From Octopus vulgaris (lineage: Eukaryota), in assembly GCA_951406725.2 (NCBI GenBank), contig OX597823.1, positions 93,062,001 through 93,126,000 of the forward strand: 64,000 nt of DNA, given 5' to 3'. A program made the translations under genes and the position numbers. The notes beneath the pieces are model-generated. The model worked only from the letters and a program-made list of their open reading frames with translations, did no database searches and was not told the origin of the DNA. Shown piece by piece: positions 1 through 64,000 of this stretch (its first letter is position 1; each line of letters begins with the position of its first letter).

Positions 1-54
<54 letters not shown>

Positions 55-713
55 ACATATGCGTGTATATATGTATGGTTATCTGAATAGTATTGGAAAA
101 TTTTGTCAAGATCGTTTCCCTGTAATAAAGGGAAATCTTTCTGAACTCTTTTTATGGATGAACAACTATTTATCTTTTTTTCCAAACACCCACTGGCTAA
201 CACCTATAAGGAAAGTATCTACAGGTGTTTACATCGAAAAAAAAACTTTCAGCTATTTCAGGTAATATCTGCCCCTTGATTTTCTATTTGTTTATACATC
301 CATTCCTCCTTTAATTCTCTTTCTCTCTTCCCTTTCGCTTTCTCTTGTCCTAAGACGTCAAATTTGTTAACGCTATTTTAAAATTACTAGCGTTCCCTAT
401 CCACCTTTGTTTTCCAAATATATATATTATATATTGTATATTGTAGTTTTTTACATTTGTAACAATGTCCTATTGATGAGCACTGTTGTTTATAATCTCC
501 ACTATGATGACATTGATGCATTTTCCCACACTATTCTTCCTCTCGGTTTTATTTTAATGCATCAATCAAAATATATGTAAGTGATATGTTGGTATGAATG
601 ATTTAAATAATATCTTGAGCGCTGTTTAATGTCCACCTTTTCTGTATTCTGCCTTCTCAGCTTCACCGCGTATCGTCTATTTATTCAAATTTTTAGTTCA
701 TTATATGTGATTT

Positions 714-763
714 GCGCCTGAAGAATATGTTTGAGTCATCTCAAAATATGAAACTATTAGCGC
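714..763 (+). ncRNA. degenerate minimal type I hammerhead ribozyme motif
   Basis: GCGC-CTGAAGA-[ATAT(G)TTTGAG..CTCAAAATAT stem II]-GAAA-CTAT-TA-GCGC. Stem III looks like a mutated CTAG palindrome. Confidence 0.55.
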
Positions 764-887
764 TTTAATACATGTAAATAATAATATTTATCTCTCACCA
801 CATGGAGTACTGTTTTGTATATATATATATATATATATATACGAAGAGGGAAGAAAAAGGATGATCCAATTATCTTATACACTTCAT

Positions 888-970
888 TAGCTTACAGTTG
901 TTTCCACAATAAGGTGAGGTGGGATAACAGGAAAGTGCCCGACTAAAACCTTACAGTTTCATCAGACAGG
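888..970 (-). ncRNA. degenerate hammerhead-like motif
   Basis: Minus strand CTGATGA-AACTGTAAGG...CCTTATTGTG-GAAA-CAACTG-TA. Stem II pairs; stem I does not. Confidence 0.35.
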
Positions 971-1196
971 GAGTGCTATTTATTCCAAACAACAAATACA
1001 ATTAATTATACGCGTAAGAAGGCATTGCCAATGACAAATCAAATACATGTGGAAGAAACGACAGGTGTTAACTCCTACAATTAAAATAAAATGAATTCTA
1101 TGACGTGTATAACGGAAAGTAGAGTAAGAGTACCTAAATATATCAGAATATATGTATACACTCACATATAATATACACGAATATAGAGAGATAGAT

Positions 1197-1264
<68 letters not shown>

Positions 1265-1669
1265 GAATGGAGTTAAACGAAGGTGTTATTCAAATTCTTT
1301 TACTTTCGACATAGGTTGCGCAGAAAACATCGGTATTATTCCAGAAGGAATAAATTGGTGTAAAACAGTGCAATCTTCTCATCAGGGAAAGAAATAAACC
1401 AAACACATCAATAAGTCATTTTAACAGAATGTGATAACTGCGTATATGATGAAGGGAACACTATCAATTTTTTTAATACTGTTAGTAGATATAGCGTCAA
1501 AGGTAGCATATAGAAAGAGGAAGATGAGAAATTAGCAGAAAATTAATAATGGAGCGATAGGTGAATAGGAATAAAGCATAAAGATTTGAAAATAGATATA
1601 TTTAGTGGAAGTACAAAGAAGACATTCAAAGTTTGAATTTTATAGAATGGTAGAAATCACTTTTATATA

Positions 1670-1728
<59 letters not shown>

Positions 1729-1734
1729 TTTATA

Positions 1735-1958
1735 TGTATGTTTATGTTTGTGTGTTAGTGTTTGTCTCCCCGGTATCACTTTACAACAGATATTGGTGTG
1801 GTTATGTCACCGTAATTTAGTGGTTCGGTAAGTCAGATCGATTGAATGAGAACTAGGCTTACAAAGAATATATCCTGTAGTCGATTTGCTCGACTAAATG
1901 TGCTGCTCCGTCATGGCTACAGTTACCTGACCGAGAAAATTAAAGTAAATAAAATAAA
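1735..1958 (+). mobile_element. 3' half of SINE family A (degenerate)
   Basis: Matches the 3' half of the 7233-7660 copy (AGTACTAGGCTTACAAAGAAT..GTCGATTTGCTCGACTAAA..CATGGC..) with an A-rich end. Confidence 0.7.
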
Positions 1959-2053
1959 ATACGTTTATGTGTGTGCATGTGTGTGTGTGTATGTATGCAT
2001 GTTTTATGTATCTCTCTTTCTATACGCATATATATATATATATATATACATAG

Positions 2054-2290
2054 ATTATATCGAAAGAGGAAATTGGAAAATATTTTTAGCATGAAGATAT
2101 TTCCTCAGAAATTCTTCAGACAGGTAATCAATCAATTATTATCTGTCTGAAGAATTTCTAATAGGAGATATCATATACGTTTCCTATTACATATAAAACT
2201 TTTTGACTCCTATTATCAAATTGAAACATGTGTAATGGTGAATAAACTATACTAAACAGAATTTCCAATTTCCTGTTTTGATATTATTAC
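2054..2290. repeat. imperfect fold-back (inverted repeat) containing a broken hammerhead-like core
   Basis: AGAAATTCTTCAGACAGGTAAT / ATTATCTGTCTGAAGAATTTCT inner arms; ATATCGAAAGAGGAAATTGGAAA / TTTCCAATTTCCTGTTTTGATAT outer arms. Confidence 0.6.
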
Positions 2291-2456
2291 TCAGCAGAAA
2301 GTATTTTCTGCATTTCCTCTTCTTATGCATATTTCACATAACAATATAAACCACATACGTATTTAGAATACTAGAATAAGCAAATGTGCTTCAAAAGGAC
2401 ACATTCGACTTTAATCGTATCTATATTATATGCTATATATATATATGTACGTATAT

Positions 2457-2499
<43 letters not shown>

Positions 2500-2596
2500 T
2501 ATAGATATAAATATATATTTATATATATGCATATATATATACATACATATATATACATAAATATAAATAAATATTTATATGCATATATATATATAT

Positions 2597-2637
<41 letters not shown>

Positions 2638-2654
2638 ATGTGTGTGTGTGTGCG

Positions 2655-2730
<76 letters not shown>

Positions 2731-3199
2731 TATATTATATAGACGGCACTATTACACATAAATGCCGCACGCTAGGGGGGACATTTAAAGTCAAAACTAC
2801 CAAAATAAAAAACAGAATTTAGTTGCTGATCAACTGTGATTTCTTAGAATTTTGTTCCTTTATTTATATTACTCTCTTTAACTTAAGCCCTCTCCTTCAA
2901 ACACTCATTCGTCGAAGCCGACAGCAATCGGCCATCGTCATATATATAAAGCATTATATATACACACACACATTTGCACATAGGTATTTATATTATGTAT
3001 GTATGTATGTATGTATGTCAGCAGAATTGTGTTAATTTTCCAGTACCATAGATATCCTGCGGATCGTCCCTGCTCATTCGACTGCACTTTAAAGTATAAA
3101 CGATTATGGGTTTAAATCTTTGTTCGTAAAGTTGTATTGTTGAGCAAGACTTTCCCTTTGATGTCTTGCAAACAACTTGCATATGCAAGTGCTAGCAGT

Positions 3200-3662
3200 C
3201 AAAAACTCCGCATACCGGAAGTCAGCAAGTGTATGGGGTCATCAGGAGGGAATGCGCGCCGTTTCGGGGGCTACTACTCGACGGCATCAATGAGCACCGT
3301 GCCCCTCACTGATATGAGGTCCCTCTTGCTAGATCAGCTGGTTAGCAAATAAAGCTCATTATTCTTCTAGCAATCGCTCATCGTCTCTTCTCCAATGTAG
3401 TTTGGATATCGGTCGTGGTGGTATTTATTTTACGATAACTTAGGCCTAACGATGACAACAATCGTCTCACACTGTGTCCAACGAACCCTCTGCATACGAC
3501 CTCGATTGGAAAATGTTCTGCTTGCAGCCTGCGTCTTCACATTCCTCGAGGAGGTTTACATAACGGTCAATCTTTCGAGCCTGAGCGGCATCCTTATTAT
3601 CTTCATTCGGAACCGTTAACTCGGCTAGATTTACAACTTTCCTTCTATCACACCACATCAAA
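3200..3662 (-). mobile_element. 3' fragment of RLE-endonuclease non-LTR retrotransposon (HERO-like)
   Basis: Translation WCDRRKVVNLAELTVPNEDNKDAAQARKIDRYVNLLEEC, then frameshifted PIEVVCRGFVG, matches the ELTVPxE...EVGCRGF RLE motif of HERO-clade elements. Confidence 0.75.
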
Positions 3663-3911
3663 ATATGTTTGCTTTATTCCGATAAAAATGTGCACTCATC
3701 TATTTCTGATTAGTCCTTCCCTTTTCTATCACACAGATTATCGATTACCGACTGCGCCACAGAATACGTTATGTATGCTAGATCTGCCTACACTATCGTT
3801 CCCTTTGATTGCAACAGCACAATACTTATTTCCTATTTAACACAACAGAGGTGGGCACTAAGTGAACCCACCAGGAACAAAAGAACCTAAATTACTACAA
3901 AAAAAGATATT

Positions 3912-4133
3912 TATTTCTTTATTACCCACAAGGGGCTAAACATAGAGGGGACAAACAAAGAGGTTTAAGTCGACTACATCGACCCCAATGCGTAACTGGT
4001 ACTTATTTAATCGACTACAAAAGTATGAAGGTAAATTAGAACTCGGCGGAATTTGAAATCAGAACGTAACAGCAGACGAAATATCGCTAAGCATTTCGCC
4101 CGGTCGGCTTACGATCATGCCAGCTCATTGCCC
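3912..4133 (-). mobile_element. SINE family B, single copy (tRNA-like head, AATAAAGAAATA tail)
   Basis: Homologous to the units at 11992-12661 and 48114-48897. Confidence 0.8.
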
Positions 4134-4306
4134 TACAAATGAAAAATATTATAGAAAGTCATTTTAACCAGTCTAAAATATTTTGTATATCTCAAGAAAA
4201 AAATGTTGGTACACCCGAAGAGAAACAAAAAAATTGCATAAAACATTTGAAAACCAGAATTCATTATATTTTTCGTTGTTGTTTGTATTATTGTTCTTGC
4301 AGTCAG

Positions 4307-5097
<791 letters not shown>

Positions 5098-5662
5098 GAT
5101 GATGATGCTATTGTTAAATTAACAAACTGCGTACAGTATTCCCATCAATGAATTAACGCGTTTTACTGCTACTTATGAGTTTCCTTATCAGGATAAAATC
5201 CCAGTCATAAAAAACATTACGTAAAAGAGCTCTCACAAATTCTCATACAACAATTTATTAAACAGTCTAAAATTAAGCAAACCGCCATTAAATCCAGCAC
5301 ACTAAAACGATTATTCGACAACTGCATAAACAACAAAGAATTTTATAATAAGCATAAATATAAAACTGATAGCCTCAATAACGATATACAGTATAAAGGT
5401 TATCATTTCCATAAAACCCATCAAAATCTAAAATAAAATGTTAAACAAAGCAGTTTGCTTAATAAAATTATACAAATTAAAGTCTAATTCATTTAAACTA
5501 ATTATAGACGTCCATGTTGTTTCTGTGACTACCTTGTAATATCGTCAACGTTATGTAAATAAAATAGCAGAATGGATTTTGCTTCGGTGAAGTTGCCTTT
5601 TGAAGATTTTCGAAAAGATGTTGCACGAGAAGTGCGTTTCTTCCAAGATTGATACAATGATT

Positions 5663-5814
5663 GGCTGTGTGGTAAGTAGCATGTTTACCAACCATATGGT
5701 TCCTGGTTCAGTCCCACTGCGTGGCACCTTGGTCAAGTTCTTCTACTCTAGCCTCGGGCCGAGCAGAGCCTTGTGAGTGGATTTGGTAGACGGAAACTGA
5801 AACCAGCCCGTCAA

Positions 5815-5815
<1 letters not shown>
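5663..5815 (+). mobile_element. 5' half of SINE family A, followed by its TA tract
   Basis: TGGCTGTGTGGTAAG A-box-like, GGTTCAGTCCC B-box-like, CACCTTGGTCAAG core. Confidence 0.8.
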
Positions 5816-5881
<66 letters not shown>

Positions 5882-5931
5882 GTCTATATATGTATGCATA
5901 TATATATATGTCTGTATATATATATACAGGC

Positions 5932-5984
<53 letters not shown>

Positions 5985-6444
5985 CAGTGTAAAGTGTAGC
6001 ACGAATGAACATAAAAATGAATGGTTTGAAAATGCAATTTTATGGAATAGCAAACATTCCTTAGCAACATAAAAGTCAGGAAATGTCAGAAAACATGTCA
6101 GGTCAGTTCCTCTCCAATATTTTGTGAATTCTTAAATATATCTCCTTCTGTGTATATATATATATATATATATACCATCAAACAAATATGCTTTTTATTG
6201 AACTGATAATACTTTTTGTTGAATACTTTTTTAAATACTTTCTTGTAAACTGTTTTTAACATTTTCTTATTATTATCAAAGAATGTATAACTGTATTTTA
6301 ATACTTTTGTGATAACCAGTACTTAACACAACAAAGCTTATACAAGGCTTTACATTTTACTTTTGACAATATTTTTCTAAAGAAGTGAAACCGGTCAAGT
6401 GAATAAAAATCTTTAAAATTGCGTTTCAAACCTTCTTTCATATA

Positions 6445-6722
6445 TATATGTGTGTGTGTGTGCGTGTGTGTGTGTGTTTGTGTGTGTGTGTGAGTGTGTG
6501 TCTGTATGTGTGTGTGGGTGTATGTTTGTGTGTCTGTGTTTGGCCTCACCACCATCATTTGACAACCGATGCTGGTGTATTTACGTCCACAAACGGTTCG
6601 GCAAAGGAGACCGGTAGAATAAGTACTATGCTTACAACGAATAAGTCCTTCGGTCGATTAGCTCGACTAACGGCCGTGCTCCAGCATGGCCGAAGTCAAA
6701 TGACTGAAACAAATAAAAGAAT
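6445..6722 (+). mobile_element. 3' half of SINE family A
   Basis: (TG)n, then TGACAACCGATGCTGGTG...GTGCTCCAGCATGGCCGAAGTCAAATGACTGAAACAAATAAAAG. Confidence 0.8.
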
Positions 6723-7232
6723 TTAAAGAATAATAAGGATCCACGTGGGTGTGGTGGGCTGGGGTTCCGATTCGATGCCTTCGACACCAGTACACAATTC
6801 ATAATGAATTTATCGTTCTCAAATTGATGAAACGCAAAGTCGAACTAAGAGCAACTACATCTCTGAACTTCGCTTTAACCGGAAAAAAATGTTTCTAAGC
6901 ATTTTGTTCGACATACTAACTACTCTACAAGCTTGGCAGCATGTTATCTTTTCTCTCGTAATTGTAAGTGAGACGAAATATATCAAAAGAGATGTTACAC
7001 TTTAACCAGCTTTGACCTGGTAGCGGATCTACAATCAAACGCTTTCCATTGTAGCATTATCTGTTATATTCGAATATCACTGCCAATAATAAGCAATATA
7101 TTTTCCCTTTTAAGATCCCTGGACGTACTTTCAGAAGTATTTCGTGCTCAAATTAGTTTTAGACAAATGATATAGCGATGAACTACTCATGGGAAGTATT
7201 TCTAAATTCTTTATCTCAAATCTCAGCAAAAT

Positions 7233-7660
7233 AGGAGTGGCTGTGTGGTAAGTAGCTTGTTTACCGACTACATGGTTCCGGGTTCAGTCCCACTGCGTGG
7301 CTCCTTGGGCAAGTGCCCTCTACTATAGCCTCGGGCTGACCAAAGACTTGTGAGTGGATTTGGTAGACGGAAACTGAAAGAAACCCGTCGTATATATGTA
7401 TATATATATGAGTGTGTGTGTATGTGTGCATATTTGTGTCTGTTTGTCTTCCAACATCGCTTGACAACCGATGCTGGTGGGTTTACGTCCTCGTAACTTA
7501 GCGATTTTGCAGAAGAGACCCATAGAATAAGTACTAGGCTTACAATGAATAAGTCCTGGGGTCGATTTTCTAGACTAAAGGCGGCGCTCCAGCATGGCCA
7601 CAGTCAAATGACTGAAACAAGTAAAAGAGTAAAAGTAAGAGTAAAAGAGTAAAGAGAGTA
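7233..7660 (+). mobile_element. full-length SINE family A (tRNA-like head, CORE-like CCTTGGGCAAGTG, internal TA/TG microsatellite, (GAGTAAAA)n tail)
   Basis: Pol III A/B-box-like motifs. More than ten partial homologues occur in this window on both strands. Confidence 0.85.
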
Positions 7661-9138
7661 ACATAATATAATGAAAAACGTACTAATTCTGATGTAGAAT
7701 ATAGAAATTCAGTAGATTCCTATGAAACTTCCAGCTGAAGAATAAGATCTCTGACACTTGATAATTATCTTTTTCATAAACGTCATCAAAACATCATGAT
7801 GACAATATTCTCATCGGCCAGAAAATAACTCCCAAACCACGCCATTCTCTCCCCCTCCCTCCCTCTCTCTATACATACATACATACATACATACATACAT
7901 ACATACATACATACATACATGCATACATACATATTTACATATATATACATATATATACAAATTTATTATAATTAAGATTTGTCGTTAGTCGTGCTAGGCA
8001 AAGGAACACACCACCTTTATAACGGTCAGAATAAGCTACCGGACACGTGACACGAATGCCACCAATCCTACATTCAACAATTCAACGCAATTTCGCCTTC
8101 GTCTCCTGCAAGACTGGAAGTGGAAAGCTACAGTAAACTTTTGTCCCTTTTCCTTTTTCATTTTCTTACGGGCAACAAGACGCACCTTGTTGGAAAACTA
8201 GAAACTATTATTATAGCTAATAGAATTAACTATTAAATATAAAACAGCCTTCCTTGTTTCTTGGAAGCTGAATGGACTGACATCAAAGGCGTGGGTGGTA
8301 GTGCCGATGGTGGTGGTGTTGGTAGCGGTGTGAAATAAATAGATTTTTATGCAACGAGTAATGTTGCATAAAACCTACTAACTGCATTATCTGCAAATAC
8401 GGTTGCAGTAATGGACACATTTTCTCCTGACGTTTATAATGAATAGGAGAAAACAGAGAAGATGGACAAACACGACAAAAGTAATAAAACTACTAACAAT
8501 TACAAAAGGAAAAACAGCTGAACAATTACAAGAACAACACCACCAACAGCAACAAAAACAAGCACAATAACAATAACATCAACGAGAACACGAACAGTAA
8601 CATAAATATAATCATCATCAACATGAACATGTATTGTAATAACAAATGTAACAGAGAATCCGGGAGAAAAAAAGAAATTGGTAAAACACAAAAATGAGAA
8701 TAAAAGATATAACTGACGAGGCAACAGCAGAAATAACGACATGAAATCAAGCAAAAGCTGAATAGGAATAAACACAACTAAAACAGCCATTGTAACAACA
8801 ATTGCAATAACAACAACACCACCAACAAAAAACAACAACATTTTCAATGGTGTGCAGGGAGAGTACAAGTAGTCTGTAATAACTAAGCACATCAAAAATG
8901 AGAAGTGCAACGGTTGCAAAACAATGATAGAAGTACCAACGCTTATTCCATTTAAGTCTTTGAAAAATGTATAAATATATATAAAAAAGTAAAATGGAAA
9001 TATTCGAAACGAAAGAAAAAAATTAACAGATAAATAAACTAATTTTCAAGAGCTTTGGTATCCTGTTTTATGTGGAATGTAATTTAAAATGCTGTGAAAA
9101 ATGATGAATGTATACATTTATATACTTACTTCTGGCTG

Positions 9139-9198
<60 letters not shown>

Positions 9199-9617
9199 TA
9201 TGCATATATACGTACACCTATACACACACACACACATATATATATATACATATATATGCATATATACATACACCTATACATATAAATATATATATATATA
9301 TATATATATCTGTCTATGTATATATATCTACATCTACGTGTTTGGGAGGGTGTGCATGTAAGTATGTATGCGTTGTTGGAAGTATCGACAAGTATGCACA
9401 TATAGCCGCATAATCACAATAAAAATAAAAATATAACTACAAAGCTACAAATAATTACTCCTTCTCTCAAATGTCGATGTATATATATACATACACACAC
9501 ACATATATATATATGGGGATATATCCATATGTATATATATGTGTGTGTGTGTGTATGTGTGTGTGTGTGTATGTGTGTGTGTCTTTGAGAGAGTGATTTG
9601 CGCGCATTTCTATACGT

Positions 9618-9660
<43 letters not shown>

Positions 9661-9888
9661 TATGAAATAAGACCGATGCCAAACACCTAAATTTACCTGA
9701 GTTTTCCCTTCATCTCATGATATTTTTTCTGAAAAAAAAAATCACACAGAAATTGCATTCCTCTCCTTTATGTGCAGGTGAATTGCACCTGTGCAAATGC
9801 GCGATTCCATATACACAGACACACATTCAACCGCCCCGAAAAACCACACACACACACACATATGTCCATACATATACATATATAATAT

Positions 9889-10039
<151 letters not shown>

Positions 10040-10769
10040 ATACATATATATATATATACATGCATATATATATTAAAGATATATATATATGCATATTTAT
10101 GTATGTGTGTATAAGTTTATGTCTGTATGTGTGCGTGTGGTACCCAATAGGTGTACTATTAGTCTTGTATCACTTCAAAGTATTGGATTGAATGCCCAGT
10201 GAAATAGTATTTACTCCATATTAGATTGCAAGATCCTTTTTACAAACATCTAAACATGCAGCGCCATGCACGTTAATACGTTCACATAACACTTCAAACA
10301 GAATCGTTCCCCTTTATGCTTTATATTACTTATTACAATTACGAAGGCGTGTCTCTTTGCCCTTTAGAAATCTTCTAAGACCATTGACGTTGGAGTATTT
10401 AATGTAAGGGTTTCACTTGTGTTGTTCATATCTATACGTAAAACACTTTTGAAACGGCATTCACTGGATCAAAGTAAAACAAAAAAAAATGTAAGGATTG
10501 TCTGAAAGTGTCTAGCACGGGATTAAAAAGTAAGAAATGCGATAACACAAGAGAGTTGAATGTGTTGCGTCAGCAATGAAACATTGCATTCAATAGAGAT
10601 TCATGTAGTATTATGTGAGCAAATGGAGGGCGTAGAATATGCTGCAGGGTGTTAGAGTGTTTGAGGTTGCAGGGTGTTATTTCGCTAAATTTGGCTATTT
10701 AGATATAGGAGTGGTGCACATGAGAATAGATTTGTGTAATCATCTATCATTTTTATTGGGGGGGGGGCT

Positions 10770-11429
10770 CTTTCTCTCATTAGACTGCTGCCATTCTGGA
10801 GCACTGCCTTGAAGAATCTTAGTGGAACGAATCGATAGCAGCAGTTATATTTTTTAAGCCTTCTGCTTAAATTCCGTCTCGCTGTTTTGCCGAAGCTCAA
10901 AGTTTCGGGGACGCAAAACACATCGATAGTGATTGTCAAGCGGTGCTGGCGGTGTTGGGAGAGGGAGACAAAGAAACTCTCACAAACCCTCACAAACATG
11001 CACACATACACATATACTCATATACACACACGCACAGACACACACACACTCACTCACATGTATACACACATACACACTCACACACGCACACACACAAACA
11101 CGCATACAAACATGTATACATAACGATCTGATTCCGTCTACCAAATCCACGACCAAGGTACGACGCAGAGGGACTGAACCCGGAACAATATTGTTGTGAA
11201 GCAAACTTCTTACCTCACAGTCAAGCTTGCGTCTATTCTTTTATTCTTCTACTTGTTTCAGTCATTTGACTGCAGCCATGCTGGAGCACTACTTTTAGTC
11301 GCACAAATCCACCCCAGGACTTATCCTTTGTAAGCCTAGTACATATTCTATCGGTCAGTTGTGCCGAACTGCAAGGTTAAGGTGATATAAACTCACCAAC
11401 ATCTGTTTGAAGCGAAGTTGCGGGGACAA

Positions 11430-11465
<36 letters not shown>

Positions 11466-11625
11466 TCGACGGCCTTATTTCGGTTTCCGTCTACCAAATT
11501 CACTCACAAGTCTTTGTTCGGCCTGAGGCTATAGTACAAGAAATTTTCCCAAGGTGCCACTGGGACTGAACTCGGAACCATGTGGCTGCGAAGCAAGCTT
11601 TTTACTACACAGCCACTTCTGCGCA
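10770..11625 (-). mobile_element. two tandem SINE family A copies
   Basis: Reverse complements of head (GGGACTGAACCCGGAAC, ACTACACAGCCAC) and tail (GTTTCAGTCATTTGACTGCAGCCATGCTGGAGCAC), each with an internal CA/TA tract. Confidence 0.75.
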
Positions 11626-11991
11626 TAGAAATATGTCAGACGCTTACAGCACCTAGGTTTCCCAACAAACGAGATGAGGACAAATTTCCGTCAAATGTAA
11701 ATAATATAAATACTGTTATCTAATCAAGTTTTGCGCAACATGTATTATATGACATTCGCGGTTAACTCTACCTTGGAGTGATCTGCCCTTAGTCAGGGCC
11801 AGTGCATGTCAAACTTTTCCAGCACACTCTATGCTACCAGGGAGGTGCCATAACCTCCCCAGCTGCCATTAAATCTGTTAGATCTACGGCTGTTCATGAC
11901 TAGATTTGCGATGAATGTTGTAATGGTTACACGTTGCATTTTCCAGATAGGTGAGATTTGAACTGAAAATCTATAGAGCTGGGTGATATAC

Positions 11992-12661
11992 CCATATCTT
12001 TGCTACCCACAAGGGGCTAAACACAGAGAGGATAAACATAGACAGACCAACAGATTAAGTCGATTAAATCGACTCCAGTGCGTAACTGGTACTTATTTAA
12101 TCGATCCCGAAAGGATGAAAGGCAAAGTCGACCTCAGCGGAATTTGAACACAGAACGTAACGGCAGACTAAATATCTATTTCTTTACTACCCACAAGGGG
12201 CTAAACACAGAGAGGAAAAACAAGGACAGACAAACGGATTAAGTCGATTATATCGACCCCTGTTTGTAACTGGTAATTAATTTATCGACCCCCGAAAAGA
12301 TGAAAGGCAAAGTCGACCTCGGCGGAATTTGAACTCAGACCGTAGTGGCAGACGAAATACGGCTACGCATTTCACCCGGCGAGCTAAAGTTTCTGCCAGC
12401 TCGCCGCCTTGAGAGAGCTGTATGATATACCTATTTCTTTACTACCCACAAGGAGCTAAACACAGAGGGGACAAACAAGGACTGATAAAGGGATTAAGTC
12501 GACTATATCGACCCCAGTGCGTAATTGGTACCTATTTAATCAATCCCCAATGGATGAAAGGCAAAGTCGACCTCGGTGGAATTTGAACTCAGAACGTAAC
12601 GGCAGAAGAAATACGGCTACGCATTTCACCCGGCGTGCTAACGATTCTGCCAGCTCGCTAC
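11992..12661 (-). mobile_element. cluster of three SINE family B units with triplicated target site
   Basis: Units 11992-12175 (headless), 12176-12410 and 12431-12661. Motif CTG(G/T)(G/A)TGATATAC at 11975-11991, 12414-12430 and 12662-12674. Confidence 0.85.
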
Positions 12662-12674
12662 CTGGATGATATAC

Positions 12675-12846
12675 CGTAAGGCTTTTCTGCCGATGTGACA
12701 ACGATTCTGCTCCTCTCCAACCCACAAGAATAACCTGTCGTGAGGTGGTTTTGCTCGACAGAACAACATACCGCGCGGTCCGCGAATCGAACCTCGGGAT
12801 CACCTTCGTGAGTACAACACCCTGACCACTCGATCACGCGCCTCGA
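12675..12846 (-). mobile_element. tRNA-derived SINE head (probable host element interrupted by the family B cluster)
   Basis: Minus strand GAGGCGCGTGATCGAGTGGTCAGGG...GAGGTTCGATTCGC (A and B boxes). Confidence 0.55.
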
Positions 12847-13586
12847 CAGAGAGAAACACTGGCATGCGAATGTTTTTATAACCACAATTTCACACAATAC
12901 ATACTTTAAAGTTCGCACATACACAGTTTTATGCAGGTATGTACTAGAGTATATTTTTTTCAATGCAGGTTGAATATCTTCCAGCAAGACACAACTGCTG
13001 TGTTTTTATTCCATACAAACTTTTAACAGCATTAGACATTTTTGTGTCATTTATCTTTACGTTTATTGTTGCTCTCGATAAGTATTATGGTTTCCCGTCT
13101 AAACTAGATACCGACCTGTAATAAACTCTAACTTGAATATCATCCTCCAGTAAATGGATAATTCTCTCCATAAAATATATTCATGTGTTCCTTTAAAATA
13201 TGTTTCTGATAGAATGTATTCATCAAGTAACATATCTTGTTTACAATGGGTTATATTGTTATATTTTTTGTAAGAGCGCCAACTTGAACAGAGAGAAACA
13301 CCATTCGCCTCTTATGTTAGTCACGTTGACTCTGGAAAATGATATGAACACAAAAATACGAACAACCATAAGGCAAAACTCTTAAGAATACATTTAAAGT
13401 TTACATATACTTGAAAAGTATTCGTATCGAATCACACATGAATGTGTATGTATATGTATATATATATATATGTGTGTGTGTTATGTGTAATCTATATGTA
13501 TATATAAATATGTGTGTGTGTCTGTATGTATGTGTAACCTATATATGTATATATATATATATTTACATATATGTGTGTGTGTTTGA

Positions 13587-13635
<49 letters not shown>

Positions 13636-13637
13636 GC

Positions 13638-13702
<65 letters not shown>

Positions 13703-13966
13703 ACTTCTATCTTTTTTCCAACTAGCTATCTTGCTTTATGAATATATACATACATACATACATATATGGTTCAAAATCGTAGAAAAGACAACCATAGAGA
13801 GAAGTATGGGAACAAGAGACAAAGTGTATCAGTTTGACGCTGATCAAAATATGGAAGACACTTTGAGCTTAGGAGACACCAACGCTCATCTCTTCTTGAA
13901 AAATGAATGCGGAGAGGAAACAATATGGAGATGGGAAGAGAAAATGGAGAGGAAAAAAGTATGTGT

Positions 13967-14002
<36 letters not shown>

Positions 14003-14057
14003 CTACATATATAAATATATATCAATATATACACATATATGTATATGTGTGTGTATA

Positions 14058-14169
<112 letters not shown>

Positions 14170-14712
14170 TTGATATAGAGGCAGATAGACACACATCTAT
14201 ATGTGTATCGAAAATGTCATGATGAGAAACCACGTACAGAAAGTAAGATAGGACAGATGATTTGCTTTGTGTAAGGCAATATACCGATTTCTATATACCT
14301 CCTGATAACAAGCATGGCCCTACATTATAATCATCATCATCATCATCATTATTATAATTATTGTATTTTTATTATTACTATTATTATTTTTATTTTTATT
14401 ATTAGAAAACATGCAAGACGGGGACTCCTCCACGCCTCCAAATGGTGATGAGGAGGAATCCCAAAAGTCAAATAAAAAAGAAAGAGACACAGAAAAAAGC
14501 AAACACAGACACACAGATAACAACACCAACACTGCAAACACCACAATCACCAACACCACCACAAATACCCGCAATAGAATCAAAAACAAAATAAACGGGT
14601 GTTTTCTGTATGATGTAATAATTCTGTTCATGAATAAAAGCACGTTGGAAACAGCTGTAGTATGTAAATCACAACTCATCTGGTATCATTTGTTTAAATA
14701 CATATTTATATC

Positions 14713-14744
<32 letters not shown>

Positions 14745-15351
14745 CGATGGGCTTCTTTTAGTTTCCAAATTCTGTCGCAAGACCTAAATCAGTGCGGGTT
14801 GCCACACAGAGGGATTGAACCTTGTACCACGTGGTTTGGAAGGCAACTTAGCAGCAAGCCACATTTCAATTTTTTGCAATAGAATCATATTTTTAAAAAT
14901 TCCATAAAGAATAAAGCTGGGTTTTAGCTATATGAGCTGTATCTCTAAATTATAAAACGCAAAATTCAAACACAGACAGATTATATGGGAGATAAACTAT
15001 GAAAGCGACTTGAAATCGACAGTTAATGTAATTTTAATCCACATACGTGGGCCTTGAATGTGTTAGAATCTTCAAACATATTCTGTAAGTATTGATCCAA
15101 GCTAAAAGTAGAATGTAACTAAGAAAATATGGAATCTCCTTATTAAGCCGAAGATTACCGTGAAACAAAGTTGTCTCATTGACATAGGCGCAGGCAGGAC
15201 TGTTTGGTAATAAGCTTGATCTGCAATCATAGGGCTATGTTGTTCAGTTCTACTGTGAGGTACACTAGTTAAATTTGCTTTACTGTTGATACGAGCCAAG
15301 AAATAATTTGTGAAATAAATTTATTATACAGAAACAGTGTGGAGTGCCGTC

Positions 15352-15397
<46 letters not shown>

Positions 15398-15484
15398 AAT
15401 CTCAAAAAGAAGAACAAGCACAAAACACAACGTGAGGACGTGGTACATGTAAAGTATTAGTAGGCGCTCGGGGAAAGAAAGACG

Positions 15485-15520
15485 GTTTAACGTTTCGAGC
15501 ACACGCTCATCTTCGGAAAC
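15485..15520 (-). ncRNA. minimal type I hammerhead motif (CCGAAGA core variant)
   Basis: Minus strand GTTT-CCGAAGA-T-GAGC-GTGT-GCTC-GAAA-CG-TT-AAAC. Confidence 0.6.
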
Positions 15521-15589
15521 AGAAGAAAACCAAGTGGAGGTGAAGACGGAGGAAGAAATCGCTATCGATTCACATGATATATATATATC

Positions 15590-15620
<31 letters not shown>

Positions 15621-15803
15621 TGTGTATGAGCATGGCTCGAAGTATATGCGGCGAGCTGTAAGTACTCTCCAAACATATTGACCCAGATGTTGCTGTGTGG
15701 TAAGAAGCTTGCTTTTCACCTGTATTGATTCGGGTTCAGTCACACAGCGTGGCACCTTAGACAAGCGTCTTCTCTGGAAGATGGAAACAGAAAGAAGCCC
15801 ATC

Positions 15804-15876
<73 letters not shown>

Positions 15877-16025
15877 TTCAAATGATTGATACTAGAAGAC
15901 GTAGTTTAACTAGAAGCTTGTAGTTTCAATCCGTCTTCTGTATCAGTCATCTAAAATATACCCTACGCACACCTCGGAATTCTGAACGTAGATCCAGCTA
16001 TGAACGCGCAGTAATGCTGATGAAG

Positions 16026-16087
<62 letters not shown>

Positions 16088-16649
16088 ACACTTATACACA
16101 CACACACACACACACTCACATACACATTACTCAATAGCAAATGATTATTATTGACTAATTGTGTATTACATTATTTATTGTTAAACCGTTATACATTTAA
16201 ACAATGTTGATATTTAATGATGATAGAATTGATATATAAACGGTTTTTCTCCGCCTGTCGACATTTTCCAAAGGCGTTGTGTAAATATTCCGAAAGATCA
16301 GTAGGTAGAATTTAAATTTGCTCTGTACAGGTTCAGTATGACTTCAGTTAATTGGTGATTGGGCGAGAATTTCAGAATTTGTAAGTTTTGACCATTATAA
16401 TGGAGGAAAATAAAGAATTGTTAAATATTCAGAATATGGAAATTGATGATACATATATAAAGATTGATCTTGTTATAAATAGAGATGATCTTATTGATTG
16501 AATAATAAAATATTATATTGATCTTTCAATTTCAAAATATTTATATTTAATGTTTATTAAAGGTGAAATTCCTATTTATATTTACTTCTAATCCTGTTCA
16601 TATTATTAGTCAATGATAGGATGAGAAAGACATAATTGTACCTGTAATT

Positions 16650-17037
16650 GGGATGGAAGCATTCCGTCGGTTACGACGACGAGGGTTCCGGTTGATCCGA
16701 TCAACGGAACAGCCTGCTCGTGAAATTAACGTGTAAGTGGCTGAGCACTCCACAGACACGTGTACCCTTAACTTAGTTCTCAGGGATATTCAGCGTGACA
16801 CAGAGAGTGACAAGGCCGGCCCTTTGAAATACAGGTACAACAGAAGCAGGAAGTAAGAGTGAGAGAAAGTTGTGGTGAAAGAGTACAGCAGGGATCACCA
16901 CCATCCCTGCCGGAGCATCGTGGAGCTTTTAGGTGTTTTCGCTCAATAAACACTCACAACGCTCGGTCTGGGAATCGAAACCGCGATCCTACGACTGCGA
17001 GTCAACTGCCCTAACTACTAGGCCAATGCGCCTCCAC
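16650..17037 (-). mobile_element. full-length SINE family C (tRNA-derived head) with 14-bp TSD
   Basis: Head GTGGAGGCGCATTGGCCTAGTAGTTAGGGCAG...GGTTTCGATTCCC. TSD TTGTACCTGTAATT at 16636-16649 and 17038-17051. Confidence 0.92.
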
Positions 17038-17584
17038 TTGTACCTGTAATTACTATACTAATGAATATAAATACTATTTTCTATTCATTTTTAATTGTTT
17101 CTCTCTGTGGACTGCGCCAATGCAACACCGACTTCAAGGGTTTTAGTAAATCAAACCGATCGCAGTAGGCGTAATCTTTTTTTTTTTTCTTTTTTGTGCC
17201 GAACCGCTTGGGTACAGAGACGCAAATAAAACAACACCGGTTGCCAAGAGGTGTCGTCGATGCCATTGTTAGTCTTCTTAACCCACAAATAAATTATATA
17301 TGTATGTGTGTTTATATGCATAAATTGTACGCACTCACACACACACAAACACATATATATATAAATATACTTATATGTATATATCTTTTATATTTTAATT
17401 GTTTCATTCATTAGACTAGGGTCATGCTAGAGCACAGTCTTTTACTCGAAAGGATCGACCCTGAGACATTTTTAAGCTTAATATCTATACTATCGGTGTA
17501 TTTTGTCGAACCACTAGGTTACAGTGACGTCAAAATAGGAGCAACAGTGTCAAGCATTGGTGTCAAACAAAGACAAACACACAT

Positions 17585-17651
<67 letters not shown>

Positions 17652-18514
17652 CTCGTGAATTTCATCACACACAACAGGGACCAAATTTCTTCTTAAGAAA
17701 AAATATGTAAGTAAAACATACTATCATGAATAGCGATAGCGAAACCGGTCGATATATTAAAAACTATATTAAAACTATGTAAGTGTGCTTATTTTCCTGT
17801 TTCAATTTCTTATATACATTACAACTCAACTCACCATGTGGGGATAATCGAAATTCCTATTTTCTGTTACTACTACTTTATATATATATATATATAGGGA
17901 GAGTTTACGAAAAAAACAAAAGACGAAGACAGGTGGTGTACAAAACAAACAGATGTATAAGTATAACGCTCAGGATTAGAAAAAGTATTTTACGTTTCGA
18001 GCCTACGCTCTTCTACAGATAGGGACACAGAAAAAAAGGAGAGAATAAAGGAGAGAGAAAAAAGAGAGAAAAAAACAAGGAGAGAAAATATATATACGAC
18101 AAGCTTCTTTTCGTTTTCCAAATCCATTCGCAAGGCTCTGGTAAGTAGATTTTGTAGAGGCTATAGTAAAATAGACTTGCCCGAAGTGCAATGTAGTGCG
18201 ACTGAACCCCGAACCATGAGGTTGAGAAGCAAACCACTTACCACACAGCCATGTCTGTGCCTTTATACATATGTGGGTATTTATGCATATATATATACAT
18301 GTTTGTGTGTGTGCATATATATTCCAAAGAGGGCTTTATATGTTATGATGATATTTTGACTGCTATATCTATGTTCCCATGGGGCTATAGCAGAAGATCT
18401 TTTACACAAGCTCTATGCAGGGTAATTCAAACCGAATTTCTATGAAGTGTCGGAGAAAATTGCTTCACCGCACAAGCCAGACCCCACTCAGTATGTGTGT
18501 GTGTGTATGTTATA

Positions 18515-18770
18515 TATTTTAATTGTTATAAATCTCCAACTGAGGAGGGAGCCGATTTCTGACAAACATACAACGCTCCATCTTTGGGATGTAGTTGCCA
18601 CAGGCAAATTCATATTTGGAACTTGAGAAGTGTCTTGCATATTTTTACTCTTCCACTCACAGATCGCACTTGTAATGTACGAATTAGTCGGACGATTTCT
18701 CTGTCTTAGAATCCCATTTTATCCTGGTTCTCCTTTAAGCATTTACTAACAAAGCCTAGTGCTTCAAGAA
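18515..18770 (-). mobile_element. 3' fragment of RLE non-LTR retrotransposon (same family as 26292-26758)
   Basis: ALGFVSKCLKEN..GF...SVSGRVKICKTLLKFQI* and 3'UTR CCTCCTCAGTTGGAGATTTATAA are shared with 26292-26758. Confidence 0.75.
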
Positions 18771-18935
18771 TATGAATATTAATCACATTACTGTAACCTA
18801 GTAGTTCGGCAAAATACGTCAACAGAATAAGTATATGGTTATGTGTATATATGTGTGTATGTATAACAGCATGTGAGTGTGTGTATGTGTAAGTAAGTTT
18901 TTTTTGTGCGTTTCTGTGTATGTGTGTCAATGAAC

Positions 18936-18978
<43 letters not shown>

Positions 18979-19146
18979 TAGGTAGATAGATAGATAGAAA
19001 CGCATATATATATATACATATATAGATAGGTAGATAGATAGATAGAAACCCATATATATATATATAATGTATATATATATATATATATACATACATATAT
19101 AGATAGATAGATAGAAAGACAGACAGACAAATATATAGATAGATAT

Positions 19147-19230
<84 letters not shown>

Positions 19231-20381
19231 GTATAAACCCAGACATAGGCAAAGCTGAATCGTTGACTTATAAGCCGGCCGTAACTGTTCATCGCCCAAT
19301 ATTTCTCTCGTTTCAATCGTAAATACTTCATAACTTCGACAACAGACAGCTGCCCAAACGAAAATAACCGTCAACAATGCTATTTTTCTCTATACATCGT
19401 CTCCTCTTTAACGAAACAGATTTCTCCATAATCATTCATATTAAATCCACCCAGAAACAGTTCTCAAAAGCCCGATAAACATCGCATTAATTAAATCCTG
19501 TTATGTCGTCCCTTTCTGCTTTGAAGGGAACGAGGTGTTAAATTCGTAGGAAATGGGTTTCTGTTTAAATGTCTTTTCATATTTATGTAATATGATTTAA
19601 TCCGAAACGGTGAACGCTCACCACGCGTTTACAATGAAATCAAATTAATATATAATTTAAGAGCGAATAAAGTGATTCGATAGATCCATATCCTTTGTGG
19701 CGTTGCCTGTTGATCAATGGAAAATTATCAGATAACTAAAATTGTCTGAGAAGCTACAATATTTATCAAGCGTTGATGTATATCTAAATACGCTAATAAA
19801 ATCCCAATGTTCTTGTATGTCATTTACATTACCATAAAATTTATTGGAACGAAACTACTCAGATTTATGTCTGTCGCCTTTAAGTTTTCTATGCAACAGT
19901 CGTCGGACACTTACGGTCATATTAACACCATTAATCAAAAGTTTGAATAGAAATTGAAAAGAAAGAGACAGGAAGAGCTGGGGTAGAGACGACGTGTCAT
20001 AGATAACGTTGCATATGGCGACAAATGGATTCCAATAAGACTTGCTGTTGATGAGTCATTGTTCTAGATCCCAGTATTCAATTGGTACTTATTTAATGGA
20101 CATCGAACGGGAAAATGATGAAGTTGACCATGGTGAATTTGAACTCAGATAATTAACTCCGAAAGAAGTACCGCTAAACATTTTGTCCAGCTTACCGATT
20201 CTGCTTGCTCGCCATCCTATGAGGTGAATATTAATAACAGAGGAATTGAAACAGAACTGGTGTGATTGATTTCACGTGCATAATGACCTTCCAAAGGACG
20301 CAGGAGAAGATAAATCCCCCCAAAAAAATTTGATCATCGAAATGAGATATATGAATAACACCACGTAGTACTTTCCATCGT

Positions 20382-20697
20382 TTATTTATTTATGCGCCCT
20401 TTTCAAGCGTAATCAGGATCATGGGCACGGTTTACCGGTTTCTGTGGCGTATGTGTCCCTCCCCAACTGGAAGGGACGCCAGTCCATCGCAGCGTTGTCC
20501 AAGAAACAGGTAGAAAGTGTGAGAGAAAGTTGGGGCTAAAGAGTACAACAGAAGTCGCCACCACCTCCTGCCAGAGCTTCGTGGAGCTTTAGGTGTTTTC
20601 ACTCAATAAACACACACAACACCCGGTCTAGGAATCGAAACCGCGATCCTCCGTCCGCGGGTCCGCTGCCCTAACAACTGGGCCATTGCGCCTCCAC
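20382..20697 (-). mobile_element. SINE family C head/core with a different 3' tail, ending in (TAAA)n
   Basis: Same head as 16650-17037. Imperfect TSD ACTTTCCATCGT / ACTTCTATCGT. Confidence 0.8.
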
Positions 20698-20901
20698 ACT
20701 TCTATCGTAGTAGAACTTTTCCTGTAAATTTCTACGATATTCTATTTAGATAGACTTTTTGGATGTGGATACGCATGACCTAGTGGTTAGAGCAGCGGAC
20801 TTGTGGTCGAGGAATCGCAGGTTCGAATCGCAGACAGGTAATGTGTGATTATGGGCGAAGCCCCTAAGCTCCACACGGCTTTTTTTTGTAAATTCTCACT
20901 G

Positions 20902-20933
<32 letters not shown>

Positions 20934-23137
20934 CGTGTGTGTGTGTGTATGTGTGTGTGTGTGTGTGTGTGATGTGTGCTGGTGCGTGTGTGCATATATA
21001 GTCCATATCAATTAGTCTGACAATATATTTGTTTCGCTTATAGCCCTTCGGGATTAGGGATTAAATATCTTATCTTCTCTAAAAGTTATCTTCCTATACT
21101 TTATCCTGCGCGGCCGAACGAAGCTTCTTTGGAAATTGGAACCCCTGGAATATGTGTGTGTGTGTGTGTGTGTGGTCGCGTGCGCGCGTGCGTGTGTGTG
21201 TGTGTGCGCGTGTGTGTGTGTAGATGGATGGATGGATATTGAAGCAACTACCCTTTAATATTACTCTCCACTTCTGTTGAAGAATCGTTTCCACCGGATC
21301 CATGTTTTCATCTTTATCATTTCTCAGGCTTGAACTATTTCTAATGATATTTTCATTGGCTTTTTTTCTCTCAATGCTGTATAACGAGGTGCAGATTATA
21401 AATTTCGTTTACTTTTTTTCTACAAAACAAGATTTTACTGAAAGATTGCAAGCAAAACCATTAACTCATAGTTACATTCCGTCTTCACTAGATTCCTGTA
21501 ACTCTTTGATGCTGCTACGGACTTTGTAACAGATTTATGATATGAAAACCAGACGTAATAGAATACCAAGTAAATATTACACTTACTAAGGGTGAAAATT
21601 AACAGCAACCATTTTTGATATATCTCTGGAGATTTATTTCAATTCTCTGCCAAATATTTCCGTATAATTATACACCAAACAAAATTTTGGAGCATTGACA
21701 CGCGAGGTTCAGTACACATGTGGCGTTTGAAAAGAACAACGACAACAACAACATCAATAGCAATCTTCGCAGAAGCAACATAAATGGCTGTACATAAACT
21801 GCGATACTAGAAAATCAGAAAGTAGCAGAAGCAAAAAGAGAAATAAGAATTAAAACAACAGGACCTCCTACGAAGGTTAACATTTATACAATTATTTTAA
21901 AATAACAATTTCCAGCAACCAAATATCTCGAAAATTATAGAGCCTCTAATACAAATAGCTACGAAATATATTATTTATCCAACAAAATCACCGATGTAAA
22001 ATGGAAACTGAGTTAAGAGAATAGTTACGGGAATATGAAACAGTTATATAAATAGAATATACATCAAAAAATAAACTTCATATACAATTTTGAAACTTCA
22101 ATTGTAAAACGTTTGGAAAGAAGGAAGGATTCTTTGGAGCCAAACCTCGTTGTTTATTAAGAAAATATTTTATAAAGATGAAAGAAGTATTACAGAACAA
22201 CCAGAGAGGAATAAGGAAACATCTACAACAAAATATAAATATATATAATAAATGAAAAATGCATGGTAAATAAATAACGATATAAAAAGCTGACACGCAT
22301 ACAACCGGATGGGAGAGAGACACTAAGGGTCACTAATTCTTCATCAGTCAGCAACCAAATGGTGATACAACTCCGGTTGTATACGTCTAGGCATTTTTTT
22401 ATCTGTCTGTTTATTTACTACGCATTTTTTCATTTTTTAAGGAATGGTAAGCACGTACACCACTTTTGTTAACAGTAAATTTATATATATATATATATAT
22501 ATATATAATGCCAAATGTGTCTATGCGGTTATTGACGATTTAATTCTATTTTCAGCATATTTGGCATTAGAAATTTTTTTTGTCCTTGTTTATAAGTTGT
22601 ATATATATATACTACTGCTGTTGCTACTGCCACAGCTAAGCTGCTACAACCAATGAGGTGCTGCAACCCCAACCACCACCATGATTACTACTACTACGAC
22701 AAACATTCACTGCTGCTACTGCCATTTCAGCCCCTGGTCATTCGGACACATAAGACAGCTAAAAACAACCACGTGGGTTCTGTTGAGACCAGTAAGGAAC
22801 AATTATGAACTTTTTTATTACACTTAACTATTTAGAATACTTTTGATAAGGTTCGTTTTTTTCAAGAAGAAACGAAACATTTAAAATTTCTAAGAAAATT
22901 AAAATTTATCTTATATAGTGGCGTTTTCAAACTTCTTTTTTATAAATATATATATATGAGTGTATATAAGTTATGTATGATCTATTCTGCTATAATTATT
23001 TAAACCCTTCCTCTATCATCAGATGTAGATAACGAAAATAATGTCACATTTTAAGTGTGAGAAAAGTCTTACATATTTTTACGGTTCCACTTATAGCGTA
23101 ATTCCTTTTCATAGAAACATTAGCTTACTCAAACTCA

Positions 23138-24306
23138 TTGGATCTTTTCTATTTTGAGGCCAGTTTTTTCAAATTTTTCCTACTGAACCAAACAATTTGA
23201 AACTTCGTATACTGGTAGAATGTGTCAAAAGTAAACTTAATTGTAAACTAGAATGAAAACGGAATTGTAACTTCTAAGTTTAACGTTGTTTAATAATTAG
23301 AATTTTAACCAATGATATTCCGTCATTCGACTTTATTTTATTTACTCCGTCTCGACCACCAATTTCGTGACGTATTTAACATCTTAAATGTAAACAAGTC
23401 AGCCACCTTCTAATAACAATATTTAAAACTAGTTAATAAGCCACATGTATTAAATTGAAAATGTTTCCATTCTGTATGTCTGCATGTATGTGTGTGTGTA
23501 TGTATGTGTAAGTATGTGTGTGTGTGTATGTATGTGTGTGTGTGTATGTATGTATAGCCGATTCATCGTAATCGTAATTACGATGAATTGGCCATACATA
23601 CATAGATACATACACACACACACATACATGCAGACATACATATACACATACACCGAGTAAAAAATTTCAGTTATCTCTCTCTTTCACACATTACTCTCTC
23701 TGTCTCTTCACACACACTAACAGAAGCACTTCACTTACACAACATACTGTCTCCCACACCCCATCAAACACAAACACACACACACATGTACATCAATGCT
23801 TCCCTAGACGGTAACTTCAAAGACAAACTTCCCTCGTCATAAAATCGCTTCCTCTTAGTCTCTTTCGCTCTCATTACTTATGTAAAAAAATAAAAGTTTT
23901 TTACGGAAATCGACGGAAAACTTGTGCTACGACAAGCGAAACTTCGCCGAAATTTAATATTAAAAAGCAAAGAGCTGGCAGAAACGTTAGCACGCCGGGC
24001 GAAATGCGTAGCCGTATTTCGTCTGCCGTGTTTGTTTACAGTTTTCCGAACGTTAGTACGTCACAAAAGCGCTTTCTACGTCACACTAATAGAATGCAGT
24101 CAAGTTTTACACATGAAAACAAACAATCTGATTGGTTAAAATTCGCAGTTTTAATCTACGATTAAAGTCATAAAATAGATTTTTCTCAAATAAACTAGTT
24201 CCAACCTGTGTCTTGTTTTGCTAGACTCTATCAGCATACGAAGTTTCAGATTATTTAGTTAAGTAGAAAGATCTGTGGTCCTGGCTTCAGAATAGAAAAG
24301 ATCCAA
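23138..24306. mobile_element. degenerate element bounded by long inverted repeats (MITE-like)
   Basis: TTGGATCTTTTCTATTTTGA..AAACTTCGTATACTGGTAGA..AATTTTAACCAAT is mirrored by ATTGGTTAAAATT..TCTATCAGCATACGAAGTTT..TCAGAATAGAAAAGATCCAA. Confidence 0.6.
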
Positions 24307-26291
24307 CTCATTTAGGTATGCACTTATTTTTGTTAAGTACTCTCTCTTCTTGACGAAGCACCATATTACAGGGACCTAAACACCCTAACACCGGTTGTCA
24401 AGTGGTGTGGAACACATACATATATATACATGCACACATACACACACAACCATACATACAAACACACACACAAACAAACGCACATACAAACACACACACA
24501 CACACACACACACAAGCACACCAACACAAATACAAACACAAACACATATATATTTTTAAAATTTAACAAAGTGACAACGAACGGAAACTTTTACAAAATT
24601 ATAACAAGCAGAAAATACGTAGCTTATTCCCCATCAGCCAACGTTCAAAATCTCATTACAATTTCGCTTCTTTAAAGTTGATATTGGTCATTCTTGGTAG
24701 AGCCAGTGGCGTAAAGTCACTGGGAATAACTAACGAAGATACGGGACATTGACGAAAACGAACGCAACACCGTAAAATATACATATACAGCAAAAGAAGA
24801 CATGCGGCTGCAGAGTGAAAATGTCCTGTAGTGCTGGAAACGATAGAAGGACAGATAGAACGTCAGAACAAAGTAAAGTATCGGGGAGGGAAAAAGAGAG
24901 AAAGAGAGGGAAGAAGGCAATTGCGAGGCAAAGAAAGAGAAAGAGAAAAATAGACGACGCACATAAAAAAATATATACCAAAAATACTTTACAAATGCGT
25001 TTTAAAAAGTCAGAAGTGCATAGCGTTGAAGAAATATTTATTTAAAAATTAAGAAAAGCACAGCAAACGGAAAATTAAAGTAGGGCTCCTTCAGTTTCCG
25101 TCAGATGAATCCCCTCAGAAGCAATTGGTCGGCTCGAAACAATAGTAGACGAACAACTAGCCAATGTTTCATGCAGTGGGACTGAACCCGAAGCCATGTG
25201 GTGAGGAAGTAAGCCTCTTACCACAGAGGGATAGGCGTTTTCTTCATAACTTTCATATAATATTACAAAACATATTCACGCAACAGATATTTAAAGGGCA
25301 AACAGTTTCATTTCATCAGTTGAATGATTGCAAAGGTTTAACTCAAAGTACTGGAAATATAAACCCTCCAATAATAACATATTGTACCCTACAAAACACC
25401 TGCGTATTAAGTCCTGTAGTTTCTCATTTTTCTGTGAATCCAAAGACGTATTAGTTTTGGTATGAGTCAAATTGTGTCTAATGGACAACATCATGTTCAT
25501 TTCTATTCCAAGACCACATTCACTCCATCCATGCATTTTTGGATCAGAGAATCAACTAACACACATCCCATTTCATCATACATTCAAAATATCGAGATAG
25601 ATATGAGAAAACAGCCAATACAGACATTCTCACCTCGTCTTTATTACCTGTTATCCAATATATCCGCAGAATTTTGCTTGGTTCGCTTTGTCCACCTAGA
25701 CAACCGCATTGGTTGAGGGAAAGGTCGTACACTAAGATTTGGTCAGTTATCATCGATATTTTATCAATAATGTCGTTTTCAATATAGTGTCTTTATGATT
25801 ATTTTAGATTAGATATCAGTGCTATTTCTGATTTTAGTCCAGCAACATTCAGGCATTACTGATATCCTTTCTGTCTTGATGTCTTAGTTGCTGGTCATGG
25901 AGTATTATTAATTTCATGGTCATTTTCTTTGTAATTTCTGACATTAAAGATAGCCGCTGCTTTTTGGCCACCATGTGTATTTTGATATACGTACCACAGA
26001 TGCACACATTCGAACATCCATCCATCCATGCATATATATATATACATATATTCATTCATATATACAGATATACATACATAAATACATAGATCCATCAATA
26101 CACTCATAATCAAACACACGTACATACATACATACATACATACATACATACATACATACATACATACATACATAGTTACATACATATATACATACATACA
26201 TACATAGTTACATATATATATATACATATATACATACATACATACATACATACATACATACATACATACAGGCATGCATACATACATACAG

Positions 26292-26758
26292 GAATATTGG
26301 TGGAATATTCCAATCAAAAAACTTCTATCAATGTAAACATAACAGGCCGGATATTTTTGTTTGGGACAGAGGGGCAAATTTATGTACCGTCATAGAGGTC
26401 AGCTGCCCTGCACATATAAATGTCTCTTTAAAAATCACAGACAAAAAGGATATCTATGGACAACTGCTTCGAAACAACCAGCTTCTATATCAAGACTATG
26501 AATTCATATTCATACCAATAATAATTGGAGCATTAGGTTTTGTTAGTAAATGCTTAAAGGAGAATCTGAATGAACTGGGATTTTCAGAAAAGGAATCCGT
26601 ACATTACAATTGCGATCCGTGAGTGGAACACTAAAAATATGCAAGACTTTTCTCAGGTTCCAAATGTAAATTTGTGCGAACTATATCCCAAAGATAGAGC
26701 CTTGAATGTTTGCTTCAAACCAGCTCCCTCCTCAGTTGAAGATTTATAATATTTAAAG
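26292..26758 (+). mobile_element. 3' fragment of RLE non-LTR retrotransposon (R4/NeSL-like)
   Basis: NRPDIFVWDRGANLCTVIEVSCP...YGQLLRN..FIPIIIGALGFVSKCLKENLNELGF...SGTLKICKTFLRFQM*; begins after (CATA)n. Confidence 0.8.
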
Positions 26759-28056
26759 ATAGAAGAGACACACATGCATACACACACACATACCTACCTA
26801 CCTACAAACACACATACTTACATACATACAATACGTAATTTGTTATGTATTTTACCGATACTTTCTCATAACGTATCAAGTTGAAGCAATAATTACAACC
26901 CTCTCGAAAAAAAAAGCAATTTTCTCCCCACGTCGTTTGAAGTCAAAAGAAACTGATGTATACATTGCAGACCATTCTATCATTTATATAATTGTTCACT
27001 GTATTTAAAAATCTCTGCAACTGTCTTTATATCACTTCAAGGATATAACAGAAAACAAAACTGAAGACAACTTGACTACTGGCCATTCCGCTGTCTGCCA
27101 GGTCTGTATCTGCTGTCAGATAATTTAATGCTGAAGTCAAAAGTTGTACAAGAATAGAAATACGATATGCCCTGATTACCATTCTTTACTGCATACGATT
27201 ACACATTGTATCGTTTATAAAAGACGTGATATACAATGACATACATTTACGATACACGTTATAAAATCGTGTGAGTCACCTTATTATTTGACCAAATGCA
27301 ATATAAACTGGTCGTTTGTTAGTCATATGATCTCAGACGTATCAATGAGAATTCTGACCAGCTGAAATCTAAAACACGGTAATGATAAAATAAAACGCAG
27401 ATAAAATTTCCTATATTTGAAACTTTACCAAATATATGAATACATGAAATCAATGTGCAATATAATATTTGTCATGTTTGCTTGGGGAACTTCATAGATA
27501 AAACTATTTAAATTAAATTTCTTTTGCTGGAGTGATCTGCTGAAAGTTATGAAGCAAATATGAGTGCTCTGATACAGAGTATTAGCGATATGTTTTAGCA
27601 AAATATACATTAAATTTATAAAGAATGTGTAAAATATAAATGCAAGTATGAGATACAAAGTAATATAGCTACTTAAATTGTAATTAACTCCTGTTTAGAG
27701 TAAAGATTAAATAGTGTCGTTCGTATTAGTACACAGAGAAGCGCGTGATGATGTCAATCAATATGTACACAACGAGTATGGCAGCAGGCTGCCAGAATCA
27801 TAGTCGCGCCGAAAAACTGCTTGGCGACATTTCTTCTGTTTTGTATTCAAATACCACGTGGGTCTACTATGCTATTAATCCTTTCGTGGTCAATGAAATA
27901 AGTACTAGTTGACTACTGGGGTCGATATATAACCGACATCCCACCTCCATCACAACTGATGGCCTTGTACCAAAATTTGAAGCCAGTCTGTTTATAGAAA
28001 GTAATAGAGCACATTATTTTTAATTAACGTCCGCACGAATGTACAATTTGGAATAA

Positions 28057-28184
<128 letters not shown>

Positions 28185-28383
28185 GTATATACTAAGTAAT
28201 TAAGGGTTTAGCAACGAATTGCCTCACCAACACACCGAATTTAGAAATAGCAGTCAAAGAGATATAGCTATTCCTTCTACTAAAAGGGGGATCTCAGTAA
28301 AAACACAGCACTTAAAAGGCAAACACAGACAGGTAAGAAAGAAAGAATGAAATGACGGCAATCCATCATGCAATTTTAAGTTA

Positions 28384-28475
28384 CCTACGGACGTACGTTT
28401 CGAGATCAAGTTTTAGGATATCATAAGAATTAGAAAATTCTACTTTACCCAGACTTCTTCTCTCATCGGCGCAGG
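28384..28475 (-). ncRNA. type I hammerhead ribozyme (copy 1, 585-bp unit)
   Basis: CCTGCG-CCGATGA-GAGA..TCTC-GAAA-CGTACG-TC-CGTAGG. Stem I 6 bp, palindromic stem III, GUC site. Confidence 0.75.
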
Positions 28476-28968
28476 ATACTACAATTGTGAATAATTGTAT
28501 ATTAAATTTTGAGATACTAGAATGCGTCATCTCAACTCAGTGTCAGAGCGAGCCAAAGCATGACCAGTACCACGAAATTCAAAGTTTGAATGAAAGTTTG
28601 TGTCACCAGCCCCCTTCCACCCGCGTGTAGCCAAGACAAAATGCTGTGGTCATTTACTGGGATAAAATATGGTTATCAGTAATAATCAGTGAAATTAATT
28701 AATTAGGGATAATTATCAATTACACCAAGTAGATTTCGGTATGTAAAAGCCCCATTCGAGGAAAATTTAAGTAATACTAAGTAATTAAGGGTTTAGCAAC
28801 GAATTGCCTCACCAACACACCGAATTTAGAAATAGCAGTCAAAGAGATATAGCTATTCCTTCTACTAAAAGGGGGATCTCAGTAAAAACACAGCACTTAA
28901 AAGGCAAACACAGACAGGTAAGAAAGAAAGAATGAAATGACGGCAATCCATCATGCAATTTTAAGTTA

Positions 28969-29060
28969 CCTACGGACGTACGTTTCGAGATCAAGTTTTA
29001 GGATATCATAAGAATTAGAAAATTCTACTTTACCCAGACTTCTTCTCTCATCGGCGCAGG
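28969..29060 (-). ncRNA. type I hammerhead ribozyme (copy 2, 585-bp unit)
   Basis: Identical to 28384-28475. Confidence 0.75.
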
Positions 29061-29336
29061 ATACTACAATTGTGAATAATTGTATATTAAATTTTGAGAT
29101 ACTAGAATGCGTCATCTCAACTCAGTGTCAGAGCGAGCCAAAGCATGACCAGTACCACGAAATTCAAAGTTTGAATGAATGTTTGTGTCACCAGCCCCCT
29201 TCCACCCGCGTGTAGCCAAGACAAAATGCTGTGGTCATTTACTGGGATAAAATATGGTTATCAGTAATAATAAAAGGGTGAAATTAATTAATTAGGGATA
29301 ATTATCAATTACACCAAGTAGATTTCGGTATGTATA

Positions 29337-29400
<64 letters not shown>

Positions 29401-29803
29401 CCGAAATCTACTTGTCTAAAAGTCTAAAAGATGAATTAGGGTAAATGTTTTTGAATTTTCACCTAATTTTTGAATTACTACTACTTGGCGGTGTGAGTTA
29501 TGGCTGCTCTTTCTGGTGGACGAATGACCTGTTAGGGTCATTCCTAAATTGTTATATTTATATACTTAGTCGATGACTATTTTCTCTTTTCCACCAGGCC
29601 GTTGGTAGCGATAAATTTCTATTGAATTTTTTTGCTACCCTAAATTGACTAATTGATAATTTTCTGAATAATTCTGAGATTGAATCGGCAGTTTATATTT
29701 ACTGCTGATAAGTTTGGCGCGAATACGTCAGTCTTGAAAATTTTAAGACAGATATTCCTTAGGCATCGATACAGACGCCTCGTGTATATTTGTCTATCCC
29801 AGG

Positions 29804-29905
29804 TCTTTTACTGATGAAGTGTAACCTATGGTAGATTAGCTTAATTTAATTTAATTAAGCTAATTTAATCATTAATGACACAGAAACGTTGCAACGTCTA
29901 AAAGA
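29804..29905 (+). ncRNA. type I hammerhead ribozyme (copy 1, 474-bp unit)
   Basis: TCTTTTA-CTGATGA-A-GTGT..ACAC-A-GAAA-CGTTGCAACG-TC-TAAAAGA. Stem I 7 bp; predicted cleavage after C29898. Confidence 0.82.
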
Positions 29906-30277
29906 TGAATTAGGGTAAATGTTTTTGAATTTTCACCTAATTTTTGAATTACTACTACTTGGCGGTGTGAGTTATGGCTGCTCTTTCTGGTGGACGAATG
30001 ACCTGTTAGGGTCATTCCTAAATTGTTATATTTATATACTTAGTCGATGACTATTTTCTCTTTTCCACCAGGCCGTTGGTAGCGATAAATTTCTATTGAA
30101 TTTTTTTGCTACCCTAAATTGACTAATTGATAATTTTCTGAATAATTCTGAGATTGAATCGGCAGTTTATATTTACTGCTGATAAGTTTGGCGCGAATAC
30201 GTCAGTCTTGAAAATTTTAAGACAGATATTCCCTAGGCATCGATACAGACGCCTCGTGTATATTTGTCTATCCCAGG

Positions 30278-30379
30278 TCTTTTACTGATGAAGTGTAACC
30301 TATGGTAGATTAGCTTAATTTAATTTAATTAAGCTAATTTAATCATTAATGACACAGAAACGTTGCAACGTCTAAAAGA
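30278..30379 (+). ncRNA. type I hammerhead ribozyme (copy 2, 474-bp unit)
   Basis: Identical to 29804-29905; predicted cleavage after C30372. Confidence 0.82.
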
Positions 30380-30596
30380 TGAATTAGGGTAAATGTTTTT
30401 GAATTTTCACCTAATTTTTGAATTACTACTACTTGGCGGTGTGAGTTATGGCTGCTCTTTCTGGTGGACGAATGACCTGTTAGGGTCATTCCTAAATTGT
30501 TATATTTATATACTTAGTCGATGACTATTTTCTCTTTTCCACCAGGCCGTTGGTAGCGATAAATTTCTATTGAATTTTTTTGCTACCCTAAATTGA

Positions 30597-30682
<86 letters not shown>

Positions 30683-30687
<5 letters not shown>

Positions 30688-30992
30688 AGGCGCAATGGCC
30701 TAGTGGTTTGGGCAGCGGACTCGCGGTCGTAGGATCGCGGTTTCGATTCCCAGACCGGGCGCTGTGAGTGTTTATTGAGCGAAAACACTTAAAGCTCCAC
30801 GAGGCTCCGGGAGGGGGTGGTGGCGATAATGCTGTACTCTTTCGCCACAACTTTCTCTCACTCTTTCTTCTGTTGGCCTGCTCGCTTAGCCAGCGGGGTG
30901 GCGTCACTTGAAGGCTAAAACAATGCGAAGCGCATTGTGACCAGCGATATGTAACACCATCTGATGGCTTGGTCGGTCACGGTGATCACGGG
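30683..30992 (+). mobile_element. SINE family C head/core with a third type of 3' tail
   Basis: GTGGAGGCGCAATGGCCTAGTGG..GGTTTCGATTCCCAGACC head; tail GCTAAAACAATGCGAAGCGCATTGTGACCAGCG...GGTCACGGTGATCACG. Confidence 0.85.
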
Positions 30993-31144
30993 GATATATA
31001 TATATATATATTTATACATACATACACACACACACACAAACACATATATATGTATATATATATATATTTTTTTTTTTTTTTTATTCTCTAGTTTCAGCTC
31101 AGAGCTCCGGCCATGCTGATGCACCGCCGTTTTGTGCTACACTG

Positions 31145-34100
31145 TTATTGCGAAGAACCTCGTCTAATATGTGGCACTTGGTGAAGAATGGAGTTTGATA
31201 TAGCTACTCTCATTTGCACCTCTTGCTGTGAGGTAGGTTCATCTGGGACTCTTGACAGGAAGATGTCCAGCTTTGATTTAAAAACCGCTACATCTACTTT
31301 GTGCAAGTTCCTCAGACTCTTTGGGAGAATATTAAAAAGCTGTGGGCCCTTGAAACCCAGGCTGTTGCAGAAGCTGGTCCTGAAGCGTGATGGCATTGCT
31401 GGGATCTTTGGCACTATGCAGTGTCGTCCCGTTCTAGCATTGGTGTAGCTTACAATGCCAAAATTTGGCACAATTCCTTCCAGGATCTTCCAGACATATA
31501 TTACTGCATACCTCTCCCGTCTTCTCTCCAGGGAGTAGAGTCTTAGCTGTTTCAACCTTTCCCAGTAGCTGAGCTGTTGCAAAGAGACGATCTTCTTTGT
31601 GAATCTTCTCTGGATTGCTTCAAGGTCCGCTGTTAATTTCACACTGGTGGGTGACCATAGTGTGAGCAGTAATCCAGGCGTCTGAGGACGAATGTCCGCC
31701 AGAGGACCATCATGGTTTCCTTATCTCTGGTTCTGAATGTTCTTAGGATCCACCCAGCCAGTCGTCTGCACTTTGTCGCCATCCTGGTAATTGGCACTTG
31801 GAAAGAGGTATCATCACTCATGTCGATACCCAGGTCCCTCACAGACTTAGGCTCTGGGATTGAAATTCCCTGTGGACCGGTGTATCCTGTAAGTTTAATA
31901 TTCAGTTTTGGATGCTGGTAGTCCAGGGCCTGGAATTTTTCAGCATTAAACTGCATATTATTATCCTCAGCCCATCTGTAGATTGAGTCCAACTCCTGCT
32001 GCAGGTGTGCAACATCGCTGGGGTTCTGTATTTTCTGCGAGACTTTCTATCGTCTGCATAGCTGGCCAGAGTGGCTATCCGGGCATTTGAGGGCATATCT
32101 GAGAGGGCCACTATAAAAAGCAGTGGTCCCAAGACAGTGCCCTGTGGAACACCGCTCACTATTTGTGTGTTCATAGAGGTGGCTCCATTAACCACTACTG
32201 CCTGACTCCTATCTTTCAGGAAGTCATGTAACCACACTCCAAGTTTTCCAGCTATGCCGAGGTCACGTAGTTTGTGGCATATCATACCATGATCCACCTT
32301 GTCAAAAGCTTTTGCAAAATCAAGGTAGATTACGTCCACATTTGATTTGTTGAGTAACTGCCTCAACACCCAGTCATAATGTTGTAAGAGCTGGGTCAGG
32401 CAGCTCCTACCTGGTCGAAAACCATGCTGGGTATCACTCAGCAAGTTATTTTCCACAAGGAATGCGATTAGTTTCTTTCTGACTATCCGTTCCATGACTT
32501 TGTTGATGCGTGAAGTCAGAGAGATAGGCCTATAGTTTTTGGCATCTGCTCTACTTCCCCCTTTATGTATTGGGCATATTATTCCCTCCTTCAGCTTGCT
32601 TGGCAGTTTGCCATTCACAAGAAAGCTCTGGAAGAGAATCTTGAGGGGTTTTGCCAGGGCATGCTTACACGCTTTGAGGAGGATGGCTGGGAAACCATCT
32701 GGACCAGCAGCTGAGTTTGTGTCCACTTCATCTATGGCTAGTAGGACATCTTTTTCGCTAATGTCAATACATTCTATTGTAACCGCCTCGCTGGTTATAG
32801 GTGAGGCGGCAAAGAAGTCCACTGGTTCGTTCACTTGTCTGTGTTCCAACGGGGTGGTAAAGACACTTTTGAACTGGTCATTCAGCATCTCACTGATCTT
32901 AGTTGGACTGTCTGTGAGGGAGCCATTCTTTTGGAGGAGGGGTCCTATCTTGTAGTGCACTGAGACTGTTTCTTTCGCGTAATGAAAGAAGGCCTTTGGG
33001 TTTGATTTAATATTTTTTATAACCCAGGCTTCTTTGTCTGCTTTCTCCTTCACATAGGATTGTTGCAGCCTTTTTTCGATCTCCATCAGTGTTGTTTTTA
33101 GGCGGGACGCTTCGCTACTTTTAGGATGTTGGTTGAGACGATTTGCAACCTTCGTCCGTCGTCTCATGAGGATCTTCCTGTCTCTTGGAATCTTCCTCCT
33201 ATTTGTTTTGGCCTTGTGCTCTGGGACATATTTCTGGCATACGGCTTGCACAGAAGACATGAAACATTCTAGTTTCATGTCAATGTCTCGTGTGGAGAGA
33301 CATTCCGGCCAGTCCTCCTGAGGATCTCTTTTTGGATCGATTTCCAATCTGCTTTGTGGAAGTTCAGATTGGAGAGATTTCGAGTGCTTCCTTTAGGCTG
33401 TATGTCTCTGGTTACTTTTGGCCCAAACATAGACAGCTCTATTATGTTGTGATCCGAAACTGATGTCGGTGTCACTTTCACATCATGAATGATGTCCATA
33501 TTGTTCGTGAAGCAGAGATCCAGAATGTTATTCGCCCTAGTTGGCTTCAGTACAACTTGCTCCATGAATAAGGCATTGGTGAGGTTGAGCAGGGACTCCA
33601 CCTGTACTTGCTTGCAATGATTCATTCCTGAGAGTATGTGACCTTCGGGCTATTTGACGCTGGGGAAGTTGAAATCACCCATAAGAAATATGGTCACGTG
33701 GTGTTCCAGATTCATGAGGATTTCTTTAATTCTTGTGAGGTAAACTTCACACTTGCCTGTGTGAATTGGGGCATCCGGTGGGCAATATGTATTGCATACG
33801 ACTATATTATGTTGTCTTATGTATACAATTAAAGTGTCACATACCGAATTTGAGTATGTCATTAAGACCTGGGGTGTGAGGTCATCTCGGATGTATACAG
33901 CAACTCCACCATGGCTTTTTTCCCTTCTGTCTGTTCGCAGTATGGCATAGTTTGGTATGTGTACTTCTGCGTCCTCTATATCAGGGTTGAGGTGAGTTTC
34001 CACAAGTGCTATGCATAGGGCTTGATTGCATGCAGTAAGATCTCTCAGGAAAGAAATTTTGTTTCTATTTTGATGCAACAGGCCCACGATATTTAGTAAA

Positions 34101-34246
34101 AGTATTGGGGTGACGGCTGTGCAGGCGTTAGGAGAGGCCATCCCGTGTCTGTTGACTGTGGTGGTCTTGCATAGTGATGGGGAGGGTTCCTTCTCTGTGC
34201 TTAGTGTAGCCAGGTTAGATGCCGGACAATTCTTTGTGCCATGCAT
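31145..34246 (-). pseudogene. LINE ORF2 (APE endonuclease + reverse transcriptase), several frameshifts
   Basis: LLNIVGL, ALVETHL, MGDFNFP, ILDLCF, SDHN (APE); NYRPISLTS, QHGFRPGRSC, YLDFAKAFDKVDH, GVPQGTVLGP, YADD (RT); C-terminal SLERRRERY. Confidence 0.95.
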
Positions 34247-35038
34247 TAAAAAGACTCTTGCTCAGCTGCTGCGTTGCGCAGAAAATCTGAAGAGCGCACT
34301 TCGTTTTTGAAAGTTTTTGAAAGTTTTCCTGTGAGACATTTTTTGTGTTCCCTCGGTAACGCTTTTCTCTTTGAGTCCCCTGAAGTTCTAGCGGGGTGTC
34401 GGGTGGGCGAACCGGCAGTTTTTGCCGTCCTCACCATGCCAACATTTGCCCCGCAGGTAGAATTTACAGGTTCTTCGGTGCCTTCCAGATTTCTTCCTTA
34501 CTGAAGCGTACTGGGTGGCATTGGATCCTCCATGGGGTTCTCTGTTATTTCTGTGGTGGGTTGGGGTTTCAGCTTTGGTTGTTTTGATTTTCCTCCTTTT
34601 CCCTCCTTATTTTTGTTTTCGGTCCTTCCTTTTTCTTCTGGTTTTCTAATTTTTCATTTCTTGGTACAGGGGGGCTTCCGGTTTCTGCTCCCGTGGCTCC
34701 CCTATCCTTCACTACCTGGTCGTTCACCGGGGTAGATGATCCTGAGGAACCCCTAGATCACATATACTTCCGGCTTCCTTCTCTTTTTCGTCCTCTTCAT
34801 TTTCATCAGCCTTGCCACAATAATTTTCAATTATGTGGTCCAGTGGTTTGATGTGTGGTCTTATAAGCATGTAAGACAGGATAAATTCGCCTTTTTTTCG
34901 TTCTATTTGGTCAATGGTTCTATGAAATCCATTGTTCTTTAGCGTGGCAGTGATGATGTTGTTCGGCGGATCGCCATTAGCAATTGTCCATGCTCTTAGC
35001 AGAAGATCTAACTCTTTCTTTTCCCACCTTGGTGCCAT
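34246..35038 (-). pseudogene. LINE ORF1 remnant: N-terminal Myb/SANT(trihelix)-like segment and a CCCH zinc finger
   Basis: MAPRWEKKELDLLLRAW..IITATLKNNGFHRTIDQIERKK (35038-34865); CKFYLRGKCWHGEDGKNCRFAH (34468-34403). Confidence 0.65.
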
Positions 35039-35109
35039 CTTCGTTTTGAAGTCCAGAGGGGGAGTAGAGGCTACAGAGGTAATGAGGGATAGAGAGAGGT
35101 AGAGACGGA

Positions 35110-35690
35110 GAAACACAGAGGGGGGAAATAGGGAAAGAGAGAGAAGATAGGAAGGAAAGAGAGAGGTGCTATGAAAAAATCGAGAGGGTTATAGGAAAGC
35201 AAGGGGGAGTGGTGTGTTAAAGAGATAGAGGAAGGTAGGGGAGGGGGAGATGTGGGGAATAGAAGGAGAGATAGTGAAGAAGAGGGGAAGAGAAAGAGAG
35301 GCAGAGTGAAGGAGAGGAAGGGAAGAGAAAGAGAAAACAGAGGGAGGGAGAGGATAGCAAGAGAAAGAGAGACAGAGTGAAGGAGAGACAGGATGAAGGA
35401 TGTGAGAGAGAGGGAGAGACGGAGTGAGAAGAATGGGCGAATAAGAAGTATATGAGAGAGAGGGTGAGGTGACGAGCGGAGAGATAGATATGAGATGGAA
35501 AAGAAAGAGAAATGAGAGAAGAGGGGGATATGAAAGGGAGGAGGAGAGATGAGAAAAAGAGTAAGATATGCAAGAGAGAGGGAAAGGGTAAGCGTAAAGA
35601 GAGATAAAGGAAGGGAGAAAGGAGCTGGAAGTGGGGGAATATATGTAAGGGAGGAGAGATGAGATAGAAGAAAGTGAGGAAATGAAGGAA
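35110..35690. repeat. GA-rich polypurine/polypyrimidine low-complexity tract (LINE 5'UTR)
   Basis: Almost exclusively G/A on the plus strand. Confidence 0.85.
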
Positions 35691-36281
35691 TTATTTAATT
35701 CTAAATTAATTACTAGAAAATAAACATATGAAAAGAATTTTTAAATGCTGGTTTTATAGATATGACATTAAAGGTAGATTGAAAGTGAAACAGAAATTGA
35801 AAGAAAGTTATTTTCAGAAAGTTATTTTCAAAGATGGCGTCGTAAATCGTAACTGAGATGTTAGCTTATATTGAAGGAAAATAAAAGATTAATAAGCAAA
35901 CTGGAAGCGATACTTATCGTAAAAAGTACAGTCCAAACCGTCGTGCTTGTACGAAGAAGTTTTCTTTCACAACAGAAAAGAAAACAATTCTTTTTCCATC
36001 TGACATTTGGCTGGAAATAAATTAAAGACTTGCCAAGACGTGCTTTTTCGGCGAAGAATCTAGCATGCGTAACTAACTTTACTGCATTATATTTGGCTTT
36101 AAGCGAAATATATTACGTTTTTAATTAATATATTTTTAATTAATGTATTTTAGTAGATTTTATGAGTTAACAAGTTCTACGTTTTGTTACTTTTAGTAGA
36201 TTATTTCGTTGATTTATGCAAACCTTTTTGTTTTTTCACAGAGCAAAACCAAACACGTCTTTCCTCTACGAAAACCGGATG

Positions 36282-36324
<43 letters not shown>

Positions 36325-36425
36325 TGATAATAATATGACAACAAAAGAATTAATGAGACCTCGATATTATGGAAAATAGAAGAATTTATCTATAAATATA
36401 TTATGTGACAATTAGTTGGTTGTCA

Positions 36426-36486
36426 TAATAAAACACAGTTTCGGATGCCGGGGGTGAATTCTGCTCCGGCATCTCATCAGTTATTA
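36426..36486 (-). ncRNA. minimal type I hammerhead, left arm of fold-back
   Basis: TAATAA-CTGATGA-GATGCCGG..CCGGCATC-C-GAAA-CTGTG-TT-TTATTA. Confidence 0.7.
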
Positions 36487-36499
36487 TTTTTGTTTATCC

Positions 36500-36562
36500 T
36501 AATAACTGATGAGATGCCGGAGCAGGCTTCAGCTCCAGCATCCAAAACTCTGTGTTTTATTA
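36500..36562 (+). ncRNA. hammerhead copy with GAAA>AAAA mutation, right arm of fold-back
   Basis: TAATAA-CTGATGA-GATGCCGGAGC..GCTCCAGCATC-C-AAAA-CTCTGTG-TT-TTATTA. Confidence 0.55.
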
Positions 36563-36583
36563 TGACAACCAACTAATTGTCAC

Positions 36584-36635
<52 letters not shown>

Positions 36636-36638
<3 letters not shown>

Positions 36639-38267
36639 TTGCGGCCAAAATGTTCAGAACGGCATTGTTTTCGTCAGAAAAGTAGATATAATTTTTTATC
36701 AAAGTTGTTTTATATTCTATAATTTTCACAGACAATAAATACAATATTAATTGTTATTGTCTGAGATTTTGGTGTAATTTGAGAGGATAATACAAAAGTT
36801 ATGGATGATTTAGTGATTTACTGCAAAACCCATGGCCGCCAAAATGATCAGATCGGTTGAAAAAATAACAAAATAATCAAAAATAACAGAGAATATTGGA
36901 ATTATTTAATATTTAGTGTTAAGCCCTTTAGCTTCAATCACACTCTGACATCTTCGACTGTATGAGGAAATTAAATTTTCAATTTCTTGCTGGGTGATCT
37001 GATTCCATTCTTCCTGAAGGGCATTCCAGAATTGCTTAGTTGCTTTAGGATTTCTGGCTTTCGAACGTTCTCCTAGAATATTCCACACATTTTCAGTAGG
37101 ATTGAGATCTGGGCTTTGAGCTGGCCAACCCATAACAATAACCTTTTCAGCCTTGAGGAAGTTCATGACCACCTTAGCCTTGTGACATGGGGCATTGTCC
37201 TGCATGAATATGGGTGGTCGCTTAGTTAAATTTCTCAGCACAGGCAAGACATGATCTTTTACAAGTTGTTTATAAACTCCTACATTTAACTTTCCATGTA
37301 ATCGCACCAAATGGCCCACACCATCTCCAGATATCATTCCCCAAACCATGACACTTCCTCCACCGAATTTAACACTAGTCTTAAGGCATTTAGGCAACAA
37401 TTTTTCACCTACTTTTTCTACGAACGAACCTTTTCTCATCTGAGCTAAATAACATAGACTTAGATTCATCACTGAAATGAACCGTTTGCCATTTCTCTTG
37501 AGACCTCAACATATGTTCGGTTGCAAAGGTAAGACGACACTTTTTATTCTCGGAGCTGATCAGTGGCTTCACTGCAGGTGCTCTTGCTTGTAGGTCATGT
37601 TCAACTAAACGACGAGACACAGTTTTTCGAGATAAAGTTTTCTACAATACAACGCTCATTTTCCAAAAAAACAGCAGCAGCAGTTTTAAAACTGTCCTTT
37701 TTAACCAACTTTACCATAGCCCGATCTTCTCTCTTGGTCGTTTTTCTTGGCCTACCTGTAAACTTGCTTGCTTCACACGAACCACAATCATCGTAGACCT
37801 TAAGAATACCGTGTACAACACTTTTTGACTTGTTAACAATCTTTGCAATAGATCCAATACTTAAATTATCCTTTCCTTCGAAGCTTAATAATCTGCTGAC
37901 GAATTGGTAACGGAGTAAGTGGCATTATATTAACAAAGTACACTGCAAATATTCTTACTAATGTTTAGTAAACGAACCATCACGTAAACAAATTCAAAAC
38001 ATTAGAGTTCGCCGGTTAAATATACTAAAACACGGAGTAAAAGCAACCGTTCTGATCATTTTGGCCGACATGGGTTTTGCAGTATATCACTAAATCATCC
38101 ATAACTTTTGTATTATCCTCTCAAATTACACCAAAATCGCAGGCAAGAGCAAATAGTATCGTATTTATTGTCTGTGAAAATTATAGATTATAAAACAACT
38201 TTGATAAAAAATTATATCTACTTTTCTGACGAAAACAATGCCGTTCTGAACATTTTAACCGCAACTG
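36636..38267 (-). mobile_element. Tc1-family DNA transposon (1632 bp) with ~220-bp IR/DR-type TIRs and TA target
   Basis: TA|CAGTTGCGG...CCGCAACTG|TA. TIRs ~36636-36859 and ~38044-38267, each with outer and inner direct repeats (CCAAAATGTTCAGAACGG / CCAAAATGATCAGATCGG). Confidence 0.95.
36906..37925 (-). pseudogene. Tc1 transposase (DD34E), frameshifted
   Basis: ATG at 37925 (MPLTPLPIRQQIIKL), GRPRKTT, VHFSDESK, VKFGGGSVMVWG, FMQDNAPCH, SPDLNPTENVW; 34 residues between the second D and E. Confidence 0.93.
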
Positions 38268-38299
38268 TATATATGTATGTATGTAAGTATGTATGTATG

Positions 38300-38462
<163 letters not shown>

Positions 38463-40919
38463 TTTCAAAAACCTCCAATAACCTCTTCCCATTCATTCAA
38501 GTAAGCATTTGCAGCCGCATCCGAAACCATGTCAAATTACACAGCGCAGGGTTACTGAAATAGTTGAGGCCCTGTGTGTGTTATGCCAGTGTTTTGTTGA
38601 AAGGCAGTGTTTCAGTAGTAATGATTATACTGGATGAAAGATTTATTTTCACAAATTGCCAAAGCTAGCATTCGTGTTAGGACTAGAGATAATTGAGTTT
38701 ATAATGCTGCAGCCCTTATATAATGCATCCATAGAAATGTTCTGACTTGTTTTTATGTTTTCATTGCATCGCAGGTTTCTTATGCCTATTATTTTTAGTG
38801 ATGTCATACCTAATACTGAAGAGCTTTTAAATTCTTCCATAGCATGCAATAAAGTTTGCGTCGCACTTTTATCCTAATGAAGAGTAATCTGCCTAAGCTT
38901 GTTATTAAGCAAATCATAATAATTAACAACAAACCTTTAATTATTAATCTTATTTGTCTTCCGTTCGATTATCAACTTTAAATACTAAAAGAAATTCAAA
39001 TATGTCGCAGTAGAGCCTGGACGCGGCAGTAAAATAAGAAATATTTTTTTTAAAAATCCGCCTACTTCAATTACTTTCTCCTTCACACCAACACTCGAAA
39101 CTTTTGTGGTTTTATTCTTATATATGCCCAGCATTTTAGCCATACATGCTGTGAGATAAGACCATATATTCAAGAAAATTATGGATCAGATTACAATTAC
39201 CAGAACATATAAAATTCCTTAAACTATATTTTCATGTGCTTTGCGATCCTGAAATGAATGTACAAGTTGAGAACAATACTTTTAACGGCAAATTACAGTT
39301 TTTATGGCAAACATGTTCTTTTGTATGAAATACTGACTACAAAAATTTACAAGTTTAGCGCAATTTTAACCGAAAAACATTGATGTATTTGCCATAGAGT
39401 TTACTTGCATTGTCAGCAATCTGCGCAGAATTTTATGCATTCCATTCCTGGCGTCTCTAATTAAGTTAGTATTAATTTGTTATTAATTTGCTATTTCTTC
39501 TAATGATCTAATGATTCGCTGCTGATTAAGTCACATAAGTCACGTTACATTCTCATCTGAAAATGACAGTACTCAAAAGTATTCGGAAACACTGGATTCC
39601 ACCATTTTTTAAAGATTCAGGAAGGGCAAAGCCAATTCTTTGATATAATCCTCATCGCTAGAATATTCTCTGAAAGATTATATTTTAGGATTTTCCACAT
39701 ATTATTGAGTAAAATCCACCATTGACAATTCCCTATCACATATGATACACAACGACGTAGAACACTTGGCACAGATGTTAGTTTGTTATAAAACTGAAGA
39801 CACAGAAGCCCGGAATCTAATCCGGTTGTGCATAACTTATAACGTTTCTCACGATAGCTAGATTGTGGTTCAATTCCCAGACCGGACGCTGCATTGAGTT
39901 CTTGAGTAAAATATTTCGCTTCACTAAGTTGTAAACGAGTACCCCACGATGGATTGGTGTCGAGTTCAGTACAAATGTTATGATTTCGATTACTTATATT
40001 ATATGGAAACCAGGCAATCTGCTTATAAGTGCCAGAACTTAAGACAATATTACTTTACTAATATGCGAGCGAGATTGCAATATTCCTCACCACCGAAAAG
40101 GACACTGACCCGTCACCGGAAGTCACCTTCGAAGCTATAACTAAATTGGAGGAACATGAAATGAAGCCTTTTGCTAAAAAAATACAACGTATACTCCGAT
40201 CCGGGTATCGAAACCATGACGGCAAGATCGTGAACGTAGCAACCTAACCACTAGGCCATGTACCTTCATCAAGATATATCTACAGCCAAAATATTGCTTT
40301 CAAATTTCAGCATAGCGCCTGTAATTATGGAGGAGGAGAGTTTAAGCCGCTTACATCGACCCGAGTAGTCAACTGGTACTTATTTTCATTGATCAGGAAA
40401 GTATGAAAGGTGGAATCAACCTCCTTTGAACTCAAAACATTAAATCATTTTACCAGGCGTGCTAACGTTTCAGCCATCTCGGTGCCTTATCTACAGCCAA
40501 CATGTAATCAAGCTCTTTAAAAGAAACGCTGGCATGATACAATGGCTATACTTATGGTGAAACTGTTCAGCATTTCGTGCCACTCTAAAAGTTTCCTTAT
40601 TGTTAATCTCTACATCAAAACAGCACAGCATTGTACAGAGTAACGTGTAAAATATACCTTCTGCATTTCCGAAAAAGATAACCTAGATACGTTCCTCCGT
40701 TTAGCGTTACGTGCAAACACTGCCTTCCGGCATTACTTCAGGGATTTGAAATGCCAACTAAAGATGGACAACTCTTCCCTCCCTCTTTATACCATCTTAC
40801 TTTTCGTGTATTTCGCTAACGAAACGTGTACAGCGCAAAGGGACAGCAAATTACTGGCTGGTTTTAATCTTCAAAATGAACAACAGAAAATATGTAATCA
40901 TATTTTAACAGTTTTTGTT

Positions 40920-41000
<81 letters not shown>

Positions 41001-42310
41001 ATAATTCACTTTGACGATGTTATAATTATATATAGGAAGGCGGTGTGGTGGCACAGTCGGTAGTACGTCAGACAAAACGTTTACCGGTACTTGTTTTAAT
41101 ACGTTGAGTATGACTTCGGTAGTCATTCATTTGAAGCTGATGACATAAGTATCAGTCAAGCACTGGGGTCAATGTAATCGACTGGTCCCCTTCCTATCAA
41201 ATTTTCACGTCTTAAACACGAAGTTTAGAAGATTTTTTTAATAATATCTAGACGGCTAAGTTCGAAAAATTTCAGCGGTAAAAACGAATACGTTTATCAA
41301 TTTTATAGTATATCTGTGTAACTTGGCTTAGTAACTTGGCTGAAGTAACTTGGCTTATTGTGGAAGTATAATACTTTTATATATATTAAGTATAAATATG
41401 CAATTTTCAGATCTTGGTGTTCGCAGTACAGCTACCGATATATTATCGGTTGCCAGATATCAGCAATATTTAGTGAATAGTTTGTTCAACGAATTTATAG
41501 ATAAAGGAATCGGATCTGGTTTAGACTCCAAATCACGGGTGCTTCTGGCTGATGAGACAAAAAGAAACTGGCCCTCCGTCCGTTATGATCTGATCAACGT
41601 ATCAGCCTGCTCGTGAAAGAAACATGCAAGTGGAAGAGTATTCCACAGACACGCGTGGACTTAACATAGTACTAAGGGAGATTCGGTGTCACAAATATGG
41701 GGACCAGATTGACATTTTGACTCTTTTTTGCCAGGAGTGGCAAAAAAGAACACCGGGGACTGGAATAACGTGGAATACAGTGCGTTGCCCAATGAAACAG
41801 CATGCTGCCAGGAATCGAACTCACGCCCTTACCACCGTGAGTTAAATGCCCTAACTACTAACTTATGCACCTTTACTTGACTGCCGAGACACATGTCGGA
41901 ACACCGCGGTCCTAGCATGGCTTGCACCAAGGCGACGAGTGTGTTACGAACACATTCTCGTCGGAAAAAGGAGAAACTGCTCTCTCGTGGCCTACACAAC
42001 ATCGATTGGCATATTTGCGTTCGAATCAGCCAGAACGTTTTAAGAATATATATGCAAGCCATCATTGTTACTGGCAATCAGATAGCAGCCTTCGATAAAA
42101 GAAGTGCACACTGTCATGTTCGTTTGGCAGAGAACTAGAACCAATCAATGAACAAGCACACAGACACACAAGCACACACACGCACAAGCACACACACATA
42201 CATGCATATATGAGTGTGTTTGTGAACGTGTTGTTTTGTGAGTGTGCGTGCGTGCGTGCGTGCGTGTGTGCGTGCATATATGTGTACGTACCTACTTGAT
42301 AGATAGATAA

Positions 42311-42397
<87 letters not shown>

Positions 42398-42971
42398 CTT
42401 TTTATATAGGTTTGTAATTTTAATGTTGTCCTAAAGCTTGATGCGTATAGCAATTATAATTTTCAAGCAAATGAATAATTAATAACCTGTTAGGGAATTC
42501 ACATGCTAATGTAGCATATCGTAAATGAAGTTTTAAATAGAATTTAAGCTATATTCTTTACAAATGATATTAAACACATAAAACATAATCACAACTCATA
42601 AATATCAAGCGGTATATAATTTCTGAAAATAACATTGATATATGTATACATATTCATTATACTTTATTTGGTATTTTGATAATATCGAGTCATGTCGAAG
42701 TTTTCTTCGAAGCCGTGGTGTCACAGGTTCGATTCCTTACCTGTACCGTCAACAAAACACTGGCAGGATTTAGCGTGGTACAGAGATGTTTTTTAAGGAA
42801 GTTTTGATAGGGAAATGTTTTGATGAGGGTTTTTGTGGAGTAAAAAGAGCTGTATGACGCGGAACTACTAGAGTTTTGGCCGATGGTTTATAAGAAATGA
42901 GCATGTGCACATCTCCTGTGTGTGATTGTTACGTGTGTTTCTTTATCACCCTTTTGTGTTGAATTTTTTAA

Positions 42972-43016
<45 letters not shown>

Positions 43017-43167
43017 AAGAGTGAAAAAGTTTCAATGAAAAATATAATATTGGAATATTTATGTTTTTTATGTTTGTTGCTCTCATACGTCTTTGCAAGC
43101 GCTTTGTTGTACCACTACTTCTCTCTCTCTCTCTATCTCTATCTCTCTCTCTCTATATATATATATA

Positions 43168-43200
<33 letters not shown>

Positions 43201-43219
43201 GAACGTATACACACACATA

Positions 43220-43288
<69 letters not shown>

Positions 43289-45895
43289 TAAGAGAGAGAA
43301 AATTGTTTTTCGTAACGTAGAATTCATTTACAGAGAGGAAGTCCACTTTTGGGTTGACTGCCACACCCCGCCCCTCCATTGAACATGTCTACTTTTCACT
43401 TGCATTTATTTAGTGGAATTTGATTTCTCGCAAACTGGCACCAGACATATCGATTTGCATGACCTAACCACTCACCGTTTCTGTCTAAAATTCCCCCTCA
43501 AAAATGAGATTTAAATCCCTTTGTCGCATCTTTCCACCTTTTTGCAATCATCTGATATTTCCTCTCTAATATTTGGCAGCTAAATTACTTCCTGTTCCTT
43601 TTCAAACCACATATCCTATTCCCACCCAGGCACAAACCTCACAATCACAATCAACAGCGTATCTCCTCTAGGCAGTACACAGAGCATTTTCTCAAATTTG
43701 ACTCAGAAAGGTGGTGTCTGCTCACTTCATGTCTCTCAAATCACTGTTGAGAAGGATTTCGCTAATAAATAATTCTATATGTATACTTGTATCGTGAAGG
43801 CTAGTAGCTTAGTGCTTGGGGTATACTCACCGCCTTGAGATTGCTCACTATCGAAAAGTCGTGTGATCGATACACGTGTGTTCGCGTTTTGCTCTTGAGC
43901 ATGACACATTATTTCACGTTGCTTCATTCCATTCAACTAGCAAAAAATGAGCTGTAACTGAAATGCAAAGGGCCCAACTTGTCACACTGTGTGCTACGCT
44001 GAATCTCTCAGAAATGCGTTAAGCGTGTCTGTAGAGTATTCAGCCATTTGCTTGTTAATTTCACGAGCAGGCTGTTCTGCTGATGTCATATAAACAACAG
44101 AATGTCAGGTGTCAGTTACACTTGCATCTCACCTGTTCCGTCTTTGATGTACTCGTCGTCGCTGACAAAGCTCTCAGAGTTTTCTCATGACGATACCGAT
44201 GCAGAAGACGAATATTTTCATTCCCAGACCTTTACCCGAATTTGTGCCATTCTCTACATGTATTCCAGACCATTACACCGGAACACCTCATTTTCTTCTT
44301 CACAAGTCCTAAAATGGACCAGTCCGTAATCACCTGTGCACCTGTTATCTCATTTGCCACAACTGCATATAACTGCGCAACACACAATCATGCATTAAAG
44401 AGCCTACCATTTTCCCCATGTGACCTATTGTACTTGTTGGTCGCTACCGAACTCTGCTCTGCTTCTGGGTTCCCTTCTTCCCGATCCTTTTTCCTATCAA
44501 TTGCCTACTTAGTACTACACTGCAGTGAGTATGGAAGCCGCAGGCGCAAACCGGGGTGACGCCAAATGCACGGGCATCGATGGCATATTTGCATAGACAA
44601 TGGTGAATGATGGTCTTCCTTGATCACGAGTAACCCGCCATCATCCGCATCATATTTGTATGTATATATGTAATATATGTAACTATGTAAGCACGTATGT
44701 ATATAACTTTGTATGTAGTTATGGATGTAAGTAGATACCTACGTAGACCTTATATATGTAGGTATGTAGGTATATATATATTTCTACGCTTGTATGTGTT
44801 GTTATGTGTATTTGTGTATATACATATTTATGTATGTATGTATGTATAAATATGGCTGTGACTAAATCTCCATGAATCTTCATGTAATACCAACACCACA
44901 ACCGAACAAAATTACCTATTAACATTACCACTGTTCAAACTTATTTGACGTGATATAAAGCATTACGGTTCTAAATTCTCAAGATAACTTGCGAATAAAT
45001 ATGTTCCCCTAACTAAATTACTCCGTGAGGAACAAATACAGGAACACATAGCAGGAATTACAAGAAAATTCAATACAAATAAATACTAACATAGACTGTA
45101 CTTGCTTGGGAATTGTATAGCAATATTTTAAAAGTTGTAGCACGTTGTATGGACAGGTTATACTAGCCTTAAATAAATACTTACTTCGAGTTCAGGTTCA
45201 GTTTTCAAATAGGTAATTTATTTACAATAAATAAATAATATCTACTTAGGAATAATAAATTGTTATGTATTTATGAAAACCATATTTAAAGATATGTGTA
45301 AGCTCGCTTTAAATCTATTTGTATAGCTTCAATATAATAGATACACGGAATTCGAGGCTTCTCCAGATGTGAAAAACGTACGTAAAATTTATAAAATGAA
45401 TACTAACTTTCGACTATATGTTAAGGCAGCTGCTTCATTATGATATATTTAGGGGCAGAGTGAGCAGGTTACCACATAATAAATACTTTATGTCTAAAAC
45501 GTGATTTTGCTATTGGCATGAAGGTAATTGAATTTCGTAGCCGGGTTAACTGCAAACTTTGCTAAAGCATTGCTCGTTCTTGGACTGCATATTAATGCCA
45601 AGAATATGCAGCTGGTTCTCGCTTGGCAATGATGGCAGGAATATTGGAGGAAGTGAAATATTGTGAAAGATAACGAGAAATAGGGAGTAAGAACAAGACA
45701 GAAAGAAACAGGTGATACAACATATACACATTTAAGTACATACATTCTAACACATATATATGTATATATATATATAAAAACAAAATCTTATATAGCTACA
45801 CATAAGTACATACATACACACACATATACATATACATAGATACATATATATATACACATATACATATATATATATATATACACATATACATATAC

Positions 45896-46008
<113 letters not shown>

Positions 46009-46271
46009 CAAACCTCCGCTTTTGCTGGTTTAAGCTGTGGTTGTTACCGTTCATGTTCCTGTTATTCTTATAACTGTTGTTATTTTCATAAATAATATTT
46101 ATGCAACTTTGCTAATGCGCATGATTCATTCACATATACACTTGGAATTAGCTGGTAAGGAGATGTATGCACTTATATAGAAATTTCCTTATATAAATGC
46201 TTTCCCCTATATATAAAAATATATACGCACATACATGTACATATATATACACACATGCATATATACATATG

Positions 46272-46304
<33 letters not shown>

Positions 46305-46628
46305 TGAGAGAGCGAGAGAGAGAGATTCATTTATATACATATATACATATACACATACATATATATATATACAGATAGATAGATAAATAGATAGATAGAT
46401 AGATTCATATATATATACATATATACATATACACACGCATATATATACATACACACACATGCACATATATATATATATATATATATATATGCATATATAT
46501 CACGATATATACATGAATATACATATACGTATGTATATATATGTATATATATGTATATAAAATTATATATATATGTATGTGTGTATGTATGTATTTATGC
46601 TTGCATGAATGCATATATATTATATATA

Positions 46629-46697
<69 letters not shown>

Positions 46698-46867
46698 TCT
46701 GAATATGCACTTTTTATCACACACAGAAACACATGCATACACATATACGTAGATGATTCTGTGAATGCGTGCGTATGAGAATCTGCATCTGTACATAATC
46801 CATGCATAACTCATATATAAGTGTGTGCATACGTGCGCTTGTACAATCATGTTCACATATTCATATC

Positions 46868-46922
<55 letters not shown>

Positions 46923-47191
46923 TTGCATTATATCTATACAAGCATACAGAGAGACAGTTGCACATTGCGTAGAATATTTCTCTATAATTCATCTGGGTAG
47001 GAATTGGCACATTTGAATAGCAAAACTTGTAAACTGGTCTCATGGATGCTTGAAAGGTTGGCATGCCAAATTTACAGTTAAGGTGTTTTGCAAGAATATA
47101 CATCCAAGCTTGCAGGCTTTTCTATTTTTTTTTATCAATAAATTTGGCACGGAGCAAGAAACCTATGCATATTCTCTGCCATATTCGATAT

Positions 47192-47247
<56 letters not shown>

Positions 47248-47260
47248 AACACGGGCACAG

Positions 47261-47318
<58 letters not shown>

Positions 47319-47414
47319 GTTTTATATGTGAGTGTGTGTATTTATAGATATGTATGTATGCATATATATATATATATATATACGTGGGTGGTTGTTTATA
47401 TATATGTGTGTGTA

Positions 47415-47855
47415 GGTCGCGTTGTTGCTTCCCAACCAAATGGTTCTAGGTTCAGTCCCACTGTGTGGCATCTTGGGCAGATGTCTTCTTCTATATCCTC
47501 CAGCCGTCTAAAGGCTTGTGTGTGAATTTCAGCGATGGAAACGTGAAAGTCCGTCATATGTGTGTGCTCGTTTGTATATGATTTCGTGTATGTGTATGTG
47601 CATGTGTATGTATTTGATTGTGTGTGTGTATGTGTGTGCCTGTGTGTGATCTTTGTATCGCTGTCTGTCCCTCATAACTGCTTGACAACTGGTATTGTTT
47701 TGCTTACATCCCCATAACATAGCGGTTTTACATAAGTACAAGGTTTAAAAAGCCAAAAATACGTACTGGGTTCGATTCATTTGAATAACAATTCTTCAAA
47801 GTGGGGCCCCAGCTTGGCCGAAGTCTAATGACTGAACGAGTAAATGATAAGAAAA
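47415..47855 (+). mobile_element. degenerate SINE family A copy
   Basis: GGTTCAGTCCCACTGTGTGGCATCTTGGGCAG head, internal TG tract, tail CAGCTTGGCCGAAGTCTAATGACTGAA. Confidence 0.7.
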
Positions 47856-48113
47856 AAGTATTCGTTGAGATATCTTTGAATAGGAAATATAAATAAGAAG
47901 GGAAACGAGAGAAAGAGTGAGAGAATGTGAGAGCATTTTGATGGACAACGGTGAATCTCACATACTGTTTTTCAGTTATCTTGATCTATAGGCTTCATAA
48001 TAACATTTCATCACATCACTTCAGCTGAATGGGAGACCAATATGTTGTACACTTAAAGTCGAGCAATTCTGAAGAAACAGCGAAATGATTACTTTGACCA
48101 ATGTATTGAATAC

Positions 48114-48897
48114 TTATTTCTTTATTGCCCACAAGGGGCTAAACATAGAGGGGACAAACAAGGACAGACAAAAGGATTAAGTCGATTATATCGATCCCAG
48201 TGCGTAACTGCTACTTATTCAATCGACCACGAAAGGATAAAAGGCAAAGTTGACCTCGCCGTAATTTGAAATCAGAACGTAGCGGCAGACGAAATACCTA
48301 TTTCCTTACTTCCCACAAGGGGCTAAACACAGAAGGGACAAACAAGTACAGACAAACGGATAAAGTCGATTACATTGACCCCAGTGCGTAACTGCTACTT
48401 ATTTAATCGACCCCGAAATGATGAAAGGCAAAGTCGAGCTCGGCGGAATTTGAACTCAGAACGTAACGGCATACGAAATACCCATTTCTTTACTACCCAC
48501 AAGGGGCTAAACACAGAGAGGACAAACAAAGAGAGACACACTGATTAAGTCGATTATATCGACCCCAGTGCATAACTGGTACTTAATTTATATACTCCGA
48601 AAGGATGAAAGGCAAAGTCGACCTCGGCGGAATTTGAACTCACAACGTAACGGCAGACGAAATACCTATTTCTTTACTACCCACAAGGGGCTAAACACAG
48701 AGGAGACAAACAAGGGCAGACAAACGAATTAAGTCGATTATATCGACCCCAGTGCGTAACTGATACTTATTCAATCGACGCCGAATGGATGAAAGGCAAA
48801 GTCGACCGCGGCGGAATTTGACCTCAGAACGTAGCGACAGGCGAAATACCGATAAGTATTTCGCTCGACGTGCTAACGATTCTGCCAGCGGGCCTCC
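48114..48897 (-). mobile_element. tandem array of four SINE family B units (184-bp period) with a single head
   Basis: Units start at ~48114, 48298, 48482 and 48666. The A-box head (TGGCAGAATCGTTAGCAC on minus) is present only at ~48850-48897. Confidence 0.9.
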
Positions 48898-49422
48898 TTA
48901 CTTTATTCTTCCATTCTTACCTTATTTCATCCATTCCGAAACGATGAAAAACAATCTTGACCGCGGCAGAATTTGAAATCAGGACGTTAAGAGGCAGAAA
49001 AATGCTTAACATGCTTAACTCTAAAATGTTATTGCTGTCAGGAGAATCTTTCCTTATATCGATTTCTTTCAAATTTATGTCTGCTAAAATAGGTTCCGTT
49101 CTTAACGGAAGCGCATGCCATTGTTTTGGACGAGTACATTATTAGTAATACGATACGATGGTGTCAACATATGAGTCTTTCATAATGTAGGATGGTAAAA
49201 TTTAATGTAATATTCAACAGGTGGTTATATCATAACCACGTAGGTGGATGGATAATCATACACTTATTTGTATACATATACACATTCAAATGTGCGCACA
49301 CCCAAAGAAAGGAACAAATGCGCGCTCACAAACACACAAACACATACACACACACATACATATGCTTGTGTGTGTATGAGAGAGTGTGTGCATACACACA
49401 TACATTCATATATGTACATAAT

Positions 49423-49469
<47 letters not shown>

Positions 49470-49659
49470 CGAGAGATAGATAAACAGGCGTGCAGGTATA
49501 GATAGGTAAATATATATATATATATAGAGAGAGATAGATAGATATCTATGTATGTATATATATGTATATATATATATGTATATATATGTACATATATATA
49601 TATATATATACACACACACATATATATATATATGTACATGTGTGTATATATATATATAT

Positions 49660-49723
<64 letters not shown>

Positions 49724-50802
49724 CGATGAAAGTTATGAAAATATAAACGTCTACAAAGTGCTGGTCCTTACATATGCGATTTGAGAACCATTTTTAGTAA
49801 ACGCATTGTAAAGAAATCCAGCGAAGAAGTTATATTTCGCCCTGGGGATCATACTTTACTACAATGGCTTTTCTTGCAAAATTGCTTATGCTGATTGCAT
49901 GCTGTTATTCTTTTTCTCTGCTTGGAAAAAAATCACATTAAGAATGGAGTAAAATAAGAAGCTACAGTAAACGTGAAATGGCTTCCTCTTCCTCTCTTTT
50001 ATCAAATCCACTGGTTGATAATGTTAGCCAAATAGATTTAGGTAAATCAGATAGAATTCTGCAAAAGAAAAAGAAAATAGAAATGAATATCAGTTTGGAA
50101 TACCTAAGAGTATTTTGCATTTGAATGCCGGAAAAAGACCTAAGCTAATTGAAAGCTTACGGAATGGCAGAAATATTTTTTCTATAATACAGCGTTTGCA
50201 GTGTTGAGTTATTAATACTTAAATAGGCAATAAGAATACATAAACCAACCGCCAGGTCCTTGGAGGAGCGCTTTTTTAGAGTTGTTTCTATTCAAATTAT
50301 TCTCATGAGGATAGCCTAACACCTCGGCCTAGTGCTTAACCTTAATTGTTACTCCTTAAATTTCACCGTAAACAGGCTTAAAAGGGTTTCTAATCTGAAA
50401 CCACTACACCTGATAAATGATATTGATAAACCTGTTCAAAACCAAGGGGTAAGTTTTTATTGCGTAATGCCTGGATCTGAGCTAGATAAAAGGTATCTTT
50501 TTCTCTGAAATCTCATTGCAGGGACATGAAGAAATGGATAAAAAATTAGGTGATTAAGTATATAATAATCTTTCCTTAAATGACAGAATGCCCACAACTA
50601 CAATATTTCTGTTGTATTCGTCTATACATGACCTATTAACCGACAATCATAACAACTGGCTTTTGAAAACGAGATTATAGCCTTCGATGAGTTCCATATC
50701 ATCTGTTTTTCCAGAATGTATTTTCTCTTTCAGCCGTGAATCTTGTCCATTTGTAGTGGCTGCAGTATAAGATATAATAACTACACGCATCCCTTGTACG
50801 TG

Positions 50803-50915
<113 letters not shown>

Positions 50916-50928
50916 GTATATATATATA

Positions 50929-51161
50929 CACTGTTGAGTCTGGGACGAGTCATTCTCTTTTAGTGCCTTATAATTTAACACACACTCCGGCAGCATTTCG
51001 ACTCATTGTTTAAATTTCCGTTGCATCTTGCATCCTTTTCAATAATTTTGACTTTTAGAAAAATTTTAGAAAAAATAAAAACGAAATAAGTGGAAATTTT
51101 GTCGGTAAGTGTGTTAAATTATAAGGCACAAAAAAAAAGAATGACTCACCCCAGGCACAGC
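50929..51161. mobile_element. MITE (~230 bp)
   Basis: TIR CTGGGACGAGTCATTCT..GTGCCTTATAATTTAACACAC versus GTGTGTTAAATTATAAGGCAC..AGAATGACTCACCCCAG; left end in a TA tract. Confidence 0.8.
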
Positions 51162-51644
51162 AAAATATGCTTTAACACATGGACTCACTTAAAGTATTTT
51201 GCAAACCAAATCCAAAAACGAAATATATATATACATGTGTGTGCGCGCGCGCGTGTGTGTTTCCTAACATGATTGTCAGTCACGTTGTACAACGAATCAA
51301 GTCCGAAATCATACTTTTCTCTTAAATACGTCATCATCATCATATCTCTTTACCGCTTTTATTCATTACCCGTCGGTGCCACTCAGACGCCTGATGCAGT
51401 GCCTAGAATTATCGAAGCAGATGCATTTCAGATTTTATGAGATATCTGGCATTGCCCTCCAGAATAAACCAGAAGCAAAGCCTTCTCGATTTCTAATAAC
51501 ACCACCTTTCATTTTTATCATTCTTTCCTTTCCATAATTCCCTTTCTTATAAAATCTGCCTCCACGTTTAGAAAGACACCACAATGCCTATTTTACCTCA
51601 TTCCCTCTAACCAAATATTTACTTGCCCAAACTTATCTCTAGAA

Positions 51645-51925
51645 TAAGTTAAGTTAGTTGAGTCAATTTTTGGGCTCAAAAAGCAAAACCAAGGTCATGT
51701 AGGGGGAGAGGGAGTTATGTACAGGGAGGGTTTTCATGCAAAGAGTTCAGGCCATTTCTGGTCAAGAGAGACTTTTAAGCGAGCGGTCGTCGGCATCTTC
51801 ACTATCTCGTCCGGCAGCTTATTCCACGGATCCGCAACCCGGACGGAGAAAGCCCCTCTCCTTCGATTGAGAGGAAATCGTCGCAGATAAAGCTTTTCGG
51901 AGTGACCCCGCAGCCGACGCTCTGA
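51645..51925 (-). mobile_element. 3' fragment of CR1-type LINE
   Basis: LRGHSEKLYLRR..RRGAFSVRVADPWNKLPDEIV C-terminal motif, then 3'UTR ending in AACTAACTTAACTTA repeats. Confidence 0.85.
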
Positions 51926-53235
51926 ATCATGAATCAGAAAACCTATAGCAACAATTGTAAATCCCAGAATATTTCTCAACATCTATTGTGTGTTTCCTAA
52001 TCATGAAATATTTTTATATTTTTAATTACAACGGAGCCTCACAAGCCCCCTTCCTTATCTAAATAAATACCTGACTCTTCTCCAGAATCTAAGCTTTCAG
52101 GAATATTCTTCAATGCACGCGATTTTCCTGCAAACAATAAGACAAGAATATTTGCCACGTTGGTGTCTCTCTCTTCAGAGGTCCTGTAGGGATCAAATTT
52201 CCCAGATCAGGCTTTAAAAAATACATGGTTCTCTTTGTTTCTCTTTCTTTCATTACGAGCAAACGCAATACCGCGCATATAAATGTGCACTCGCACTCTC
52301 TCTCCATCTCTTCTTCCCTCTCTCTCTCTCTGTCTCTTATATACATACACAGATACACGTATATTTCAAGTGATATATCTCCCATACGTTATTCGTAGAT
52401 CGATATAATCTTCTACCTGAAGTTGAAAACTTTTCTCACAACAGCTCATTACAGCATGTACTAAAGTGGTCTCCTCCGTCAGAATTATATAAAGTAGTAC
52501 AACCTTACATTTTTGGTGATACATTATTTACTTACCATGATTTATAACAAACTACAATGAGACAACCACATGCAGCAGATTCAGAGCCACAGATACTCTG
52601 CTCAGGATCCACGAAGAAAGACGTTCAAAATATCACCCGATTCTAAAATGAAATATATGGCTTCCTTCACCATTGTAAACAGTCGGTCATTATGCAATCA
52701 AAGAAGTCACGTTGCACAAACTCGAAATTCGATTCGTGAGCACAGATGAATAAAATCCTTCAGTTCCTTATAAATTATATGCTTCGCAATATCACATGCC
52801 CACCAGGCCCAGTTGCACATCTATGTGCCCACACTGCACACTAAAGATTTATATCATCTGCAGGATCTTTTAATACATTAGTTCTAAACTTTTGCAGGAG
52901 CACATTGAAAGATTATGGATAATATTTGAAACAGAGCTGGTGTTACGTCCTACGAAGTGTGTAGAGACTTTCCAAAAGTCACTCGGTTGATTAACAAAAA
53001 AGCAAAAATCGATAATTCGTCCATCAATATATTACATCTATTGAACCACAGACTAACTGTTCCGATCCATACGTCTTCCCTCCCATCACTCTTCCTAATC
53101 GACACTGGGTCAGGACTGGACGATATCAAGCCAGATACGGATATCAAGCAGATATCGATAATGTAGATATGCAGCGTGAATATCATTCACAACATTTGAA
53201 ACCCGTCAAGCAATACTTCCAAATTTTATACACAA

Positions 53236-53636
53236 CTAGCAGTATCGCCCGGCGTTGCTCGGGTTTGTAAGGGAAATAACTATATAAGCATTTTTAGAGA
53301 TGTAAAGTATAATAGCCATCTCAATATGGCAAACCACAAAGGAGGGGGGTGTTACTGTAGCTTTTTACGTTCTGAGATTTAATAATAATTTTTTAGAGAG
53401 TTACTTCCCTTATATATATGCCAAAAATGCATTAAAAATGTGAAAAATTGATGGTAAATTGTTTTTTAAATCGTAGACTCATCGTAGACACGCGCTAATA
53501 CCCAGAAGGGCTTGATATGAATCACGACTATAAGATACCCGGTTTTGGTTAAACTGCACCGCAAAACGTGGGAGTAGTTAGGAATCTAAATCGTAGGAGA
53601 CAGACACTCACACAACTTCACTTTTATATATAAAGA
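53236..53636 (-). mobile_element. non-autonomous Helitron (401 bp)
   Basis: Minus strand A|TCTTTATATATAAAAG ... CCCG-AGCAACGC-CGGG hairpin, CGATACTG, CTAG|T. AT target, no TSD. Confidence 0.85.
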
Positions 53637-53677
53637 TATTCTTCTTATGAATCTTTAATTAAATATAACAACCTTTC

Positions 53678-53885
53678 ATCTTTTACTTGTTTCAGTCATC
53701 TGACTGCAGCCATGCTTGGACACACCGCCTTTAGTAGAATGAATTAATCCCAGCAGTAGACTGGTACTTATTTTACCGTTCTCTTTAGCCAAACCGCTAA
53801 GAAATAGGGATGCAAACAAACCAACACCGGTTGTCAAACAGGGATGTAGGACAAATACAAGCACGAATACAAACACACACACAAT
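53678..53885 (-). mobile_element. 3' half of SINE family A
   Basis: TTTTACTTGTTTCAGTCATCTGACTGCAGCCATGCTTGGACACACCGCC is the reverse complement of the family tail. Confidence 0.75.
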
Positions 53886-54077
53886 ATTTTATTATATTAT
53901 ATACATGTGTAAGCCGTTTAAGGGTCCATAAGTCAGAAAAAATTGCACTTATATATCTATCCGCAGAGTGCGTATAATACTCCTCGAGCAGACACCTGTA
54001 GAGTCGGATCTTGTGATAGGAGCATTCTATCCTCCGATAAGAATAAAAATCAGTATACAGTAAGTAACGACACATAA

Positions 54078-54371
54078 CGTGGCCTTCCGTCAGTTTCGAC
54101 GACGAGGGTTTCAGTTGATCCTATCAACAGAACAGCCTACTCGTGAAATTGCTGTGCAAGTAGTTGAGCACTCCACATTCACGTGTACCCCTAAGGTAGT
54201 TCTCGTGAAAGAGTACATCAGGGTTCGCCACCACCCAGTACCGGGGTCTCGTGTGTGGAGCTTTCGGTGTTTTCGCTTAATAAACACTCACAACGCCCAA
54301 TCTGGGAATCGAAACCGCGATCCTACGAGCGCGAGTCCGCTGCCCAAACCATTGGGCCATTGCGCCTCCAC
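54078..54371 (-). mobile_element. SINE family C copy (tail type of 16650-17037, internal deletion)
   Basis: Shares head and CGACGACGAGGG..TTGATCC..CAGCCT.CTCGTGAAATT tail. Confidence 0.85.
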
Positions 54372-55870
54372 TACGACACATATACACAGCAACTTAAAAA
54401 CAGCATCACACAAACGTACAGGAGGGTAGCCTCTCAAGCTTATGGCAGCATTAACTATGTGGACAAGAATATAGCGATTCAGCTAGGTATAGAGGAGAGG
54501 GTAGAAACACTTGAAAAGAAAAAGCCTTTATTACTCTCAAGGACCATAAACCAAACTTTGCTTGTAACCTCAAGTGCAGATTGATATACTCTGCAAATTC
54601 TGATTTCGGACAAGCGAGCAAAAAGCTGATCAGGAAGATCAATAACGGCGTTAGAAGTGATCCTAGCCTTGTCCGTTGGCATAACACCAGCCAGGATGTA
54701 ACATGATTTTATATCAATTGCGGAAGTGGTAGTTCGGTTCACTCCATTCTTTGTATTGAACCTTTAACCATCTATATCGAAGGAGCTCCTTTTTAAGGCA
54801 CTGGACTTCGCAATGTCCTACACTGAAGTTAGGGACGAGGGCATACATATTATCATGCACGCTAGAGGAACTCTACTCTTTAGTAAGGCGTTGGCCTCGG
54901 CCAAACGAACGGACCCAGAAAGTTCCTTCGAGATGGTAATGAGGACATACGATCTTCATCCTAATTTTACTCAAAAAGAAGTTTACTTCACCAAAATTTA
55001 GTCTCTACAAGGATGATGCACTGGCAATATCAAGAGGGGAAAATAGCCACACGCAACATAATGTTAGAAAGGACCTCACCACTCCCATGAATTCCTTCGG
55101 ACTGAAGAAACCAAACAGTAAACGATAGAAACCAAACTGAAAACCGTGGATTTCTTTAATGTGACTCTGGACTTGGAGCCAAATGAGAAGACATCATCAA
55201 TTAACACAGGTTCCTGTCATCCAGTTATAGTTTTCAAGAACCTGGCGAAGAGCGTCAGCAGAGGTATTTCCAAGTAATCCTCAAGTAAAGATATCTTTTA
55301 TCCTGCCACCCTGCACCACATTGAGACTCTGACTTCCAGTGGTTTCAAGGATAGAATTAGGTATATGCAAGGCCCTAACCCCTCAAAGAGAAGGCCTCAC
55401 CAGAAAGTGTTGTGGTTCACACGACACTTCTTTTTAAGTGTTAAAAGCCGAGTAGTTTAGATTTTTCTTAAGTTAGTAGAAAAGCACTTCCCCCGTACAA
55501 ATAGGTTCAGCAAAATATTTAATAGATGCACTCTGAAAATTTCCGGTAGCTGTGCACCTAATGTAGTAGGAAGGCCCACGTTTGAGACAGAGGCTGGATG
55601 CTCATGTGGTGGTAACACTACACCTCTATTGAACGGTCACTATAACAGGAAGACTGTCGTATACAACGCAGAGGTAACAACACTAGGACCAAATGGGCAA
55701 CCAAATGAGTAGCCAAATGTGCGACAATACGTGGAAGCAACAAGTCCACCTTCAACATCTCGGAGAGACGTTACGCCAGAACTCTGGCCAAGCACGTATG
55801 GTCGTTGGAAGAAATTGCTGCCGAGCACAGCATGAAGTGGATGATTCTAGGAAAATGTAAAGCGCCTACA
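54372..55870 (+). pseudogene. degenerate Penelope-like element (RT + probable GIY-YIG endonuclease)
   Basis: Across frames: KAFITLKDHKPNF..KCRLI, SISKELLFKALDFA, IIMHARGTLLF, LYKDDALAI (RT active site), VDFFNVTLDL, NTGSCHP, TVVYNAEV, HKSTFN, LAKHVWSL. Confidence 0.75.
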
Positions 55871-56355
55871 TACATACATGCATACATACATACATATATT
55901 CTTACATACATACTGACATATATATAAGCTTGCATACATACATATATGCTTACATACATTCACACGTACATACGTAAATATGTACATCATTATACAAGTG
56001 CACGCATTGCGTGTTGTAATGTTTTTGATAATGCGTGTAGGTAACGATTGTTAAAATAAGGGGAAACCTTATATCGAAATTCACGCGTGCACGCATGCAC
56101 CCATACGCACACACAACATAACACGCATACACTTCTATTACCGATAGTATCAACACAAAAACCATTACGTCCATCATCACCACCAATTACAACAACAACT
56201 ACAGCAACAGCAACGTGACCGTCACAACCACCTATACGAATAATATATATATCTATATGTATATATATATACACACATGTGTGTGCATTAAAAGGGGGAA
56301 ATTGATGCAAACATTGAAATAGCTTTAGCGTCAATATGTATACATATATATACAT

Positions 56356-56492
<137 letters not shown>

Positions 56493-56545
56493 TATATGTA
56501 TGTATATATATATGTGTATCTATATATATGTACATATATATATAC

Positions 56546-56614
<69 letters not shown>

Positions 56615-56854
56615 TATATTATATATATATATGTATATATTATATAAATATATATATACACACACACACACCAGATTGTTGGCACATGCATAGGTTTGGA
56701 GGTTCGTGAAAATCATTTCATTTATATTCTTTGCCGCGTTATGTAATTACGCTTGGGAGTTGAGTTTATGAAAGTAAGACCAAATGTTAATTTATTTCCT
56801 TCTCCTTCCTATTAACTCCTCCACCTTCAGCGAAACCCACATCACATCCCTTTC

Positions 56855-57169
56855 TCTACCATCATCATCATCACGATCGCAATGATCACGACGCTAACAT
56901 CGCAAATTGAGCGCCGCCGACACAACACCGCATGCCGTACCGCAACCTCCACCATTACTACCACCACCACCACCACCACCACTGCTGCCATTACCACATG
57001 CACCACCACCAGCTCGGTATACAAATATCTCCTGCTTTATGCCATTTCATTAAAATAAAAAAAAAATGAAGGCTATATGCTAATATCGCATTAGCCGTCA
57101 TTTCCACCGACGATGACGTCGCCACAATACGTATCGTGATGATGACGAGAACGACAGCGATGATAATGA

Positions 57170-57203
<34 letters not shown>

Positions 57204-57301
57204 GGTGGTGGTGATGACGATGACGACGGCATGATAATGGTGATGTTGAAGATAGTGGTCTTGGTGATGATGAAGACGAGCAGCAACAGCTACAGCAGTG
57301 A

Positions 57302-57332
<31 letters not shown>

Positions 57333-57604
57333 GTTAATAGTAGTAGGGGTAGTAGCAGTAGTAGTAGTAGTAGTGTGAGTGGTGGTGGTAATATTATAAG
57401 TAGTGACGGTTGAAGTAGTAGTAGTAGTGATGGTGGTGGTGCTGGTAGTGGTGGTTGTGGTAGTGGTGGTGGTGGTTGTAGTAGTAGTAGTACTGGCGGT
57501 GTTGGTGCTGTGGTGGTTGTGGTGGTGGTGGCGGTGGTAGTAGTAGTAGCGGTAGTAGTATAGCAGCAGCAACAGCAACAGCAGCAGCTGTATTAATAGT
57601 AGTA

Positions 57605-57674
<70 letters not shown>

Positions 57675-57700
57675 GGTAGTGGTGGTGGTGGTGGCGGTAA

Positions 57701-57764
<64 letters not shown>

Positions 57765-57792
57765 TGTAGTTGTAGTAGTAGTAGTTGTAGTT

Positions 57793-57827
<35 letters not shown>

Positions 57828-57834
57828 GGTGATG

Positions 57835-57888
<54 letters not shown>

Positions 57889-57918
57889 ACAGCAGCAGCA
57901 GCAGCAACAGCAGCAACA
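56855..57918. repeat. compound trinucleotide low-complexity region (GTA/GTG/GAT/GCA)
   Basis: Direct reading; homopolymeric ORFs in all frames. Confidence 0.95.
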
Positions 57919-58139
57919 ATCCAGTGAAAGAGGTTAGGAAATAAGGTGAAAACGAACAAAAGCGACGGAGTAAAACATTTCTAGAAAATAACAAATGCTT
58001 CCCCGTTTCATATTTTCTGAATATTACCGAAATCCTATGAATGGTGCATTGTTGTGCTAATCCGTTCCATCATGAGCACAAAATTACCACATATTCACTC
58101 GTACATATATACTTACATACATACATATATAAATACATG

Positions 58140-58185
<46 letters not shown>

Positions 58186-58195
58186 CATATATATA

Positions 58196-58241
<46 letters not shown>

Positions 58242-58280
58242 TACATACATATAAATATATACATATATATGTATGTATGC

Positions 58281-58329
<49 letters not shown>

Positions 58330-58358
58330 TATGTATATATATATATATATATGCATAG

Positions 58359-58392
<34 letters not shown>

Positions 58393-58393
58393 G

Positions 58394-58461
<68 letters not shown>

Positions 58462-59364
58462 TGTATGTATATTTGCATATGTGTGGTGAAAAGCTTTTCT
58501 TTTATCCATATTTCATTAAGTACATGACGGTGTTCAAGATTTATCGTTCTTGTTTTATATATTTCTCATATTTTCTTATTTTCCTTTTAAGAGTTGGTTT
58601 CGAACAGTATATCCGCCATTTCTAGACCTTCATAGTTTTATTATCAAGAAACGAACTGAATATATTTGCCGTATGTGTTGCTCCTTATACACTGATTGAA
58701 TTCGTGTAGACTACGAACACGCATGCTCATACACGTGCGCGCACAAACACATTCACACGTTCACAGACACATAAACTGATTTAGAAATTACAGAACTGTA
58801 TATATGTACCCGCATATTCATGATGCTAAACTTCATCTGTACAAAGGTTTTCAACGCGAGCGCCGTTTTTAACATATCTATGATACAAATATGAAAGATC
58901 CAGCGTAACTCTACTCGCATTAAATAATTTTGCATAAACTACGCCATCATTTCACAAAACTAAATAGACAAAAAACACCCAATGTCACTATAAATGCCTC
59001 GCTTTCATTGCTACAGAGATCCACTACTACAGACATAGATGCAGAGTAACCGAAACCCACTCATGTATCCTGAGGTGTGTTTTGGCCGATTATCCCTTAG
59101 AATATTTGAGACACATTCACTATGTCGTTTTGACTCTCTGTTAACTAATGATCTTCAATCCAAGCGATGAATTAAGGCAAGTAACTTCTCGTACTGATAG
59201 AGATACTGATGGAGACATACTTGCTAGAATGTACACAATATGCAAATGAGATGTGGTGGAAATGTAATATCCTGCAGAAACGGAAGAAAACATGTTGAAT
59301 AATATAGGAAAATGGAAAAAGTTGTAACGTCATCAGCATGATATATATATATATATATATATAT

Positions 59365-59396
<32 letters not shown>

Positions 59397-59904
59397 TGAG
59401 AGAGATTGGGGAGAGAGACAGATAGAAAAAGATAGATAGATAGATAGATAGATAGACAGATAGATAGATAGATATGTTTCTTTATTAGCCACACAGGGCT
59501 GCACACAGATAGAACAAATTACAAGATAGAGCTTTTCTTTTGAAGGTTTAAAAAAAAAAAGGAAGGGGGAGTTTCGATCAAAAGGGATTGTAAAAGGAGA
59601 GAAAGAGGACAAAAAAAAGGGGGGTTAAAAAAAAAGGGGGGAGAGGAAAAAAAAATTGATCAATAGGGATCGTTATCACAGAAATGTCAATATGAAGTGT
59701 AAAGGGGAGGACAGGTGAGGTTTACCCGTGGAAAGAAAAGCCTACGGAAAAGACCACGGTAACCTCGGTCAATTGAGTCACATGTTATATTTCTTTTTTT
59801 TTTTTTTTTTTTTGCAAATAAGCAACTCTCTGTTTTCAATTTCTGGGTTCATAGGATCATGCTCAAGGTGGCTTCGTCATTCATACGTGCCATTCTTGCT
59901 ACAT

Positions 59905-62900
59905 TCACCCATCTTTTTTAAAACATTCGCTAGACAAAACTTGCCTCTCTACTCTCACTTTCCTTTTCAAGTGGTACTTGAAGAAGTTGATGAGAGATTG
60001 ACCAGAGAGGAAAGTGTTTGTCTCCAATCCTTTCAGACGCGTCCACCAGATACATTCTTTCGCCATAGCCACAAGGATGATGAAAATAGCTCTTCCTTCC
60101 CGTTTGAAGGAAGGAGGCGTGACAATATTGACGATAGACTCAGCTGATAAACCGAGTCGTCCCACACGTGACAGCAGTTGTTCGACACAAGCCCACAGGT
60201 CGGAAATTGTTGGACACTGCACGAGTGCGTGCAGAACGGTTTCGTCGCTCTGACCGCATCTCGGGCAGGCCGGCCCCGTATTTCTCGAGCCGTGTCTGTA
60301 GAGCTTATCCCGAACGGGTAGCGCTTCTCGGTAGCACTGCCAGGCCAGGGATCTCTGGAAGTTGTCCATGGACCCTGGCCCGAAAGTCGTCCTGAACAGG
60401 CGGGTCAGGTACTCCTCGTCGACGTCCAGGTTCGCCCCGAGCTCGTCGTCGTACCTCCCCTCCACTAAACCCCTATAGAATGCTTTGGTTGTGTTGAAGT
60501 CACTCAAGGTCGACCCAGGACGGCAGAGTTGCTTGAGAGCAACGTGACACTCGCGGTGCCATTCGCCCTTCTTCGGCCTCTTTTTGATCCACGACTGCAG
60601 TTCGGTCTTGGAGACGAGCTGCGGGAAAGCGTTCCTCACAAACGGCGACCACACCTGTTCACCGTCGTCTACATAGAGCCAGAGATGTCGCAGTCTCAGC
60701 GCGTGTCTGCGCATCATCAACCACGGCATGCCCAGCCCTCCTTTTAACGGGTGTTGACAGCAAATGGATCGCCTGACCATCGGGACGCATCCTTTCCACA
60801 AGAAGCGACAGAGAATGCGTTGTAGTTTGGTGATGGTAGGGTCGGGACAAGGTACGACAGTCAGGCGGTAGTAGATGACGGACGCGATGTACGTGTTCGC
60901 CACCTCCGCCCGACCTTTTAGGGACAGTTTCCTCTCGGCCCATTGCCGGGCGAGAGTGACCACCCTACGCGTTATCTCGTTCCAGTTCTTCTCCACTTGG
61001 AGGTCCGGACCAAACCAGACCCCGAGCAACTCAACCGGGCCGTCGGTCCAGCGTGCCACGACGGAGGCGCTGGTGGACGGCATGGGCTTGCTTCTCCAGG
61101 TGCCTAGTCGCAAGCCCACTGACTTTTCCCGGTTGATTTTCGCTCCTGTCACCGCTTCGTAGTTTTTCAGTGTCTCGCCGACCTGCTCGATGTGCTCGTG
61201 GCTAGACACTATGACGGTGACGTCGTCCGCGTATGCAGACACGCTCGTCCCGCATCCCAGTTCTCGCGGGATGCCTCTCAAGGTTGCCAGCTTCCGCAAT
61301 AATGGCTCGAGAGTCAATACGTATAGAAGCGACGAGAGGGGGCATCCCTGACGGACCGAACGTGCGATGTCGAAGGGTCTCGATAGATGTCCATTCACGC
61401 GAATTACCGAACGGATGCCTCTGTACAAAGCGGCTATCCAGCCGCGGAAGACGGGACCGAAGCCAGCCGCTCCGAGGACCGCCTGCAAGTATCGATGGTC
61501 CACCCTATCGAAACCTTTCGATTGATCCAAATTGATCAGCGCCCCACCCATGCCAGGTTCGTTAACTACCCTGTCTATGATGTAGCGCATCAAGTGGAGG
61601 TTGTCATGGATGGTCCGGTCTGGCACGGCGCATGTTTGCGCCCTGTCGACCAGTTTCTCGATGACAAGCGCCAACCTCTTGGCTAGCACCTTGGCCAAAA
61701 TTTTCAAGTCTGCATTAAGCAGAGTGATGGGCCTAAAGTTATCTATTACATTTCCCTTGTTTAGATCTTTCTTCAGCAGTGTTACGGCTCCTCGGCTCAC
61801 AAAACCAGGAATGCTCCCGTTTTGCTGCCAGTTGCAATACACCGCCGCCAAGAGATCTCCAAACAAGTCTGGCATACAATTGTAAAGCTCGTAGGGTAGA
61901 CCATCCAAACCCGGTGATTTGTCCCCCGAGCATTCTGCCATCGCTTCCTGCACTTCCGCCGCCGTGATGGAACCTTCGCAGCACCCTGCCTTTCTTGTCG
62001 AGAGTTGTGGTAGGCTATGTAGGTAGGCACTGAAGTCCACCCTACGTTCTTGCCCTCCACTCGTTCCGAACAGTCGGGCAAAATGCTGCTGAAAGGCCTC
62101 ACACATTTTACTTGGCTCGAGCAATTCGCGCCCCTGTTCATCTACCAGGGACCGAATGGTGGCTTTGTTGCCCTGTTGCGCCTCTACCACCCGGGCCTCT
62201 CTCGCGGCTCCAACACCTTCGTTCCTTAGAGCACGCATCCTAGCTCTGACAGCACATCCTTCGTGTTTGGCGTTGAAGTGTTGGTCGAGGGCCAACCTCG
62301 CCGCCATAACGTCGGATGCGATGCCGCTTCTAATTGCCTCTTCTAGCTTCTTAACTAGCTCACCCTCTACTCTATTTCTATCTATGGCTAGTGCTTTGCT
62401 GTACCTAATCGCTTCTGCTTTTACTGCTCTCTTGAGAGCAAACCACCATTTGTTGTTGATGATGGCTCCCGTCAAAGCCCTCTTTACTAGTGTGCTAATC
62501 CGGTCTCTGAAAACCTGTCTCGATGGGAAAGACGCGTTTAGTTTCCAGTATCCGGGACCCTGCCTAAGTGTCTTACCTAAGTCTAGCGTACATGTCACAA
62601 GTTTGTGATCCGTGTAGCTGACTATGTGGAATTGTGGACATCCTATGCTATCTCTGTCTACTGTCCTACACAGTATCCTATCTAGATACGATCTCGACGA
62701 CCCGATGCGGTTGCTCCATGTCCACGTTGGCGCATTCGAGTGGTCTAGTCGGAACCTGTCAGACAGTTGAAAGCGTCTGAGCAGGTCTCTGAGGCATTTG
62801 CATCCCCGTCTATTCCTATATCTACCCACGTAGTCTACATGCGTGTCCAAGGTAGCATTCCAATCCCCCATTAAGCGTAAAGGACGAGACGTTCCCAAGA

Positions 62901-63285
62901 ATACTTCTAGACGTTGAAAGAAATCCACCCGACCTGTTAAGGGCGGTGCGTAGACTGATACGAGTCGAAAAGCGCACCCATTGCTGCCGTCGACATCCAG
63001 GACGACCAGTCTACCCTCCGGGTCTACGAATATTGTCCTTACTTTGAGATCCAGACTCTTGTGAAAAAGTACCGCGGTGCCACTACCGCCCATTCTCGGC
63101 AGACAGGGGGAAAAATAAATGTTGAACTGTCCGCCAAACATGGTCTTTAGGGCCCGCGGATTGTGGAGTCTGGTCTCACTTATGGCTATGATTTCTAACT
63201 TATGTGACTTTATGTCATTTAAGAGGTACCCTTGTTTCCAAGGGGACCCCAAGCCACGCGCATTTACACAACCAATCTTGATCAT
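59905..63285 (-). CDS. Tx1-like ORF2: APE endonuclease, reverse transcriptase, C-terminal CCHC (zf-RVT), 1126 aa uninterrupted
   Basis: VNARGL, ISETR, VYAP, GDWNA, YLDRI, TDHK, PGYWKLNAS, KSPGLDGLP, FRPITLLNADLKILAK, VRQGCPLS, YADD, GGLG, CPRC..ETVLHALVQC. Confidence 0.95.
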   Translation of the reverse strand: MIKIGCVNARGLGSPWKQGYLLNDIKSHKLEIIAISETRLHNPRALKTMFGGQFNIYFSPCLPRMGGSGTAVLFHKSLDLKVRTIFVDPEGRLVVLDVDGSNGCAFRLVSVYAPPLTGRVDFFQRLEVFLGTSRPLRLMGDWNATLDTHVDYVGRYRNRRGCKCLRDLLRRFQLSDRFRLDHSNAPTWTWSNRIGSSRSYLDRILCRTVDRDSIGCPQFHIVSYTDHKLVTCTLDLGKTLRQGPGYWKLNASFPSRQVFRDRISTLVKRALTGAIINNKWWFALKRAVKAEAIRYSKALAIDRNRVEGELVKKLEEAIRSGIASDVMAARLALDQHFNAKHEGCAVRARMRALRNEGVGAAREARVVEAQQGNKATIRSLVDEQGRELLEPSKMCEAFQQHFARLFGTSGGQERRVDFSAYLHSLPQLSTRKAGCCEGSITAAEVQEAMAECSGDKSPGLDGLPYELYNCMPDLFGDLLAAVYCNWQQNGSIPGFVSRGAVTLLKKDLNKGNVIDNFRPITLLNADLKILAKVLAKRLALVIEKLVDRAQTCAVPDRTIHDNLHLMRYIIDRVVNEPGMGGALINLDQSKGFDRVDHRYLQAVLGAAGFGPVFRGWIAALYRGIRSVIRVNGHLSRPFDIARSVRQGCPLSSLLYVLTLEPLLRKLATLRGIPRELGCGTSVSAYADDVTVIVSSHEHIEQVGETLKNYEAVTGAKINREKSVGLRLGTWRSKPMPSTSASVVARWTDGPVELLGVWFGPDLQVEKNWNEITRRVVTLARQWAERKLSLKGRAEVANTYIASVIYYRLTVVPCPDPTITKLQRILCRFLWKGCVPMVRRSICCQHPLKGGLGMPWLMMRRHALRLRHLWLYVDDGEQVWSPFVRNAFPQLVSKTELQSWIKKRPKKGEWHRECHVALKQLCRPGSTLSDFNTTKAFYRGLVEGRYDDELGANLDVDEEYLTRLFRTTFGPGSMDNFQRSLAWQCYREALPVRDKLYRHGSRNTGPACPRCGQSDETVLHALVQCPTISDLWACVEQLLSRVGRLGLSAESIVNIVTPPSFKREGRAIFIILVAMAKECIWWTRLKGLETNTFLSGQSLINFFKYHLKRKVRVERQVLSSECFKKDG

Positions 63286-63297
63286 AGTCCTAATGAA

Positions 63298-63711
63298 TTA
63301 GAATACAAGTGAAAGGAACAGAGGGTTACTTACTGCTCGAAAGTTTTTGCTTTCTCCTCCTTTGGTTTGTCCTCGAGGAGATCCCAGTACAGTTTCTTTG
63401 TGAGATATTTTTTGGCATTTACCAACCGCGCTGGGGAAAATGCTTTTGAGTGTGTGGTGCAGACTTTTGGAGATGTGTAATATTTTGATGTGGTCTGGTG
63501 GTGTTGTGTATGGGTGATTGTTTGTTTTTATGTCCTCTGTTATGTTTGTTTTTGATTGGATATATTCCATCAAATTTGTGTTTTTGGTGTCTATAGCTGT
63601 GAGCATGTTTGCTGTATATATTTTTGTGGTGTTGGTGTGGCTGTTGTTTTGCGTTGGGTTTTGAAATGTCTTCGTGAGATGTATTTCCCCCTGCTTTGTT
63701 CGTGTTTGCAT
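63298..63711 (-). CDS. probable C-terminal part of the LINE ORF1
   Basis: Same strand as ORF2 and ends 12 bp upstream of its ATG. T/N/K-rich, no domain recognised. Confidence 0.45.
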   Translation of the reverse strand: MQTRTKQGEIHLTKTFQNPTQNNSHTNTTKIYTANMLTAIDTKNTNLMEYIQSKTNITEDIKTNNHPYTTPPDHIKILHISKSLHHTLKSIFPSAVGKCQKISHKETVLGSPRGQTKGGESKNFRAVSNPLFLSLVF

Positions 63712-64000
63712 TTGGTTTGGTTGTGTTTCTGCTCTTTATTTTCCTTCTTTTTGTAGCTATTTGCCATTCCTCACTGGTTTCGTCTTCCGACGAAATTTCT
63801 GAGGAATCAGTAGGGGGTAGGGGTATGTTGTGGGCTTCTATGTATGTCTGTGTAAGTGGTTGTGTTGTTGTTTTCGTTGTTGTTGGTTGTTGAGTGTTTG
63901 TGTGTGTTGAGTGCGGTATAAGGGATGGGGGATCAGTTTGTGTGAGTTTTCTTTGTTTTTCTGTTCCTTTGGGTTTTGCTGTTGTTGGTGGTGTTGGTAT

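Follow-up and report, generated by a model that had tools for sequence, protein, structure and literature searches.

The two tandem units at positions 28,189 to 29,334 of the window (the whole 64,000-nt stretch of Octopus vulgaris DNA that was analysed) belong to a young family of the non-LTR-retrozyme kind, present at hundreds of TA-repeat sites, in which the hammerhead ribozyme carries C instead of U at core position 4 (U4C). We consider it probable that this hammerhead would still cleave itself, slowly, and that the reverse transcriptase (RT)/GIY-YIG enzyme of a Penelope-like element (PLE) would copy the family in trans into (TA)n tracts. The units stand head to head with an array of a second, 474-bp family, and the relevant features of the window are as follows.

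15485..15520, minus strand: minimal hammerhead-like motif of a small decayed family, reading CCGAAGA
28053..28191, no strand: (TA)n tract flanking the 589-family arm on its 3' side (insertion target)
28189..28773, minus strand: 585-bp unit at the 3' end of the arm; its 3' terminus is the fixed site P1 (...CCCTTAATTACTTAGTAT), 201 nt beyond the cut
28384..28475, minus strand: type I hammerhead with U4C core (C4 at 28468), extended helix II and helix III palindrome ACGUACGU; predicted cut 28390/28389
28774..29334, minus strand: second unit, 5'-truncated, starting at unit position 29
28969..29060, minus strand: second hammerhead, identical to the first (C4 at 29053); predicted cut 28975/28974
29329..29400, no strand: central (TA)n between the two heads
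29395..29414, plus strand: 20-nt inverted copy of the 589-arm head, joined without TA to the 474-arm head
29415..29424, plus strand: duplicated (G)TCTAAAA junction; the 474 arm begins 3 nt upstream of the cut site of its own hammerhead
29422..30601, plus strand: 474-bp family array of 2.5 units with CUGAUGA hammerheads, predicted cuts after 29898 and 30372
30601, plus strand: end of the 474 array at the long 3' site of that family (unit position 229)
30600..30647, no strand: (TA)n tract flanking the 474-family arm on its 3' side

Each unit contains on its minus strand the motif CCTGCG-CCGATGA-GAGA..TCTC-GAAA-CGTACG-TC^CGTAGG (28475-28384 and 29060-28969), whose core matches the CUGANGA / GAAA / UH standard at all positions except U4C. 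The two units differ by 2 substitutions and a 4-nt gap, and an equally good motif appeared in 0 of 3000 dinucleotide shuffles of the unit, confirming the first-pass annotation's description of two near-identical tandem units with a variant hammerhead on the minus strand. Its repeat length of 585 bp is right for the window unit but not for the family, in which the usual unit, at 588-589 bp, is 4 nt longer; its statement that there is no ORF was borne out, the longest ATG ORF within a unit being 49 aa. What it took for a large stem II loop of ~57 nt is in fact a stretch of 53 nt between GAGA and TCTC, predicted to fold into a long imperfect extension of helix II, and it is probably because of this extension that Rfam gave no hammerhead match in the window or the repeat, even at E<=10. 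The cut-to-cut monomer folds with a z of -4.7 relative to shuffles and the circular monomer with a z of -3.7 to -4.4 (three subfamilies, 20 shuffles each). About 64% of the monomer is paired, at a GC content below 50%, and the structure is strand-polarised, with -154 kcal/mol for the sense versus -115 kcal/mol for the antisense strand.

The window also holds other elements, recognised largely by eye: an apparently near-intact LINE (L1/Tx1-like) with a 1130-aa open frame for endonuclease and RT (59905-63297, minus strand), a broken LINE (31145-34261, minus strand), a Tc1-like transposase fragment (36906-37505, minus strand), a fragment with the look of a restriction-like endonuclease (26176-26622, plus strand), and a SINE-like repeat in tandem arrays (12172-12658 and 48109-48850; 255 and 184 bp).

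Searches of the 2.8-Gb genome revealed near-identical copies of the unit on many contigs, with 174 matches at up to 99-100% identity when 40 of 2026 candidates were scored, and an intact long-hammerhead pattern matched 1078 times genome-wide versus 3 times for a control pattern. Like units form arrays on many contigs without an internal region or LTR/PBS/PPT architecture, the arrays reaching 10 full units with no ORF in between. In the 30 best loci, 54/54 motifs read CCGATGA; among same-flank copies genome-wide, at least 336 were CCGA and 70 were CTGA, and the two kinds are separate subfamilies, ~11% apart, both young as judged from mean within-group divergences of 1.3% and 2.0%. We found that the C4 rows form a single clade (support 98/98) nested among U4 (CUGAUGA) rows in trees of 29 and 21 representatives, which have a midpoint root only and in which the more distant rows are all U4. 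The C4 clade itself holds nested sub-clades, in four nested steps, and two stem changes postdate U4C: the gain of a G-U pair in stem I and a two-sided change from A-U to G-C in stem II. Contigs from runs labelled as two other organisms carry both U and C at position 4, so U4C is not an assembly error. The repeat is covered, in addition, by contigs of four runs tentatively taken to be RNA; these contigs carry no strand, end or circle information, the sequence of a circle junction equals that of a tandem junction once assembled, and we give them no weight in our reading.

As far as genomic sequence can tell, then, U4C is a lineage trait of a derived, expanding clade and not the decay of one copy. 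The first-pass annotation had taken a predominance of CTGATGA among genomic copies as the mark of a mutated copy; the intact motifs of the wider family are indeed mostly CTGA (CCGA in 37 of the 100 matches listed, counted by eye), but C4 is still a lineage trait, which makes that criterion partly misleading. The dispersed non-coding hammerhead units bear out its view of a retrozyme-like family, and its suggestion that CCGA may be a tolerated variant is backed by the expanding C4 clade together with the covariation, the cores of the 474-bp relatives and the pile-up of 5' ends described below.

Covariation in stems I and II, which that annotation had proposed as a check, was found. In 20 subfamily representatives, stem I was paired throughout (100%); overall, 97.8% of cells are paired and 3 of the 16 pairs have two-sided changes. 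Because these sequences are related to one another, the control by shuffling makes the result look more significant than it is, and the search pattern itself dictated helix III and the core, whose invariance among the tree representatives is built in. Between the two subfamilies, 1 of 39 motif positions had changed versus 60 of 488 others (binomial P 0.04, Fisher 0.11), which, taken alone, is a weak sign of constraint on the motif.

The 589-bp family has no alignable homology with the 474-bp family, in keeping with the earlier view that the two are distinct. Although U4C gave 0 matches in the exact window-type 474-bp family, CCGAUGA was present in 6/6 fetched loci of two subfamilies 75-85% similar to it, together with different, fully paired stems and a different palindromic helix III. 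Since the 474-bp family cannot be aligned to the 589-bp family, U4C likely arose at least twice. In these relatives (L357-L362), the palindromic helix III is fully covarying, with ACGATGCATCGT, ACTATGCATAGT vs ACGTTGCAACGT. The proposed independent recurrence of the CCGA core at 15485-15520 did not hold, as that site belongs to a small decayed family with a mixed position 4 (4 CC, 4 CT and 2 CA among 10 pattern matches), and we rejected it as support; scattered CCGA cores in an abundant short-hammerhead repeat were sporadic in look and were left out of the count.

The insertions of the 589 family share a distinctive anatomy. The 3' ends concentrate at two sites, P1 and P2, which lie 201 nt and ~305 nt past the cut, and 177 of 194 are followed by a TA-type microsatellite; the 5' ends are scattered by truncation, and target-site duplications are unreadable in (TA)n flanks. 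Head-to-head pairs combine the two sites: 45 of 62 in a first set were P1+P2, and among 90 pairs there were 65 P1+P2, 1 P2+P2 and 0 P1+P1, the other 24 having another arm end. The 474-bp family behaves alike, with 3' ends at unit positions 140 and 229. In both families, a CC(C)T(A/T)AATT-like motif precedes the 3' end sites by 0-15 nt (window 28189-28215, 28690-28720 and 30575-30601); it is possibly a recognition signal and resembles the complement of the TTAGGG telomere repeat.

Private variants are usually common to both arms of one insertion, across all units, as expected if a single template was copied several times. In one 7-unit array, variants recur with a period of roughly 3, suggesting that DNA-level duplication may have followed the insertion. 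Four mixed-subfamily head-to-head pairs were flagged elsewhere, but all had short arms and near-identical references and are not diagnostic. The first base after the cut was changed at 3 of 200 junctions, all in one insertion (L247, G000:C4:1501000-1507000), where 3/5 junctions were affected (two C>T, one C>A) versus 0/197 elsewhere; this confinement led us to reject general misincorporation at the ligation junction, and the changes could stem either from one circle whose modified ligation junction was copied over several times or from CpG decay.

The same genome contains a young autonomous PLE with an intact 781-aa RT+GIY-YIG frame, the full frame being present in 16 of 20 fetched loci that are 95-100% identical. 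This element ends before (TA)n, with the tail on one arm only in 3/3 head-to-head cases. Its loci (L171-L190, e.g. L173:2842-5187) show a Cys linker motif and tandem pLTRs, and at its 3' end there is a hammerhead-like motif with a U3-A8 core (TTGATAA..GAAA). According to the accessible part of PMC8557442, EN+ PLEs leave scars of 5' truncation, partial tandems and an inverted 5'-truncated partner. The units lack the RT + GIY-YIG ORF of the autonomous PLE and showed no similarity to 20 full-length PLE loci and the PLE parts of 30 GIY-YIG loci, in a screen in which the best 150 of 6136 candidates were scored and which sampled a minority of the genome's PLE families. Because the 589 family has no DNA similarity to the 781-aa PLE, we only infer the class of the partner enzyme. 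At one locus (L208:3349-1668), a family 3' end adjoins, via a short TA run, a 5'-truncated PLE of a second family with 64% protein identity to the 781-aa PLE; we set this junction aside as evidence of a partner PLE, since a common TA target explains it equally well as the alternative, a template jump.

The 5' ends may offer a record of cleavage. In C4 arms, stops 0-8 nt after the predicted cut occurred in 12 of 140 RT passes (10 insertions), ranking 1st of 66 analysis windows. For arms too short to include the core, the closest-matching reference decided the assignment to C4; of 9 cores grouped under one basal C4 reference, 5 are in fact U4. In U4 arms, such stops occurred in 6 of 85 passes, ranking 2nd of 66. 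The median stop rate per analysis window was 1.3%, few stops lay within the ribozyme, and a second analysis window, at +45, had a stop rate of 6%. When loci were picked by the 3' motif only, cut-site stop rates did not differ between C4 (7/51) and U4 (8/70; Fisher P 0.78), three of these U4 stops being probably one duplicated insertion, which was collapsed in the 66-window analysis. The most economical interpretation is that the RNA template in some cases stopped at the cut site, and because C4 and U4 5' ends both pile up there, the C4 variant likely still cleaves in the cell. The peak could in part be a pause at stem I, since ~90% of RT passes run through the cut site and there is the second peak at +45.

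Work on other hammerheads bears on how well such a core would cut. In the available text of PMC3088659, which cites Ambros and Flores (1998), U4C has considerably lower activity in vitro, and a natural viroid variant with U4C is described as slow in vitro yet sufficient for infectivity in vivo. Passages of two further papers describe poor cleavage by PLE-type minimal hammerheads (PMC4209133) and in vitro cleavage in only 1 of 9 Xenopus elements (bioRxiv 10.64898/2026.07.22.740005). Our folding predictions include an inactive monomer fold in which position 4 is paired to the palindrome of helix III, as U-G in 16 of 20 rows and as C-G in 4 of 20, and this fold is favoured by 2.9 kcal/mol in C4 copies versus 0.1-2.2 kcal/mol in U4 copies. 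It is possible that this core-helix III pairing protects the circle in C4 copies, the modelled effect being small. The palindrome ACGUACGU is predicted to form an intermolecular duplex of -9.8 kcal/mol and no stable hairpin, which fits the dimer model set out in the accessible parts of PMC4209133 and PMC7229834.

In the mechanism that we propose, tandem arrays would be transcribed and the hammerheads would cut, probably as dimers through the palindrome, leaving unit-length circles and/or partly cut multimers as the template. The PLE enzyme would nick both strands of (TA)n and prime one arm at P1 and the other at P2, and copying would end either randomly or at the end of the RNA, that is, the cut site. 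U4C would then be tolerated because slow cutting is enough.

Three other explanations were weighed against this. If U4C had killed the ribozyme, the C4 clade would be a SINE-like passenger of read-through array transcripts and the pile-up an RT pause at stem I. The low in vitro activity of U4C would agree with this, as would several stops at +6/+7, near the stem I edge, and the Naiad PLEs, which proliferate without canonical hammerheads according to the accessible text of PMC8557442. However, 6 of the 12 C4 stops fall at 0 to +5, inside the stem strand, with almost none just upstream; in addition, the two-sided stem II change was fixed after U4C, and U4C recurs in the 474-family relatives with stems still fully paired. 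We regard a dead ribozyme as decidedly unlikely.

It is very improbable, in our judgement, that the repeat represents a solo pLTR derived from an autonomous PLE and not an independently replicating non-autonomous element. The insertion scars are the same as those of PLEs, the L208 junction places a family 3' end beside a truncated PLE, and Xenopus retrozymes are homologous to pLTRs in the part of the preprint available (bioRxiv 10.64898/2026.07.22.740005); yet no PLE ORF lay upstream of a unit in any locus examined (best 150 of 6136 GIY-YIG candidates scored), four loci with PLE matches near family copies proved to be separate insertions, and arrays run to 10 full units without an ORF between them. 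An ordinary satellite spread by DNA-level events, with the hammerhead incidental, might account for the period-3 array and for the likely segmental duplicates at L339/L340, but is contradicted by the fixed 3' ends, the P1+P2 rule, the stem covariation, the random 5' truncation and the strand-polarised structure, and we give it hardly any credence. Copying by a PLE enzyme of slowly cut RNA remains our preferred explanation.

The composite in the window joins a 589 arm ending at P1 to a 474 arm ending at the long site, which is what the pairing rule requires of one insertion. In this single case, one event with two RNAs and two insertions into one TA tract seem to us about evenly matched. At another locus (L084), one TA tract accommodates both an array of the 474 family and, in the same orientation, a U4 relative of the 589 family. 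A joint reading, which we offer tentatively and consider rather unlikely, is that U4C is a recurrent tuning mutation and the composite one insertion primed on two RNA species. If this were true, C-G in place of the U-G wobble would hold the circular monomer 'off' and leave cutting to dimers in nascent tandem RNA, and the two arms, with the short site on one RNA and the long site on the other, would mean that a dimer of the Penelope enzyme loads two separate RNAs.

By the features readable in genomic DNA, the 589 family would be classed as a non-LTR retrozyme, as a variant of that class. As far as the accessible parts of PMC7229834 and bioRxiv 10.64898/2026.07.22.740005 describe them, non-LTR retrozymes likewise consist of non-coding units in tandem, each with a single type I hammerhead, and have low GC, a strongly self-paired monomer, a weak palindromic helix III, dispersed multi-copy families and co-occurrence with PLEs. 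At 589 bp, the unit exceeds the 150-450 bp given for retrozymes in 2020 (Cervera and de la Pena, PMC7229834) and lies within the 51-972 bp range of Li, Clavereau and Pollet 2026 (bioRxiv 10.64898/2026.07.22.740005). Features that set the 589 family apart from the retrozymes in those texts are its U4C core, its helix II of ~60 nt, its strict targeting of TA, its two fixed sites of priming and the lack of an evident contact between loops 1 and 2. With EN+ PLEs of the Neptune/Naiad type, to the extent covered by the available portions of Craig et al. 2021 (PMC8557442) and Cervera and de la Pena 2014 (PMC4209133), it shares the scars noted above from the former and, from the two together, the one-end tail, the (TA)n bias, the hammerhead near the 3' end and the palindromic helix III; it differs in having no ORF, a tail of ~100 nt versus 30-40 and no sequence match to the PLEs examined. 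The viroid U4C hammerhead (Ambros and Flores 1998, via PMC3088659, in part) has the same core substitution, but in the octopus it is fixed in hundreds of animal retroelement copies, and an unrelated second family of this genome has it as well.

The retrozyme class and its link to PLEs are already in print (passages in PMC7229834, bioRxiv 10.64898/2026.07.22.740005 and PMC8557442). We found no prior account of the 589 family or of U4C in an animal retroelement in literature coverage that took in few subscription papers and stopped short of the supplements of the 2026 preprint and the Cervera papers, which may list cephalopod families or core variants; the accessible part of PMC5614642 has nothing on U4C. 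What appears to be new is that a U4C core has become fixed in an animal clade that is expanding and recurs in a second family, together with putative genomic footprints of cleavage and PLE-type priming.

So far, co-occurrence and pLTR homology have been the grounds for proposing that PLEs mobilise retrozymes. In the octopus genome, the insertion scars match those of an active resident PLE, and the 5' ends would provide a DNA record of RNA cutting, so that retrozyme copying and the tolerance or use of a 'lethal' core in vivo become testable. Because canonical descriptors and Rfam miss such motifs, counts of retrozymes are likely too low. The sister subfamilies with U4 and C4, having expanded side by side, represent a natural matched pair.
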